Positions 1-64,000 are shown, counted from the stretch's first letter. The stretch is DNA of 64,000 bases from a virus (IMGVR_UViG_3300033553_000116:50247-114246), one strand, 5' to 3'. Notes: generated by a model from the sequence alone, not told the origin. A program made the numbers and translations.

Positions 1-663
1 GAATATGTTTTCAAAACATTTGTTCCACAACTAACTAAGGTTACTTCAACCATTGAGTCAGCCATTAAGAACTTTGACCCTACCGATGTCAAGGCTTATG
101 ATAAGGGGTTCTTAGAACCATTAAGTAAAATTGATCATCCTGTAGAATCATTTGATAGGAAGTTTTATGGCGATGCTGAATATATATGGGGTTACTCATT
201 TACAGATTCATTCTTCACAGCGTTATCTGGTAAGCCTAGTGATATGCCAAGATTAGATAAAATAGGATCTAAGGCTAAGTTAGTACATAATCACTCAGTT
301 GCATCAATGGCCGCTATGAGAATTATTCCAGATGTTAAATTAACAGCAAGTGAATCGTTGGGCATTATTAAAGATGTTAAAAGCATCCTTAATAATATTG
401 TAGACTCTTCAAAAAATCATAGTTCAGAAAAGAGAGCTTTGGATACCTTAATAGATAAGGTATCAACTTTAACAAATAAATATAGTAAAAATGAATTAGA
501 TATTTCTGCTAAATTACTGAAAGAAGATCTAAATAACCTTAAGAGATTTGTTAATGCTTTAGTTTATCACTATGTTAAACTACCAGCAACCTTCGCTACC
601 CACCAGGCATTTTCAATGTCACAGGTAGGTATATTAATTGGCCGCATTGCCAAGCGTTCATAA
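1..663 (+). CDS. 3' part of a gene entering the window; possible phiKZ-like internal head/virion protein
   Basis: Frame 1 is open from base 1 to TAA at 661-663 (the track's 244 start is internal); followed by a hairpin terminator; function is a guess from helical character. Confidence 0.6.
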   Translation, partial: EYVFKTFVPQLTKVTSTIESAIKNFDPTDVKAYDKGFLEPLSKIDHPVESFDRKFYGDAEYIWGYSFTDSFFTALSGKPSDMPRLDKIGSKAKLVHNHSVASMAAMRIIPDVKLTASESLGIIKDVKSILNNIVDSSKNHSSEKRALDTLIDKVSTLTNKYSKNELDISAKLLKEDLNNLKRFVNALVYHYVKLPATFATHQAFSMSQVGILIGRIAKRS

Positions 664-680
664 CTATTAAACTAACCATA

Positions 681-709
681 AGAGAGTGCCGTAATGGCAC
701 TCTCTTTTA
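681..709 (+). terminator. Intrinsic terminator hairpin
   Basis: AGAGAGTGCC-GTAAT-GGCACTCTCT followed by TTTAT. Confidence 0.8.
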
Positions 710-730
710 TATGTCGATTCAATCTCAGGT

Positions 731-754
731 TACATCTATATTACTTTAATGAAT
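731..754 (+). promoter_or_regulatory. phiKZ-type early promoter (TATATTAC core at 737-744)
   Basis: CTATATTACTTTAATGAAT; the same motif recurs at 1970, 9807 and 21499; TATATTAC is the known phiKZ early consensus. Confidence 0.7.
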
Positions 755-799
755 AGATAACAGATAGAACTTTAATTAGTTGTATTTGAATTAAAATAA

Positions 800-1252
800 T
801 TGGAGAATAACATGTTAGAAGAAATCAATTCAGTAAAAACATTTAATACTAAAGATAAAGTCATTGTAATGATGGGTAAACGAGAAAACCTAAAAGGTAT
901 ACAAATTGTTGAGGGTATCATTTTAAGAGCACCTAAGAAGGCTTCTAAAGATAATAAGTTTGTTATCCTGTTACCTAACGGGATAGCTGTAGCCACTGCC
1001 CCCCAGTTATTTGTTACTAATGAGGGAAAATACTTCCGTAAAGAGGAGCATTTCACTGTGTCATATATTTGTCATATGCCTGAGTTAAAGATATTTGCAA
1101 ATGCTTCATGGAATGCAGTTTGGGATATGTACGAACATTTAGTTGCTCAGTTATCTAATATAGCTATGCATATACGTTGTTCTAAGAAAGCGGTTACTAT
1201 AACCAATGACTATATAAGAAATACGGATACTACAAAAATGAGTACGTATTAA
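800..1252 (+). CDS. Hypothetical early protein
   Basis: 150-aa ORF between early promoter and terminator; GGAG SD suggests true start at ATG 812. Confidence 0.7.
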   Translation: MENNMLEEINSVKTFNTKDKVIVMMGKRENLKGIQIVEGIILRAPKKASKDNKFVILLPNGIAVATAPQLFVTNEGKYFRKEEHFTVSYICHMPELKIFANASWNAVWDMYEHLVAQLSNIAMHIRCSKKAVTITNDYIRNTDTTKMSTY

Positions 1253-1268
1253 TGAGGTTAAATAAAGG

Positions 1269-1301
1269 TAGGAGGCATTTGCTTCCTATACTTTTTTTTT
1301 T
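1269..1301 (+). terminator. Intrinsic terminator
   Basis: TAGGAGGCA/TGCTTCCTA stem then T10. Confidence 0.75.
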
Positions 1302-1374
1302 GTTTAATGTGGTAAATTTTAACATGCGAGTATAATCCTCTGTAAAATAATTTTTTTAAGTTAAGGACTAACAC

Positions 1375-1944
1375 ATGACTGAAGAACAACCCTATACTCC
1401 AACTATAGTAGATAATAGATTACACACTATCCAAGAGATGCTACAAGGTGTAAATGAAAGACACGCAAGTATAACCAGACGTATCCAGGCATCTCCTATT
1501 AGTATCGGTGAGTCAAAGGTACCCATTGGATTACAGTATGTTTATCAAACTCAGGCTCTTCCAAGTACCCGCTTAGTTATTATATTTGATGAATCTGATC
1601 GTGAGATTATCGCCATTCCTAAAAATGTTTTATATAGCTACGAGCCATTGGACATGGATGCAACTAAACGTTCACTAAACCTTTTTATCAACCATCCTGA
1701 TAAGCGTGTTATAGAACAGTTAATTGGATTAGTAGAAACACTACAACGTGAAGGGTTTGATTTTAGAGCAATGCCGATGCGAGATGTAATGGCTATTACA
1801 AATCCAGACATCGATGTAGATATATCTGGTATGCAACTATTTCCATTACTATATTTAAAAAGTAGATATACTGATGAAGTTGTATATGTCAATACAGAAG
1901 CTGTTGTAATCCGTTCTGCTGGTGCTGAAGACACTAGTCACTAA
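1375..1944 (+). CDS. Hypothetical protein
   Basis: 189-aa ORF with AAGGA SD. Confidence 0.75.
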   Translation: MTEEQPYTPTIVDNRLHTIQEMLQGVNERHASITRRIQASPISIGESKVPIGLQYVYQTQALPSTRLVIIFDESDREIIAIPKNVLYSYEPLDMDATKRSLNLFINHPDKRVIEQLIGLVETLQREGFDFRAMPMRDVMAITNPDIDVDISGMQLFPLLYLKSRYTDEVVYVNTEAVVIRSAGAEDTSH

Positions 1945-1960
1945 AATTGATCTAAAAAAG

Positions 1961-1988
1961 TCACAGCACTATATTACTATAATGAATA
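1961..1988 (+). promoter_or_regulatory. phiKZ-type early promoter
   Basis: TCACAGCACTATATTACTATAATGAAT upstream of ORF 2010. Confidence 0.7.
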
Positions 1989-2009
1989 CCAACCTTAAAA
2001 GGATTTACT

Positions 2010-2621
2010 ATGAAATTAACAATTGCAGATTGGGCACGTACTGCCGGACTTACCGTCGATGATTTACCAACACAGCTTTCAGTTCTCTCATCTGAGGTTA
2101 TTGAAACTATGCAGGGCCTTAATCTTAGACATCGTTACCTAGTAATAGATGGCTTAGTAGATGTCCACTGGATGGTACAGGTTGCAAAAGCATTAACTGA
2201 TGGTGCGATGGATCTTACTTCACAGTTACAGGATCTATTTGATGAAGTGGATGATATCTTCCCTTTTCTCATTAGTAAACATTTCCAAAATGGACAGCAT
2301 GTAGTTATGGAAGCCAACTTCTCTAAGTTCTGTAAAACAGTTGAAGAAGCTGAAGCTACACTCAAAGCTTATCGTGAAATTAAAGTTGATGTACACTATA
2401 AAAGAGTCGGCGACCTTTACGTTATACGTTCTTCGTTTAATCAGATTGGTATAGACGGTAAAACTTATTCTAAAGATAAGATTCTTAAGTCTATTAATTT
2501 TATTGAACCGCGTTTCATTGGTATTCCGGACTCTAGCTTTAGTCAGGCTGTCCAAGAAGGTTATGGCGGATCAGCTAGTATGTATGACAAAGCTGTAGCC
2601 AAGCATGGCTTTTGCGGTTAA
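2010..2621 (+). CDS. MazG/PRA-PH-like nucleoside triphosphate pyrophosphohydrolase
   Basis: SEVIE...IDGLVD acidic helices and VMEANFSKF...KILKS..F.EP motif typical of phage PRA-PH/MazG-like proteins. Confidence 0.6.
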   Translation: MKLTIADWARTAGLTVDDLPTQLSVLSSEVIETMQGLNLRHRYLVIDGLVDVHWMVQVAKALTDGAMDLTSQLQDLFDEVDDIFPFLISKHFQNGQHVVMEANFSKFCKTVEEAEATLKAYREIKVDVHYKRVGDLYVIRSSFNQIGIDGKTYSKDKILKSINFIEPRFIGIPDSSFSQAVQEGYGGSASMYDKAVAKHGFCG

Positions 2622-2654
2622 TTAAATCTACCATTAATAAGAAAGGAATTTGAA

Positions 2655-3137
2655 ATGACAGATGAAAGCGATTGGGATAAGATTGGAGCCACAGCTAAGG
2701 CTTTAGCCGATGCGTCTAGTGAAGATACTATCCAGGTACGACCAGATCTTTTAAAGATAAGTGATACAGACATCCAATGGGCTGACGATATGGCTAGCCA
2801 ATTCACGAGCCTAGCATTAGATGCTAATGAAGAGCATGCTGTATCCACTATATTCCCCGAAGAAATAATTAAGCTTGGTAGTAGATTCTTAAAACTACAA
2901 CTAGGTGAAGCTATGGGTGAAAATGTAGTTATTGAATTAGAACTAGCTCATGGTGTTGCTGTGTTGAAAGGTAGCTTTAAGTCAACTGCATTTAATGAAA
3001 GCCGCACCTCTGGTTTACTTATCAGTAAAGATAGCGTTGAATCATTGGTACCAATAATGGCCAAATGGATCAAGTGGTACGATGACCACGCTATGTCATT
3101 GGGTCTACTCTCAACAACTGAAGGGACTGATTACTAA
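2655..3137 (+). CDS. Hypothetical protein
   Basis: 160-aa ORF, AAGGA SD. Confidence 0.7.
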   Translation: MTDESDWDKIGATAKALADASSEDTIQVRPDLLKISDTDIQWADDMASQFTSLALDANEEHAVSTIFPEEIIKLGSRFLKLQLGEAMGENVVIELELAHGVAVLKGSFKSTAFNESRTSGLLISKDSVESLVPIMAKWIKWYDDHAMSLGLLSTTEGTDY

Positions 3138-3397
3138 TGGGTCGGTCTTTGATTGGCAAATACAGTAGTGAGTCTAAGGACACAAAGCAAGTTGCAATGA
3201 AGGTAGGGGATAGATTAGAAATTATGTCTGATGCCATTACTGACAAAGCACCTTGTAATGCAAGTATTGTGGCTGTAACTGAAAAAACTATCACTGTCTC
3301 TTATGGCGATGAGGAAGAGACTTTTGATATCACTAAACTTAAAGTAACAGACTCTTGGGAATCAGAAGACTCAGGGTCTGTGGTTTGGAAGGTTTAG
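3137..3397 (+). CDS. Hypothetical protein (small beta/SH3-like)
   Basis: 86 aa; TAATG translational coupling. Confidence 0.65.
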   Translation: MGRSLIGKYSSESKDTKQVAMKVGDRLEIMSDAITDKAPCNASIVAVTEKTITVSYGDEEETFDITKLKVTDSWESEDSGSVVWKV

Positions 3398-3417
3398 TTT
3401 TATAAACAAGGATTAAT

Positions 3418-4251
3418 ATGCGACAGTATTTAGAAGGACTACAACGTATCTTAGATGAAGGTACGTTTCATGGAGATAGAACAGGCACAGGTACTATCTC
3501 TCGTTTCGGGGAGCAGTTACGTTTTGATTTGACAGATGGTCTCCCATTGGTCACTACTAAGTTCACAAACTTCCGTGCCATTCAGCGTGAACTACTTTGG
3601 TTCCTTGAAGGCTCTACTAATAGCATCCGGTTAAATGAAATCGGTTCTAAGATCTGGGATGGCTGGGCTTTAGATGATGGTGACTTAGGGCCTATCTATG
3701 GTAAGCAATGGACTGACTGGGATGTCATCGACAAAGGTGAGGTAGTAACTGATCTGGAGGCTCTTTTAGAACTTTCTCAAGATGGTACTAGATTAGATGA
3801 ACTTAGTCTTAATATCAGTTCTATTTTAGATAAGATTGCACTTAAGCCAAATATCAATCAGATCCAACAGGTCATTGAAGACTTGCGTGTGAATCCACAT
3901 TCAAGACGTCATTTAGTTACTGCATGGAACCCATCTGCATTGCCATCTGAATATAAACTAACCATGACTAACGGTAAAGTTATTAAAGCTCCACTTACAC
4001 CACAGGGTAACGTTGCAGAAGGTAAAGCTGCATTGCCTGCATGTCATACCTTCTTCCAGTTCTACTCTCGACTAATGTGTCTTGAAGAGCGTATGAATTA
4101 TATCCCGGCTTCTAAAGTAGGGTTATATGCAAAGATCGTGGAATTCGATGAAGTATCAGCTCAGCCATTCTTAGATGACACTGAGGCCATGGCTTTATTA
4201 GATGAGCATGATGTTCCTAAACATGCACTAAGTTGTCAGATGTATCAGCGT
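3418..4251 (+). CDS. thyA: Thymidylate synthase, exon 1
   Basis: MRQYLE..DRTGTGT..LPLVTTK..ELLWFL..IWDGW..LGPIYGKQW..SRRHLVTAWNP..LPACHTFFQF..LSCQMYQR; ends at CGT before the intron. Confidence 0.95.
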
Positions 4252-4583
4252 TCACATAACGAGCGCCTTTTAGCAGTAATGCTAATCGAAGAACATTCTC
4301 AAATTGCTGGGAAATCTTGCTAAGCATTTACACCACAACGTAATTTGAAAAAAATAAGCGTGACGGTTTTAAAAAGTTAAATGATAGAGATAATCAGCAG
4401 CCAAGGGTCCATATAGGATCAAGGTTCAACGACTAGCCTTTGATAAGGTGTAGGACCAAGTGGTCCGAAACGGGAAAGCTTCCTACTCATAGAGAGGAAG
4501 GTGATATAGTCTACTCTGCATGGTGACATGCAGCTGCACGTAATGGTGCGGGTAGTGTCTAACGAACACTATTGAATATAACG
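4252..4583 (+). mobile_element. Group I intron (IA2-like, no ORF), 332 nt
   Basis: P (AATTGCTGGGAA), Q (AATCAGCAG), R (GTTCAACGACTA) and S (GATATAGTCT) elements; P1 GCGU|UC pairs with GAGCGC giving the U.G splice site; terminal G 4583; P10 UCG/CGA; extra P7.1/P7.2 hairpins; splicing restores QR-SSDSLLGQPFN. Confidence 0.93.
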
Positions 4584-4880
4584 TCGAGTGATTCATTATT
4601 GGGCCAGCCCTTTAATATCGCTTCATATGCGCTACTAACTGAAATGGTTGCACAGTGTGTTAACATGGTTCCAGATGAACTTATCTGGGTAGGTGGCGAT
4701 TGTCACATTTACAATAACCATCTTGATGCTGCTAAAGAGGTAATAGCCAGACAGCCTATGGCATTACCTACACTTAAGTTAACTCCAGGCATTACTGATA
4801 TCTTTGCTTTTGGTGAAGATGACATTGTGTTGGAGTCATATGAACACCACGATGCTATTAAATTAAAAGTATCGATTTAA
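4584..4880 (+). CDS. thyA: Thymidylate synthase, exon 2
   Basis: SSDSLLGQPFNIASYALL..GDCHIYNNH; in frame with exon 1 after splicing (376-aa product). Confidence 0.95.
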   Translation, partial: SSDSLLGQPFNIASYALLTEMVAQCVNMVPDELIWVGGDCHIYNNHLDAAKEVIARQPMALPTLKLTPGITDIFAFGEDDIVLESYEHHDAIKLKVSI

Positions 4881-4901
4881 AGGTTCTGTCTAACATGTAA
4901 T

Positions 4902-4931
4902 AATGAGTAGAGGCTAATGCCTCTACTCATT
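4902..4931 (+). terminator. Terminator hairpin
   Basis: AATGAGTAGAGGC-TAAT-GCCTCTACTCATT. Confidence 0.75.
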
Positions 4932-4954
4932 TATATATAATATTTGGAGGATTT

Positions 4955-5377
4955 ATGACTAAGGTTATAAACATTAATAAAGCTAAGATTGATATGGCCA
5001 ATGAATACTGGCAAGCCGAACGGGAGGAACGTATATCTGATAAGACCACAGCTTTTAGTAATGAAGATAACGGTACAATTAGATATTTTGTAGAAAATGC
5101 AGTAACGGCTATACAGTCTGGTAAAAAGTATGTTCGATTAGAAAAAGAAGTTTATCCGATTCGAGATAGAGTTTGTGATAAAATAGAACACATGCTTGAA
5201 AAATATGAATATGAAGTTACCATATCTATGGCGATGGGTGATGTAGCTAACGATACTGCATTAGTAATCGTTGTTAGTATTGCGGACTACGATTGTTCTT
5301 GGAACCCCGAGGATGTCTTAGAGCTAAAAGTAAATCAGACATATAAAGAATATATCAAAGAAATGTCAAGGGGGTGA
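4955..5377 (+). CDS. Hypothetical protein
   Basis: 140 aa, GGAGG SD. Confidence 0.75.
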   Translation: MTKVININKAKIDMANEYWQAEREERISDKTTAFSNEDNGTIRYFVENAVTAIQSGKKYVRLEKEVYPIRDRVCDKIEHMLEKYEYEVTISMAMGDVANDTALVIVVSIADYDCSWNPEDVLELKVNQTYKEYIKEMSRG

Positions 5378-5775
5378 ATACCATGGTAATGAAAACAAGT
5401 AATACAAAGCGACTCAAGGCAATCAATTTATCATCGGGGCCATTTAGATCATTAACTATTAATGTAGTTGATTTAGTAACCTTTTATGATATCCATCAAC
5501 GCAATGATGCATTGGCCAACATAAAGATGAAAATATGGGAGATGATAAATCATTTATATAGTCATGATAAGAAACTGCAATTACCAGAGAATTCAAGTCT
5601 CATCTTACTAGATGTTAGTATGGAACTTTTTACTGGTGATGCTACAGGGCCAGTGTTAGATTTAAAGTTTGTCTTAACTAATAGACTATTTAAGACAGTA
5701 AAGTATGCTCAGAACTATACCTACGTTATTAAGGTATGTAACGATAATAGACCAGGTGCTCCAGCATTCATATAG
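5374..5775 (+). CDS. Hypothetical protein
   Basis: 133 aa, GTGA overlap with upstream stop. Confidence 0.65.
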   Translation: MNTMVMKTSNTKRLKAINLSSGPFRSLTINVVDLVTFYDIHQRNDALANIKMKIWEMINHLYSHDKKLQLPENSSLILLDVSMELFTGDATGPVLDLKFVLTNRLFKTVKYAQNYTYVIKVCNDNRPGAPAFI

Positions 5776-5939
5776 AGTAGGTTCTTAGGAATCTATCTAT
5801 GTAGCTTAATCTCCAGTGACTTATTTTATAGATTAATAATTAAATATAGGGGAGTGGGTAATCGTCCCTTTATGCCGCATTAATGAGTAAGTTTATACAT
5901 AGGAGTAATATTCTCTAGGTCACTAATGAGGAATTTAAA

Positions 5940-6260
5940 ATGCGATTATGGAATAGAGGTATTGAATATGGGTATATAGAAACCTTGAATCAAGTACTTA
6001 AGGATTATGGCCCTAAGGTTAACCCACTGCGAATAGCAACCCATGGTCCTGAAATACCAGACTGTACCTGGATAATGTTTATCGGCGACATCACTCCAAT
6101 ACTTAAAGACATCGATAATTATTACATTATCGAATATGTACCTGGAGGATTCGATCTCTCTAAGACCGTGACCATTGATTGCTTAGGCATTCTATTTAGA
6201 AACGTAAAGAGCATTGAGCTTATGGACTCAATTAAAGACTCTCTTATTAATAAGGAATAA
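5940..6260 (+). CDS. Hypothetical protein
   Basis: 106 aa, GAGG SD. Confidence 0.65.
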   Translation: MRLWNRGIEYGYIETLNQVLKDYGPKVNPLRIATHGPEIPDCTWIMFIGDITPILKDIDNYYIIEYVPGGFDLSKTVTIDCLGILFRNVKSIELMDSIKDSLINKE

Positions 6261-6262
6261 AA

Positions 6263-6529
6263 ATGATACTTAAAAAGATTACACCGCAAGAAATAAACGA
6301 TCTTATTTACTCAGTAAAGTATGAGGTGGTAGACGCTACCACTACTACTATCTGCATAATTATGACTAAGTGTGGATTTACAGCGATTGGAACTAATTCT
6401 TGTTTGAATATGTCTGACTGGATTGAGCAGAAGGGTAAAGAAGATTCATATGCTAAAGCTATAGATAAGATTTGGGAAATGGAAGGGTACCATAGAAAAC
6501 GTATGGCTGAACATAACCGCAACTCGTAG
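6263..6529 (+). CDS. Phage Gp49/Sf6 gene 66 family protein
   Basis: TTTIC..GFTAIG.NSC..G...Y..AIDKIWEMEGY pattern. Confidence 0.7.
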   Translation: MILKKITPQEINDLIYSVKYEVVDATTTTICIIMTKCGFTAIGTNSCLNMSDWIEQKGKEDSYAKAIDKIWEMEGYHRKRMAEHNRNS

Positions 6530-6582
6530 TAAGTCATTGCTATCGGGTGAGGTAGTATATGTCATTGTGACGTTATTAAAGA

Positions 6583-7209
6583 ATGGTTAGAGGGACAATA
6601 ATGAATTTAGTTAGTCAGTATTTGGTAATAGCCAGTGAAGAAAGTAGTGAAGTTATCCAAGCGTCAAGTGATCTATTAATTAATATTAATCCGTTAGAGA
6701 ATACAAGTGGTACATTAAGAGCCTACCATCTCGCAAAAGAATTCCAGGAACTTACAGGGATGATGGAATTGTTGGAGAAACACCAAATCATCCCAAAACT
6801 CCCATCCGGCTGTAAAGATACCATTAAGACAAGGAAAAAAGAACGCGTTGATCATTGGCTTGAACACTCTAAAGAACAAGGCACCCTTGAAGAAACTAGT
6901 ATACTAGGAGCTAGTGACAATATACTGGAACAGATTAAACAGAGTTCAGCGGTATTGATCCAAGCCTGTTCAAAGTCCCAACGCTTTGGCTTACATGACG
7001 GCATAGCTGAAAAGCCTACAACAAATGCACAAGACATTATTTCAGTCGTTAAAAGACTAGAAGGGTTATCAGACCTATTAAAAAATAGTGGACTTCTATC
7101 TAACTCCGATGAAACACCCAGCTACACTTTAAACGATGTCATAAGTGGTCATACCAATCACCAAGAGTTAGCTAAGATAACCAAAGACTCCATTAAAGGA
7201 AATGAATAA
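6583..7209 (+). CDS. MazG-like helical protein with internal duplication
   Basis: SEESSEVIQA and LIQACSKSQRFGL motifs; likely start 6601. Confidence 0.45.
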   Translation: MVRGTIMNLVSQYLVIASEESSEVIQASSDLLININPLENTSGTLRAYHLAKEFQELTGMMELLEKHQIIPKLPSGCKDTIKTRKKERVDHWLEHSKEQGTLEETSILGASDNILEQIKQSSAVLIQACSKSQRFGLHDGIAEKPTTNAQDIISVVKRLEGLSDLLKNSGLLSNSDETPSYTLNDVISGHTNHQELAKITKDSIKGNE

Positions 7210-7742
7210 TGACGATGACATATTTAAGAGCTATAGGTAATAACTTTCTATCTGCGCTATCTGCAATACCATATATGTTTCAAATGGAACTACCATCCAA
7301 TCCTAAACAGCCACTCAAACCAAGACATGATAATGGGAAGTATAGTTATCATGGAATTGCCCCAAAGCAAATCAAATATACAGACTTATATAAATACGCA
7401 GTTAGAATGCGTGAGCTAATTGGTCTTAAACGTAATTTTAATATCCTATCTAAGGTTACTGGTAGATCTGCTGAGTTAGTTTTTAATTTAAGGGCTTCAG
7501 GCATCACACCACTTAGATGGACTGGTGAGCAAGTTTTCTTAGCGTACGATACCGAAGGTATTAAATATATGTGTCAGTTAGTACACTGGCTTGAAAACAA
7601 TTCTGAAGTTGACTGGGGTTACGGTAGTGCTGAAGATATAACCGATACAAACCATTTCGTGTATGTTGTCTTTAAAACACCTAAAAGCCAGAAGAAGTTT
7701 CGTAAGGAATTATATAAAATTTTAACTGCATTGGCATACTAA
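7209..7742 (+). CDS. Hypothetical protein
   Basis: 177 aa, TAATG coupling. Confidence 0.7.
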   Translation: MTMTYLRAIGNNFLSALSAIPYMFQMELPSNPKQPLKPRHDNGKYSYHGIAPKQIKYTDLYKYAVRMRELIGLKRNFNILSKVTGRSAELVFNLRASGITPLRWTGEQVFLAYDTEGIKYMCQLVHWLENNSEVDWGYGSAEDITDTNHFVYVVFKTPKSQKKFRKELYKILTALAY

Positions 7743-7759
7743 ACAAAAGGTAAGTAATA

Positions 7760-7999
7760 ATGGATGAAGAACCAGTACTGTCTACCCCATTAAGAATTAG
7801 ACCCAAGCGAGTAGTATTTCTATCAGTGGGGTCAATGTATGACCCTGAGACAATTAAAAAAATGATAGCAGCGATGCCTAAAATTGGTACCAAAGAAGAT
7901 CGGGCTAGGGGCGATAAACCCAATAACTATCTTTCTTTAGATAATAATCCTCCGTATAGAGAGTTCACTACGAAAAACAAACGCCGTAAACAATGGTAG
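7760..7999 (+). CDS. Hypothetical basic protein
   Basis: 79 aa, AAGG SD. Confidence 0.55.
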   Translation: MDEEPVLSTPLRIRPKRVVFLSVGSMYDPETIKKMIAAMPKIGTKEDRARGDKPNNYLSLDNNPPYREFTTKNKRRKQW

Positions 8000-8508
8000 G
8001 TATATCGATGGAAGTAGAAATAATCTCAGCTATAGCGGCTAACGGTGTTATAGGTAAAGAAGATGAGTTAGCCATGAAGTCTAAGGAAGACATGGCATTC
8101 TTTAAAGCGGAGACTACAGGACATGCTGTCCTAATGGGTAGGAAGACCTTTGATAGTTTACCTGGACCTTTAATAGAAAGACTTAATATAGTAATAACCC
8201 GTAATCCAATTCACCAACCCAATCCTGTTGATGGTGTGGTTTACTCAGATGATCTTTTTGGTGTCATTAAGGGATTAGCTGACAATGGTACATATGAGCG
8301 CCTATACATAGTCGGGGGTGCTGAAATATATAAACAAGCACTTGATGCAGACATCGTTGATAGAATGATATTAACTAGGTTCTCTGAGGGTGCTGAAGGC
8401 GATACTCATTTCCCATACTTCAATCAAGATATGTGGGACGTTGAAGATATTGCTGAGTTTAAAGGAACACCTGCGTATAGGGTGTTAGGTTACACAAGAA
8501 TTAGATGA
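7993..8508 (+). CDS. folA: Dihydrofolate reductase
   Basis: AIAANGVIG..DMAFFK.ETTGHAVLMGRKTFDSLP..R.NIVITR..IVGGAEIY..GDTHFP; start may be 8008. Confidence 0.95.
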   Translation: MVGISMEVEIISAIAANGVIGKEDELAMKSKEDMAFFKAETTGHAVLMGRKTFDSLPGPLIERLNIVITRNPIHQPNPVDGVVYSDDLFGVIKGLADNGTYERLYIVGGAEIYKQALDADIVDRMILTRFSEGAEGDTHFPYFNQDMWDVEDIAEFKGTPAYRVLGYTRIR

Positions 8509-8538
8509 TAATAAACATAGTAGGGTTAAGTCCCTATT

Positions 8539-8904
8539 ATGTCCCAAAAAGGATTAATACTTATGAAAAGACAAATAGCAAGACTAACTCAGGCATCTAG
8601 GTTAAAACAACATCGTGCTGAAACTAGTAGACCAAAGACTGGTGTTAGTAGAATGAAAAAATACAATGGAGGTAGTTTAAAAAACCTTTATGGTAAGCGT
8701 AGTCGTTATAGAGACATACAAAAAAGTCTAAAGGGATTTATGCACTTCTACTATTACAGTTGGTCATACATTGGAATGGCGACCACACACTTCGCTAGGA
8801 GATCAAAGACTACGTCAGTCATCAATAGAACTAGATGTATGCCAACTTGGTATGCACCGAATACTATTAATGGTCTGTTGGGTAATAGGATTAGTGGTAT
8901 TTAA
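8539..8904 (+). CDS. Hypothetical highly basic protein
   Basis: 121 aa, Arg/Lys rich; likely start 8563. Confidence 0.5.
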   Translation: MSQKGLILMKRQIARLTQASRLKQHRAETSRPKTGVSRMKKYNGGSLKNLYGKRSRYRDIQKSLKGFMHFYYYSWSYIGMATTHFARRSKTTSVINRTRCMPTWYAPNTINGLLGNRISGI

Positions 8905-8917
8905 AAACCGGCATAAG

Positions 8918-8959
8918 GCAGAGTGGGACAACCCACTCTGCTATTCTTTTTTTTTTTTA
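8918..8959. terminator. Terminator between convergent genes
   Basis: GCAGAGTGGG-ACAA-CCCACTCTGC then T-run. Confidence 0.75.
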
Positions 8960-8966
8960 TTTATCT

Positions 8967-9668
8967 TTAGTCGTACGTTATATTAATTAAAGTACGGTGA
9001 CCTGAATAGTTAGCTAGGAGAGTTCTACTTCCTGTGAAGTGAATATCTTTATAAATCACCGCATCTCCTGCAGTCCCACCGTTATGATAGTTAAGACTAA
9101 AGTAACCTGTTACATTAATCTCCCCATTCGTTACCATGACGTTTGGAGATACTCTAACTAATGATACTTGGTAGTTAGTATTCTTAGGTGACACATCGTA
9201 TTCAAAATCAATATCCTGAAATAAGAAATTATATCCAGCGAATAAAGGACAGTCACGTGCAGACCCTGTGTTCTTATATTTAATTAAAACTGTACCGGGT
9301 CCATCCGTGGCTGCAAATGTGGACCCTACTTGAATGCCATGTGCATTAATATAGTCGGGCTCATCTATAGTCCTGAGTAAATTACCATTGTTACTTTCTC
9401 TAACTGAATTATTTATACCACTGCCAACGGTGCTACCTGGAGTTGCAAATAAACCATGATAGTTAACCCAGGTACTATTAAAAACCATCCCATAGTCTGC
9501 AGTATCATAAATGCCTGGTAACAAACCAACAAGAGCATTATTGGGTATATGCTTAAATGTATACCATGGTTTCTCGTATGTACCATCGCCCGTTTCATCT
9601 GAGCCCATTGGTGATATATACACATCAAAGTTTGAGTTACCTGAACTACGACGTTTGCCACCGGCCAT
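8967..9668 (-). CDS. DUF1565-like/beta-helix virion accessory protein; paralog of 52116-52895; 5' end possibly disrupted
   Basis: YISPMGSDETGDGTYEKPWYTF motif nearly identical to the 52116 protein; SD-bearing ATG 9709 is out of frame. Confidence 0.65.
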   Translation of the reverse strand: MAGGKRRSSGNSNFDVYISPMGSDETGDGTYEKPWYTFKHIPNNALVGLLPGIYDTADYGMVFNSTWVNYHGLFATPGSTVGSGINNSVRESNNGNLLRTIDEPDYINAHGIQVGSTFAATDGPGTVLIKYKNTGSARDCPLFAGYNFLFQDIDFEYDVSPKNTNYQVSLVRVSPNVMVTNGEINVTGYFSLNYHNGGTAGDAVIYKDIHFTGSRTLLANYSGHRTLINITYD

Positions 9669-9743
9669 AACGGCACTAAATGAAAACTATTTATTATACT
9701 AGTTTTCATTTATCCTTACCCCCTTTAATAATTTATATAACTA

Positions 9744-9753
9744 TACATAAAAT
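9744..9753 (-). promoter_or_regulatory. Putative late promoter ATTTTATGTA
   Basis: Same 10-mer lies upstream of structural-type genes at 17828(-), 29716(-), 54511(-), 52096(+); contains the phiKZ late TATG core. Confidence 0.5.
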
Positions 9754-9799
9754 ACCACATGGCTATCTCCAATATAGACATGATACATTGAAGAAAATT

Positions 9800-9824
9800 T
9801 CACACCTATATTACTATAGTGTAT
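9800..9824 (+). promoter_or_regulatory. phiKZ-type early promoter
   Basis: TCACACCTATATTACTATAGTGTAT. Confidence 0.7.
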
Positions 9825-9890
9825 AACAACCTAGTTATCTTCACCACGAAGAATAGCTAATATAACAGAATTAATTAATGGAGAAATAAC

Positions 9891-11111
9891 ATGTCAGATT
9901 TTAATCTACTAGCTTCAGCAATAGCGGATCTGTGCAATGATGGTAATGTACCACTTGGTGAAATAGTATCAACATCAGATATCTTAACGGCATTACCCAC
10001 GGATGTGGCGCGTATGTTTGAGACACCAACGGCCCTACGTTTAGCAATGACTAAGTTTGATACGTTATTAAATGTACATGGCTTTACATTTAGTCGTCCA
10101 TCTGCACACGTCTGGAAATTTAAAAAGATTGAACCATCCGAATCATCTACAGTACCTAATCCAGTTATAGGTATCCAGCAGCAATTAGATCGCATAGAAG
10201 AAACATTAGATGCCACCAACCAAACGGCTCAGCATAATCGAGAGACTGCTGATACAAACTATTCAGTTCTAGCAACTGGCATTGCCGATATACTTAAAAT
10301 GGTAAAACATATTAATATTTCCACTGCAAAAAGAGATGACATGGGTAGTCTCGCAGACCTTGCTCTCGACTTGGATGCTAAAGCCGTAAAGACTAGTGAG
10401 TTAGTAATGGACCAACTTAGTAAGGCAGATGCTTGGAAAGCAGAATTGCGCGCTATGACAAAACATGCTAATAATGCTGTGGCTGGTATGCAAATAGGGT
10501 TAGATAGCCATATAGCAGCAACTGCTAAACATCAAGACTGGTTATATAGCGCCACTATACAACATCATGAGAACTATATGGGTGGACTTGGAGTGGTGGA
10601 AGGTAATATCAAGCAACACTTTTCTAACTTAGTGGAAGGCATTGGTCGACCACTATCTAACCCACTAGCCAGTATGTCTCAGGCTAAATATAAAAGATCC
10701 TCACCACATTCAAAAGTAGATATAGTGAAAACTGGTAATATTACTACCTTTCGTGGTCTGGCACATAGTGGTCGTACAACAGAGATGCTACATTATTTGG
10801 TAAACCGACGTATTGGAATTGCCAATCAGATACTTTATATCTCTAATGGTGTATCTCCCGATAAAATGTGGAAGGATGTTAATGACACATCTAGGCAGAT
10901 GGGCTTAGATAACCTACCACATGGTAATGTGAAATGTATTTCTATAAACTATAATGTACCCTACGGCAGTGAAGACCTAGCAGATATAATCCGTAGACAC
11001 TCTAACTACATAGTGTTTTTCGATATCCCTATGTCACCCTACAGTAATCTTTTATGGTGGGATGCCAATTTCCATGACCGTGAAGTATATATCACAGAGC
11101 CATTTATATAA
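9891..11111 (+). CDS. Coiled-coil protein with C-terminal degenerate P-loop-like domain
   Basis: 406 aa; heptad-rich middle; GLAHSGRTT resembles Walker A with K>R; IVFFD resembles Walker B. Confidence 0.6.
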   Translation: MSDFNLLASAIADLCNDGNVPLGEIVSTSDILTALPTDVARMFETPTALRLAMTKFDTLLNVHGFTFSRPSAHVWKFKKIEPSESSTVPNPVIGIQQQLDRIEETLDATNQTAQHNRETADTNYSVLATGIADILKMVKHINISTAKRDDMGSLADLALDLDAKAVKTSELVMDQLSKADAWKAELRAMTKHANNAVAGMQIGLDSHIAATAKHQDWLYSATIQHHENYMGGLGVVEGNIKQHFSNLVEGIGRPLSNPLASMSQAKYKRSSPHSKVDIVKTGNITTFRGLAHSGRTTEMLHYLVNRRIGIANQILYISNGVSPDKMWKDVNDTSRQMGLDNLPHGNVKCISINYNVPYGSEDLADIIRRHSNYIVFFDIPMSPYSNLLWWDANFHDREVYITEPFI

Positions 11112-11189
11112 ACCATTATTAAGTATTTTTATACTTCTAAACCTATATTGTGTAGAAAGTTTATTTCTTCTCCTTAAAGTTAAAGTTAA

Positions 11190-11428
11190 AGCCGTTGGGT
11201 TGTCCAAGTCAACCCAACACCTAATTCCCTCCACCCCCTTGTGGAATGATGCAATGACCTAAGCATTTAAATGTTGACTTATGTTAACTAAGAGGTAACT
11301 CTACATCTACGGATATAGTTTTAAACGCAAGATACCCCAGAACTTCCTTATGAGTTGTGGGTCACTATCTTGAGGGCTGACGCGGAGCGACCGTGTCCGG
11401 AAGATATGCCTTGACCAACTTCCACCCA
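11190..11428 (+). ncRNA. Candidate structured ncRNA unit 1 (ends in pseudoknot motif A)
   Basis: No credible ORF; multiple stems (GTTGGGTTG/CAACCCAAC, CAAGATA/TATCTTG, GACGCGG/CCGTGTC, GGAAG/CTTCC); 5' boundary uncertain. Confidence 0.5.
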
Positions 11429-11431
11429 TTC

Positions 11432-11685
11432 AATGTATTAGTATCTAGCAATGATTTACCTCGACGTCTAGGTGCTAGTACATTAATCGGGGGATTGCCC
11501 TCCTCGTTATTTCGTTTGCGGACGATTAAGTTGGGCAGTATGAGTTACATGTACCCAAATAGGGATAATCACTATGTGTAAACAAATCGTTGGGCGCTTT
11601 ATTAATGCGTCGGTCCGGGGACTAGATCGCCGGTGAAAGGCTGCACCCATAATGTTGGTGCTGGGGGAGTTAGCCTACCCCCACC
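11432..11685 (+). ncRNA. Candidate structured ncRNA unit 2 (ends in pseudoknot motif C)
   Basis: Stems AATGTATTAG/CTAGTACATT, TGCCC/GGGCA, CCGG/CCGG, GCACC/GGTGC, TGGGGG/CCCCCA; ends 9 nt before tRNA-Asn. Confidence 0.5.
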
Positions 11686-11694
11686 TTATTTTAT

Positions 11695-11769
11695 TCCGAA
11701 GTAGCTCAGTGGTAGAGCAGAAGCCTGTTAAGCTTTTGGCCGTTGGTTCGACCCCAACCTTCGGAGCCA
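11695..11769 (+). tRNA. tRNA-Asn(GTT)
   Basis: TCCGAAG/CTTCGGA acceptor, GCTC/GAGC D-stem, CTGTTAA anticodon loop, GGTTCGAC T-arm, encoded GCCA. Confidence 0.95.
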
Positions 11770-11776
11770 CACAACG

Positions 11777-11850
11777 TCGGACATAGCTCAGTTGGGAGAG
11801 CGGCACCTTTGCGGGTGTGATTGTCGCAGGTTCAATCCCTGCTGTCTGAC
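11777..11850 (+). tRNA. Atypical tRNA or pseudo-tRNA (Ala-like, TGC in a 6-nt loop)
   Basis: TCGGACA/TGTCTGA acceptor with G3.U70; canonical D and T arms; GCACC/GGTGT stem closes TTTGCG; 7-nt variable region; no CCA. Confidence 0.7.
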
Positions 11851-11855
11851 ACTTC

Positions 11856-12126
11856 ATTTTCACTTATGGTAACAAGGGTTTACTGTCATTTACCTGCATC
11901 CGCCCTAAGTGAAAATTATTCTGTATGGACTTCTACGGAAGTTTGACTTACAGCTAGCTCCTGGAATGAGAATTAACTCATTGTACGTTTACCCCCGGTA
12001 GTTAGATAAATCCAAGTGGTTCTAGTTTGGTCTTGCAATCCATTAACACCCCCTAAGTAAGTGCTGTTCATAAGAGGCTGGTGTACCTTACGTACTCCGT
12101 GGAAGATGTGCCTTAACTTCCACCCA
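11856..12126 (+). ncRNA. Candidate structured ncRNA unit 3 (ends in pseudoknot motif B)
   Basis: ATTTTCACTTA/TAAGTGAAAAT, ACTTC/GAAGT, AATGAG/CTCATT, GTAC/GTAC, GTGGAAG/CTTCCAC stems; followed by terminator. Confidence 0.5.
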
Positions 12127-12132
12127 TTCATT

Positions 12133-12175
12133 AGCCAGTCACATTGCGTGACTGGCTTATTTATATATTTTTTTA
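12133..12175 (+). terminator. Terminator closing the RNA island
   Basis: AGCCAGTCAC-ATTGC-GTGACTGGCT then T-rich tail. Confidence 0.8.
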
Positions 12176-12196
12176 TCTTATTGCTTGGAGTTGACA

Positions 12197-12385
12197 ATGA
12201 ATAATGTGGTAAATATTACCAGAGCAGCAGATAGACTAGCTGTAAAAAATAGAGAAGCTTGGGAAAGATTGCAGCCCTTTATTAATATGATTCAAGATGT
12301 ACGTAAGGGTAACCGAACGGCTAAAGAACAAGAAACAGTCCAGGCTCAAAGAAAGGGAAAGTTCCTATGGCTAAACAACACATAA
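12197..12385 (+). CDS. Small hypothetical protein
   Basis: GGAG SD before ATG 12197. Confidence 0.55.
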   Translation: MNNVVNITRAADRLAVKNREAWERLQPFINMIQDVRKGNRTAKEQETVQAQRKGKFLWLNNT

Positions 12386-12621
12386 CAGGTAAAGAAAAGA
12401 AACTCATTAATCTGTTCATTTCTACTGCTAGAGACTATGAGGTAAATAATAAAAAGAGATATCTAGATATTCCTCTAAGTCCTACCGATGGTAATCTTAG
12501 TGATAATGCTAGACATAGACTATTTAAATTAGTTAAAGCTCATGGACTCAATTATAGGTATATGGCAACCACGGCACGTAACGTTAGATATAGACGTATT
12601 ATAGTAGGGCCGTACGTTTAA
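12367..12621 (+). CDS. Small basic hypothetical protein
   Basis: 84-aa ORF, AAGGG SD. Confidence 0.55.
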   Translation: MAKQHITGKEKKLINLFISTARDYEVNNKKRYLDIPLSPTDGNLSDNARHRLFKLVKAHGLNYRYMATTARNVRYRRIIVGPYV

Positions 12622-12686
12622 CTATAGGGTATACGGCAAACATCTTATAGTCTATGCAATTAACCAATTAAATTAATGGAAGTGAT

Positions 12687-13418
12687 ATGAGTTCTAAATT
12701 GACATTAAAGAAATATACTATCGACCCTATAGCCCAAGAAGAAGTTGCTTCTTTAGAGGATATGGAGAATGCTAGATGTACTACCCAGCATTCCTTGTTT
12801 GTTACAGAAGTGGAAGGTGTTCAACACTTCAAACTACATCTAGAGGACATCATGCCTGAGAAAGCGGCATTCCATGTGATACTTAATAGATTATCTCAAG
12901 CACAACAGGGTGATACGTTGGAATTACGTATACATAGCAATGGCGGCAGTACTGATATTGGTCAGATTATTATTAACATGATTAATAATGTATTTCCTGG
13001 TCGAGCTACTGCAGTCTTGGATAACATGGGTAAATCAATGGGTGCTATTATTTTCTGTAATTGTCCTAAACGTATTGTGAATGTAAATTCAGACATCATG
13101 TTCCATTGGTATAGTGTAGGAGTTAGTGGTAAAGGAAATGAAGTCACTAGTAGCATTGATCGAGCAAACGAAGCACTTAGGGATTTATACCAACGTTCAA
13201 TGGTTGATACGGGTTTTCTAACACAGGAAGAAGTCGATAGATTGTACGATGGTAAGGATTACCCATTCGGCACAGTAGAGATGTGTCAACGTGGCATTGC
13301 TACACATGTACTAGTCAGAGGTATTGAAATCCCTGCAGTACAATACTTAGGATACAAGTCTGAATCATTAACAGATGATGACATGGTTATATCCTATCAC
13401 AGTGAAAGAAATATTTAA
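12687..13418 (+). CDS. ClpP-like serine protease (S14/S49 fold)
   Basis: LRIHSNGGS, GKSMGAIIF (catalytic Ser), IMFH (His). Confidence 0.8.
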   Translation: MSSKLTLKKYTIDPIAQEEVASLEDMENARCTTQHSLFVTEVEGVQHFKLHLEDIMPEKAAFHVILNRLSQAQQGDTLELRIHSNGGSTDIGQIIINMINNVFPGRATAVLDNMGKSMGAIIFCNCPKRIVNVNSDIMFHWYSVGVSGKGNEVTSSIDRANEALRDLYQRSMVDTGFLTQEEVDRLYDGKDYPFGTVEMCQRGIATHVLVRGIEIPAVQYLGYKSESLTDDDMVISYHSERNI

Positions 13419-13484
13419 AACTCTTCTTTATTAGGCGTCCTAACGGTCGTCTAATTATTGACATAAACTAAAAAAAAAGGAAGA

Positions 13485-14003
13485 GTGTATAGAAAAGGAA
13501 AATTTATGACAAATTCAAGTCAAGCAGTAACACCTGTTACGTATAAAGGACTTGTCAGTGAGGGATACTTTATTACCTTAGCTGAGCTACGTGAGAAGTT
13601 AAACTTCTCCAATGGTACAGACTTTCAAGAAGCAGTAACATGGATTCATGTCGAACAAGATATGAGACAGTTATTTATACCTGAACAAGTCCTCTGTACG
13701 AATGTTAGTTGGAAATCGCTTTCCCAGTTTGATAATACAATAATTGAAATAGGCGAATTAAGATATATTGTACGCATGCTTGATAACAACGAGTGGGATA
13801 ATATATTAGGATACCTGATTGATAAGGGTGAACTTACGGAAGATCAGTTATCTGTTAAGTTTATGAATGGTCAGGGTTCAGGTACATGGGTTCTAGATGG
13901 GACTATCCGTGGATACAATGGTATCAGTGGTGAGGTTGAAGTAGATCCATTAACAAGTACTAAGAACTATGGCTGGCGTCCAGTTTTAGAATTGATTAAA
14001 TAA
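13485..14003 (+). CDS. Hypothetical (virion-associated?) protein
   Basis: NVSW and C-terminal GWRPVLEL pattern seen in jumbo-phage structural proteins; likely start 13506. Confidence 0.6.
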   Translation: MYRKGKFMTNSSQAVTPVTYKGLVSEGYFITLAELREKLNFSNGTDFQEAVTWIHVEQDMRQLFIPEQVLCTNVSWKSLSQFDNTIIEIGELRYIVRMLDNNEWDNILGYLIDKGELTEDQLSVKFMNGQGSGTWVLDGTIRGYNGISGEVEVDPLTSTKNYGWRPVLELIK

Positions 14004-14021
14004 AAAAAAAAAGGAAGAAAG

Positions 14022-14402
14022 ATGAGTGCAGTAGTAATTACCCCAAAAGCATTAACAGCAGCGGCACAACTAGCCACTGGCGAAATGGCATCATCACAAA
14101 TCGAAGCACTGCAAAAAGTTTCGTTAATTGGTGTTATCAATACAAAGCTTAATGAATTTAAAGATTCTCTTAAAACATTACCAGAATCCCTCTACGATGT
14201 ACAGACTATTAATTTAAAAGCGCATGTTTGGAATAGTGCCATTCATCCTGATACAGCGCAATATAGACCAGAGTCCATTATAATCCCACAATCTGCCACA
14301 GATATGGCCATTGGATTATTAACTGACATGGGATATAATGCAGCCTCTACTACCGATGGACTATCCTTTAATGTTATTGATCCAGCAGCTGCACCGGCTT
14401 AA
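14022..14402 (+). CDS. Hypothetical protein
   Basis: 126 aa, AAGGA SD. Confidence 0.7.
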   Translation: MSAVVITPKALTAAAQLATGEMASSQIEALQKVSLIGVINTKLNEFKDSLKTLPESLYDVQTINLKAHVWNSAIHPDTAQYRPESIIIPQSATDMAIGLLTDMGYNAASTTDGLSFNVIDPAAAPA

Positions 14403-14411
14403 GGTTAATCC

Positions 14412-15362
14412 ATGACTAAATTTAAAGCCAAAGAGTGTGAAGAATATCCGGAGTTCTATGAGATCCCTGGGTATAGTAAACATGGCGCTAGTAAAGAGGG
14501 CGAGATACTTACTAAGAAAACTGGCAATGCTACTCTAGGTGGATTAGCTGGAAGATATAGAAAGGTTAGCGTTTATGCCAACGATGACTCCGATGCTACC
14601 TTGCGCTATGTGCACGACTTAGTTTGCAGAGCCTTTAACGGTAAACCAAAGAAGGACCAAGTTGTGTTACACAAAGATAGTGATAGAGAGAATTGTAAAG
14701 CAGTCAATCTTAAATGGGGAGATCAGTCAGAGAACATCCAACAGATGTGGGATGAGGGACAACGTGTAAGTACTGAAGAATATAAAGGCAAGTTTGTAAC
14801 CGGTAAAGATATACCACCACTATACCACATTATGTTTCCTAAGGATAAAGCTGGTACCTGGTTCCCTAAAGTTCCGGATGGTAGTGAGTTCAATGCAGAA
14901 ACTAAATATACTGATGGTGACTTACCTCGTATTTCATTCTGTCCCACTATTCAACAATGCGCACTGACTATATGGCCAATGATTGAACATATGCTTGCCA
15001 ATCCAAAGGTTGGACTATTAACCTTTCAAGTATATATGCCAGAGATTTCTTCAAGCACTCAGTTTATCTCACCTAAGGAACTAACAAAAGATCACTTAGT
15101 CTGGGATGCACATGTAACTGAAGAGTGGATTACATTAGAGCCACTAGAAGTTAGGCATGTTGGATCAGTTCATATCTTTCAACCTAGTAAGAAAGACCTT
15201 GAACCTAACATGATACATCCATATGACGATAAGAAAGAACCAGTGGCACCTGCTGGACCTAAGAAGATTTCTTTTAAGTGGATTGTTAGGGAAGAAAAGG
15301 GAATTGAATCGTTTCGTGAAGAAGTCATTGAACTACAATTACCCGCATCTGCTAAATGGTAA
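14412..15362 (+). CDS. NUMOD4-type HNH endonuclease fused to a second domain
   Basis: YEIPGYS..S.EG.I; YVHDLV..AF.G..VLHKD.DR.N....NL.W....EN HNH motif in first ~118 aa. Confidence 0.8.
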   Translation: MTKFKAKECEEYPEFYEIPGYSKHGASKEGEILTKKTGNATLGGLAGRYRKVSVYANDDSDATLRYVHDLVCRAFNGKPKKDQVVLHKDSDRENCKAVNLKWGDQSENIQQMWDEGQRVSTEEYKGKFVTGKDIPPLYHIMFPKDKAGTWFPKVPDGSEFNAETKYTDGDLPRISFCPTIQQCALTIWPMIEHMLANPKVGLLTFQVYMPEISSSTQFISPKELTKDHLVWDAHVTEEWITLEPLEVRHVGSVHIFQPSKKDLEPNMIHPYDDKKEPVAPAGPKKISFKWIVREEKGIESFREEVIELQLPASAKW

Positions 15363-15381
15363 AAGGAGATTAACATGAGAG

Positions 15382-15957
15382 ATGGTTGGGAAGATTATTA
15401 ATATATTAGAAGGTGTGTTGTACTATACTGGTATTGGAGCGAGAGCTACTCCTCAGTGGGCTTTAACTATGATGACTGAAATCGCTAGGCAACTTAGCTT
15501 GGAAGGTCACGTACTAAGGTCAGGGGGCGCACCTGGTGCAGACAGTGCCTTTGAGTATGGTCATGCTGGGAATATGGAAATCTTTTTACCATGGGATGGT
15601 TTCGAAAAGAAATACATTGGTGAAAATCCAGATATCTATATAGTTCCAGAGAAGGCTGTGCCTAGAGTAGTTTATAATAGAGCGTGGGAAATGGCTAGAG
15701 ATATACACCCTAACTGGAGTGCTGTATCTCAAGGTGTTTCTAAGATGCATGTTAGAAATGTATTTCAGATATTAGGTTATGATTTGGATACACCGTCTAC
15801 GGTAGTAGTCTTTTGGGCACCTGAGCGTAATGGGGTTGTAGCTGGTGGTACAGCTACTGCTATTCATTTGGCTAGAGCACATGGCATACCTACATTTAAT
15901 TTGAACAATCCTGAACAACTGGATATTGTTAGAAGACGATTTGGAATTGCTGCGTAA
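15382..15957 (+). CDS. DprA/SLOG-like Rossmann-fold protein
   Basis: YYTGIGARATP, LRSGGAPGADSAFE, GGTATAI motifs. Confidence 0.75.
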   Translation: MVGKIINILEGVLYYTGIGARATPQWALTMMTEIARQLSLEGHVLRSGGAPGADSAFEYGHAGNMEIFLPWDGFEKKYIGENPDIYIVPEKAVPRVVYNRAWEMARDIHPNWSAVSQGVSKMHVRNVFQILGYDLDTPSTVVVFWAPERNGVVAGGTATAIHLARAHGIPTFNLNNPEQLDIVRRRFGIAA

Positions 15958-15964
15958 CATAAAT

Positions 15965-16004
15965 GAGAGAGTCCTTGCGGACTCTCTCTTATGCTATTTT
16001 TTTT
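15965..16004. terminator. Terminator between convergent genes
   Basis: GAGAGAGTCC-TTGC-GGACTCTCTC-TTATGC then T-run. Confidence 0.75.
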
Positions 16005-16009
16005 TTATC

Positions 16010-17782
16010 TTAGAACAACAAAGCAATACTAAATGCTTCGAAAGAACTTACGTTAGTAATGATTACTGTGTTAGCATCTAATACTTGCATATTGCGAGTT
16101 GAACTAGGACTGAATGCAGTCATCGGTACTGAGTCTTTATTAATACCAGACCAGCTAGACGGAATCTTACCCAAACCGTGTGTGATTTTGATAGAGGAAT
16201 CAGAATACTCTTTAATAATTGTTACACCAGCTGGAGCAGCGAAAGCCAAAGTTGTAAATGAAGTAACATCAACAGTTACTCTAACTACTTCAGATAGAAT
16301 TTCCATATCTCCAGAACCTAAGATTGGAGTACCGTTAATTGTTTTAACATTGGTACCACTAATCAAGGTTGCTTGCTTACTAGCTAATGCTGCTACAAGT
16401 CCAGAGATATAATCAATTGTTTCAGAGACAGGCTTAGAATAAACAGTATCTGTAAACACTGCACCAGCGGGAACATTAGATAGAACAGTCTTAGAGTTAA
16501 CTGTAGCTGCGTTAACACCTAAGGCATCAATCTCAGCTTTAGTCTGGTCACCAGTAGCGCCAGCTTCAATACCACCTAACTTAGACTTCTCAACAGTAGT
16601 GTAGTCATTAGTTGATAATGCTTTACCAGCTACAACATCCACTTTGCCTGAAAGTGCTGCAGTTAATCCAGCGATACTATTGATACTTAATGAAGATAAA
16701 GTATTTGCATTAATTTTAATGAAGTCAACAACTTCTTGTAATGTATCAAGTGTAGTATCACCTGAAGTTAAAACTGATTGAAGTAATTGAACATCAGTAA
16801 TGATATCAGCAATGTCAGGTGCTTCTAATTTAGCAGCTAGTTCTAAAGTCAAGTTTGAAATATATGAGATAGGTTCAGCTGTAGGTTTAGTGTAAATTGT
16901 ATCAGTGAACAATGCATTAATCGGTACATTAATGTCAACAGTCTTTCCGTTAACAGTATCAGCATCTACACCAAGTGCATCTATATCTAATTTAGTTTGG
17001 TCTGCAGTAGCACCCGCTTCGATGGCTGTTAGTTTAGACTTCTCTGCAGTTGTATAATCGTTAGCTGATAAACCTTTACCTACGATTATGTCTACCTTAC
17101 CAGATAAAGCAGCAGCCAAACCGGCGATGTTAGCAATGCCCATTGTATCTAAAGTAGTTCTATTAACTTTAATAAAGTCAACTAACTCTTGTAGATCATT
17201 AAGTGCAACATCATTAGTTGTTAGTACTAAGTTAATGTTATCAACAGTACTTTGTACTGCGGCAAGATCACTGGTTGTAATAGCGTCAGCAAGGAGAGCT
17301 GTCAATCCTGTAATTTTGTCAACTGCAATAGTAGGGATCTGTGCAGGGGCAAAAAGGCCCTGAGTGATAACGCTAGCATTATCGCCACCAAATCCACGAT
17401 CGGCATTAAACAGCTGTGCAATCTGACCAATCTCAGAGGCAATTAGTACAGCATTCCAGTGCGGAGTTACTACACCGTTAACCGGCGTTACCACAGCACC
17501 ACGACTTACATTACCAAGTTCTGGAGCTACATCGGCTGAAGGGGTCTTAGTGTGTTTAAGTGATGTTAAAAACGTATTGCCAGTAGCAATTACTACTGCC
17601 GTTACTTCCCAAATATTACCACTTGGACTGAAAACAAAATCACCGACTTCGATAGGGTTAGCAGTTGAGTTCTCACCCACTTTATATTTAACGGTTACTT
17701 TAATGCCATCCCACGCAAGTGTGGTGTTATTAAAGACTTGATTACCATCAAATGGTAAAATACTTATTCCTGAATTAATCAT
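16010..17782 (-). CDS. Fibre protein (tail/head fibre) with internal duplication
   Basis: Two ~150-aa repeats with GKGLSxNDYTTxEKSKL; MINxGIxILPF N-domain; C-terminal STRNMQ domain. Confidence 0.75.
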   Translation of the reverse strand: MINSGISILPFDGNQVFNNTTLAWDGIKVTVKYKVGENSTANPIEVGDFVFSPSGNIWEVTAVVIATGNTFLTSLKHTKTPSADVAPELGNVSRGAVVTPVNGVVTPHWNAVLIASEIGQIAQLFNADRGFGGDNASVITQGLFAPAQIPTIAVDKITGLTALLADAITTSDLAAVQSTVDNINLVLTTNDVALNDLQELVDFIKVNRTTLDTMGIANIAGLAAALSGKVDIIVGKGLSANDYTTAEKSKLTAIEAGATADQTKLDIDALGVDADTVNGKTVDINVPINALFTDTIYTKPTAEPISYISNLTLELAAKLEAPDIADIITDVQLLQSVLTSGDTTLDTLQEVVDFIKINANTLSSLSINSIAGLTAALSGKVDVVAGKALSTNDYTTVEKSKLGGIEAGATGDQTKAEIDALGVNAATVNSKTVLSNVPAGAVFTDTVYSKPVSETIDYISGLVAALASKQATLISGTNVKTINGTPILGSGDMEILSEVVRVTVDVTSFTTLAFAAPAGVTIIKEYSDSSIKITHGLGKIPSSWSGINKDSVPMTAFSPSSTRNMQVLDANTVIITNVSSFEAFSIALLF

Positions 17783-17820
17783 ACAACTTCCTTTATTTAT
17801 TAAACCTAAGTCATTATTTG

Positions 17821-17837
17821 TTTTATGTACATAAAAT
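17821..17837. promoter_or_regulatory. 16-bp palindrome TTTTATGTACATAAAA between divergent genes (possible bidirectional late promoter)
   Basis: Perfect palindrome containing TTTTATGTA on both strands. Confidence 0.45.
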
Positions 17838-17913
17838 CAGTTTCAATATGAGTAAAATCATAGAGCCTATGGATAAACTATGTAGAAAAAATTAACCACA
17901 TAAAGGGATAAAC

Positions 17914-18576
17914 ATGTTTATTGTAATTGAGGGAACAGATGGTTCGGGGAAAACTACTATAGCTAAACGATTAGTAGCAGAGTTTGAAAAGGGTAATGAA
18001 AAGGTAGTACACACTAGGGAGTTAGGTGGCTGCGGATTAAGTGAGAAGATTCGTAGATTGGTAATTGAAAATAGGGACAATGACTGTAATACTGATTTAA
18101 TGTTAGCATTTGCAGCGAGAAACGAACATGTAACGAAAGTTATCCTACCTCACTTACTGGCTGACCACGTAGTAATATCTGAAAGATTTGCTGATAGCAC
18201 ATTCGCATATCAAGTTAGAGGCTCTGGAGCGGATGAAGATTTATTCCATCATCTAGAAGCACAGATTAGTAAAATACTACCACCGCCTCTTACTATCTAT
18301 TTATCCATTGATCCTAAGTTGGCACATGAGCGCATGAGTCTTAGGAATGTTGAACTAGATAAGTTCGAAGAGAATGATGAGCTGCTTGAAGATATAGACG
18401 ATGCTTACAATGAACGTATCTACGCTGACCGTGAAAGGTTCATAATCATCGATGCAAGTCAGACAATTGAGGAAATGATGGCTCAAATAATTCCTGCAGT
18501 TTCAGCCAGACGAGATGCATGTACATATGGTGCTTTTTGTAAAGAAGAAGCAAAAAAATACAATATAATAGGTTAG
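17914..18576 (+). CDS. tmk: Thymidylate (dTMP) kinase
   Basis: FIVIEGTDGSGKTT, TRELGG, AARNEHV, ERFADSTFAYQ. Confidence 0.95.
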   Translation: MFIVIEGTDGSGKTTIAKRLVAEFEKGNEKVVHTRELGGCGLSEKIRRLVIENRDNDCNTDLMLAFAARNEHVTKVILPHLLADHVVISERFADSTFAYQVRGSGADEDLFHHLEAQISKILPPPLTIYLSIDPKLAHERMSLRNVELDKFEENDELLEDIDDAYNERIYADRERFIIIDASQTIEEMMAQIIPAVSARRDACTYGAFCKEEAKKYNIIG

Positions 18577-18719
18577 CTAAAAGTACTTTTGGGGAGACTA
18601 TATATTCTGTTCAAAAAGGGGGGTTTTACATTTTCAGGCTACAGGCTAGTTTTTAAAAAATAAGAATAACAATAGAAAAAATAAACTACACTAACTTACC
18701 AAATATTGGAGTTTTTTTA

Positions 18720-20981
18720 ATGGTACAAAAAGTAACAAAGCGTGATGGCTCGCTAGAAGCCATCGACCTAGATAAGATACACAGAGTTATTACTTGGGCA
18801 GCCGAAGGTTTAGAAAACGTTTCAGTTTCAGCAGTAGAATTAAGTTCACATATTCAGTTTTACCCAGAGATGACAACATCAGATATCCATGAGACACTCA
18901 CTAAGTCTGCAGCGGATCTAATCTCTGAAAAAGTACCTGATTACCAACACCTAGCAGCACGCCTAGCTATATTCCATTTACGTAAAAGAGCCTACGGGTT
19001 GTTTACACCTCCATCATTGTTTGAACATGTTAACAAGATGACTAATGCCGGGTTATATGACTCACAGATTATGGAAGACTTCACAAAGTCTGACATGGCT
19101 GAACTAGATGCATACATTGATCATGATCGTGATATGAACTTTAGTTACGCTGCGGTTAAGCAACTGGAAGGTAAGTACTTAGTACAAAACCGAGTTAGTG
19201 GTAAGATATATGAGTCTCCTCAATTTATCTATATGCTGATCCCTATGTGCCTCTTTGCACATTACCCGGCCAATACACGTTTAGGATATATTAAGCGCTT
19301 CTATGATGCTTCCTCGTTGTTTAAACTATCTTTACCGACGCCTATCATGTCTGGTGTACGTACTCCAACTAGACAGTTCAGTTCTTGTGTATTAATTGAA
19401 GGCGATGATTCATTAGATTCAATCAACGCTACATCCTCCGCTATCATTAAGTATGTTTCTCAACGAGCAGGCATTGGTGTTAACGTAGGTCGCATTCGTG
19501 CATTGGGTAGTCACATTCGTGGAGGTGAAGCTTATCACACAGGAATGATTCCATTCATTAAACATTTCCAGACAGCGGTTAAGTCATGTAGTCAGGGTGG
19601 AGTTCGTGGGGGTGCTGCAACACTATTCTTCCCTATGTGGCATTTAGAAATTGAATCTCTAATCGTTCTTAAGAACAACCGTGGTGTTGAAGAGAATCGT
19701 GCACGTCACTTAGACTATGCTGTACAGTTTAATAAGCTGATGTATACTAGAATGATTAAGGGTGAGAACATTACCTTATTCAGTCCTTCTGATGTACCTG
19801 GTCTATACGAGGCATTCTTTGCTGATCAAGATGAGTTTGAAAGACTATACAGAATCTATGAAGCAGATCCAAAGATTCGTAAGAAGTCTGTTAAGTCAAT
19901 CGATCTATTTACTAACATTGCACAAGAGCGAGCACAGACTGGACGTATCTACGTACAGAACGTTGACCATTGTAATACACATAGCCCGTTTAACCCATCT
20001 AAGGCTCCAGTACGTCAATCTAACTTGTGTCTTGAGATTGCATTACCAACTGCACCAATGAAGGAGCATGATGATCCAGAAGGCGAAATCGCATTATGTA
20101 CATTGTCTGCATTTAACTTAGGTGCTATGGAAAGCTTAGACGATCTAGCTGACTTATCAGACTTAGTTGTTCGTGCTCTAGATAGTCTATTAGATTACCA
20201 AGACTACCCAATGGAAGCAGCTCGACGCTCTAGTCAGGGTCGTAGAACATTAGGTGTAGGTATAACTAACTTAGCGTACTACTTAGCTAAGAATGGTGTT
20301 AGGTATTCTGATGGTTCTGCTAATGGTTTAGTACATCGTACTATGGAAGCTATCCAATATAACTTATTGGTTGCATCTAAGAACCTAGCAATTGAGTTAG
20401 GTCGTTGTGATTACTATGACGATACTACTTATGCAGATGGGTTATTACCTATCGATACTTATAAGCGTGATTTAGATGCTGTTTGTAATGAGCCATTGCA
20501 CTTTGATTGGGAGGCGTTACGTGGTGAGATAGCTACACACGGTTTACGTAACTCTACATTAACTGCATTGATGCCTTGTGAGACTTCTTCACAGATTACT
20601 AACTCTACTAATGGTATTGAACCACCACGTGGGTTTGTTACTATTAAGGCTTCTAAGGATGGACTATTGAAACAGGTTGTACCTGAGTTCAAACGTCTTC
20701 GTGGTCAATATGAACTACTATGGAACATTCCTGATAATAAAGGATATATACAGTTAGTAGGTATAATGCAGAAGTTTACCGATCAGGCAATTTCCGCTAA
20801 TACCAATTACGACCCTGTACGTTTCGCAGAAGAAAAGGTACCTATTAAACTCGTACTCCAGGACATGCTGTATGCGTATAAGCTTGGACTGAAGACATTG
20901 TATTACCATAACACCCGAGATGGCGCTGGTAGCGATGAAGAGGAAGATGACGGATGTGCCGGTGGTGCATGTAAGTTATAA
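18720..20981 (+). CDS. nrdA: Class Ia ribonucleotide reductase alpha subunit with ATP cone
   Basis: VTKRDG ATP cone, TPTRQFSSCVLIE, SNLCLEI, KTLYY, C-terminal CAGGAC; no intron or intein. Confidence 0.98.
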   Translation: MVQKVTKRDGSLEAIDLDKIHRVITWAAEGLENVSVSAVELSSHIQFYPEMTTSDIHETLTKSAADLISEKVPDYQHLAARLAIFHLRKRAYGLFTPPSLFEHVNKMTNAGLYDSQIMEDFTKSDMAELDAYIDHDRDMNFSYAAVKQLEGKYLVQNRVSGKIYESPQFIYMLIPMCLFAHYPANTRLGYIKRFYDASSLFKLSLPTPIMSGVRTPTRQFSSCVLIEGDDSLDSINATSSAIIKYVSQRAGIGVNVGRIRALGSHIRGGEAYHTGMIPFIKHFQTAVKSCSQGGVRGGAATLFFPMWHLEIESLIVLKNNRGVEENRARHLDYAVQFNKLMYTRMIKGENITLFSPSDVPGLYEAFFADQDEFERLYRIYEADPKIRKKSVKSIDLFTNIAQERAQTGRIYVQNVDHCNTHSPFNPSKAPVRQSNLCLEIALPTAPMKEHDDPEGEIALCTLSAFNLGAMESLDDLADLSDLVVRALDSLLDYQDYPMEAARRSSQGRRTLGVGITNLAYYLAKNGVRYSDGSANGLVHRTMEAIQYNLLVASKNLAIELGRCDYYDDTTYADGLLPIDTYKRDLDAVCNEPLHFDWEALRGEIATHGLRNSTLTALMPCETSSQITNSTNGIEPPRGFVTIKASKDGLLKQVVPEFKRLRGQYELLWNIPDNKGYIQLVGIMQKFTDQAISANTNYDPVRFAEEKVPIKLVLQDMLYAYKLGLKTLYYHNTRDGAGSDEEEDDGCAGGACKL

Positions 20982-21065
20982 TTAAGTAATGGGTGGAGTG
21001 ATTCGTCACTCCTCCTTTATGCCCCTAACAGTAAAAGAAAACATGAGTAAACTATTTATTAGAGA

Positions 21066-21374
21066 GTGGTTTTAATTTCAAATGAAGAGAGAGTAGCAAT
21101 GAATGAAGAAAAAGTAGTAATGGCGGAAGAAGGTAAAAATAGTGAATTAAGTGATGCGGTGTCACCACTTTTCCGTAAGATCCAAAATATGACTGATGGA
21201 CAAACAGCTGAATATCACTTAGGGTTTGTTGACGGCATTCGAGGAGTTAAGCGGACGGATGCATTGAGAGGATATCGAGGAAAGACCTATTCGGCACTCT
21301 ATCAATTTAAAAAGGGTTATAAAGCCGGTACCACCCAACATAGTACATTGAGTGCTTTGGTAGGAAACCAGTAA
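21066..21374 (+). CDS. Hypothetical protein
   Basis: Likely start 21099; YxxGFxDG..FxxGYxAG pattern. Confidence 0.55.
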   Translation: MVLISNEERVAMNEEKVVMAEEGKNSELSDAVSPLFRKIQNMTDGQTAEYHLGFVDGIRGVKRTDALRGYRGKTYSALYQFKKGYKAGTTQHSTLSALVGNQ

Positions 21375-21391
21375 ATAAAAAAAGCATAAAA

Positions 21392-21420
21392 AGACTCACC
21401 CATTGCGGGTGAGTCTATGC
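21392..21420 (+). terminator. Terminator-like hairpin with GCATA/TATGC flanks
   Basis: AGACTCACCC-ATTGC-GGGTGAGTCT-ATGC. Confidence 0.7.
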
Positions 21421-21490
21421 CATTAAAAACATTGTAAAATAAAGGAGTAATAAAATGTTCTATAACATGTTATTATTTATTGGAGTTTAT

Positions 21491-21516
21491 TTCACACCTA
21501 TATTACTAATATGAAT
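21491..21516 (+). promoter_or_regulatory. phiKZ-type early promoter
   Basis: TTCACACCTATATTACTAATATGAAT. Confidence 0.7.
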
Positions 21517-21539
21517 AATAATCCTACTGGAATTTACCT

Positions 21540-21746
21540 ATGTGGCATTCAGAAACACGAGAGCGCGGTATTACTATAGAAGGACTATCGCCGTATAACC
21601 CTAATAAACTTATGAGGTTTAGACTCACTAAACTACAAGCATATATGGTATCTGTTAAAACCAATGTAACCAATCCACAAACTGGCGGCCACTATGGTAG
21701 ACATGCACCATTGCCCCCACTACCATTAAAAGTATATGGTATTTAG
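21540..21746 (+). CDS. Small hypothetical early protein
   Basis: 68 aa directly downstream of promoter. Confidence 0.5.
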   Translation: MWHSETRERGITIEGLSPYNPNKLMRFRLTKLQAYMVSVKTNVTNPQTGGHYGRHAPLPPLPLKVYGI

Positions 21747-21776
21747 AATGAATCAGTAATTAAGGATAAAAATTAA

Positions 21777-22718
21777 ATGACAGTCCCACACATAAAAACC
21801 GTACCTAAAGCAGATACATCAGCGCTTGATAAAATAGATAAGATTTTATATAGTAGACTAATAGAGCAAGCACAGAGTCCTAGAGATACTGATGAACTCA
21901 CATTAATAAAGCCTACGGTTAGACAGCCGATAGTACATTTGGACGGTGCAGTAAAGGAAATAGACACCCTAGTTATACATGCAGGTAAGAAAATTACCAG
22001 TATTAAACTATGGCCACAGCTATTCATTCAGCACAGTAGTGGCGATACAATAGAAAGCTATGTAGTTCCAGCTGATGGGTCATTATTATTCGGCACTGTA
22101 TTAAGTTTCGATGCAGCAATGGAAACCATTGTTACACTTTGCTTTATTGATGCTGATTACCCTCAGAAGAGAGTACTTAGAGTCTGGGAAGTAATAGATG
22201 GTGTAATTACCCTTATGACTGAATTGAAGCCACCAACAGTTAATGACTTTTCATTAAGAACAGATCTACATCAAGGACCTGGTAAGATAGCTACCTTATT
22301 CAATAAGTTATTTAAACGATCACTTAATGTATCTGTTAAAAAGGCTACCATGAGTAAAAATGGTACAGGACTTGTAGTGGCTGCTTTTCTATCAGGTGGC
22401 AAGAATGGCGTAGGTGAGTATATAGTTTACTCCTATGACTTAACGGCGTATAAGCGATCTAGAGCAATGCCGCTAAATAACCAGGCATCTATTATCGGGT
22501 ACTATGACATACCAGATATGGCAATATCAGATAATGGCGATACGACAATAGTTTTAAATGATACAGATGTCATAGTAGGTATCACTGGTTCCGGTGACAG
22601 ATTCTGGGATTGGCATGCTTATTGTAACAGGGATGGTGTTGAAATTACATCGTTTTATTTAGACTACCCTAACTCTACCTGGGAGACAATTATACAAAAG
22701 ACTATTCCAGCACTATAA
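21777..22718 (+). CDS. Hypothetical protein (beta-rich)
   Basis: 313 aa, AAGGA SD. Confidence 0.7.
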   Translation: MTVPHIKTVPKADTSALDKIDKILYSRLIEQAQSPRDTDELTLIKPTVRQPIVHLDGAVKEIDTLVIHAGKKITSIKLWPQLFIQHSSGDTIESYVVPADGSLLFGTVLSFDAAMETIVTLCFIDADYPQKRVLRVWEVIDGVITLMTELKPPTVNDFSLRTDLHQGPGKIATLFNKLFKRSLNVSVKKATMSKNGTGLVVAAFLSGGKNGVGEYIVYSYDLTAYKRSRAMPLNNQASIIGYYDIPDMAISDNGDTTIVLNDTDVIVGITGSGDRFWDWHAYCNRDGVEITSFYLDYPNSTWETIIQKTIPAL

Positions 22719-22739
22719 TTAAATATCAAAGGATCTAAA

Positions 22740-22814
22740 ATGACAGTTTTAAACGATACAATGATTAAAGAACCATCAGTACATACGACTAACTATATCG
22801 GGAGTTTTATCTAA
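22740..22814 (+). pseudogene. 24-codon mini-ORF resembling a dCTP deaminase N-terminus
   Basis: MTVLNDTMIKE vs MTILHDKAIEA of dcd at 24057; AAAGGA SD; TAATG-coupled to 22814. Confidence 0.4.
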
Positions 22815-23752
22815 TGAAAAAGTTAATAGAATTAAACGTTACTGCTAAGGTAAAGTTACTTAATGGTAAGTTAGGTATTACTACTGTAAATTTAAAAGCA
22901 GCTCGTAAGTATTTGGTAGGTGAGAGAACTACAGCAAAGGGGTATAAGAAATTAGCTGAAGAGACACTAGCCATTAAAATGGCTGAGTCTTATCCTAAGG
23001 TTATGTCCTATACCTTGACAGGCATACGGTACAAGATTTTAAATGGGGTCCCTAAAGTTCGTAGGAGAAGTGTACCACTATGGATTAAAGATTGTCGAAC
23101 AGGAGCGGTAGTTAAATATGATCGCATTGGAGATGCGGCACTGGCCATTGGTATGAAGAAGGACACATTATCAGGCGGTGTTTCAGTTGCTACCAAAACA
23201 ATAAGACAATCAAAATTTAGTAAATATTACGAAGTTTCCCTAAATGGTGTAGATTTTACATGCTCTGAAAATCCTGTTTTATTAAATGATTCTTTAGGTA
23301 TATTGCGTACAAATCCAAATGGCGGCAAAAAGAAACCAATAACTGTAGTTACTTTAATAACTAAGGAAGTTACAGAGTACTCATCAATCTTATCTGCCAG
23401 CAAAGCATTAAAGATAGATATGTCCGTCATTACTAGACTGGCTTCAAATGTAGCTATTAATAGACATAATTCTAATGGTAAGTCTGCCTTTTGGTACACT
23501 GAAGAATATATCCCAGGTGAGTCAGTTGCTAAAATTAAACGAAAGCGTGACTTCATGAGTATTCGTATAGAGGCAATATCGGTTACAGATGGTAAGAAAA
23601 CTATTCACAACACCATAAACACTGTATTAGAAAAGGAACATATAACCTATGATACATTTATTAGAAATCATTTAAATAGAGCCACACCTCTCAACGGTTT
23701 CTTATTTAGAACGTTGGGGTCAAGTTGTGAAATACCTAGCTTAGCAGCTTAA
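22814..23752 (+). CDS. NUMOD1/IENR1-repeat DNA-binding protein (homing endonuclease-derived)
   Basis: Three beta-beta-HTH repeats (e.g. PITVVTLITKEVTEYSSILSASKALKI); very basic; no clear HNH or GIY-YIG motif. Confidence 0.6.
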   Translation: MKKLIELNVTAKVKLLNGKLGITTVNLKAARKYLVGERTTAKGYKKLAEETLAIKMAESYPKVMSYTLTGIRYKILNGVPKVRRRSVPLWIKDCRTGAVVKYDRIGDAALAIGMKKDTLSGGVSVATKTIRQSKFSKYYEVSLNGVDFTCSENPVLLNDSLGILRTNPNGGKKKPITVVTLITKEVTEYSSILSASKALKIDMSVITRLASNVAINRHNSNGKSAFWYTEEYIPGESVAKIKRKRDFMSIRIEAISVTDGKKTIHNTINTVLEKEHITYDTFIRNHLNRATPLNGFLFRTLGSSCEIPSLAA

Positions 23753-23775
23753 ATAAACAAATAAAGGATATTCGG

Positions 23776-24051
23776 ATGGAAACTAAAAATAGTAAACCCT
23801 CGAACATTATTAATTGGGTTATTGTTAAATCGGAAAATGATTTAAATCTACCACCAGAAACACCTTTGATATTGAAACTACATGAGAGAGAGCTGCCTGT
23901 AATAGTGACAACTGTATGGGAGCATTGCAACCCTATGATTGAACCATACTACCCGGATTATTTAGTGTTTGTAGATGGTGACGGGGAATATTTAGAAATA
24001 GAATACCACGATATTGAACAATGGGCTAAGCTACCACAACTAAAGGAATAA
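23776..24051 (+). CDS. Hypothetical protein
   Basis: 91 aa, AAGGA SD. Confidence 0.65.
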   Translation: METKNSKPSNIINWVIVKSENDLNLPPETPLILKLHERELPVIVTTVWEHCNPMIEPYYPDYLVFVDGDGEYLEIEYHDIEQWAKLPQLKE

Positions 24052-24056
24052 TTAAA

Positions 24057-24749
24057 ATGACAATATTACACGATAAGGCAATTGAGGCCTTATGTACACC
24101 AGTAGATGACCTAACTCGCTTTAAGTACCAGAAAATAACACTCTTGGAAAAGCAAGGACTAGTATCCACATATAAGGTTGATGATGAGATCATGGGTAAT
24201 GATAAACCAATGATTAGTCCTTTCGTTGCTGAGTTGGTACGTAAAGACTCTACAGGAGCTAAGTTAATTTCATACGGACTTTCTTCAATGGGTTACGATG
24301 TACGTCTATCCAATGATGTCAAGATTTTCACTAACGCAAACTCTACAGTTATCGACCCTATGGTCCATGATGACAATAACTTTGTACAGGCAGAAATTAA
24401 GAAGACTGATATTGGTTTGGACTACTTTATAATTCCACCTAACTCATATGCACTAGGTCATACACTAGAAACATTCTCTGTACCACGAGATGTGATCATT
24501 CTTTGTTTGGGTAAATCTACATATGCGCGTGCAGGGGCCATTATTAATACTACTCCTATTGAACCTGGGTTTGAAGGTCAAGTCGTTATTGAGATTGCAA
24601 ATGGCACACCATCACCAATGCGTGTCTATACAGAAGGTGGGATTGCACAGTTTGTATTCATGCGTGGCATGGAGCCATGTGAAGTAAGTTATGCTGACCG
24701 TGGTGGTAAGTACCAAGGGCAAACTGGTCTAACTCATTCTAAGGTTTAA
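24057..24749 (+). CDS. dcd: dCTP deaminase
   Basis: ISYGLSSMGYDVRL, GKSTYARAG, TPIEPGFEG, GGKYQGQTG. Confidence 0.93.
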   Translation: MTILHDKAIEALCTPVDDLTRFKYQKITLLEKQGLVSTYKVDDEIMGNDKPMISPFVAELVRKDSTGAKLISYGLSSMGYDVRLSNDVKIFTNANSTVIDPMVHDDNNFVQAEIKKTDIGLDYFIIPPNSYALGHTLETFSVPRDVIILCLGKSTYARAGAIINTTPIEPGFEGQVVIEIANGTPSPMRVYTEGGIAQFVFMRGMEPCEVSYADRGGKYQGQTGLTHSKV

Positions 24750-24763
24750 TTAAAGGGCGCAAT

Positions 24764-25132
24764 ATGAATGATAAATTTATTAACAGTCACTATGAGAGTG
24801 AGGATGATGTCTTTTTACACTTTGACATAGAAGCACTCAAGGTCAAGATAAGTGATGCTGAAAAGCAGATAAAGGATTTAGAATCTGGAGTTGAATCACT
24901 ATTAACTCCATTAATTATTTTATTAATGTTAACAATTTATTTATCTATTGTGGCGTTCTATAAAGGTGATCCTATTACAGGCATAGGTGTAGTAATTACC
25001 GCATTGATGTCTTCGGAGGTACACTCTACTAGAAAAGAGAATGTTGAAAAAATATCCAAAAATAAGGATAGGGTGAATGCCTATAAAAGAGAGTTAAATA
25101 TTCTAATAGGTCTCGCATTCAATATATATTAG
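24764..25132 (+). CDS. Two-TM membrane protein
   Basis: Coiled coil, hydrophobic hairpin, coiled coil. Confidence 0.65.
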   Translation: MNDKFINSHYESEDDVFLHFDIEALKVKISDAEKQIKDLESGVESLLTPLIILLMLTIYLSIVAFYKGDPITGIGVVITALMSSEVHSTRKENVEKISKNKDRVNAYKRELNILIGLAFNIY

Positions 25133-25162
25133 TAAGTTTAATTTAATATAGGAGGCACCACC

Positions 25163-25513
25163 ATGGGTAAAATGAATGATATTGTAGATACTACTTACGC
25201 ATTTAAAAAGAGTACTTATTGGACTAGACTTGTTCAATATGCATCACAGATTACCGTAGCCAAACGGAAAAGAAATATATGGGGTGTAATATTCCTATTA
25301 TCGGTGGCTACTTATATTGGGTTAGGGTATGTAACTATAATCGCCCCCACTAGTACTGAAGATTTATCTTGGTACATAATGGTGATACCTATTACGTTTG
25401 CCAGCTTAATACCAATACCTACACACCTCTATATGCAGAATGTAATGAGGATTAGGAGATTGCAGGCCAATGTTAGATGGACGGAAAATGCCATTAGGGA
25501 TTTTGATCTATAA
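25163..25513 (+). CDS. Two-TM membrane protein
   Basis: GGAGG SD; two hydrophobic segments. Confidence 0.65.
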   Translation: MGKMNDIVDTTYAFKKSTYWTRLVQYASQITVAKRKRNIWGVIFLLSVATYIGLGYVTIIAPTSTEDLSWYIMVIPITFASLIPIPTHLYMQNVMRIRRLQANVRWTENAIRDFDL

Positions 25514-25537
25514 ACCTACAGTAAGGAAATTAAAAAA

Positions 25538-25900
25538 ATGACCAAAGAAAAAGATAGAATATTTTTAGAATTCGGTAGAGATGTTTTTGAAGAAGATTTG
25601 CAGAAAGTGCTAGAAAGACGTGAGGCATACATGCATACTCTAAAGCCATGGACTAAGGCTATGTATGGATATGTTATCCTTGCATTGTTTGTAGCTTATC
25701 TAATTTCACTGTATAGTGGTAGCGTAGCTGCAATCGTGGGGATACTATCAGTAGTACCATTGATGGTCATTATGAAAATATGGTTAGGTATCAGTGCTGA
25801 CATCCATGGCACCTTCAGACAAACTGAAATTTTAATTAAGAGAGTAAAGTCTTATCAGGACCAACTTGACATTCTAGATGAATTGGTTGTCAACGGATAA
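25538..25900 (+). CDS. Two-TM membrane protein
   Basis: Same architecture as the two upstream genes. Confidence 0.65.
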   Translation: MTKEKDRIFLEFGRDVFEEDLQKVLERREAYMHTLKPWTKAMYGYVILALFVAYLISLYSGSVAAIVGILSVVPLMVIMKIWLGISADIHGTFRQTEILIKRVKSYQDQLDILDELVVNG

Positions 25901-25914
25901 TAAGGGGTATCGTT

Positions 25915-26202
25915 ATGACGTATAATAAAATAACTATAAATGGATCATTGAGTAATTTTAAAAAGGATGATGTTATCTCTATGGAGTTATCTGAAACTTT
26001 TATGAGAGTGGACATGCATAAAGTTTTATTATCATTACTTTCACCTGATCAAGTTATCAAAGCGGGTACGTTTAGAGACCCTACCCAATTCCAATTAATC
26101 AAAACTGAAATACCGGTATTAAAATCGTTAGTAGAAGAAGCAATTAAAGAAAAGAATTATCCGATCATTAATTGGCCGGATTTATATTTTAAAGTACTGT
26201 AA
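25915..26202 (+). CDS. Hypothetical protein
   Basis: 95 aa, AGGGG SD. Confidence 0.6.
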   Translation: MTYNKITINGSLSNFKKDDVISMELSETFMRVDMHKVLLSLLSPDQVIKAGTFRDPTQFQLIKTEIPVLKSLVEEAIKEKNYPIINWPDLYFKVL

Positions 26203-26221
26203 ATATTCTTAGGGGTAGATC

Positions 26222-26389
26222 ATGCAAAGGGACTATAATCAAAATAGACGTAGTGGATTAATAATGGGTTTACCTAAACCTAAACCACGTATTCCTGAGT
26301 CAGTCACTAGATGTGCTGGTGCTGTCGTTGTAATAGGGTTAGTTATTGGTATACTAGTAGCTATGCAAAATTTAGAATATTTCATGTAA
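26222..26389 (+). CDS. Small single-TM protein (not in ORF track)
   Basis: 55 aa MQRDYNQ...AVVVIGLVIGILVAM; GGGG SD; fills the gap in the operon. Confidence 0.5.
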   Translation: MQRDYNQNRRSGLIMGLPKPKPRIPESVTRCAGAVVVIGLVIGILVAMQNLEYFM

Positions 26390-26398
26390 AGGGGAACT

Positions 26399-26791
26399 AT
26401 GGGTTTCAATCTAGAAAATTTTATATATGCTGTACTAACTCTAGCGCTAGGGTTTTTAGTGTATAAGGGTATCCAGTGGATTAGATTCACGTCATACGCT
26501 GCAAAGAGAGGCGTACCGATAGGTATGTTTGATGAACTGTTTGAAGGATACACTGTGTTTATTATTAAACACGATGGTCGAAGAGCGGTACGGAATTTCA
26601 CACCCTGTACTAATTCGGAAACATTTCTTCATTACCTAACAACCGTTAAAGCAAAATACATTATAGTTCAAGCTACCATTAGGTCTGGTGATAAGGTCTA
26701 TAAGTTTGGAACTAATGCAGAAGACTTTGTTGTTAAATTGAAAATGAGCATAGCAGTCGACAACGTTGCAGAGGCAGTAGCTAATAAATAA
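26399..26791 (+). CDS. Membrane-anchored hypothetical protein
   Basis: N-terminal TM; 130 aa. Confidence 0.65.
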   Translation: MGFNLENFIYAVLTLALGFLVYKGIQWIRFTSYAAKRGVPIGMFDELFEGYTVFIIKHDGRRAVRNFTPCTNSETFLHYLTTVKAKYIIVQATIRSGDKVYKFGTNAEDFVVKLKMSIAVDNVAEAVANK

Positions 26792-26797
26792 AAGGAT

Positions 26798-27025
26798 ATG
26801 GTAATGAGTAAAACAGCACAGAGAAAGGTAACAGCATATAACCGTGGTCATAAGGAAGGACTTAAAGGACTTGATCGTAACATTTTTTATTCTAATCCTA
26901 AACAGAAATTCCGTGGACATGAATTCAGTCAGTGGAATGCTGGGTTCATGGAAGGTCAGCGCGAACACCGTGAACGAGTTAGAGCTGGTGAAATCCCTGC
27001 AGTAATTGCTTGGGAAGATTTGTAA
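26798..27025 (+). CDS. Ribosome modulation factor (Rmf/CrpP)-like protein
   Basis: AYNRGHKEGLKG...Y...SQWNAGFMEG matches the Rmf pattern AxxRGxxAGxxG...Y...SQWLGGWREA. Confidence 0.5.
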   Translation: MVMSKTAQRKVTAYNRGHKEGLKGLDRNIFYSNPKQKFRGHEFSQWNAGFMEGQREHRERVRAGEIPAVIAWEDL

Positions 27026-27049
27026 ATAAATATCAATGGAGCAGTAAAA

Positions 27050-27316
27050 ATGACAAATGGTTACCCCACTAGTAAATCAACAAAAGTAGTAAATGATGCT
27101 AGCAAGTACGTTAAGATAGTAAATGATTTAGGGGTACATGAATTAAGTGACAGCCTTGGCATTACTGTTGCCTGCTATGATAGTCCTGAGACCGCAGCTA
27201 AGTGGTTAGATGACTTGCAGAATAAATTAGCATTACTACCGGTAACACCAGAGACGATACAGGCTAGTAATAGACTTTACGAAATCTACCGGGTAATGAC
27301 CGATAATACTTTATAG
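27050..27316 (+). CDS. Hypothetical protein
   Basis: 88 aa, GGAG SD. Confidence 0.6.
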   Translation: MTNGYPTSKSTKVVNDASKYVKIVNDLGVHELSDSLGITVACYDSPETAAKWLDDLQNKLALLPVTPETIQASNRLYEIYRVMTDNTL

Positions 27317-27331
27317 GAAATATTAGAGACT

Positions 27332-27835
27332 ATGGCTGTAAAGAAAAATAAACCCAAAGTACTGAGGCCTGCAAGTAAAATATACTACTTAGCAATCCAA
27401 GAAGATCCCACATCTAATAAGATGGATATTAAATCATTTATCAAGGGTTCTAGAATGGGAGTTCTTAATAAACGATTCGAATTAGATCTTGATGAAATGA
27501 GAACTCTATGGCAATTCGCCATTGTCTCATATGGGGAAAATGATGAAGGTTTGTATAAGGACTTTACCTTCGCTAGAACCAGAACACCTGTTAGTAAATC
27601 AAATATTGATATCGGTAAACTAGTAGCCAATATTGTTAAAATGACCGCAGATCCCTTTGAAGATAACGAGATATTTGCTAGAGGCTATATCCTTTCTCCA
27701 GCAAATAAGGAAATGAAACTACCTGAACTTTTAGCACTCAGGCAGGATCAGTTAGCATTAACAGTACATGACTTAGAAAGCCTTAAAGATGTCAATGGTA
27801 TCGAGCCATCTGTATTTGAATTTGAATTAGAATAA
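27332..27835 (+). CDS. Hypothetical protein
   Basis: 167 aa; followed by hairpin and T-run. Confidence 0.65.
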   Translation: MAVKKNKPKVLRPASKIYYLAIQEDPTSNKMDIKSFIKGSRMGVLNKRFELDLDEMRTLWQFAIVSYGENDEGLYKDFTFARTRTPVSKSNIDIGKLVANIVKMTADPFEDNEIFARGYILSPANKEMKLPELLALRQDQLALTVHDLESLKDVNGIEPSVFEFELE

Positions 27836-27912
27836 TGTAGGTATATAGCAAGGGGCCTTAGGGTCCCTTATGCTTTTTTTTTTGTTTAATCGCGAAATAT
27901 CTTATAGACGTT

Positions 27913-28344
27913 TTGCACGAATCTTTTTTTTTAATCGGAGGATTTTTTAATCAAAAAATAAAAGATATGGAAACCATAGAAGAATATAAAGAAAAATTCG
28001 ATAGCATTATAGATTGTTTAAAAGTAACAAAGAATATAACTCTATATCTAGTCGAACCGCCTGTGCCAGGTACCCCGTTCAAGTTGATTGGATCCTTTGG
28101 ATACCACACCGAGAAAGTTAATGGGTATCTCGAACAACACTATATATTAACTAACCGATCAAAGTTGATATCAACCAGTACACTAAAAGAGGTACAGCTT
28201 TTAATTAAGGTAGGTCAAGCCTTAGAGAAGTATGAGGAGTATGATTATCTAGTACAGGATATCAGACTACCAAGAAGTCACGGATTCAAGGGAATCAAAA
28301 TGTGGTTCAGACAAGCGATGGACATGAATCCTAAGTTTGTATAA
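27913..28344 (+). CDS. Hypothetical protein
   Basis: Likely start ATG 27967. Confidence 0.6.
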   Translation: MHESFFLIGGFFNQKIKDMETIEEYKEKFDSIIDCLKVTKNITLYLVEPPVPGTPFKLIGSFGYHTEKVNGYLEQHYILTNRSKLISTSTLKEVQLLIKVGQALEKYEEYDYLVQDIRLPRSHGFKGIKMWFRQAMDMNPKFV

Positions 28345-28399
28345 AAAACAGAATAGAGAGAGTGGCTCGAGCCACTCTCTTCTATGTTTATTTTTTTAT

Positions 28400-28957
28400 T
28401 TAAACTGGCCAATCAATAGCTTTAATATTAGCAAAGACATTTGCATCTCTAGGTAAGTCAGCAATTGCTTTCTTCATATCCCAAGATTGCTGATATACGT
28501 CAGATACATAACTACCAGCAGCGAATGTCAGATTTATAGCTTCATCCGGAGTTACAAGGTGGTCTATATTTGATTTACCTCGAATAGGAATCACTGGATC
28601 AACAACGCCTTGACCTTTTAACTTCTGTGATTTTGCATTGAGTCCCAGTAATAAAATTTTATCTTTATCTCTAGTTTGAATAATGTCTGGTGTAGTGCCG
28701 CCAAAGACCCAGTCCATACCAGCATTTACACGAATATCTCTTTCATAGGATATTTCTTCGAACTTTTCAGCTACAGCTGTTTTGTAAGCTACCTCACCCA
28801 ATTCAAAATCCCAATCAATAGCCAGTAAGTCTACTTCAGCGCTACCAACCTCACCGTCTATAGTACCTACTACCAATACACCATCTTTAATGGCTCTTGG
28901 TGCATATGGGTACAAGTTACCTAATATTAATTTTTTCTGCTCTAATGTAACTGCCAT
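28400..28957 (-). CDS. DUF4376-like tail fibre assembly/chaperone protein
   Basis: ERDIRVNAG..IQTRDKD..IRGKSNIDH..DWP pattern; downstream of a fibre gene. Confidence 0.6.
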   Translation of the reverse strand: MAVTLEQKKLILGNLYPYAPRAIKDGVLVVGTIDGEVGSAEVDLLAIDWDFELGEVAYKTAVAEKFEEISYERDIRVNAGMDWVFGGTTPDIIQTRDKDKILLLGLNAKSQKLKGQGVVDPVIPIRGKSNIDHLVTPDEAINLTFAAGSYVSDVYQQSWDMKKAIADLPRDANVFANIKAIDWPV

Positions 28958-28958
28958 A

Positions 28959-29696
28959 CTAAACTCCTAAATACTTAATGCCATTTTTAACTAGAATAAG
29001 GTCACCTGGAAAACTATCTGTTTTACCTAATCTAAAAATCCTAGTGGATACAATAGCGCCAGGTGTTAAGTTGACATCAGTTACTAGATCAGTATCTAGA
29101 GTTTCTACACTATGTAATACAAATGCACTTCCAGCTGCCACTGGGGCAGTTAAATAAAGTAATGAACTACCTACAAATGCAGTAGCATTGTCAGCTTTAA
29201 TAACCGTATATTCAAGACCCCATTTAACATTACCTGCTGTGGCATCTTTTATAGTCCAGTCAGCAAAAAACTTAATACCGGTTCCAGCAACATAATCATC
29301 CGGTATTTTAAAGGTACTCCACACTTCATCTTCTTTATTGGTAACAAATTTTATACCAGCTAGTTTATTAACTATATAGGTAAGTCCTAATTGAGTAGCA
29401 GAAGTTGAATCAGTTGCCTGTATCATTTTCCATATTGGTACAGTGCCAAGGCCACCAAGTGGATGATAGACTAAATCTAATAGAGCTATAATCTCCTCAA
29501 TGGTTAATGTATTCTCATCACCTAACTCAATACCACCAGGACTTACACCGTCATGTAGATGCAAACTCCCAGTCTCTGAATCTTTTGTTACTTGTCCGTT
29601 ATATCCAACAAATGCATTATTTAATGCAGTGGATAATTCTTTACTATATACTTGCCTCTTTACTATTCCCATTTTTATATTCCTTGGTGACCGCAA
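28959..29696 (-). CDS. Fibre/receptor-binding protein with Mtd_N-like N-terminus
   Basis: GxxGQVTxDxETxSLHLHDGVSPGG; beta-sandwich C-terminus. Confidence 0.6.
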   Translation of the reverse strand: MRSPRNIKMGIVKRQVYSKELSTALNNAFVGYNGQVTKDSETGSLHLHDGVSPGGIELGDENTLTIEEIIALLDLVYHPLGGLGTVPIWKMIQATDSTSATQLGLTYIVNKLAGIKFVTNKEDEVWSTFKIPDDYVAGTGIKFFADWTIKDATAGNVKWGLEYTVIKADNATAFVGSSLLYLTAPVAAGSAFVLHSVETLDTDLVTDVNLTPGAIVSTRIFRLGKTDSFPGDLILVKNGIKYLGV

Positions 29697-29818
29697 TCAC
29701 AATAAAAAAATCTTATACATAAAATCAGCTATAATACAATAACTTATAAAAAACAAAGCATAATACACTGCAGGTTTCCCCGCAGTGTATGGTCTTTTTA
29801 TTTATTTACTACATCAAA

Positions 29819-31342
29819 TTAACCATCGAACCAATCACCACCACCATCTGCAGTTGCTTTACCTCCTACAGACTTCATGGAGAGGTCTTCTCCATTAACA
29901 TCATCTAATACACCACCTACAGGATGGAACGGTAGTACGGTGTATAGATCGGCTTCATTGGTAATAGATATCTTACGGTGTTTACCACGTTGTATAGCTA
30001 AGAATGAACCAACACCCTTTACCTTTTCAATGTGAACGAATAGCTCTAAATCAACTTCTTGGTCAATCTGTTTAGATCCATCGTAGTAACCTTTGTTAGC
30101 AATCTCTTGTACAAAGTTATCAACCCCCTGACGTACCAACATCTTAGCCTCAGTAGATAACTGATGTGGTGTAAGGAATGTAATCCCTCTAGGCGCACAG
30201 AAGTTACGCATGATTCTAAATAGAGCACGAATCTCAGTACCGGCAGGACCAGCTGGTAAACCATTACGGTTAACCATGTTTAAGTAATCACAAACCACTG
30301 CATGGATTTCATAACCCTCAGCTTCGTATTGTAATAAAATATCTAAGACATCAAAGTAGCTAGTTTGGTTAGGTTCCAAACGTAACATTTCAATATGGTA
30401 TCCATTAGCTTCCATGCGTAATTTAATATACGCTGCAGCTTCTTTGATATTTACCTCAGCTGGATCTGGAGTAACACCAGTCTCGTTCTCTTTGAGATTA
30501 GTATAAAGCCACATGATATTCATCGGTAGCTCATTCTCAAGAGACATTTGAATTATCAATGGCTTCTTAGTAGGATCTCTCATATAAGGTTTGTTATATA
30601 AAGCAAGGTGTTTGAACATGTTCATCATGAACCCTGTCTTAAAGTTATGCTGTAGAGCTCCTAGTAGTACAAACTCCCCACGTCTGAATCCTTCACTCTC
30701 ACCAAGCATTCTATTAATAGCTTGATACCCAGTCTTCAATACACCATCAGCACTTATCTCATCAATTGAACGACCCATTAATTCTTCGATACCATCTGGG
30801 TCATCAAAGTTAATAGTATCTACAATAGATGGATGCTTAGCATCAACCAAGTCATGTGTGTATGGTTCTATCTGTGAATATAAATCTCTTACGAAATCAC
30901 GGAAGTCAGTTTTGCCTGGTTCGAAGTTAGCCTTCTTATAAGCTGCTGACATAATGCCACGAACTTCTTCGTTATTTAAATGTTCTCTTAGTCCTTTACG
31001 AAATGCAAGAATCTTAGATTTAAGCTCTTGGTCGTCTTCGCTACTAATGGCATCAGCAACGGCGTTATATAAATATACATTGTCTCTAGTAGCTACTCGA
31101 ATACGCTGTAGCATTTGTGCCTTATCAACTGGTTGGGCTATATCTTGTGAGATTAACCATAATGCAATCATTCGTAACGATAATATGACTTCACTACCTG
31201 AATGCATCTCTACGCTTGTCTCAGGTATCTTGACTGTCTCTAGTACAGATTTACAAAAATCTCTAGAGCCATTATCTTGACCTAATTCGGATTCTAGGTA
31301 TAACAGAGTGATAATGTTCACTAACAACAAGTTTGAATCCAT
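29819..31342 (-). CDS. DnaB-like replicative helicase (phiKZ gp118-like)
   Basis: LKTGYQAINRML..GFRRGEFVLLGALQHNFKTG, SLEN, VCDYL, TPHQLS, QRGKHR. Confidence 0.9.
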   Translation of the reverse strand: MDSNLLLVNIITLLYLESELGQDNGSRDFCKSVLETVKIPETSVEMHSGSEVILSLRMIALWLISQDIAQPVDKAQMLQRIRVATRDNVYLYNAVADAISSEDDQELKSKILAFRKGLREHLNNEEVRGIMSAAYKKANFEPGKTDFRDFVRDLYSQIEPYTHDLVDAKHPSIVDTINFDDPDGIEELMGRSIDEISADGVLKTGYQAINRMLGESEGFRRGEFVLLGALQHNFKTGFMMNMFKHLALYNKPYMRDPTKKPLIIQMSLENELPMNIMWLYTNLKENETGVTPDPAEVNIKEAAAYIKLRMEANGYHIEMLRLEPNQTSYFDVLDILLQYEAEGYEIHAVVCDYLNMVNRNGLPAGPAGTEIRALFRIMRNFCAPRGITFLTPHQLSTEAKMLVRQGVDNFVQEIANKGYYDGSKQIDQEVDLELFVHIEKVKGVGSFLAIQRGKHRKISITNEADLYTVLPFHPVGGVLDDVNGEDLSMKSVGGKATADGGGDWFDG

Positions 31343-31383
31343 TTTTCAAGTTCCTTTATTTATTTTTTTAGTAGGAGAATACT

Positions 31384-31905
31384 TTGCATATGCAAAAAGT
31401 AATACTAATACCACAGTGGGTGAAGAAAGCATTGGTAGCCAATGATAAAACATTAGTCGATGCACTTAACCCAGAAATTATTTCGTCTACATTATCAGAC
31501 GATGATGTTGGCTTTTACATATTCATTAACGAGAGTATGGATCTTTTAAAGGACCTTCTTGGAAATAGTTTCCTAACAGGCCGCACTGTAATGGGATTTT
31601 CTGAGGAGCAGCTAGTAATTTTTAAAGACCATGTCTTAAGATATGAAATATTAAATTCACAACAGCCTCTAGATGTAATCGAAGCCCTTTTCGGGAACCT
31701 ATCTGAATATACAGATACTACAAAGATCGATTTAGAAGTTGTTGAGCTAAACGAAGATACTATAGGCATTATACCTATTTACAATGAAAACAATAATGGT
31801 ACGAAAGACACCATCAATAAACTGGTAGAGATACTAGATAAGAAAATGATATTTGCTGACCTTTGTACAACGTCTATCTTTAAGCAATGTCTTACAAATA
31901 TTTAA
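31384..31905 (+). CDS. Conserved phiKZ-like protein between DnaB and capsid gene
   Basis: 173 aa; synteny. Confidence 0.6.
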   Translation: MHMQKVILIPQWVKKALVANDKTLVDALNPEIISSTLSDDDVGFYIFINESMDLLKDLLGNSFLTGRTVMGFSEEQLVIFKDHVLRYEILNSQQPLDVIEALFGNLSEYTDTTKIDLEVVELNEDTIGIIPIYNENNNGTKDTINKLVEILDKKMIFADLCTTSIFKQCLTNI

Positions 31906-32037
31906 AAACTTTAAAATAATGATGAGTAATGTATCATATAGACTTGCGTCTAAAATCAATGTTGATACTTTTGGCATTGATGTTTGTTTTAATATTACTT
32001 TAAACCCCCACTAACAAGAAATGAAGGACTGAGAAAT

Positions 32038-34233
32038 ATGTCTCTTTTGAAAATCAATGGTAATGGCGGATCGCCGCTACAAAATTTAGTAACTATGATC
32101 CAGACTGCTGCAACCGAAGGTGGTTCACAGTTTGCGTCTAAGAATGACACAAAGAACGTTCTTTCACTTGAAAGCTTGTCAGGACACGATCTTGAACAAG
32201 TACAGTCAAACGCTACACAAATTACTTCTAGCTTAAAAGAAATCTTTGGTAGTATTAGTGCTGGTGTATCTAACCTAGGTATGGAAGAATTAACTAGTAC
32301 TCAGCTTGAAGCTGGTACATTCGCAGCAATGGCTATGGGCGACGTCGCAACATACGCACAAGCCGCATTAGGTAGTAAAGCACCTTCTGGTAAAAACGTT
32401 ACTGTAATGGGCGCACAAACTTCTGGTATCGCTGGTAGCTTAGACTTCCGTGATGATTTCGCTATGGAAGCATTTGATGTTAAAGAATTAACAGCAATGA
32501 TCCCTTATTCAATCGCGTTCAACATCCAAGCTTCTCGTCAAGATGAGTTTTCTGAAACCTTCTACCCAACAGTAGTTGTATCTCCTGACATGGGTGGTAT
32601 GGATGTAACTGTTGAACAAGTAACTGTATTCAACACTGTACAACACAAAACAAGTGGTGTTCCTACTGACTTCAACCAGCGTAACTTGCTTGAAGCTGTT
32701 GGTGATTACACTATCCTTGCTGATGAGTCTACTGCACTTGTACCTTTCGTACAGCCTGATGATTCTAACTTAACTAACTTCGTTGACGCAGCACTTATTG
32801 CTACAACTGACCGTATCATCGCTGGTGTTTCTGTTACAACAGCTCCTTTGAAAGTTGGTAAGTCAATCGACCTTATTGGTGTATCTAACCATCCTGGTCT
32901 TATTGGTAATGGTGTTCTTGATTCTACTGATGCCATTGATAGTCGTTTATTCCTTGAACAGTTAGTTTTCTCTAACCCGTTTTTAGATGGTACCACTCCT
33001 GCAACTGACGTATTCAAGTTTAACGTATCTCGTTTACCACGTAACGCATTCCTTGATTCTATCGAAGGTGCTGGTCGTGAAATGCAATTGAACTTCCGTT
33101 CAGATGCAATCGTATTAAACAAAGCTACATTGGCTGCTGATGGAACAGTTCCTGCTTCTATCCAAGCTGTTATTGATGCTGACTACACTGTTCGTCTACA
33201 GACTAACATTAGTGGTAATGCACATGTTGAATTCGGTACTGTTGAAGTATTCGCTGGTTCAATCTCTGTTCTTGATATCATCGACGTTGATGGTAACGAA
33301 ATCTCTAAAACAACTGGTGCTGGTCTTGCGATCGTCAACAGCTTGCTTGAAATCAAACTAGAAGGTTATGTATTAGGCGCTTCGCGTACTAACAGTAACA
33401 GACGTACTAAAGGTCTATTGTTAAACACTAACTTACAGACTGAGCGTTTTGCTATTCCTCTTGGTGCTCCGATTTCAGCTCCTAGCCCTATCGGTTCAGA
33501 TCGTGATACTCGTGACCTTGAGTCATTGATCACTGCTGCACGTATCCGTAACTCTAACAATGCTGTAACAACATTGTTGAACTACGCTGATGCACTTCGT
33601 GTATACGTTTCTAACGCTCGTAAGGGTAATGGTAATGTACAAATTGAAGGTGTTGCACGACACGTTGTTACTCCGTTCTATCAAGAAGTTGACTTGAACT
33701 TAGTAGAAGCTATGAACTCTATTCGATCTAAAGATCGTGCTGAAGATATCTCATCAGCGTTGATTAACACAGTAAACGATATTGCTTACCGCATGTACCG
33801 TGAGTCTGCGTATCAGCCTGCTCTTGATGCTTCATCAATGGGTGCTAAGAAGCCTCGTCTTCTAATCGGTACTGATACTGTTCTACAGCGTCACTTAATG
33901 ATTGGCGGTGATACTCGTACTTTCGGTATGACTTTCAATGATGCTAAGATCGTTAGTTCATTCGATGCTCGTATGGCTAACACTATTATCGTTACTTTCT
34001 CTCGAGATGGTGCTGATGGTACAGCTGATCCACTAAGCTTCGGTAACCACGGTTGGATTCCTGAGCTAACTACTACAATGTCTGTCACTCGTGATGGTGC
34101 AATGTATCAAGAAGCGATGGTTCAACCACGTTCACGCCACGTAAACAACTTACCAGTAATGGCTAAGATTAATGTTACTGGTCTAGAAGAAGTAATGTCT
34201 AAGAAAACTGTAGCTCCTAAACAAGCTGTATAA
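32038..34233 (+). CDS. Major capsid protein (phiKZ gp120-like)
   Basis: 731 aa; strong codon bias; RQDEFSETFYPTVVVSPD, RTNSNRR.KG, VQPR..H motifs; S/A/G-X-E maturation sites (LSLE, GME, AME); divergent from DnaB as in phiKZ. Confidence 0.88.
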   Translation: MSLLKINGNGGSPLQNLVTMIQTAATEGGSQFASKNDTKNVLSLESLSGHDLEQVQSNATQITSSLKEIFGSISAGVSNLGMEELTSTQLEAGTFAAMAMGDVATYAQAALGSKAPSGKNVTVMGAQTSGIAGSLDFRDDFAMEAFDVKELTAMIPYSIAFNIQASRQDEFSETFYPTVVVSPDMGGMDVTVEQVTVFNTVQHKTSGVPTDFNQRNLLEAVGDYTILADESTALVPFVQPDDSNLTNFVDAALIATTDRIIAGVSVTTAPLKVGKSIDLIGVSNHPGLIGNGVLDSTDAIDSRLFLEQLVFSNPFLDGTTPATDVFKFNVSRLPRNAFLDSIEGAGREMQLNFRSDAIVLNKATLAADGTVPASIQAVIDADYTVRLQTNISGNAHVEFGTVEVFAGSISVLDIIDVDGNEISKTTGAGLAIVNSLLEIKLEGYVLGASRTNSNRRTKGLLLNTNLQTERFAIPLGAPISAPSPIGSDRDTRDLESLITAARIRNSNNAVTTLLNYADALRVYVSNARKGNGNVQIEGVARHVVTPFYQEVDLNLVEAMNSIRSKDRAEDISSALINTVNDIAYRMYRESAYQPALDASSMGAKKPRLLIGTDTVLQRHLMIGGDTRTFGMTFNDAKIVSSFDARMANTIIVTFSRDGADGTADPLSFGNHGWIPELTTTMSVTRDGAMYQEAMVQPRSRHVNNLPVMAKINVTGLEEVMSKKTVAPKQAV

Positions 34234-34275
34234 GTATTAGTCTTTACTCAGTCCTAAGTGGGACTATTTAAAGTG

Positions 34276-34316
34276 AGGGAAACAGGGCTTCGGCTCTGTT
34301 TCCCTTTATGCCGCAT
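34276..34316 (+). terminator. Capsid-gene terminator
   Basis: GGGAAACAGGGC-TTCG-GCTCTGTTTCCC-TTTATGCCG. Confidence 0.8.
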
Positions 34317-34334
34317 TGATTCTATTGGAAAATA

Positions 34335-34360
34335 TTTCAGCACTACATTATTAAATTGAT
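34335..34360 (+). promoter_or_regulatory. Variant early promoter upstream of the nvRNAP operon
   Basis: TTTCAGCACTACATTATTAAATTGAT resembles the 1961 copy. Confidence 0.45.
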
Positions 34361-34394
34361 GTAATAAACTAATATATTTAAAGGTGATTTCAAA

Positions 34395-35555
34395 ATGGCC
34401 AAAAGACCACCGAAACGATCAATTAAAAGCAGTACGTTATCTAGATATGATAATGTCCAGGTCTCAGCCGATATACAAGCCAATGGACGTGATTCATTTG
34501 AGGTATATTCAAGATCATTACACGAGAAGGGAAAGTCATCAAGTAGAGAAATTATTTACATGAATAGGACCAAGGGTGATATTACTATCGGGGAACGCTG
34601 TGGCATAATGCAGACAATTCCTGGATCACCTATGAATACAGAAGGCGTAGTACTTGTTAAAGTAATTACCAAATGGATGCCCCAACATGTAAATCTATAC
34701 ATGGGTAACGTATCCCATAGTGATTCAGCTGAGGCTGAGGAACTTCTTATAGCTCATGAAAATAGAGTTGATAACATGGGTAAGGTTGAATTTAGCATTA
34801 CATACACAATACCTGAGGAGGATATTGATACATCTACAGGTACTTTATATGTTAGACAGTTAGATATAAATCTATCTAAGGCCTGTGTCCAGTCTACTGC
34901 GTATCATCCATATTCAGATAGAGGTGAGCAATTTGCAACTACTGAAGCATTTGCAAATAGGTTGAGTACGGGGGCAATGGTTTTTGGTGTAACTATAGTA
35001 GATTCATCACGTGGTTTTGGGGCTAGATACGTAAACTTAGGTGACCGTGTCTTTAAAATAACTCCACGTATCAATTTTAATAAACGTGATGGCATTTATA
35101 TAACTACAGCAGGAGAAGTTAAAAATGGTTCTGATAGAGGTGCACCAATGGACACTCTGGTATATTCATTTGAATATGCAAACGAATCACTAAAAAGATT
35201 ACTCTTTAAGACAATGGATGAAGCCAAGCACTTTGGTAATGCTGAGTTACAGCACGAATATGAAATGAAAGAAAAGGATCATGTATTAAAAGAAAGGGAT
35301 TATGATCTAAAAGAACAAGACTATATTCACCGAATTAATCTTCTAGAACAGAAAGGACGCTCCGATGTACAGAAACTTGAACTTACAAAAGCTAGCGAAG
35401 ACGAATCAAGACAAACCGCCACAATAAAGAATAAATTAGATATAACCTCAGCATCGGCCAAAAGTCAAAGTGATATGTTTAAAGCTTCTGCAGTTGCAGT
35501 GACTACTATTCTTGGTCTAGTAGGTCTGTGGGTTAAATATAAATCCAGTCAGTAG
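34395..35555 (+). CDS. Conserved phiKZ-like protein with C-terminal coiled coil and TM anchor
   Basis: 386 aa; KEKDHVLKERDYDLKEQDY heptads; hydrophobic C-terminus. Confidence 0.65.
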   Translation: MAKRPPKRSIKSSTLSRYDNVQVSADIQANGRDSFEVYSRSLHEKGKSSSREIIYMNRTKGDITIGERCGIMQTIPGSPMNTEGVVLVKVITKWMPQHVNLYMGNVSHSDSAEAEELLIAHENRVDNMGKVEFSITYTIPEEDIDTSTGTLYVRQLDINLSKACVQSTAYHPYSDRGEQFATTEAFANRLSTGAMVFGVTIVDSSRGFGARYVNLGDRVFKITPRINFNKRDGIYITTAGEVKNGSDRGAPMDTLVYSFEYANESLKRLLFKTMDEAKHFGNAELQHEYEMKEKDHVLKERDYDLKEQDYIHRINLLEQKGRSDVQKLELTKASEDESRQTATIKNKLDITSASAKSQSDMFKASAVAVTTILGLVGLWVKYKSSQ

Positions 35556-35567
35556 AAAGGGATAACG

Positions 35568-37190
35568 GTGGATAAATTACTCTTCGATTTAGTAAACGAT
35601 GAAATACCAAAAATGAATAGATCTTTAGTCGATGGATTGGCTGTAAGTGAAATTAAGTTTGTTGAACAGTATATTGATAATATTGTTCGATGTGCGCAAG
35701 AGGTATTTCCAGAGGGATTGACTTATAAAGATTACAGAAGACTAACTCCATTGGAAGAGTTCCTCAAAGTAACAGAGCCACGTGGTTCTAATAAGTCAAT
35801 ATTTGATGTAGCACGAACAGATGTGTACATGATTTCATTAGAATTTGATTTTAAGGGAGAGTCTATTTCTAAACCATTATACTTACCGTTCTGTAGGGAT
35901 GGTGGTGTTATGGCTATTAGGGGTGCAACATTTGCAATATCTCCAGTGATTGCAGATAAGGGAATTTCGATTACATCTTCCAGTGTATTCATACAAATTC
36001 CAAAGTCTAAGATGACATTCAAACGCATTCGTCATCACTTCATGTTAAATGGACAACGTCGTAGTCCTAACATTGTTTATTCGTGGTTACACAATCGTAA
36101 TCGTAAAGCAACCAATGGCGTAGGTAAACCATTGATTAATATGAATACCTGCTTAGTGCATTATCTATTTGCTAAGTATGGAGTTAAAGAAACATTCAAG
36201 CGTTTCTGTGATATCGATATTAAAATCGGTAATGAAGAAATTAATGAAGATACGTATCCACAAAAGGATTGGGTAATATGTAAGTCTATTGAATTAAAGC
36301 CTAAGGGAATTAAGAGTAAGATTTATACCCCAACTACAATAAGAGCAGCTATACGTAGTTGTGACTTTGATGCCATTACAGAAAGTATGGTTGGTGGACT
36401 ATTCTACATTTTGGATCATTTCCCAAATCGAATAGCGGCAGAGTTTATTGATGGTACGGAACATGAAATCAGAATGTGGCGTGTTTTATTAGGACTGGTC
36501 ATTGGTGGTATCACTGGTGGTGAGGGTGCTATAAAGAAGGGTATGGATGAGCACATGGATTCACTGGATAGTTATATTGATCCAGCGGCCAAAGCGTTCT
36601 TAATGCAAGGTGACATTTATGTTGATGACTTGTACCAGTTACTTAACCACGTAATTCAATTATTATCAGGTATGGTAATACAACCCGCTGAAGCAACAGC
36701 TAGCTTATATGACAAACAGCTATTAGTTCTAAGATATATTCTCCAAGATATTAACGATGGTATCTTTAGAATGTTATTTAGTCTTAAGAACACTGCTGGT
36801 AAGAAAGAGTTAAACTTTAATGATGTTAGAAATATCATTAGAAATAGACCGCCAACAGATATAGTAGCTAAGATGAATGGACATGGTGAAGTTAACAGTA
36901 TTTCATCGCCTGGAGACAATAAGTTCTTTAAGGTTACATCTAATGTAATCCTACAGACAGATTCAGGATCACCAACAAAGTCTGGTAAAGCAGCTACAGT
37001 CGATGCTTCTAAGTTTCTACATGCATCCATTGCGGAAGTGGGTAGTTATATTACATTACCAAAGAGTGAACCTACGGGTAGGTCTCGTATTAATCCATGG
37101 CTAAGTTTAAATAGCGATGGGTTTATTGAACGTGACCCTATGAAGAAACAACTTCTAGATCAAGCTCAGATAAAATTTAACAGAGATTAG
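35568..37190 (+). CDS. Non-virion RNA polymerase beta subunit, N-terminal part (phiKZ gp123-like)
   Basis: 540 aa; LYLPF...G.MAIRGATFAISPV and LHASIAEVG..PKSEPTGR resemble beta regions; position two genes after the capsid gene. Confidence 0.75.
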   Translation: MDKLLFDLVNDEIPKMNRSLVDGLAVSEIKFVEQYIDNIVRCAQEVFPEGLTYKDYRRLTPLEEFLKVTEPRGSNKSIFDVARTDVYMISLEFDFKGESISKPLYLPFCRDGGVMAIRGATFAISPVIADKGISITSSSVFIQIPKSKMTFKRIRHHFMLNGQRRSPNIVYSWLHNRNRKATNGVGKPLINMNTCLVHYLFAKYGVKETFKRFCDIDIKIGNEEINEDTYPQKDWVICKSIELKPKGIKSKIYTPTTIRAAIRSCDFDAITESMVGGLFYILDHFPNRIAAEFIDGTEHEIRMWRVLLGLVIGGITGGEGAIKKGMDEHMDSLDSYIDPAAKAFLMQGDIYVDDLYQLLNHVIQLLSGMVIQPAEATASLYDKQLLVLRYILQDINDGIFRMLFSLKNTAGKKELNFNDVRNIIRNRPPTDIVAKMNGHGEVNSISSPGDNKFFKVTSNVILQTDSGSPTKSGKAATVDASKFLHASIAEVGSYITLPKSEPTGRSRINPWLSLNSDGFIERDPMKKQLLDQAQIKFNRD

Positions 37191-37253
37191 CATAAAGCCC
37201 TCCTCGTTTCGGAGGAGGGTAATATGCCTTAAATAATAAAAAGGAACTAGGCC

Positions 37254-39479
37254 ATGAACCATAACCAAGGTGGCGGACTACCTGTGAGCGCAACACAGCT
37301 TAATCAACAAATGTATATCCAAGGTTTACCTAATAATATTCCTTTTCAACCACAAGTTCCATTATCCCAAAATGCGCAAACCTTTGCACAAGAAGCATTA
37401 GGTATCTTCTTACAAGAGCTACAGGATAAAGCATCTAAAAATCCAGCTCGTATTTTCTTATTCAACTTCTTAAGCCGTAACAACTATCAGAATAATGAAT
37501 TCAATGAAATCTTTATCAGTCTAACTGAATACATTGAAGCATTGGTTATGTTAAAGGGTATGCCAGTACGTCAGGCTATGCAAGACGCGGCTTCTGATCT
37601 ATGCTCTATGATGTCATCGATATATGTGTTAAAGTTCCAGCAGCTACAACAGATGCTCGATCAGAACGCATTGAATGCAGCACAGGGCTGGGCTCAGACT
37701 TATAATGATGTCCGTGGTTTCATTGATGGATATTCCCGTCAGCAACAACCAGGTGGCGGTCAACAGCAACAACAAGGTTGGGGTGGTCAAGGTCAACAAC
37801 AGAATCAGGGGTTCGGTCCATCTGGACAACAAGACGCTTGGCGTTCAGGCAATACACAAGAGGCTTGGCGTTCAGGCCAACCACAGGGATTTGGTCCTGC
37901 TACAGGTGGGCAAGGTTTCGGTGGACAAGGTCAGGGTCAAGGGTTTGGTGGACGTGGCCAGCCACAAGGTTTCGGTCCTGCAACAGGGGGTCAAGGTTTT
38001 GGTGGTGGACATGCAATGAATAATAGTGCGAATATGTTTTCTGACGGCAATCTTAATACTGATTCAGGTGGTGGTAGTGGACGTGGTCGTGAATTCGGCA
38101 CATCTCTTAAACCAAGAAATGCAGCAGTGAAAGATTCTTTTTCTAATTATAGTGAGGCACAACGTAGTACTGATAATGATGCTTGGGCTGCAGAAGCTAA
38201 TAGACATCTTAATGACGGGGCATCTGGTAGACGTGGGGGTAACCAATCTACATCTAATTGGGGAACGGATCCTAATGAAGAAAACTTCTTAGCAGAACCT
38301 TTCGCTGAATTACCTGCAGAACGTTTGTTCGATAGAATGGATACCAATGATGGTAAGGTAGCAACTGCAGCTCATCTTACCGATAAGAAAAAGGTATTCA
38401 CACCACAGCACCCTTACTCATTGGCGTTTGATCCTACACGTCAAGTTAAATATATCGTTGAGGATTCCATCTCTGGAATGACTTACGAATCAATCATAGC
38501 AATGGAGGAAGGTATGGATTACCTAAAACATGAAATGGATCCTGCAATACGTGGGTCGGTAGTAACACCTAATGACGGCGTCTCTGTTCCTAACTGGAAG
38601 CCTGTTTACGATAAAACAAGCAAGGACGATTTAACTGAAGCGGAGTTAGTTGAATTCCGTGATATTACTACGGTTAATGTTCCTTCTCCAGTCTTTAATA
38701 ATAATCATGCTTATTTACAAGTAATGAAAACATTAATTAAGAAAGGTTCTATCTTACCTGACGATACTGTTGAATATACATTTACAACAGCTGATGTGAT
38801 GTTTGAATTAGTTAACCCACAAAAGGTACATACTTACTTTGAAGATCTTATTCTAATTAAGACTGTAGACAAGTATGTAATTCATCTTGCTAAGTTAGCT
38901 AATGATCCTAGCTTCCCTACTCACATTTTAGTCAAGTTAGTTAAACGTGCAACTGATGCATTGAATACCGTTCTTTCTAAAGGTATGGGTCTTGATTGGG
39001 AAATCGAAAGCATCATTGAAGATTGGCTAGATCTTAAGGATCTATTCGCTGAACGTTTCGGTGAAGAACAATGTGCACACCTTTTAGATGTACTAAACTC
39101 TACAGGTTCTAAACCAATTATTTATTCAACGGTTCTGATTGACGGTGCTGTACGAGATGAGTTCTTAAAAGGTCAAGACTTTAATGGTACTGAATATGAA
39201 AACTACATGGAAAACTTATTTGTTATCGGTGATAAGATTCAGGTCACTACTGTCCCATACTTAGCTTCTGATTTATCTATTAGTTTAGAAGAAAAGGGTA
39301 GCGCTGTACTGAAGTCACATTTGCCTGAATTATTTAAAGGACTTAAAGGCATGGCAGAACGAGCAGATAAACAGGCTCCTGTATCTCATATTTATTTAGT
39401 CACTAAGGATTTAGTAGAACTAGAAGTCAATGTCGGTATTCTCGGTAAAGATTTCTATATCCTTTCAGAAAATAAATAA
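37254..39479 (+). CDS. Protein with Gly/Gln-rich QGFG-repeat disordered region
   Basis: 741 aa; six QGFG motifs in about aa 165-255. Confidence 0.8.
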   Translation: MNHNQGGGLPVSATQLNQQMYIQGLPNNIPFQPQVPLSQNAQTFAQEALGIFLQELQDKASKNPARIFLFNFLSRNNYQNNEFNEIFISLTEYIEALVMLKGMPVRQAMQDAASDLCSMMSSIYVLKFQQLQQMLDQNALNAAQGWAQTYNDVRGFIDGYSRQQQPGGGQQQQQGWGGQGQQQNQGFGPSGQQDAWRSGNTQEAWRSGQPQGFGPATGGQGFGGQGQGQGFGGRGQPQGFGPATGGQGFGGGHAMNNSANMFSDGNLNTDSGGGSGRGREFGTSLKPRNAAVKDSFSNYSEAQRSTDNDAWAAEANRHLNDGASGRRGGNQSTSNWGTDPNEENFLAEPFAELPAERLFDRMDTNDGKVATAAHLTDKKKVFTPQHPYSLAFDPTRQVKYIVEDSISGMTYESIIAMEEGMDYLKHEMDPAIRGSVVTPNDGVSVPNWKPVYDKTSKDDLTEAELVEFRDITTVNVPSPVFNNNHAYLQVMKTLIKKGSILPDDTVEYTFTTADVMFELVNPQKVHTYFEDLILIKTVDKYVIHLAKLANDPSFPTHILVKLVKRATDALNTVLSKGMGLDWEIESIIEDWLDLKDLFAERFGEEQCAHLLDVLNSTGSKPIIYSTVLIDGAVRDEFLKGQDFNGTEYENYMENLFVIGDKIQVTTVPYLASDLSISLEEKGSAVLKSHLPELFKGLKGMAERADKQAPVSHIYLVTKDLVELEVNVGILGKDFYILSENK

Positions 39480-39561
39480 TTAAAGTTTATCAAACAGTGG
39501 GTACCTAGTACCCATGTATAGACATTAACCAATATTAAAATATCAGGATAGGAGTCCTAAT

Positions 39562-39762
39562 ATGAGCACAGTACCACCAGTATTGGAAAAGACATCTAAC
39601 CGAGTCCTACATGGTCAATTAGTTGATCTAAAGGACGAAGTATCAAGTTGGCATCGTGAGACTGCTCCCATTGCATGTGATGGAATGATCACAATAGATT
39701 ACCGTAATTACAATAAACTGATTGCGCTGCTAAATTCTATAGATGAAAATTCTTTAATTTAA
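39562..39762 (+). CDS. Small hypothetical protein
   Basis: 66 aa, AGGAG SD. Confidence 0.55.
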   Translation: MSTVPPVLEKTSNRVLHGQLVDLKDEVSSWHRETAPIACDGMITIDYRNYNKLIALLNSIDENSLI

Positions 39763-39824
39763 TAATAATATTAAAAAGAGGGTGGGTAGCACCTACCTTT
39801 TTTTTTTTATCTTTAGGATGTAAT

Positions 39825-40448
39825 ATGGCTAAAAAATTAGATATAAGTAAATACGATTCCCCAGTAGTATCTGCTGAAGGAATCAGCGATGCAGTAGAAG
39901 AGATTGAATATGACTTCTATATTAAGGTAGATGACTTTGACCAACTAGCTAGTGCTAAATCAATGGTTGAGCAAGAGCAATGGAACATCCCATTTATCAA
40001 GACATCTATAACTGCTGAGGTACGTGTTAGAAAATGCGTATGTCCTACAGGTACTACGTTTGAACTTACAAACAAGATTAACATTGATGGTCTTGATGGT
40101 AAGTGGGAACTAGAGCGGGATATAGAAAGACATCACTTCGAAGAAATCAAAGCGTTATCTAAACAGGGCATGACTAAGAATCGTTATTACTACCCTATTA
40201 ATGGTACAGATATGGTTTGGGAAGTTGATGTGTTCTTTGATGATAAGGGTAAGCCTATCCCATGGGTTAAGATTGACTTAGAAGTACATTCACGACTTAG
40301 TGCAGCTGATATTCCACCTTTACCTATTACTGGTTCTCAGGTTATCATGGCACAACGTGGTGAGCGTACTGCTGAAGAAGAGGCTTTGGTTAATAAGCTT
40401 TATAAGCAGACATACGTTAGACGTAAAGCTGCTGAGGAGAGAGCATGA
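39825..40448 (+). CDS. CYTH-domain (triphosphate tunnel) protein
   Basis: EIEYxF, VRVRK, WELERDI, KNRY, WEVDVF, KIDLEV. Confidence 0.75.
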   Translation: MAKKLDISKYDSPVVSAEGISDAVEEIEYDFYIKVDDFDQLASAKSMVEQEQWNIPFIKTSITAEVRVRKCVCPTGTTFELTNKINIDGLDGKWELERDIERHHFEEIKALSKQGMTKNRYYYPINGTDMVWEVDVFFDDKGKPIPWVKIDLEVHSRLSAADIPPLPITGSQVIMAQRGERTAEEEALVNKLYKQTYVRRKAAEERA

Positions 40449-40473
40449 AAATTAATAGTAGGGGTGGAAACTA

Positions 40474-40941
40474 ATGTCGATTAAAGGATTGATGACAGTA
40501 GGTGCAATAGTTATGTTAGCTAGGCCATCTGCCCCCGTATTCAAACCACTAGAAACAACGGCATATACATACTTCCATAAGTTAGATGATCAGGGCATGT
40601 TGTTGAGTCCTACTACTGATACTACAATGGCACTGTTAACACCAGGTGTAATACAATACGGTACTACCACAATAGGTGCTGGAGCTACTACTGATACTAA
40701 ATTGGTACTTAGTACACCCGGGGTAATACAATACGGTATTATAGGTACTATGCCGACAGCTACCACCGATACTAAACTAGCCCTTAATACGCCCGGAGTA
40801 ATACAATACGGTATTATAGGCACTATGTCGGCAGCTACTACTGATACTAAATTGTTACTTGGGACACCAGGTGTAATACAATACGGTACTATAGGCACTA
40901 TGCCACCAGCTACCGCTCCATCATATATGACGGTATATTAA
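40474..40941 (+). CDS. Tandem-repeat virion protein
   Basis: Four ~25-aa repeats TTDTKLxLxTPGVIQYGxIG. Confidence 0.65.
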   Translation: MSIKGLMTVGAIVMLARPSAPVFKPLETTAYTYFHKLDDQGMLLSPTTDTTMALLTPGVIQYGTTTIGAGATTDTKLVLSTPGVIQYGIIGTMPTATTDTKLALNTPGVIQYGIIGTMSAATTDTKLLLGTPGVIQYGTIGTMPPATAPSYMTVY

Positions 40942-40961
40942 ATTAAAGGAAGCAATAAATA

Positions 40962-41462
40962 ATGGATACAGTTACATTTTACCCACCTGTTTACTCAGGA
41001 GTTACCAATACCTATGAAACACATGAAGGACTATTTGCTGAAGCATTCTATTTCTATAAAGAAAATCAAACTAGGGAAATGCATTTTTTTAAAGGAGTGC
41101 CTCCAACCGAAGCTGAGTTTTTAGAGTTCATGCCAGCAGATAGATCATCTGACTTACTAACCTCGGGAGATTTAGTTCCCGACAATCTAGCTCAGAGGTT
41201 ATATAACCCGAACGAGAAATTAGATAGTGACTGGTATGGTGTATTGACGAATGACGTTCCAATGCTTGGTGTAGCCAATGGATTAATGGAATGGATGGTA
41301 TTGGGGCTAGATGATCAGTGGATTATGGTACCAATGGTTATAGATATCACCGAGACAGGACCTTCTCCAGTTATCTTTATGGATCGCAATGTAGTACTTG
41401 GCGAGACCGTTAACTTAACATACCTCAATATATCAATCAACCCGTTTAAAGTCGGTGTTTAA
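40962..41462 (+). CDS. Putative tail/baseplate structural protein
   Basis: 166 aa, beta-rich; synteny. Confidence 0.5.
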   Translation: MDTVTFYPPVYSGVTNTYETHEGLFAEAFYFYKENQTREMHFFKGVPPTEAEFLEFMPADRSSDLLTSGDLVPDNLAQRLYNPNEKLDSDWYGVLTNDVPMLGVANGLMEWMVLGLDDQWIMVPMVIDITETGPSPVIFMDRNVVLGETVNLTYLNISINPFKVGV

Positions 41463-41495
41463 TATGTTAAATAAAATACAAGGATACTCGCAATA

Positions 41496-42164
41496 ATGAA
41501 AATACTTTTAAACCGTCGAATGAAAAAACGACTTTACTCCTCAGTTGATTGCATCCACAGTAGAATTACATTCTTTAATCCCAAGGTCAACACCAGCTAT
41601 TTATGCATTAGCGGAACGTCGATAACCGCTGCTGATGCACAGATATTGCGCGATAAGGTAAATGTAATTGGTTCCCCGTGGCTGGATGGTACTACGGCAA
41701 TGTTAACATTCGCTAAAAAGACAGTTAATTTTAGAACTGCCATTGGCGAACTGGTGGCAACATATACTTATGACTTTGTTACTCCAGGCTCCACCTACAA
41801 TTACGTTGATGACGCGGCGTACACTAGAGGTAGCTATGGGTATTTCCAAGTTGCCCGTCTTATAAGAGGCGGCTGGAAAATGAAGCAAAATTATGACGGC
41901 GATCTAATAATGACATTACTACCAGATATGCTACTGCCTGTAATAGATGGAATGGGTGGTAAGGTAATTACCTCAGTAGATGTTAATCTGTATGATGGTA
42001 CCAATACAAAAAGAGCTATGTTAGAAGCAAGTGTTTCTAACTACGGTGGAAGTGGTACTATTAAAATGAATGATAACACTGCTAGAGCAGGTGGTGAAAT
42101 TAGACTTATGGGAATGGACGACTATGTAATCAAAATGCCACGTAGTTTCGATTTAGTAATTTAA
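41496..42164 (+). CDS. Putative tail/baseplate structural protein
   Basis: 222 aa; SVSNYGGSGTIKMND pattern. Confidence 0.5.
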   Translation: MKILLNRRMKKRLYSSVDCIHSRITFFNPKVNTSYLCISGTSITAADAQILRDKVNVIGSPWLDGTTAMLTFAKKTVNFRTAIGELVATYTYDFVTPGSTYNYVDDAAYTRGSYGYFQVARLIRGGWKMKQNYDGDLIMTLLPDMLLPVIDGMGGKVITSVDVNLYDGTNTKRAMLEASVSNYGGSGTIKMNDNTARAGGEIRLMGMDDYVIKMPRSFDLVI

Positions 42165-42217
42165 CGACATAAAAGGAGAGTGGGTTGCCCCACTCTCTAA
42201 TATGCTTTTTTTTTTGT

Positions 42218-44308
42218 TTAAAGTATCGTTTCACTGATAACTGTAAGAGTACTTCTAGGTAGCGCCATGCGTATATGATCAACTGATCTAGCCAATGTAC
42301 TGTAATCTATTGTAGAGTCCAGTGTAAGCTGATGTTGGTCATACTTATCTTCCTGTTGTAACATATCAATTTTAGTATCCAATGACAATTCATGTGCAGA
42401 CTTGTGCCCTACATCAATTGCAACCTTATTTAAAATATCAATACGAAGTCCAGTATTCATCTTAGCATCTATATCACCAGTACGTACAGCTAACCAATCC
42501 CAAACTAATATAGGTTCAGGGTTAGTCTCTCTAGTATACTGGACATTATAACTACTTAGCTGTGACATTATCTCTAACATAGCTTTCTGTATACCTGCTA
42601 CAGAAATGTCATTTATAAAAGTAACACCAGTAACTTGTTTTACAATTTCTTCATAGAAGTAACTAAATTCAAATTCAGCTAATCCAGCAAGATCTATACC
42701 TTTAACATTTAACCACTCATCAAACGTAGCTTGTCCACCACTTATATCAAAGTCCGAAGTGATATAAAGATTGTTCATTATACCTTCGACAGCTCCACGA
42801 CCCATCTGATGCTCTTGAAGAGAGTATATCTCCCTATACTTATAGAAGTCTTCGTGTAATTGTTTAACTTTATAAGCAAAGGTATAGTTATACGGTACTT
42901 CACTATTATCAGTAACAGCATTAGTTGCAGCTTCTAATACTTCAGGGGTAATATATTTATCCGGTATCTTACTTCTAATCTCTTCTTCGGTGAGATTAAA
43001 TGCATTGCGTCTAACCATATTGGCAGTGAGTTTTGGTATGTTATCAATCTTTAATCCATTAGCCATGTTGTAACAATAAATAAATAGAAGGAATGCATCT
43101 TTGGCATTTACTCTAAGTTCTTTATTAGTCTTGGGGTTAATGAATTTAAAGACTGCAGTGTACTTACCGATAGCAGCCCAATACAACCAATAGTTTAAAA
43201 GCTCCTTAGTTAATATAACGACACCGCTACCACTAAAGTCTAGGATAGAAGATTCCAATATCTTAGTTTTAAACGCATCACGCTTAGCATTAAGGATACT
43301 ATATGTCTTTGTCTCTATTGTCTCAGCCATAACGTCAGTGTTACTTTTGGCGATATTACGTTCCTTATAAAGGACGTCTTCTAAAGTAAACTCTTCAACA
43401 GACCTAGGTGTATGGTACCTATTTAAAGGAGCGCGAACAAAGATAGGTTCTTTCTTACCAGTCAGTAACATTTCATCTGAGGCGTTCTTAAGATTAAACT
43501 CAGCAAGGCCCATACCTCGTTCGGTCATTATTTTATCAACTAACCAATCAAATGTATTTTGTTTACCTGCATTACGTTCAATGTAAAGGATATTCCTATA
43601 TAGGAAAAGTGCCTGACTAATTGTTAAGTATGAATAATGTTTATCTAATCTACCATGACTCTTTAAGTATTCTCGGATATGGAAACTATGAACTGTATTA
43701 GTCTTAGTGTTCTCTAATCTAATCCCCATTAACCAAGCTGGTATATTGTAATACATAATACCTAGATGACTAGCTAGATATAAATCATCCGATACTATAT
43801 AGGCAGGGTTATTCCAACGAGTTGCATAATTGTTAATTCTATCCTGCAACTTAGCAATCACATTTGTTTCTTGAACTTCTATTAATCCAGTACTCCAACG
43901 CAATATTTTATAATCCTCTGCATTGATTGCTTCATCTAACGGAGTAGGATTTAATATACCACGAATTAGAAGTTCTTGTTCAGGATGTTTTTCCACTAGA
44001 GTTTTGTAATATTCAGTGTGTGGCTGGTAATATCTTTTAGTAACAGGATGTAATTTTAAATTGCTAACTGTAAATTCTATAGTCTCTTTCGTATCGAAAC
44101 TAGATACATACATAGGAACATCTAAAAAATGGACGATACCAGATAAATTAAGAAAGTACTTCCATGTACTTTGGTCGGTTGATATTTGATGACCGTGAGC
44201 TTCTAGATATTTATTAATCTCTAAGGCTGAAGCTAGGTTTTTTATAACCAACGATTTAGTCAGAGTCAATGTCTCTTCTAAGTAACGTCTATAGTCTGTA
44301 GTAGACAT
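42218..44308 (-). CDS. Conserved virion structural protein (phiKZ gp128-like)
   Basis: 696 aa; WKYFLNLSG, HSFHIREYLKSH, YIERNAGKQ; divergent from probable portal as in phiKZ. Confidence 0.7.
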   Translation of the reverse strand: MSTTDYRRYLEETLTLTKSLVIKNLASALEINKYLEAHGHQISTDQSTWKYFLNLSGIVHFLDVPMYVSSFDTKETIEFTVSNLKLHPVTKRYYQPHTEYYKTLVEKHPEQELLIRGILNPTPLDEAINAEDYKILRWSTGLIEVQETNVIAKLQDRINNYATRWNNPAYIVSDDLYLASHLGIMYYNIPAWLMGIRLENTKTNTVHSFHIREYLKSHGRLDKHYSYLTISQALFLYRNILYIERNAGKQNTFDWLVDKIMTERGMGLAEFNLKNASDEMLLTGKKEPIFVRAPLNRYHTPRSVEEFTLEDVLYKERNIAKSNTDVMAETIETKTYSILNAKRDAFKTKILESSILDFSGSGVVILTKELLNYWLYWAAIGKYTAVFKFINPKTNKELRVNAKDAFLLFIYCYNMANGLKIDNIPKLTANMVRRNAFNLTEEEIRSKIPDKYITPEVLEAATNAVTDNSEVPYNYTFAYKVKQLHEDFYKYREIYSLQEHQMGRGAVEGIMNNLYITSDFDISGGQATFDEWLNVKGIDLAGLAEFEFSYFYEEIVKQVTGVTFINDISVAGIQKAMLEIMSQLSSYNVQYTRETNPEPILVWDWLAVRTGDIDAKMNTGLRIDILNKVAIDVGHKSAHELSLDTKIDMLQQEDKYDQHQLTLDSTIDYSTLARSVDHIRMALPRSTLTVISETIL

Positions 44309-44337
44309 GAATAATCCTCCAAAAGGGAGTTGAATAA

Positions 44338-47061
44338 GTGAGTAATGATAAAGTTTTACCTTTAGGGCAAAGTGTTAGCAGTGAAGCCCGTCACCCTAAA
44401 TTACAGGCAATTAAAAAAGATCCAGTAGCGATGGCAGTAGCTTCAAAGTTACTTCCTGATAGAGACGCTTGGCGCTCTAATCGTAATGGTCAACAGAATG
44501 CACCACCTTCAGAGGGTCTAGCTAGAAAAATCTCTGATAGATCTACCCAGAACATTACAGATAATAATAATATATTCCAGCTATTACCTGATACAGAACT
44601 AGCAATGCAAATTCTTATTAGTAGTATATTATCTCCTAAAGATATGGTAACTGTTGAGCTTGGATATCGCTGTTCTTCCAAATCCTTAGATGCAGAGATG
44701 TCTGGTCAAATGTTAGAGGTTATAAGAACCCATTTTGATGACAACTATAAGATTAAATCTATACTACCTAAAATCCTAGAAGAGTCTTTATTTAAGAAAG
44801 GTTGCTATCCTACATTGGTGCTACCTGAGAATTCCATAGACCAAGTTATTAATGGTAATGATAAAGTTACCTTTGAGTCTTTTTCAGGTGAGCTAACTGA
44901 GGATAAGAAATCAGTTAAACGAAGTATCGGTATATTAGGGTCACCTAAAGCATCTACTGAAGATGCTTGGTCATTGGAGAGCGCATTCAGTGCCACAGCA
45001 TCATGTTCACACGCTGACTCCAAGGTTGCCTTTGGTGCTAAAGCTGCAGCATTAATGGCTGATCTAGTAGTTACTGATAATACTAATGCATTAAGAATGC
45101 CAGCCGTTATGAAGAAGATGAAGGCTGAGAAGTTACAAGACGTTATGGGTATGAGAAAGGCCAGTACTGAAGCACGTGATGTGTTTGATGACAATGGTAA
45201 GAAGATACCGGGTGGTAAAGAGATTACTAACCAAGAGGTATCTAGTACCTTTTATAAGGCTCGTAACTATCAACAAGATTCATACGGTGCACTCAAAGCC
45301 AAAAAGCCTGGTTCTGGCATTGGTCACCCACTAGTAATGAAACTACCAGCTGAGTCAGTAATCCCAGTACATACACCGGCTAACCCTGAAGACCATGTAG
45401 CATACTTTATACTACTGGATATGTTTGGTAACCCACTAAGTCGTGTAACTGAATCTGATTATTACAGAGACCTGTCTTCAAACATTGGTTCCTCTGGCAT
45501 TAGCTCACAGTTGTTGCAACAAGGTGATAGATCTGCCAATGGTAGACAAGACCAAACTGGTCAGCAGGAAACTACTGAGATGGTTAGACTTTATTCTGAA
45601 GTTGTTGAAAAAGATTTAATGCAACGACTTAAGAATGGTCTCTACGGTGAAGACATTGAGATTGCTAGGCCAATGGACGTCTATCAAGTAATGATGGCAA
45701 GAGCACTAGCTCAGAAGGGTACACAGATCCTATTTGTTCCAGCTGAGTTAGTTTCTTATATGGCATTTTCTTATAATGGATATGGTGTTGGTAAATCATT
45801 ATTGGATGATAATAAAATCTTAGCAAGTATGCGTGCAATGTTATTGTTCTCAAATACAATGGCTGCTATTAAAAACAGTACTGGTAAGACAGGTGTTAAG
45901 ATTGAATTAGATCCTGATGATCCAGATGCATCAGGTACTGTAGAGTACATGCTACATGAGTTTGCCAAGAACCGACAAAGTGGATATCCATTAGGTGCTT
46001 CTAATCCAGTTGACTTAATTGACTTCTTACAGAACGCCGGTGTTGATGTACAGGTTAGTGGTTCTTCAGCTTATCCAGAAACTAAACTGGAAGTTGAAGA
46101 CTATAACTCTAACCATGTAACTATTGATGGTGATTTAGATGAAGATATCAAACGTAAGTATTTCATGTCCTTGGGACTTTCTCCAGAGACAGTAGATGGT
46201 GCAGCTGATATTGAATTCGCTACCAGTATCGTAACTAGTAACCTACTATTGACTAAACGTGTCATTATGTATCAAGATGCACTAACTGAACAAGTAAGTG
46301 AATTTATTGGTATGTACACCACTAACTCCGGTGATCTTTGGTCTGCACTATTGACTATCATTGATGAATCAAAAGCTACATTAAGTCAAGAGCTTAAGGA
46401 TGCTACTCCTGAAGAAATTATTATGGAGTTCCTAAATACATTAGAGGTTCATTTACCTAGACCTGAGTCTGCTAAGATAGAGAATCAAATGGAAGGGTTT
46501 GATCTATATGTTGAATTCCTTGAGAAAGCAGTTGACTCTTATCTAAGTGAAGACATATTTTCTATTGATGGTTTCGATGATGTAGAAGGTGCTATGGATT
46601 CTGTTAAATTTGCTTTAATGGCTCATTATAAACGTGACTGGTTACGTAACAATAATGTCCTACCTGAGCTAATGGATATGGTACTGGCTGATTCTGAAGG
46701 CAAACCAGTAATGGACTTGGCCGATATACATGGTAAACATCTAGAGTCTATTGGTAACTCAGTTAATACTTTAATCATTAAACTTAAGAAGGATCAAGCT
46801 AAACGTGTACGTAAAGCTGAAAAGGCTGAAGCTAAGCTTGAGGAGGATGAACAAAAGTATCAAGATAAATTAACTGCAGAGGCTGATGCAGCAGCAGAAG
46901 AGGAAGCTCCTGAAGAAGAGGATGGTGATGAGGCTGATGGTGGAGACACCGAAGGCGCTGACCCAGATGCAGAAGCAGATCCCGATGCTGAAGCTGACTC
47001 TGATCCTGATGCTGAAGAAGAGGATGTTCCTGAGGAAGAGGATGCTCCTGAACTAGTATAA
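44338..47061 (+). CDS. Probable portal protein (phiKZ gp129-like) with acidic tail
   Basis: 907 aa; LLPDTELAMQILISSILSPKDM, G.GKSLLD; synteny; Asp/Glu-rich C-terminus. Confidence 0.7.
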   Translation: MSNDKVLPLGQSVSSEARHPKLQAIKKDPVAMAVASKLLPDRDAWRSNRNGQQNAPPSEGLARKISDRSTQNITDNNNIFQLLPDTELAMQILISSILSPKDMVTVELGYRCSSKSLDAEMSGQMLEVIRTHFDDNYKIKSILPKILEESLFKKGCYPTLVLPENSIDQVINGNDKVTFESFSGELTEDKKSVKRSIGILGSPKASTEDAWSLESAFSATASCSHADSKVAFGAKAAALMADLVVTDNTNALRMPAVMKKMKAEKLQDVMGMRKASTEARDVFDDNGKKIPGGKEITNQEVSSTFYKARNYQQDSYGALKAKKPGSGIGHPLVMKLPAESVIPVHTPANPEDHVAYFILLDMFGNPLSRVTESDYYRDLSSNIGSSGISSQLLQQGDRSANGRQDQTGQQETTEMVRLYSEVVEKDLMQRLKNGLYGEDIEIARPMDVYQVMMARALAQKGTQILFVPAELVSYMAFSYNGYGVGKSLLDDNKILASMRAMLLFSNTMAAIKNSTGKTGVKIELDPDDPDASGTVEYMLHEFAKNRQSGYPLGASNPVDLIDFLQNAGVDVQVSGSSAYPETKLEVEDYNSNHVTIDGDLDEDIKRKYFMSLGLSPETVDGAADIEFATSIVTSNLLLTKRVIMYQDALTEQVSEFIGMYTTNSGDLWSALLTIIDESKATLSQELKDATPEEIIMEFLNTLEVHLPRPESAKIENQMEGFDLYVEFLEKAVDSYLSEDIFSIDGFDDVEGAMDSVKFALMAHYKRDWLRNNNVLPELMDMVLADSEGKPVMDLADIHGKHLESIGNSVNTLIIKLKKDQAKRVRKAEKAEAKLEEDEQKYQDKLTAEADAAAEEEAPEEEDGDEADGGDTEGADPDAEADPDAEADSDPDAEEEDVPEEEDAPELV

Positions 47062-47175
47062 TTAACCCGTATGAGAGTAGCTTCGGCTACTCTCATTTAT
47101 TTACATTTTATTGAATCTTATGAGTGCGTTTCTTTTTGATTGAGAAATAACAAGTAATTATAGGAAGGGTTTATA

Positions 47176-50109
47176 ATGTCAGACGAGAAATTTGTATACG
47201 ATCCACGGAGAATCTCCGGGATGACACCAGTTGCCACAATTACTGGGAATGAGCTATTAGAAGTCATTCAAGAAGGCAAAAATAAACAAGCGCCGATTTC
47301 ACTTTTAAAAGGTGGGAAAGGTGATCCGGGGTTTGATGGTAAGAACGCTTATGAACTAGCATTGATCCGTGGATTTGTTGGTACAATGACTGAATGGCTG
47401 GCGTCCATTGAGGGTACCGATGGTCAACGAGGACTTACAGGTATCCAAGGTGTAGATGGTTTATCAGCATATGAATTAGCCGTAGCCGGTGGATTCAATG
47501 GTACACTTGCTGAATGGATTCAATCTATTAAAGGTGTAACTGGTAAGTCAGCTTATCAAATCGCTGTAGAAAATGGTTACCAAGGTACATCAATGGAGTG
47601 GCTAGCTACTCTTAGAGGACCTGTAGGTAAAACTGGCCCTATTGGTGAGCCAGGTGTTAAAGGTAATGTCGGACCTAAAGGTTTCAGTGCATTTGAAGTA
47701 GCGGTTAACCAAGGTTATACTGGAACTATTAATGACTGGTTATTTTCATTAACAGGTCAAGACGGTACTAATGGTGCATCTGCATTCGCCCTAGCACAAC
47801 TTGGTGGATTCGTAGGTACGATTGATGACTGGTTTGCTTCACTTGCTGGTAGAGACGGCATTGATGGTAACAATGGTTCAAGCGCTTATGAAGTAGCTAA
47901 GCTTAACGGTTACATTGGTACATTAGCAGATTGGTTACTATCACTTAAAGGTGACTTCGGTGCTACCGGTAGTCAGGGCCAAAGTGCATATGACATTGCT
48001 GTAGCCAATGGATTCGTTGGTACGGAAGCTGATTGGTTAATCTCTCTAGCTGGTGGTATTAACGGTGTTGGTGCAAGTGCATACCAACTAGCAGTAGCTG
48101 GTGGTTATGTAGGTACAGAAGCAGAGTGGTTGGCATCTTTAAAAGGTGATACCGGTATTACTGGTAAGAGCGCTTACGAGCTTGCGGTCATTAACGGTTT
48201 TAACGGCACAGAGACTGAGTGGCTTGCTTCACTTAGAGGTAATGCAGTTAAGATTGAAGTTGTAGACTTTACTGCATTTGATATTAATATGCCTGCTGGT
48301 TTCGCAGCGGTTAAAGAATATTCAGACTCGTCTATCAAAATCACACACGGTTTAGGTAAAGAGCCACTAGGTTGGTTCGCAGTAAGTAAAGATAGTGTAC
48401 CTGCAGTTGGTATCTATCCGTCGTCTACACGTAACATGCAAGTATTAGATGCAAACAATGTTATTATTACCAACGTTTCAGCTTTCACTAAGTTTGATAT
48501 TTATTTATACTTCGGTGAGCAAGTTGTTGTTTCTGGTGCACCTGGCCTTGATGGCACAAACGGTTCAAGTGCATATGAGATTGCTGTAGCCAATGGATAT
48601 GTTGGTACTCCTTCACAGTGGTTACTTAGTCTTAAAGGTATTGCTGGTACTAATGGTACAAACGGTACTGATGGCGCTGCAGGTAGTGACGGTATTGCTG
48701 GTGTAGATGGTTTATCGGCATATCAGGTTGCGGTTAATAACGGTTTTGTAGGTACAGAACCAGAGTGGCTAGCTTCTATTAAAGGTAATGCTGTTCTAAT
48801 ATCAGTAATTGACTTTGCGTCACTTAACGTTACATTGCCTTTAGGCTTCACTGCAGTAAAAGATTACTCTGATTCATCAATTAGAATTACACATAATCTC
48901 GGACAAGACCCTACAGGTTGGTTCGCTTTAGGAAAGGATTCAATCCCAAATGTTGGTATATACCCTACCAGTACTCGTAACATGCAAGTTGTGGACGCAA
49001 ACAGCGTTATCATTACTAACGTGTCTAGTTTCTCTAAGTTTGATATTTATTTATACTTTAATGAGCAGGTTACTATTTTTGGTGCTACTGGTGCCGATGG
49101 CGCTGATGGTTTACCTGGTGCTGCTGGTTCTGATGGTTTACCTGGTCTACCAGGCGATCCCGGAGATAGTGCATATAACGTAGCTGTTACTAATGGTTAT
49201 GTAGGTACTGAAGCGGAGTGGCTGGCTAGTCTTAAAGGTAACTCTCTATTAATTGAAGTTACTGACTTTGCTACACTTGCTGCTAATGTACCTGCGGGAA
49301 TGTCTATTGTTAAAGAGTATTCCGATTCCTCTCTATCAGTAACACATAACCAGAACAAACAACCCGTTGGTTGGTTTGCAATTAGTAAGGACACTGTTCC
49401 TGCTGTGGCAATCTACTCTACTAGTACACGTAACATGCAAGTTGTTGATAATAACACAATTGTTATTACAAACATTTCTTCATTCACTTCGTTTGACTTG
49501 TATTTACATTTCGGTGATAAGATTGTTGTAACTGCCGATCCTGGTCTTGATGGCGCTACCGGTCCTGCTGGTGCTGATGGGGTATCTGCATATGAACTTG
49601 CAGTAGCTACTGGTTTTGTTGGTACTGAAGCAGAATGGCTAGCATCCCTAGTTGGTCCTGTAGGTCCTGCAGGTACCGGTGGTACTGGTGATGGTCTTCC
49701 GGTTCGTGGGAAGTTCACTGTTACTAACAATGGTGTTAGTGCTCGTATTAATATCAGTGGTTTTGGTACACAGGCTGACATGGATGCATTGACTCTATCT
49801 ACTCTTGGTGGGTCAGTTGTTGAAATAACTAATATTGCAGTTGGTTTACTTATTATCCAAGCTACCATTAGTTACGATGCAGGATTCAATTCGGCAAACA
49901 GCTTTACACTTAGATATCCAGAACCATATGGCGACACTAGTGTTATCGATATGAACATTCCGGTATTCTTTGTGTTCAGTCAGGCTAATCCGTCTGTAAT
50001 GCAATCTACAAGTCAACAAAACTATCAGAACAATGCTGGTATTGTTGATTGTCAGAAAGCTGGACTACTTCCTAACGTTGCCTATAGATGGAAATTTATA
50101 ATGGCATAA
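47176..50109 (+). CDS. Collagen-like fibre protein with SAYE..WLxSL repeats and three STRNMQ domains
   Basis: 13 SAY/F-x-AV-x-GFxGTxxEWLxSL repeats with Gly-X-Y linkers. Confidence 0.8.
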   Translation: MSDEKFVYDPRRISGMTPVATITGNELLEVIQEGKNKQAPISLLKGGKGDPGFDGKNAYELALIRGFVGTMTEWLASIEGTDGQRGLTGIQGVDGLSAYELAVAGGFNGTLAEWIQSIKGVTGKSAYQIAVENGYQGTSMEWLATLRGPVGKTGPIGEPGVKGNVGPKGFSAFEVAVNQGYTGTINDWLFSLTGQDGTNGASAFALAQLGGFVGTIDDWFASLAGRDGIDGNNGSSAYEVAKLNGYIGTLADWLLSLKGDFGATGSQGQSAYDIAVANGFVGTEADWLISLAGGINGVGASAYQLAVAGGYVGTEAEWLASLKGDTGITGKSAYELAVINGFNGTETEWLASLRGNAVKIEVVDFTAFDINMPAGFAAVKEYSDSSIKITHGLGKEPLGWFAVSKDSVPAVGIYPSSTRNMQVLDANNVIITNVSAFTKFDIYLYFGEQVVVSGAPGLDGTNGSSAYEIAVANGYVGTPSQWLLSLKGIAGTNGTNGTDGAAGSDGIAGVDGLSAYQVAVNNGFVGTEPEWLASIKGNAVLISVIDFASLNVTLPLGFTAVKDYSDSSIRITHNLGQDPTGWFALGKDSIPNVGIYPTSTRNMQVVDANSVIITNVSSFSKFDIYLYFNEQVTIFGATGADGADGLPGAAGSDGLPGLPGDPGDSAYNVAVTNGYVGTEAEWLASLKGNSLLIEVTDFATLAANVPAGMSIVKEYSDSSLSVTHNQNKQPVGWFAISKDTVPAVAIYSTSTRNMQVVDNNTIVITNISSFTSFDLYLHFGDKIVVTADPGLDGATGPAGADGVSAYELAVATGFVGTEAEWLASLVGPVGPAGTGGTGDGLPVRGKFTVTNNGVSARINISGFGTQADMDALTLSTLGGSVVEITNIAVGLLIIQATISYDAGFNSANSFTLRYPEPYGDTSVIDMNIPVFFVFSQANPSVMQSTSQQNYQNNAGIVDCQKAGLLPNVAYRWKFIMA

Positions 50110-50240
50110 TTGTTTAAGGGCTGCCGTAAAGGTAGCCCTTATTCTTTTTTTTTTTGTAATTTATCTTTAATACTATGTTTAACGTTTTCATCCAGTTAAA
50201 AATAAATTAAGTAAATGCCCATGAAATTAAAAGGATTAAC

Positions 50241-50954
50241 ATGTCACGGTTAATATTTCAAGCTAAAATACTACTCAATACAGCTACTGTTACTAGCGTA
50301 CCGGGCGAGTGGTTAGCCAGCATTACTTTTTCAGACAACGAGGGTGTGTTTGCACCTAGTCACGTTGTTGTAAGTGATGTACTGGTTATTGACACTGCTC
50401 AATGGGAGCCTGGCACACTTACACGGTATGTAATCACTGAGGTAGTCAATTCTAGCTGGACTGGCGAAATGACTGTCAGGATCCAATATGAAATAGATAA
50501 CGACAATCGTTCACCTAATCCAGATTTATCATACAGTTTGGGTAGTACAGGTATTGTTACAAGACCTAGCCCTAACTTAGGACTATTGCCTGTACCATCT
50601 CCCCAAGCTCAGTTAATGTCAGATAGATTTAGTTTCTACATTAATAACTATAATCTAACTACCATTCTTGATACCAATGGGGCTGGTGGAACTGCCCCGG
50701 TTTCTGAAATAGTAACTGCACAAGAGTTACCAATAAGATTCGATGGAACAGCAGAACTTCCTGATGCACCTAGTGGAGATTTTATTTTTAATACGGCTAT
50801 CTTACATATGTGGGATGGTAGTATATTAGAATCAATGGGTGCTAGGCCTATTACTATTGCAGGAAAACACTATGTTGAACTACCTGCAGGTGACTTGGCT
50901 ATACATCAGGATTTCATTATTTCAATCACAGTCTCTTATTTATTCAATAAATAA
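50241..50954 (+). CDS. Putative virion structural protein
   Basis: 237 aa in fibre cluster. Confidence 0.6.
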   Translation: MSRLIFQAKILLNTATVTSVPGEWLASITFSDNEGVFAPSHVVVSDVLVIDTAQWEPGTLTRYVITEVVNSSWTGEMTVRIQYEIDNDNRSPNPDLSYSLGSTGIVTRPSPNLGLLPVPSPQAQLMSDRFSFYINNYNLTTILDTNGAGGTAPVSEIVTAQELPIRFDGTAELPDAPSGDFIFNTAILHMWDGSILESMGARPITIAGKHYVELPAGDLAIHQDFIISITVSYLFNK

Positions 50955-51028
50955 GAGGTATTCTATGAAGAGTAATAAAGTTCTTCTTGCTTGATTACAA
51001 TCCATAACCTTTAAAGGAAATTAAAAAA

Positions 51029-52018
51029 ATGATTTTACAAAGACATAAGAGTTCGATTTTTGGTTTAAACCAAGACCTTGTTGACATCAACAATGCTATC
51101 AGTACTGAAGAAGCTGCACGTATCGGTAAAGACGGTGACTTAACGTTACTTTCTACTGTTGCTAAAAGTGATTTAGTAACGGCTATCAACGAAGTATTGA
51201 CAACTGCATCAGCCGCGGCTGCAGATTCTTTACAAATCGCTGCTAACCTTTCTGACGTAGCTGACGTTGCTGCTGCACGTACTAACTTAAGCGTTAGTTC
51301 TTCTGCTGAAGTAACTGCTGCTATCGAAGCTGCTACATTGGCTATGGGTACTAACTACTCAGTTGCTACTATCCTAGAGCGTGATGCTTTAAACCCACTT
51401 GACGTAGCTGACCGTGTGTTCGTTGCTGATTCTGGTGCTGGTACTTGGTCACTATATAAAGTTGCTGCTGTTGATCCTGCTACAGGACAAGGTACTTCTT
51501 GGATTATGGTTCAGGATCAGGCTGCTCTTGAAGCGTCAATCAGTGCACCTTCTATCAAAGCGGCTTACGAGTCTAACCTTGATACAAATGCTTACACTGA
51601 CATCGACGAAGGTAAAGTTGCATTACTAACTGTAACTCAAGCTATTGACCTTGACGACGCTGTACTTTCAGCTGAGTTGGTTCAAGACTTGTCATTGAGT
51701 GCTGCTATTGACCTAGCTCCTTCTGTTGCTGCTGTTAAAGCTTACGCTGATGCTGCTGCTACTGCTGGTGGGTCAATTCCTACTCTTGAGACATTAACTG
51801 TTGCTGGTTCTGAGATTACTTTATCTGCAGCTCCTAAAGGTGGCGTTTCTGGTGTAATGAACTTCGCTACTTGTCGTTATGTCGACGGTAACGGTGTTGC
51901 ATTCGACGCTCCTATTGTTGCTACAGCTAATCCTTTGGTCTTCGGTATCTCTACAGATACTACTGATCAGTGGCACCTGAACCAAGTTCAGATTCAATAC
52001 CTATATACTGCTGGATAA
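51029..52018 (+). CDS. Fibre-like virion protein
   Basis: GDLTLLSTVAKSDLVTAINEV and ANLSDVADVAAARTNL fibre motifs; strong codon bias. Confidence 0.7.
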   Translation: MILQRHKSSIFGLNQDLVDINNAISTEEAARIGKDGDLTLLSTVAKSDLVTAINEVLTTASAAAADSLQIAANLSDVADVAAARTNLSVSSSAEVTAAIEAATLAMGTNYSVATILERDALNPLDVADRVFVADSGAGTWSLYKVAAVDPATGQGTSWIMVQDQAALEASISAPSIKAAYESNLDTNAYTDIDEGKVALLTVTQAIDLDDAVLSAELVQDLSLSAAIDLAPSVAAVKAYADAAATAGGSIPTLETLTVAGSEITLSAAPKGGVSGVMNFATCRYVDGNGVAFDAPIVATANPLVFGISTDTTDQWHLNQVQIQYLYTAG

Positions 52019-52115
52019 GTAGTTAAGGTATAAATAATGTAATAATTATTTAACTAATAAAGAGGCTGGGAAACCAGCCTCTTTATTTATGCTCTATTTT
52101 ATGTATAATTAATTA

Positions 52116-52895
52116 ATGGGGAATAAAATGAATAATGGGATATTAGCTTTAATAGCTAAGGGAGTAGCTGGAACTAGAGCTTCACTGGCACCCTTTAATG
52201 TAGCTGATTGCTACGTATCGCCATATGGGTCTGATGAGACAGGTGACGGTTCATTTGAGAATCCATGGTATACATTTGTACATACACCAGCCAATTCACA
52301 TATTGGTATGCTACCTGGCGTTTATGATAGTGCGGACTATGGTATTGTTGTAGGACTGAAAACAAATGCATATGAAAACTACTGCGATATGCATGGGCTA
52401 TTTATATCGCCGTGGGACACAAGTAGGGGAGCTAGTATAAGTTCCAGGGATCGTAAAGATGCCAATGGTTCTTTAGACCGAACACTTGATGACCCCACAT
52501 ATGTGGATACCTATGGTGTAAAGATAGGTACAACATTTTTCGCTACACATGGTCCAGGTACAGTTGAAATACGTCTTACTGGCATTGTTCAATCGAGGGA
52601 CACTAACGTATTTGTTGGTGGAAATTTCATATTTAAAGACATTGATATATTTTACAAACGTAGTTTAACAGTGGCTGGTAGTCAGGGATATAAGGTTGCA
52701 TTATGTCGTTGGACAGCCTTCGGGATGATACTTAATAGTAACATTGAAGTTGGAGGCCAGTATTCATATATTTACTATAATGGCGGTAGCGTTAGTGATG
52801 CTACAATATTTAAAGATGTTACCTTCTCAGGAAATAGGCAGTTACTATCTAGTTATAGCGGTTTCATAAATCACATGAATACAATTGATGTATAA
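52116..52895 (+). CDS. DUF1565-like/beta-helix protein; paralog of 8967-9668
   Basis: YVSPYGSDETGDGSFENPWYTF; likely start 52128. Confidence 0.7.
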   Translation: MGNKMNNGILALIAKGVAGTRASLAPFNVADCYVSPYGSDETGDGSFENPWYTFVHTPANSHIGMLPGVYDSADYGIVVGLKTNAYENYCDMHGLFISPWDTSRGASISSRDRKDANGSLDRTLDDPTYVDTYGVKIGTTFFATHGPGTVEIRLTGIVQSRDTNVFVGGNFIFKDIDIFYKRSLTVAGSQGYKVALCRWTAFGMILNSNIEVGGQYSYIYYNGGSVSDATIFKDVTFSGNRQLLSSYSGFINHMNTIDV

Positions 52896-53105
52896 GGCAT
52901 TAGTAATAGATTGAGGTGGCTATATTGGCCTCCTTGCAATGTTAGGACTTATTAAATGTAACTATTGTCAGCTTAGATATTTGAGTGCCGTCATACGGCT
53001 CTAATGGAACGATTGTAAAAAAGATATATTACAGAGTATTTACTAAACGGCATAAACAGCAGAGAGGCTAATGCCTCTCTGCTGTATGTTTACATTTTTA
53101 CAATC

Positions 53106-53651
53106 TTAGTACCAAGTCATTGGTGGAATTACAGCCAATACTTGTGCAATAGTTGTAGGTAGTGATTGGGTTCCAGCTTTAACAGCAGCACCATACTCAC
53201 GTAAGGCAATCCATGTTTGATCTCGAATAAGAATGCCACGATCAGCTTCAGTTTTGAAAGTGGCATCTGTACTTGTTGAATAGTTACATAATGAAGCGAT
53301 ATCATCGTAACCTTTAGCAATAGCAAATTCATTTAACATCTGACTTGCTTCAGCAGTTACACGCTCTAAAACTTCTTCAGTAGTTGTAGTAATCTCAGAA
53401 GCAGTCTTAGGACGATCTGTCCAGATACAAGACCATGTCTTAGTAGCCTGTGAATACGCAGGAGGACTCAGTTCATTAACCATTGTCAAGTTAGCTGCTG
53501 GTTCTACAGGAACATTTACAAGACGGACGTGAGGTGGCAAGTTAGCATTTGTAGGATTTCTCGGGAAACTCATATTAGGAAACTTCTTTCTAATATTAGT
53601 TACTGGGAACTCAAGTACTGTTTGGGTTTGTACATTTATAATAGCATACAT
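53106..53651 (-). CDS. Tail fibre assembly-like protein
   Basis: FPNMSFP; LNEFA..KGYDDIASLC.Y..S..FK.EA...RDQTW. Confidence 0.65.
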   Translation of the reverse strand: MYAIINVQTQTVLEFPVTNIRKKFPNMSFPRNPTNANLPPHVRLVNVPVEPAANLTMVNELSPPAYSQATKTWSCIWTDRPKTASEITTTTEEVLERVTAEASQMLNEFAIAKGYDDIASLCNYSTSTDATFKTEADRGILIRDQTWIALREYGAAVKAGTQSLPTTIAQVLAVIPPMTWY

Positions 53652-53682
53652 TTAAGTTTACTCTCCAATTAGTTTATTTAAA

Positions 53683-54459
53683 TTATACAACTGCTTGCAT
53701 GTTTAGACCGACTGTTAAGCCTGACCAATTAACACCACCATCTACAGTGTAGAAAGCAATAATATCTTTTCCACCAGCAGTTAGTGTAGGTGCAGCGCCG
53801 CCATCCCATACAACACCAGCAAACCAACCTACAGTAAAATCACCGCCGTTAGTTAATTCAAGGATGAATGACGATACTTCGCCCGCAGGTGCAGCACCAG
53901 AAACAGTGAATGTAGTTGTTTCAATAACAGTCTTAGAGAAAACAGAACCAGTCTTCAAGTCAATGTTGTATGCTGGTATAATTGCATACTTATCTGTTAG
54001 TTCATTTAAGACCTGTGACAGTTGAGCCGTGAAACTACCGTAACCGTATGTGAAGTCCAAAGTCTGACCATCGTAGTCAAGTGTACCTAAGTCAATCTCA
54101 GCGCCTAGTACAGTAGGTTTAACGTCACCTATGATAACCCCAGAGATAGTATCAATAACGCGTGCAGTCCAGATTTCATCATTTAGTGGGATATTGTCAG
54201 CGGTAACAATACCGTTAGTGATAACGTGTGACTCTGAAGCAAAGTTCAAAGTAATCTTCTCATCCAATTCCATTAAGATCCAGCGAGAATTAGCCCCGTC
54301 TGACATCCATTCGTACTTAGCGTACCCGCCAGCTGTTGATGGGTCGCCGATAGCGTCTTTAACAGTACAGTTCATGCCAGGGAATTTTGCCGTGATAGCA
54401 TTTCTCTCTGCGATGTTCTCTACTATTCTATCGCCATCATTTGTAATAATAATCGCCAT
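53683..54459 (-). CDS. Tail fibre protein
   Basis: C-terminal W.GG.APTLTAGGKDII.F.T.DGG.NW.G domain common in phage fibres. Confidence 0.7.
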   Translation of the reverse strand: MAIIITNDGDRIVENIAERNAITAKFPGMNCTVKDAIGDPSTAGGYAKYEWMSDGANSRWILMELDEKITLNFASESHVITNGIVTADNIPLNDEIWTARVIDTISGVIIGDVKPTVLGAEIDLGTLDYDGQTLDFTYGYGSFTAQLSQVLNELTDKYAIIPAYNIDLKTGSVFSKTVIETTTFTVSGAAPAGEVSSFILELTNGGDFTVGWFAGVVWDGGAAPTLTAGGKDIIAFYTVDGGVNWSGLTVGLNMQAVV

Positions 54460-54595
54460 TAGTCATTTACCTCGTTTAGATTAAAAAAAGCAGTGTTATT
54501 TAAACTGCAATACATAAAATACTATACAGACTTTAAATTTAATCTTTATTTTATGTCAAGTATAACTATTTTTTATATAAAAGGGATTTAAAGCA

Positions 54596-56182
54596 ATGAT
54601 TAACGCCGGAATAAAAATACTACCTTTTAGTGGTACACAGGTATTCGATACGGTATCTGGTAACTGGTCTGGGATAGCTGTTACAGCACGATATCCTTCA
54701 GATCAAAATAAAATAACCAACCCCATTTCTATTGGCGATGCCATTGTTGAGCCTACCAGTGGAATGTGGGAAGTAATGGCAGTAGTGGATACTGCCTCAG
54801 GCAATGACTTCGTTCTATCACTCCGTTCACTAGATGTTACCCCATCTGCAGATATTGCTCCAGGTCTAGGGTTAGTGAGTCGTGGTGCCATCACTACTCC
54901 AGTCAATGGTCAGTTAGCACCATATTGGAATGGTGTTCTTGTAAGTACTGAGATATCCCGTATAGTTGAGATTTATAACCTATCTATTCTAGACAATACT
55001 TTATCTGGTCTAGGCAATGCAGTAACAGGACTAGGTAATGACCTATCGGGTCTAGGCACAAGTATATCAGATTTAGATTATAGCGTATCTGCACAACTGG
55101 TGGATGAAGTTAACGTAGTCACTGACCCCTACACATTATCACCCGATGTTGTAGACGGTGATCTCTGTTATTTATATCTGGGTGTTATAAGTAAGTCTGT
55201 CACTCAGGACAGAAGTGCAAATACCAATCAGGCTGATCCAGATTACATAGGTGTTACAACAGGTAACATAGTGGCAGATGTTACTAATGGCATCATGTAT
55301 TACTGGACTTCACTCCATATACCTGAAAGATTAAAAGCCATTCTTTTAGCTAACATTACTGAGAACGATTGTTATTTATGGTCAAACCCAGTAACTCCAG
55401 GAACATTGACAACAATAGATCCATTGGTATCACATGGTCTAACAACTGGTCACATATTCTTCCTAACAGATACTGGTGAACTTATTCGCAATAACGCTGT
55501 TAAGCGTGGTACCGCAACTTACTTAGCTAAGGAAGGGGAGGACATTTCTTTAAAATTAAATGCCTTGCTTTTAACGCATGAGAATATCCATTTAAAAATA
55601 CCAGCTGGTGTAACTTGTAATCTTACAAGAGAGACAGTCAATATTGGTGACGGATATTTAAATGTAAGATGTGATGGTAGATTAGACGTCAGGGTAAAAC
55701 TAACAAGTCCTAACTATATGAATAATGGCCCTTGGTATATATGTGGTGGATTCTATGTACAGGGTGGTAGACTATACATGGGTGGTGAAGGAGAGATACA
55801 TCACCACATCCCACCTGGTACTAAGTTATACCCACACCCATCCCAGTTAATTAATGTTAATAGCTATAGTGCACATGCATCAAAAATAGCATTAGTATCA
55901 CACAACCTAGACTTCTATACTACAATTGGTATATTAGGTGTTGCTGGTGCAGGTACTAAGACTGACTTTTATATGGCGGGTGTAAATTTATTTACTGAAC
56001 GTGTATCTGCATCTGTTGTATCACAGCCATACTTCGCTGATGGTAGTTGGAGCTTTGGAGATAGCATAGTAACATTTGCTAGATCTGGTGTATCTGCAAC
56101 AGGCTTCAGTGCAATACCGGCTAGTGGACTATATACCGGTTCACAGATTACTGGCAACTATAGCTCTAGTGTTATTGCATAG
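54596..56182 (+). CDS. Fibre/receptor-binding protein with MINxGIxILPF N-domain
   Basis: N-terminal ~130 aa homologous to 16010(-) and 57364 proteins. Confidence 0.7.
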   Translation: MINAGIKILPFSGTQVFDTVSGNWSGIAVTARYPSDQNKITNPISIGDAIVEPTSGMWEVMAVVDTASGNDFVLSLRSLDVTPSADIAPGLGLVSRGAITTPVNGQLAPYWNGVLVSTEISRIVEIYNLSILDNTLSGLGNAVTGLGNDLSGLGTSISDLDYSVSAQLVDEVNVVTDPYTLSPDVVDGDLCYLYLGVISKSVTQDRSANTNQADPDYIGVTTGNIVADVTNGIMYYWTSLHIPERLKAILLANITENDCYLWSNPVTPGTLTTIDPLVSHGLTTGHIFFLTDTGELIRNNAVKRGTATYLAKEGEDISLKLNALLLTHENIHLKIPAGVTCNLTRETVNIGDGYLNVRCDGRLDVRVKLTSPNYMNNGPWYICGGFYVQGGRLYMGGEGEIHHHIPPGTKLYPHPSQLINVNSYSAHASKIALVSHNLDFYTTIGILGVAGAGTKTDFYMAGVNLFTERVSASVVSQPYFADGSWSFGDSIVTFARSGVSATGFSAIPASGLYTGSQITGNYSSSVIA

Positions 56183-56219
56183 TAGATAAATAACAAATAT
56201 AAAGAAGAGGAATATTTAA

Positions 56220-56672
56220 ATGAATGAGGTACTTTTTATTGGAACATATACATTTGGTAATGTAGAAGTATGTGATCCTACAGCAGCAACGTTAGAGAAA
56301 CTAAACATTCCCCAGTTAGAAATCGCTGCTATTATTTTAGAAAAGCAACGCGAAGTACAGACTGAGCTTGTTAGAAAAGCTTATAATGAGTCACTAGCTG
56401 AACCTATTACATTATCTGGAATAAAGTGGGACTGCTCTGATAGAACACCAAGTCTATTAGATGGCGAAGTTAGATATCAGGAAGCCATTGGGTCTAGTTC
56501 AGTAACGTTCTTTGACTTTAATGACGATGCACACACTATTGATATTGCAACTGCTAAAGTCATTGTCATAGGCATTACTACGGGCTTCCGAGATAAATTG
56601 ATTAAAAAACAAACTTTATTTAAAGCTATCAAAAATGCTACATTGGCAAATGTAAATTCAGTTAATTGGTAA
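56220..56672 (+). CDS. DUF4376-like fibre chaperone
   Basis: FFDFNDDAH..KKQTL...I...VNW; directly after fibre gene. Confidence 0.6.
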   Translation: MNEVLFIGTYTFGNVEVCDPTAATLEKLNIPQLEIAAIILEKQREVQTELVRKAYNESLAEPITLSGIKWDCSDRTPSLLDGEVRYQEAIGSSSVTFFDFNDDAHTIDIATAKVIVIGITTGFRDKLIKKQTLFKAIKNATLANVNSVNW

Positions 56673-56831
56673 GTTAAATTTATAGAACCTTTATCTATTT
56701 GAGTTACTATCCCAAATAGATTTTAGATACATAGGTATTTTATAGTTATACTACTTAAGTTACCAAATTACTAAATGTAGTAACTTGAGGTTAGTCTTGA
56801 TATTAATTAATAGATAAAAAAGGATAAGGTA

Positions 56832-57266
56832 ATGGCCGTAGATAATTTTAGAGCACAGTTCTCACGTGGTACTACTGCAGAGAATGATTTATACACTGGT
56901 GCAGATGGTGAACTAACTCTTGATAAAGAAGCTAAAAATATACGTGTGCATGATGGTGTAACTCCAGGTGGAGAAGTCTTTGGTGGTGCAGGCGCACTTA
57001 AAGTAGTTGTTAATAGTTGGGCTGCTGCCAATTATACTGTTGATGCCGGTGTTGCAATCACAAAAGATTACTCAGATACCTCCATTAAGATCCAGCACAA
57101 TAAGGGGAAATTCCCAACTGGTTGGTTTGGTTTGGTATTAGAAAGTGTACCAATGGTTGGTATGGTTTCATCATCAACTCGCAATATGCAAATAGTAGAT
57201 GCTAATACAGTAATCATTACTAACATTAGCAGCTTCGATAACTTTGAGATTAATTTGCAGTTTTAA
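56832..57266 (+). CDS. Mtd_N-like domain plus STRNMQ domain mini-fibre
   Basis: QFSRGTTAENDLYTGADGELTLD..RVHDGVTPGG; KDYSDTSIKI..STRNMQ. Confidence 0.75.
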   Translation: MAVDNFRAQFSRGTTAENDLYTGADGELTLDKEAKNIRVHDGVTPGGEVFGGAGALKVVVNSWAAANYTVDAGVAITKDYSDTSIKIQHNKGKFPTGWFGLVLESVPMVGMVSSSTRNMQIVDANTVIITNISSFDNFEINLQF

Positions 57267-57363
57267 ACAATGCAGAACTTTCCAATGTCTATAGTTTATT
57301 ATGACCTATTTTATAGCCATAGTTTCTTGGCATTGGATATGTAAAATAAAAAAGGATTAAGAT

Positions 57364-57996
57364 ATGATTAATGCAGGTATTGCAATACTACCCTTTGGTG
57401 GTACACAGGTATTTAATGCTACCTCCCTTGAGTGGGAAGGCATTACAGTAGACATCAACTATGCTGCTGGTGAGACTACTACAACTAACCCAGTCGCCAT
57501 TGGTGATATTGTTGTTGAGCCACTTGGAGCTATTTGGGAAGTTAAAGCAGTTACTCCAGGTACAGGAAACGGATATTCATTAAACGTTATCTCTAAGAAC
57601 GGAGCACAGTCAGCGGACAACGCACCTAGTTTAGGTGGCGTTTCTCGTGGTGGTATCATGACTCCTAAAAATGGGATGATTGCCCCACATTGGGATGCAA
57701 CTAAAGTTGACATCTCGGTAGGACGTATTGCATCTTTATTTAGTACAGATGTTATCGCTTCTGGCGAGACTATTGATGATGTCACACTAGCCTCTAAGGC
57801 AGATAAGTCTGCATTAGACACTACTAATCAATCAGTAGTTACGGTATCTAATGCACTATCTGCTAAAGCGGACACATCTGCTTTAGCTACTAAGTTAGAT
57901 AAAGGCGCAATGGCTGCTTCTACGGTTGCTGGTTCTGTTAAAATGAGTTTAACTGGAACTACATTACATATTCGTAATGATGGTGGTAATGCTTAA
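57364..57996 (+). CDS. Short fibre protein with MINxGIxILPF N-domain
   Basis: Shared N-domain, KAD repeats. Confidence 0.7.
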   Translation: MINAGIAILPFGGTQVFNATSLEWEGITVDINYAAGETTTTNPVAIGDIVVEPLGAIWEVKAVTPGTGNGYSLNVISKNGAQSADNAPSLGGVSRGGIMTPKNGMIAPHWDATKVDISVGRIASLFSTDVIASGETIDDVTLASKADKSALDTTNQSVVTVSNALSAKADTSALATKLDKGAMAASTVAGSVKMSLTGTTLHIRNDGGNA

Positions 57997-58100
57997 CTGA
58001 TATAAACAGTGCAGTTAATAGCTGCACTGTCTTATTATGTATTTTTTAATTTACATTGTGTACTTTATGAATAAATTTTAAACATAATAGAGGAATTAAC

Positions 58101-58637
58101 ATGTCACAGGTAAATAGAAACTTAAGTTATTTAACAGTTGTTGATGGTGAGACACCATGGGAACGTTTACGTGTTATTCGTAACTTCCTAGAAGACCGTG
58201 AGCAAGCTGACAAATTAGCTGCTTTAGGTTTGGAAAAGGCAGAAGCACTTGATAAAGATTCATTTGAGTATAGAGAGCATTTAATTATGTTACCTCAGAT
58301 GTTAGGTAACATCGATGACTGTAAGCGTGAGATTATCTTCCTAAAAGAATTGGAAGCCAAACTTATCCCTATGGCTGAAGCTGTACGTGTTGAAGGCTTC
58401 ACTGATGAAGCTATGTATGAGTACAACTACACTGCAGAGTTTAATGCCATGATGGCGTTAGAAGTACGTTCAGAGCTAATGGCAACTGGGTTTATTAGTA
58501 AACCTACTATGAGAAGTTTACTTCAAAACCCTAATGCTATGACCCATGTGATTACTTTAGGTTTAATACCGAAAGAAGCGGCTACCAGCCTAGGGGCATT
58601 ACCGAAACCTTTATTAGAAATAGGAAATAACCAATGA
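58101..58637 (+). CDS. Hypothetical protein
   Basis: 178 aa, GAGG SD. Confidence 0.7.
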   Translation: MSQVNRNLSYLTVVDGETPWERLRVIRNFLEDREQADKLAALGLEKAEALDKDSFEYREHLIMLPQMLGNIDDCKREIIFLKELEAKLIPMAEAVRVEGFTDEAMYEYNYTAEFNAMMALEVRSELMATGFISKPTMRSLLQNPNAMTHVITLGLIPKEAATSLGALPKPLLEIGNNQ

Positions 58638-59446
58638 AAAGATTATTATTAGTTCAAGCCGGTACTATCGTCGGTGTTGTAAGTATCCCAGTTGCCCAAG
58701 AAGAAGTATTACCTGAAGACTATGTCGGTCCATTTGATACAGTTGTCCAAGATGATAAAACATTGTTTGCTAACGGTGAGACTTATACACTTGATGAGTA
58801 TACGGTACGCGAAGAACCAACACTTACACTTGCTGAAAAGCGTGAGAAAATGGCTATCAGTAAAGAACAAGCTGATGTAGCAATGATTGCCTTAGGTATT
58901 AAAGCTGACGTTGATCGTCTAGTAGCTGTTGAAGGTACACGTGGCTTACAGATGGTGTGGGAATACACTACTGAATCATTTGCAAGAATGGGCAAAGAGA
59001 TTTTAGAAGTAATTGACTTACTAGCTGCTTCTGGTGTTACCAATGCTAAGACTTTTGACTTAGTTATGGACGATGTCTTTGTATTAGGTGCAGCCGTTGA
59101 TGTAGCTAATTACTCCACTGCATTGGACGTAACACAACTTGCTGCTGTTAATTCAGTCGTAGCCCTTGAAAAGGCTGACGCTAAGTTCAAGTCAGATGTT
59201 AAAACGTTGACTGCTGGCACTACCTTTGAAGAAACTTCTTCATGGCCACAACAGAAAGAAGAGGCTATCGCATTCCAGGCAGATTCTACTGCTGCAACTC
59301 CGTTACTTGATTCATTGATTGCATCACGTAACTTAGCTGAAACCAAAGCTGACTTTGCTACTTTGGTTATGGGTAAGGCTGCTACCTACGCTACCGACTA
59401 TGGTAACGTCTTAGGTGCATACCAAGCTCTAGTTAAAACACTATAA
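58634..59446 (+). CDS. Tail fibre assembly-like protein
   Basis: EETSSWPQQKEEAIAF...TPLLDSL..R motif typical of fibre-associated proteins. Confidence 0.6.
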   Translation: MKRLLLVQAGTIVGVVSIPVAQEEVLPEDYVGPFDTVVQDDKTLFANGETYTLDEYTVREEPTLTLAEKREKMAISKEQADVAMIALGIKADVDRLVAVEGTRGLQMVWEYTTESFARMGKEILEVIDLLAASGVTNAKTFDLVMDDVFVLGAAVDVANYSTALDVTQLAAVNSVVALEKADAKFKSDVKTLTAGTTFEETSSWPQQKEEAIAFQADSTAATPLLDSLIASRNLAETKADFATLVMGKAATYATDYGNVLGAYQALVKTL

Positions 59447-59574
59447 GCTTTTGCTAAGTATTTAGGATAGTCCTCGGGGCTATCCTTTTATGCTGTTAAG
59501 TGGAATTAGTATTCTATGTAAAGTTTTAATCTTTTTATTATTTCATTTTTTAATACCCAAGTAAAGGAAGGCCA

Positions 59575-59775
59575 ATGAAGAAGTTATTTGTTATTATGGC
59601 ATTATTAGGTTCGGTAATGATGTTACAAGGTTGTATGGCTACAACTGCTGCTAAGTATAGTGCCGATAAAGTTTGTGCTGCTACTGTTGTTGAGCGTATG
59701 GCGATGAAGACGGAAATGGATGTTGCTACTGCGCCAAACAAAATCCGTGTCTACTGTGGTGTAGTCAAGAAATAG
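59575..59775 (+). CDS. Small lipoprotein
   Basis: MKK + hydrophobic core + LQGC lipobox; two further Cys. Confidence 0.7.
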   Translation: MKKLFVIMALLGSVMMLQGCMATTAAKYSADKVCAATVVERMAMKTEMDVATAPNKIRVYCGVVKK

Positions 59776-59789
59776 TTATTAACTATATT

Positions 59790-59870
59790 GAAGAGTGCCC
59801 TTTATGGGCACTCTTCTTATGACGGATTATAATTAAAATAAGAAAAGGATTAACCGATGTTTTTAAAATC
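59790..59870 (+). repeat. Imperfect direct repeat copy 1 (terminator, SD, ATGTTTTTAAAATC)
   Basis: Matches 61078-61151. Confidence 0.65.
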
Positions 59871-59893
59871 TTTTATAATGGAGGTAATTCATA

Positions 59894-60640
59894 ATGGCAC
59901 TTAAATCAAATGGAGTTACTGTACCAGAAAATGTAGCCAATGCTCTGTACATAAATGGTGTTAATATTACAGAAGTCTACGCCAATGGTATTAGGGTTTG
60001 GTTACAGAATTTATACAATATGCCTAATGGGACTATTATAAATAGTACCGTTATGGATACAACCCCACACGGATTAACATTTGATGGTACTAATCTAATT
60101 AGTTGTAATTACCTAGATGGCACGATTCATGTCCATAGTGGGATTAGTGGAACTACCGCAAGAAGTTTCGCATCACCCGCAACAAGACCAAGTGGATTAG
60201 CAATGTCCAATGGTAACTTAGTTAGTTGTGATTACCAGACAGCTATGATTTACGTCCATAGTGGGATTAGTTCAACTATTCTGGGAAGTTTCGCGGCGCC
60301 AGCAGCTACGCCATATGGATTAGCAATAGCCAACGGTAACTTAATTAGCACTGGAGTTAATGCAGATAGAATTTATATTCATAATGGCATTAGTTCGAGT
60401 ATACTAGCTAGTTTTCCATCTCCATCCACAAGCCCAAGCGGGGTAGAATTTGATGGGACTAACCTAATTAGTTCTAGTTGGGCAAATAACATGATTTATG
60501 TTTACAGCGGTACTAGTTCAACTGTTCTGAGAAGTTTCGCAACTCCATCGTATGATCCAATGGCGGTAGTAATGGCTAATGGTAACTTAATCGGTTGCGA
60601 TAACAATGCCTACACTCTTTACTTTCATGGTAAAGATTAA
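59894..60640 (+). CDS. Beta-propeller receptor-binding-like protein
   Basis: Five ~41-aa repeats (PxGLxxxGxNLIS..IYVHSGISS); NGxxVW N-adaptor. Confidence 0.7.
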   Translation: MALKSNGVTVPENVANALYINGVNITEVYANGIRVWLQNLYNMPNGTIINSTVMDTTPHGLTFDGTNLISCNYLDGTIHVHSGISGTTARSFASPATRPSGLAMSNGNLVSCDYQTAMIYVHSGISSTILGSFAAPAATPYGLAIANGNLISTGVNADRIYIHNGISSSILASFPSPSTSPSGVEFDGTNLISSSWANNMIYVYSGTSSTVLRSFATPSYDPMAVVMANGNLIGCDNNAYTLYFHGKD

Positions 60641-60659
60641 CAAACAAGAGAGTATTAAT

Positions 60660-61061
60660 ATGAATTTTACATACGGGAAACTTAGCACAACAACAGACAC
60701 TATCGAATCACTCGTTCAATCACCTACTCGAATTGAAGACACTGACCATGTATTCCTATCTGCGGAGCCTGACTTCGATGGTACATCTTATATTGGCAGA
60801 GCGTGGGATAGACCAGTCTATAAAGCAGATTCATTAACGGCACGACAAGCACGATTAGTCTTGCACAATATGGGTAGACTCGCGGACGTTCCAGTGGCCA
60901 TTAATAATATGGCTGTAGGTACTAAAGAGAAAGTACTAATTGAGTGGGATTACGCAGCTACTATTGTGCGTGACAATGCTTTAGTTATTGAGTTAGGTAC
61001 CGCATTAGGGTTGACTGATGCAGAGATTGACCAAATGTTTATTGACGGCAGTAAACTATAG
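60660..61061 (+). CDS. Fibre chaperone-like protein
   Basis: LTARQARLVL..IEWDYA..R....LGLTDAEIDQMF. Confidence 0.65.
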   Translation: MNFTYGKLSTTTDTIESLVQSPTRIEDTDHVFLSAEPDFDGTSYIGRAWDRPVYKADSLTARQARLVLHNMGRLADVPVAINNMAVGTKEKVLIEWDYAATIVRDNALVIELGTALGLTDAEIDQMFIDGSKL

Positions 61062-61077
61062 GTTTTATCTTAGATTA

Positions 61078-61151
61078 AAGAGAGTCCTTGTGGACTCTCT
61101 TCTTATGACTTATTTTTTTAATTAAAGGAATTAACCAATGTTTTTAAAATC
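61078..61151 (+). repeat. Imperfect direct repeat copy 2
   Basis: Matches 59790-59870. Confidence 0.65.
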
Positions 61152-61587
61152 AATCATAATGGCAATGCTATTATTATTCAGTACTACTAGCGCTGCTGAG
61201 CATACTTACTCGTACCCTATCTCTGACATTAGAGTTATTGACGGTGACACTGTTGTCGCCACGATAGCTGTAGGTCTTGATCTATCAATGCGTAAACATA
61301 TTAGAATCATGGGACACGACTCCCCTGAGACTGGTAGAACTAAGGCACCCAAGGGTACACCAGAATCACTGGCCGAAAAGGTTAGAGGTAAAGCTGCAAC
61401 CATATTCCTAGAAGACCTACTCTATAATGAGACATTGGGAATGACTAATACACTTACTATCAGTAATGAAAAATACTATGATAGCTTTGGAAGAGTATTG
61501 GGTTATATTAAATTAGACGATGGTAGGGACGTGTCGGAAGTAATGACTGCTACCGGACATATTAAAAATGAAAGTGAGATTAGATAA
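61138..61587 (+). CDS. Secreted thermonuclease (SNase family)
   Basis: Signal peptide; RVIDGDT, IRIMGHDSPE, DSFGRVLG. Confidence 0.85.
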   Translation: MFLKSIIMAMLLLFSTTSAAEHTYSYPISDIRVIDGDTVVATIAVGLDLSMRKHIRIMGHDSPETGRTKAPKGTPESLAEKVRGKAATIFLEDLLYNETLGMTNTLTISNEKYYDSFGRVLGYIKLDDGRDVSEVMTATGHIKNESEIR

Positions 61588-61588
61588 A

Positions 61589-61756
61589 ATGAAAAATAAA
61601 CTATTTACAGCATTATCAATATTAGCAGTTAGTTGCAGTGTCTGTATGTCTAAGACTGCTAGAGTATGTTACGAAGAACCTCGTAAGGCTGTACGTCCTG
61701 ATCCACGCAACTATTTATATGGTCCTAATGCAGCGGCCTTTAGTTATAAACACTAG
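61589..61756 (+). CDS. Small putative lipoprotein next to endolysin
   Basis: MKNKLFTALSILAVSC lipobox-like. Confidence 0.45.
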   Translation: MKNKLFTALSILAVSCSVCMSKTARVCYEEPRKAVRPDPRNYLYGPNAAAFSYKH

Positions 61757-61765
61757 GGAGTTACC

Positions 61766-62560
61766 ATGAGTACTATAAACGGAATCATTACTAAAGGTAC
61801 TAAAGGATTTATTGTCGAATTCATTCAAGAGAGATTAAATGAATACGGTATAAATGTTACGGTCGACGGTGACTTTGGTAATGCTACAGAAGTTGCAGTA
61901 AAGGAATTCCAAACCATGAGTGGATTATATTCAGATGGTAAGGTAGGACCTATGACTGCTGAGGTTTTAGAGGCTGCTCCTGAAGACTTATCCCTATTAC
62001 ACTTAGCAATGGACAGTGTAGCAAAAGAGCTAGGCATTGAGCTTGCTACGTTAAAGGCTGTTAGAGAAATAGAATCTAATGGCAATGGTTTTCTAGAACC
62101 TAATATACCAGTTATCTTGTTCGAAAGACATTGGATGTATCGTAGACTTAGAGATGCTGGACTTAGACATAAACTTTATGCTAAGGTCGTCCCTGCTATA
62201 GTTAATATACATAGTGGTGGTTATCTAGGGTATGCTGATGAGTGGTTGCGTTTAGGCATAGCTAAATCCATTGACTTAGATTGTGCCTTAGAATCATGTT
62301 CTTGGGGTGCTTATCAAATCATGGGATTCCATTGGAAGGCATTGGGCTTTACTAGTGTAGTTGAAATGGTAGAGATGATGTCTAAGAATCGTGTTGGACA
62401 ATTAGAAGTCTTTTCTAGGTTTATTAAAAGTGATCCTCGTTTAGTATCTGCACTACAGCAGAAGAACTTTACTCTATTTGCTAGAGTTTATAATGGACCT
62501 AACTATAAGGTCAATAACTATGATGTTAAGTTAGAGATAGCTTATAATAAATTTAGATAA
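61766..62560 (+). CDS. Modular endolysin: PG-binding domain plus DUF3380 N-acetylmuramidase
   Basis: DGDFGNATEVAVKEFQ..GL.SDGKVGPMT; AV.EIES.G.GF, ILFERH, SWGAYQIMGFHW, FARVYNGP. Confidence 0.93.
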   Translation: MSTINGIITKGTKGFIVEFIQERLNEYGINVTVDGDFGNATEVAVKEFQTMSGLYSDGKVGPMTAEVLEAAPEDLSLLHLAMDSVAKELGIELATLKAVREIESNGNGFLEPNIPVILFERHWMYRRLRDAGLRHKLYAKVVPAIVNIHSGGYLGYADEWLRLGIAKSIDLDCALESCSWGAYQIMGFHWKALGFTSVVEMVEMMSKNRVGQLEVFSRFIKSDPRLVSALQQKNFTLFARVYNGPNYKVNNYDVKLEIAYNKFR

Positions 62561-62571
62561 GGGATAATGTA

Positions 62572-63510
62572 ATGGCTTTAAATATTAATGGTAATGCAGT
62601 AAGTGCAGTTGTAGCTAATGGAGTTACATTAGTTCAAATGCTAAGTAATGGTGTGACAGTATGGGCGTCAGGGCCAACAGTAGGATTGTTCTATGGTGGT
62701 CATAATGGTGCGTACCTTAATACAGTAACACGTATTAATGCACTAGGTGCACTAGTGGGTACTGAAACTAATGCAGGTATTACTAGATATAGTCTAGCTG
62801 GTGCGCCTGTAGGTAGTAATGGTATTTTCTACGGCGGTGTTAATGGTACTACGTACTATAATAGAGTAACTAGGATTAATGGATCAGGTGCATTAGTAGG
62901 TGCTGAAACTAACGTGGGTACTATTAGAAATAACCCAGCTGGTGCAGCTGTTGGGAGTAATGGTCTATTTTATGGCGGTATTAATAACGGGTACTATAAT
63001 AACGTTACTAGGATTAATTCACTAGGAGCTCAAGTAGGCGGCGAAACTAATGTAGGTACTGCTAGAAAGCGTATGGGTGGTGCGCCTGTTGGGAGTAATG
63101 GTCTATTTTATGGTGGTCATAATGGCACCACGTACCTTAATACAGTAACACGTATTAACTCAAATGGCGCACAAGTAGGTGGCGAAACTAATGTAGGTAC
63201 TGCTAGGGAAGGCGCAGCCGGTGCTGTAGTAGGTAGTAATGGTTTGTACTATAGTGGAACAATTGGTGGGTACCTGAATACAGTAACACGTATTAATGCC
63301 AATGGCGCTATGGTAGGCGCAGAGTCTAATGTAAGCTCTACTAGGCAGGGTACAGCTGGTGCACCAGCTGGAGATAATGGTTTGTTTTATGCTGGTTACG
63401 GCAGTGGCTGGCTTAATACCGTTACTCGCATTAACTCAAACGGCGCACAAGTTGGGGCTGAGTCTAATGTTGGTACTGTTAAACAAGGTCTGGCTGGTGC
63501 AGGACTTTAA
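62572..63510 (+). CDS. Kelch-like six-bladed propeller virion protein
   Basis: Six ~47-aa repeats GLFYGG..YLNTVTRIN..GA.VG.ETNVGT.R..AGA. Confidence 0.75.
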   Translation: MALNINGNAVSAVVANGVTLVQMLSNGVTVWASGPTVGLFYGGHNGAYLNTVTRINALGALVGTETNAGITRYSLAGAPVGSNGIFYGGVNGTTYYNRVTRINGSGALVGAETNVGTIRNNPAGAAVGSNGLFYGGINNGYYNNVTRINSLGAQVGGETNVGTARKRMGGAPVGSNGLFYGGHNGTTYLNTVTRINSNGAQVGGETNVGTAREGAAGAVVGSNGLYYSGTIGGYLNTVTRINANGAMVGAESNVSSTRQGTAGAPAGDNGLFYAGYGSGWLNTVTRINSNGAQVGAESNVGTVKQGLAGAGL

Positions 63511-63527
63511 ATAAAGCATAAAGAAAT

Positions 63528-63560
63528 AGAGAGTAGGTTATCTACTCTCTCTTTTATGCC
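63528..63560 (+). terminator. Terminator hairpin
   Basis: AGAGAGTAG-GTTAT-CTACTCTCT-CTTTTATGCC. Confidence 0.7.
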
Positions 63561-63753
63561 TCTAGTTATGAATCTTATGACAAATTAAAAAGATTTGGGT
63601 AACTGTGAGTAGTACTCCATTTAACCTAAGTCTAGTAGGCCTACTTTGATAGCGCTAGTTAAAAGTAAATGGTGTTATCTATATTCTAGACTACGAAAGT
63701 CCATTTAGTAAATTATATAGTGGACAATAAACAAATACAGGGATTCTTTAAAC

Positions 63754-64000
63754 ATGAAAATTATTAATCGATCTATATACGGAAGCGCTTTACAGACAGC
63801 CCTTCTCTTTGGATTACCTTTAGTTATTAAACCAAACACTACCCTTAACGAAAAGTTTAATGTATTGAGCAATTTCACCATTCCTGAAAATACATTACCT
63901 AAAGTTGCGTACTTCTGTATTGGTAACGGCGGACACCGCGCTGTAGTTGGTGCAGACACTGTCCCTTATACTACACCTAATGTCCATAAGGCATCTAGTG
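63754..64000 (+). CDS. 5' part of a conserved phiKZ-like virion structural gene (runs off window)
   Basis: MKIINRSIYGSALQT..PNTTLNEKF..YFCIGNGGH open to window end. Confidence 0.7.
   Translation, partial: MKIINRSIYGSALQTALLFGLPLVIKPNTTLNEKFNVLSNFTIPENTLPKVAYFCIGNGGHRAVVGADTVPYTTPNVHKASS

What the first reader, a model, noticed from the sequence alone, without database searches (positions are those of the whole stretch)
11190..12126. Three ~250-270-nt structured RNAs around the tRNAs, all ending in one covarying pseudoknot motif
Seen: a ~1.1-kb island with no credible ORF contains three copies of the architecture (A/G)GGCT-[variable hairpin]-stem-A-N3/4-GCCT-...-stem-ACC. Copy A 11373-11428: AGGGCT GACGCGG/CCGTGTC, GGAAG atat GCCTT gaccaa CTTCC ACCCA. 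Copy C 11638-11685: AGGCT GCACC/GGTGC, GGGGG agtt AGCCT a CCCCC ACC. Copy B 12074-12126: GAGGCT GGTGTAC/GTACTCC, GGAAG atgt GCCTT aa CTTCC ACCCA. The terminal stem covaries (GGAAG/CTTCC vs GGGGG/CCCCC), the middle hairpin changes sequence but keeps pairing, and the loop GCCT can form a 5-bp pseudoknot with the upstream AGGC in all three. The copies divide the island into similar-sized, hairpin-rich units that end just before the next unit, tRNA-Asn, or the terminator. Units 2 and 3 share ATTTACCT in their first hairpin. Inference: a paralogous family of phage ncRNAs with variable 5' bodies and a conserved 3' handle ending in a tRNA-like ACC, processed from the tRNA transcript. Possible roles are decoy, guide/scaffold or 3'-protection. 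I cannot match it to any RNA family I know; GOLLD and ROOL are precedents for large tRNA-associated phage RNAs.
Basis: partly seen in the sequence, partly recalled or inferred. Interest (0 to 1): 0.85.

Follow-up and report, generated by a model that had tools for sequence, protein, structure and literature searches.

The report
Orphan three-copy RNA module, phage tRNA island
A giant phage from a cold spring carries, around its two tRNA genes, three copies of a small folded RNA module that matches no known RNA family; it looks like a mimic of the end of a tRNA, but I found it in no other genome, so its function is still a hypothesis.

Summary
The 1.07-kb gene-free island (11112-12184) of this phiKZ-like jumbo-phage fragment holds three same-strand copies of a ~55-nt module. 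In order, each has RGGCU, a 7-bp hairpin with a 5-nt loop, 1-2 nt, a 5-bp stem whose loop carries GCCU, then ACC. Both hairpins keep pairing through double changes: 8 of 12 pairs, 94% of cells paired against 42-54% in shifted controls. A structure descriptor finds only these three sites in both strands of the 114-kb record.

The pseudoknot (GGC with GCC, 5 bp in each copy) is conserved, not covarying. A nested pairing of GG with the CC of ACC competes with it.

The three "bodies" are not homologous, and no transcript end is shown, so "three 250-270-nt RNAs" is unproven.

I found no match in Rfam, IMG/VR, JGI metagenomes, GTDB genomes, the five nearest cultured phages or the T4 tRNA region.

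Best reading (about 0.35): tRNA acceptor-arm mimics. A pseudoknotted mini-helix with G+1, a pyrimidine at -1 and ACC recruits RNase P and CCA-type enzymes, which cut a tRNA/ncRNA co-transcript into stable pieces.

This scan noted the element before only in overlapping windows of this same genome.

The parts
11112..12184 (+). Gene-free island, the largest non-coding gap of the 114-kb record. It holds the three modules and two tRNA genes.
   Evidence: ORF lists and gap table. GC is 42-51% against 35-40% in the flanks.
11373..11428 (+). Module A: a AGGGC 11373-77; hairpin H 11379-97 (7 bp, loop AGCGA); linker C; S2 GGAAG 11399-403 / CUUCC 11419-23; loop 15 nt with GCCUU 11408-12; ACC 11424-26, then CA.
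11637..11688 (+). Module C: a AGGCU 11638-42; H 11643-61 (7 bp with one C.U, loop UAAUG); linker U; S2 GGGGG 11663-67 / CCCCC 11678-82; loop 10 nt with AGCCU 11672-76; ACC 11683-85. tRNA-Asn starts 9 nt later.
   Evidence: (found by a model built without it).
12074..12126 (+). Module B: a GAGGC 12074-78; H 12080-98 (7 bp with one U.U, loop CUUAC); linker GU; S2 GGAAG 12101-05 / CUUCC 12117-21 (extendable to 7 bp); loop 11 nt with GCCUU 12110-14; ACC 12122-24, then CA.
11695..11769 (+). tRNA-Asn (GUU) with encoded CCA.
   Evidence: ARAGORN; Rfam tRNA 70.9 bits.
11776..11852 (+). tRNA-like gene with a 6-nt anticodon loop (UUUGCG) and no encoded CCA.
   Evidence: ARAGORN 'tRNA-???'; Rfam tRNA 44.4 bits, with an irregular anticodon arm in the alignment.
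11193..11219 (+). 9-bp hairpin at the start of 'unit 1'.
   Evidence: No U-run follows it on the + strand.
11432..11484 (+). Long (about 17-bp) hairpin that opens 'unit 2', 5 nt after the ACC of module A.
   Evidence: Minimum-energy fold; sequence.
11856..11916 (+). 14-bp hairpin that opens 'unit 3', 3 nt after the second tRNA.
   Evidence: Inverted repeat I2; fold.
12133..12165 (+). Intrinsic terminator (10-bp stem plus T-run), 6 nt after module B.
9806..9825 (+). Copy of the phage's 20-nt early-type promoter consensus (CTATATTACTATAGTG...) in front of gene 9891-11111. It is the nearest strong promoter upstream of the island.
   Evidence: Position-weight-matrix scan, score 40.1, 11-13 sites in the record. 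No terminator is predicted on the + strand between 11111 and the island.

Best explanation
Each module is a mimic of the tRNA acceptor arm. It sits in a roughly 1-kb non-coding transcript that also carries the two tRNAs.

The proposed fold: the 3' stem S2 (G-C first pair) stacks on a 5-bp helix formed between its loop (GCCU) and the upstream GGC strand. This gives a 10-12-bp mini-helix followed by single-stranded ACC, with hairpin H projecting from loop 1.

The proposed mechanism: the host's tRNA-maturation enzymes read this like a pre-tRNA end. RNase P pairs its GGU loop with ACC and cuts just 5' of S2, after the pyrimidine at -1. 3' trimming and the CCA-adding enzyme finish the ACC end. The co-transcript is thereby cut into discrete, hairpin-capped stable RNAs, as tRNAs punctuate other operons.

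Shown: the three copies, the two covarying hairpins, the conserved complementary GGC/GCC blocks, the conserved ACC, G+1 and pyrimidine -1, and the position of each copy directly before the next structured element.

Inferred: the pseudoknot, co-transcription, every enzymatic step, and what the released RNAs do.
For: (1) The module is real and under selection for structure. Between A and B the 34-nt 3' half differs by 1 substitution and one 4-nt indel. H differs at most of its 19 positions yet keeps 6-7 pairs. That is not neutral drift.

(2) The only conserved single-stranded blocks 5' of H (GGCU) and inside the S2 loop (GCCU) are complementary, giving 5 bp in every copy. In C the helix is shifted by one position but its length is kept (alignment).

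(3) G.U pairs in H of copy A and in the pseudoknot of A and B would be A.C mismatches on the other strand. So the tRNA strand is the folded one.

(4) All copies have G as the first S2 base, C or U just before it, and A-C-C right after the stem. These are the determinants of bacterial RNase P substrates. H-type pseudoknots with a 3' RCC(A) tail are cut by RNase P in loop 1, and the tRNA-like ends of TYMV and TMV are also substrates (PMC12710915).

(5) Context: same strand as the two tRNAs, 9 nt before tRNA-Asn, 5 nt before the next long hairpin, and 6 nt before the terminator. No strong internal promoter was found.

(6) Precedent: T4 makes two stable RNAs (rnaC, rnaD) from its tRNA cluster, and rnaD ends in ACCA.
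Against: No homologue outside this genome was found, so nothing beyond three paralogs supports the fold.

The pseudoknot has no true compensatory change. In copy C only 1 nt links its 3' strand to S2.

A competing nested helix pairs the GG of GGCU with the CC of ACC (3, 2 and 4 bp in A, B and C). It appears in the minimum-energy folds of A and C, and it would bury the ACC.

In B, S2 can extend to 7 bp using A and the first C of ACC.

No T-loop or any other tRNA feature is present, and no tRNA or TLS model matches even at E 10.

A and B read ACCCA and C reads ACCUU, so none encodes a clean ACCA.

The 114-kb fragment has no CCA-adding enzyme gene.

The host, and therefore its RNase P type, is unknown.
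Confidence: 0.35

Rival explanations
1. The modules are the true 3' ends (stability or identity handles) of three separate ncRNAs. Exonucleases stop at the knotted fold, ACC is completed to ACCA, and the variable bodies or hairpin H carry the function (decoy, guide or scaffold).
For: Same structural evidence as the best explanation. Each module is followed within 3-9 nt by a long 5' hairpin, a tRNA or the terminator. H varies freely in sequence while the rest is held, as a specificity element would.
Against: The bodies are not homologous, and two of the three fold no better than shuffles. H sequences have only chance-level (9-10 nt) matches elsewhere in the record. No ends are mapped. B is followed by a normal terminator, so its ACC would need further trimming.
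Confidence: 0.2
2. One long ncRNA, or the tRNA precursor itself, carries three copies of a binding site for a phage or host protein or a small ligand. The conserved GGCU, A..U-GCCU and ACC bases are contacts, not tRNA mimicry.
For: There are few conserved single-stranded bases on a variable helical frame, repeated three times in one transcription unit.
Against: No candidate RNA-binding gene is evident beside the island. The flanking 406-aa, 66-aa and 84-aa proteins have no family, and the Atlas gives only weak P-loop ATPase hints. The complementarity of the two conserved blocks would be a coincidence.
Confidence: 0.15
3. The module folds as a nested three-way junction (closing helix GG:CC of 'ACC', hairpin H, stem S2) with no pseudoknot. 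The ACC is conserved because it is paired, not because it mimics a tRNA end.
For: The minimum-energy folds of A and C use this closing helix. The pair next to GG:CC changes from G-C in A to A-U in C.
Against: The helix is only 3, 2 and 4 bp, with an A.C mismatch in B, against 5 bp for the pseudoknot in every copy. It leaves the conservation of GCCU in the loop unexplained.
Confidence: 0.15
4. The element acts at the DNA or transcription level: a promoter or terminator module of the phage RNA polymerases, or a recombination repeat. Alternatively it is a decaying duplicate with no function.
For: The loop of A reads TATGCC, like the TATG(CC) late-type motifs that follow many terminator hairpins in this phage and like the phiKZ late promoter (PMC4666361).
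Against: B has TGTG and C has TTAG at that place. All TATG contexts in the island score low against the phage's own intergenic TATG sites. No U-run follows the hairpins of A and C. Compensatory changes and G.U pairs point to selection on + strand RNA.
Confidence: 0.1

Closest known systems
Pseudoknotted acceptor arm of plant-virus tRNA-like structures (TYMV and TMV 3' ends), and model H-type pseudoknot substrates of RNase P
   Same: A 3' hairpin whose loop pairs with an upstream strand, followed by single-stranded (R)CC. Such folds are cut by bacterial RNase P in loop 1 (PMC12710915).
   Different: The element is in a DNA phage and inside a transcript, not at a genome end. A 19-nt hairpin sits in loop 1. 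There is no T-loop, D-loop or anticodon mimic and no clean CCA. No Rfam TLS model matches. The pseudoknot is unproven.
Phage T4 stable RNAs rnaC and rnaD (species 1 and 2)
   Same: Non-coding RNAs of unknown function encoded next to tRNA genes in a phage. rnaD ends in ACCA.
   Different: The module model does not match the T4 region (best E 1.3). rnaC contains a GGTTCGAATCC T-arm-like hairpin (read from the sequence), which these modules lack. The T4 RNAs are 119 and 139 nt, and I saw no shared module in them.
GOLLD and ROOL large RNAs of phages and prophages
   Same: Structured non-coding RNA in a phage.
   Different: No Rfam match even at E 10. Here the conserved part is a 55-nt module repeated three times, and the bodies are unrelated to each other.
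Type III antitoxin RNAs (ToxI-like repeats)
   Same: Repeated pseudoknot-forming RNA units processed from one transcript; phages can carry mimics (from my own knowledge).
   Different: ToxI units are about 36 nt and directly tandem (from my own knowledge). Here the spacing is 264 and 438 nt with tRNAs in between. No ToxN match was found in the 114 kb, but that search rang in no control genome, so it is uninformative.

Membership tests
Any Rfam 15 family | Covariance-model score at or above the gathering threshold | tested here: not met
   Only the two tRNAs and a group I intron pass in the window. At E up to 10 the island gives only spurious Qrr, YrlA and Plastid-ycf2 matches.
tRNA (RF00005) | Cloverleaf with a T-loop and an acceptor stem formed by the 5' and 3' ends | tested here: not met
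   The modules are not found by ARAGORN or the tRNA model. They have no significant similarity to the two tRNAs.
Viral tRNA-like structures (TLS) | Pseudoknotted acceptor stem ending in CC(A) | tested here: inconclusive
   5-bp GGC/GCC complementarity and ACC occur in all three copies. There is no compensatory change, and a nested rival pairing exists.
Viral tRNA-like structures (TLS) | T-loop/D-loop elbow and anticodon-arm mimic; aminoacylation | tested here: not met
   No T-loop motif and no TLS model match. Aminoacylation cannot be tested here.
RNase P substrates (functional class) | Helix with G+1, pyrimidine at -1 and 3' RCC that pairs with the GGU loop of RNase P RNA | tested here: met
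   Positions read from the alignment, with criteria from PMC12710915. This is sequence only.
RNase P substrates (functional class) | Actual cleavage by RNase P | not testable with these tools
   Needs an enzyme assay.
T4 rnaC/rnaD-type stable RNAs | Homology to the T4 RNAs | tested here: not met
   Model R2 on the T4 tRNA region gives a best E of 1.3.
T4 rnaC/rnaD-type stable RNAs | Encoded within a phage tRNA cluster | tested here: met
   The modules are on the same strand as the two tRNAs and flank them.
Type III toxin-antitoxin RNA (ToxI) | Short direct tandem repeats next to a ToxN-family gene | tested here: not met
   Spacing is 264 and 438 nt. The ToxN search found nothing, but its controls rang nowhere.

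The most novel reading that the evidence does not exclude
This is the first tRNA-acceptor mimic of the pseudoknot (TLS-like) type in a DNA phage. A nucleus-forming-type jumbo phage would use it to hijack host RNase P, the CCA-adding enzyme or aminoacylation enzymes. That would produce, stabilise or tag a set of ncRNAs whose variable hairpin H gives each a different specificity.
Probability: 0.15. Interest if true: 0.75.

Novelty: new variant of a known kind. Interest (0 to 1): 0.45.

Why it matters
Non-coding RNAs that ride in phage tRNA clusters have had no assigned function since the T4 species 1 and 2 RNAs (their annotation still says only 'small, stable RNA').

If this module mimics a tRNA end, it gives a concrete, testable mechanism for how a jumbo phage carves stable RNAs out of a tRNA transcript with host enzymes. 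It would also extend pseudoknot-type tRNA mimicry from plant RNA viruses to DNA phages.

If it is not a mimic, it is still a clean orphan RNA motif. Its hairpin is free in sequence but fixed in shape, and it would be worth adding to RNA-family libraries once relatives are sequenced.

Tried and rejected
**Homologue searches**
- Close relatives in IMG/VR via the head protease, the 406-aa upstream protein and the major capsid protein: none.
- Protease homologues in the 5.8-billion-protein collection: best 43-45% identity.
- Two distant IMG/VR loci found with a protease alignment have no tRNA and no module.
- The exact A/B motif in IMG/VR gave one hit, inside an ORF.
These patterns fix GGCUG, GG..G, GCCU and C..CCACC, so diverged relatives would be missed.
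- Model R2 on the five nearest cultured phiKZ-like genomes: nothing.
- The structure descriptor on their tRNA islands gave two hits, both inside annotated CDS.
- blastn of the island against 50,697 phage records hit only the tRNAs.

**Sequencing runs**
- Two DNA runs of one cold-spring study hold identical pieces without variants.
- No RNA holder is listed, and the one RNA run of that study holds none of the stretch. This is no evidence on expression.

**Other ideas tested**
- tRNA-derived origin of modules or bodies: not significant.
- Homology among bodies: U1-U3 z 3.0 over 40 nt; the other pairs are at chance.
- Internal promoters: no early-type site in the island, and the TATG contexts score low.
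- H sequences as guides: only 9-10-nt matches, as expected by chance.
- Reverse transcriptase, ToxN and CCA-adding enzyme genes in the 114 kb: none. The record is about 41% of a genome.
- Hammerhead, HDV-like and pistol topologies were considered by hand and do not fit the strand order. All have Rfam models, which did not match.

Full report
**Source and setting**

The window is bases 50247-114246 of a 114-kb IMG/VR virus record, estimated 41% complete, with 38% GC. Its 731-aa major head protein, split polymerase and other PHROG matches place it among phiKZ-like jumbo phages. The nearest cultured relative is Xanthomonas phage Xoo-sp14, at only 44% capsid identity. Two DNA runs of one cold-spring metagenome study hold identical pieces of the island.

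Coding density is about 91%. The stretch 11112-12184 is the largest gene-free gap of the record, and its GC rises to 42-51% against 35-40% beside it. It contains tRNA-Asn (11695-11769, with encoded CCA) and a second tRNA-like gene (11776-11852) with a 6-nt anticodon loop.

**The observation**

In order, each has:
- RGGCU;
- hairpin H, with no spacer, made of 7 bp and a 5-nt loop (19 nt in all three; one U.U in B, one C.U in C);
- a 1-2-nt linker ending in a pyrimidine;
- a 5-bp stem S2 (GGAAG/CUUCC in A and B, GGGGG/CCCCC in C);
- a 10-15-nt loop that starts with A, has GCCU after 4-5 nt, and ends with A;
- A-C-C.

Tests against chance:
- A regex for S2 + GCCU + ACC alone is not enriched (4 seen, 2.8 expected). 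With GGCU within 30 nt upstream it gives 3 hits against 0.19 expected.
- A descriptor that also asks for H and for loop-to-upstream complementarity hits only these three places in both strands of the 114 kb.
- A covariance model built from A and B alone finds C as the best other hit in the window (14 bits, E 0.059). C lies in the same 1-kb island on the same strand.
- A model of all three finds no fourth copy in the record.

On the model-guided alignment, 8 of 12 base pairs change on both sides, and 94% of cells pair against 42-54% when partners are slid by 1-3 columns. H needs no gaps between the conserved anchors, so this does not depend on the alignment being fitted to the structure.

The pattern of change is telling. 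From S2 through the tail (34 nt) A and B differ by one substitution and a 4-nt indel, while H differs at most positions yet stays paired. G.U pairs in H of copy A and in the proposed pseudoknot of A and B would be A.C on the opposite strand, so the folded strand is the tRNA strand.

**The pseudoknot**

The only conserved blocks 5' of H (GGCU) and inside the S2 loop (GCCU) are complementary and give 5 bp in each copy:
- A: C-G, G-C, G-C, G.U, A-U.
- B: C-G, G-C, G-C, A-U, G.U.
- C: shifted by one, U-A, C-G, G-C, G-C, A-U.

This is conservation with purine swaps and a register shift, not true covariation. In C only one base links the loop strand to S2, which limits the geometry.

A nested rival exists. 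The GG of GGCU can pair with the CC of ACC (3, 2 and 4 bp in A, B and C). RNAfold uses it for A and C, and the neighbouring pair goes from G-C in A to A-U in C. I rate the pseudoknot as more likely, because it gives 5 bp everywhere and explains the conserved GCCU. It is not shown.

**The "units"**

Each module ends 3-9 nt before a strongly structured element:
- A ends before a ~17-bp hairpin (11432-11484).
- C ends before tRNA-Asn.
- B ends before an intrinsic terminator (12133-12165).
- The second tRNA is likewise followed after 3 nt by a 14-bp hairpin (11856-11916).

The short spacers after A, after the second tRNA and after B share UUCA(A/U)U.

The bodies, however, are not homologous. U1-U3 reaches z 3.0 over 40 nt, and the other pairs are at chance. 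Only unit 1 folds clearly better than shuffles (z -4.4, against -1.5 and -0.8). None resembles the tRNAs. The shared ATTTACCT is what two 250-nt sequences share by chance.

So the repeated, selected thing is the 55-nt module. "Three 250-270-nt RNAs" remains a hypothesis.

**Transcription**

The phage has a sharp 20-nt early-type promoter consensus (CTATATTACTATAATGAATA; 11 near-identical sites plus 2 weaker ones). One sits at 9806 before gene 9891-11111.

The island has only a half-match (CTATATTGTG at about 11153), which scores below zero. Many terminator hairpins in the genome are followed by TTTATGCC-like motifs, which recalls the phiKZ late promoter TATG with +1 at the G (PMC4666361). The seven TATG sites in the island score low against the phage's own intergenic TATG contexts. 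Although the loop of A reads TATGCC, B and C do not.

No + strand terminator is predicted between gene 9891-11111 and the island, apart from a weak one inside unit 2. The simplest reading is one transcript that runs from the upstream gene through the island to the terminator at 12133-12165. This is inferred, not shown.

**Search for relatives**

Rfam 15 gives nothing for the modules, at gathering thresholds or at E up to 10. blastn against 50,697 phage records hits only the tRNAs.

The phage has no close relative. Two distant IMG/VR loci reached with a protease alignment have neither tRNAs nor the module.

Further negative searches:
- Model R2 finds nothing in the five nearest cultured genomes or in the T4 tRNA/rnaC/rnaD region.
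- Degenerate patterns scanned over IMG/VR, JGI metagenomes and GTDB genomes returned 43, 24, 19 and at least 120 places. All lack H and/or lie in long ORFs.
- The sequence-free descriptor on the relatives' tRNA islands gave two hits, both inside annotated CDS.

So I could find no relative in which to test covariation. These pattern scans would miss diverged relatives, so absence is not proven.

**What it most likely is**

The features that all three copies keep are a helix starting with G, a pyrimidine just before it, and single-stranded A-C-C just after it. They are the classical determinants of bacterial RNase P substrates, in which the RCC of the substrate pairs with the GGU loop of the ribozyme. 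H-type pseudoknots carrying such a tail are cut in loop 1, and the pseudoknotted tRNA-like ends of TYMV and TMV are substrates too (PMC12710915).

S2 plus the GGC/GCC helix would give a 10-12-bp stack, about the length of the acceptor/T-arm helix. Together with the position in a tRNA operon and the T4 precedent of stable RNAs made from the tRNA cluster (rnaD ends in ACCA), I favour tRNA-end mimicry. In this model the modules serve as punctuation or 3'-end-defining marks read by host tRNA-maturation enzymes. My confidence is about 0.35.

The rivals are given in the rival explanations with their tests:
- a pure 3' stability handle of three separate RNAs;
- a repeated protein- or ligand-binding site;
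- a nested three-way junction with a paired ACC;
- a DNA- or transcription-level element.

The 114-kb fragment has no reverse transcriptase and no CCA-adding enzyme. The ToxN search also found nothing, but its controls rang nowhere. The neighbouring proteins have no family.

**Verdict**

This is a real, selected, three-copy RNA module that is not in Rfam and that I found only in this phage. The family is new. The kind (structured RNA in a phage tRNA cluster, possibly a tRNA-end mimic) has precedents. The function is unproven. Earlier notes of this scan on the element all come from overlapping windows of the same genome, and none comes from other DNA.

Noticed in passing
window 11776-11852: The second tRNA-like gene has good D and T arms, but its anticodon stem closes a 6-nt loop (UUUGCG, would-be anticodon UGC). 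It has no encoded CCA. ARAGORN calls it 'tRNA-???' and Rfam gives 44 bits.
   Followed up: partly
window 3418-4571: A group I intron (Rfam 75 bits, 4242-4533) interrupts a thymidylate synthase gene. The ORF 3418-4323 matches only the first ~154 of 266 profile positions. This is the same arrangement as the T4 td intron.
   Followed up: partly
whole record; e.g. window 736, 1969, 9806, 21498: A sharp 20-nt promoter-like consensus, CTATATTACTATAATGAATA, occurs 11 times nearly unchanged, plus 2 weaker copies. All are on the + strand in front of genes. It probably marks the early (virion RNA polymerase) promoters of this phage.
   Followed up: partly
many intergenic sites, e.g. window ~5850, ~21000, ~27850, ~34300, ~37200, ~59500: GC-rich terminator hairpins are followed directly by TTTATGCC-like motifs. 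These look like combined terminator and late-promoter junctions (phiKZ late promoters are TATG with +1 at the G).
   Followed up: partly
window 11179-11222: The start of the island resembles the anticodon-to-T-arm part of the neighbouring tRNA-Asn (27 nt, 70% identity) and forms a 9-bp hairpin. It could be a decayed tRNA copy, but the similarity is not significant (p about 0.07).
   Followed up: partly
window 12299-12308: A 10-nt stretch in the small ORF just downstream of the island is complementary to hairpin H of module B. This is at the level expected by chance.
   Followed up: no
window 12687-13418: The head-maturation protease next to the island is of the ClpP type (PF00574). Its nearest relatives in 5.8 billion proteins are only 43-45% identical, which shows how isolated this phage is.
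   Followed up: partly
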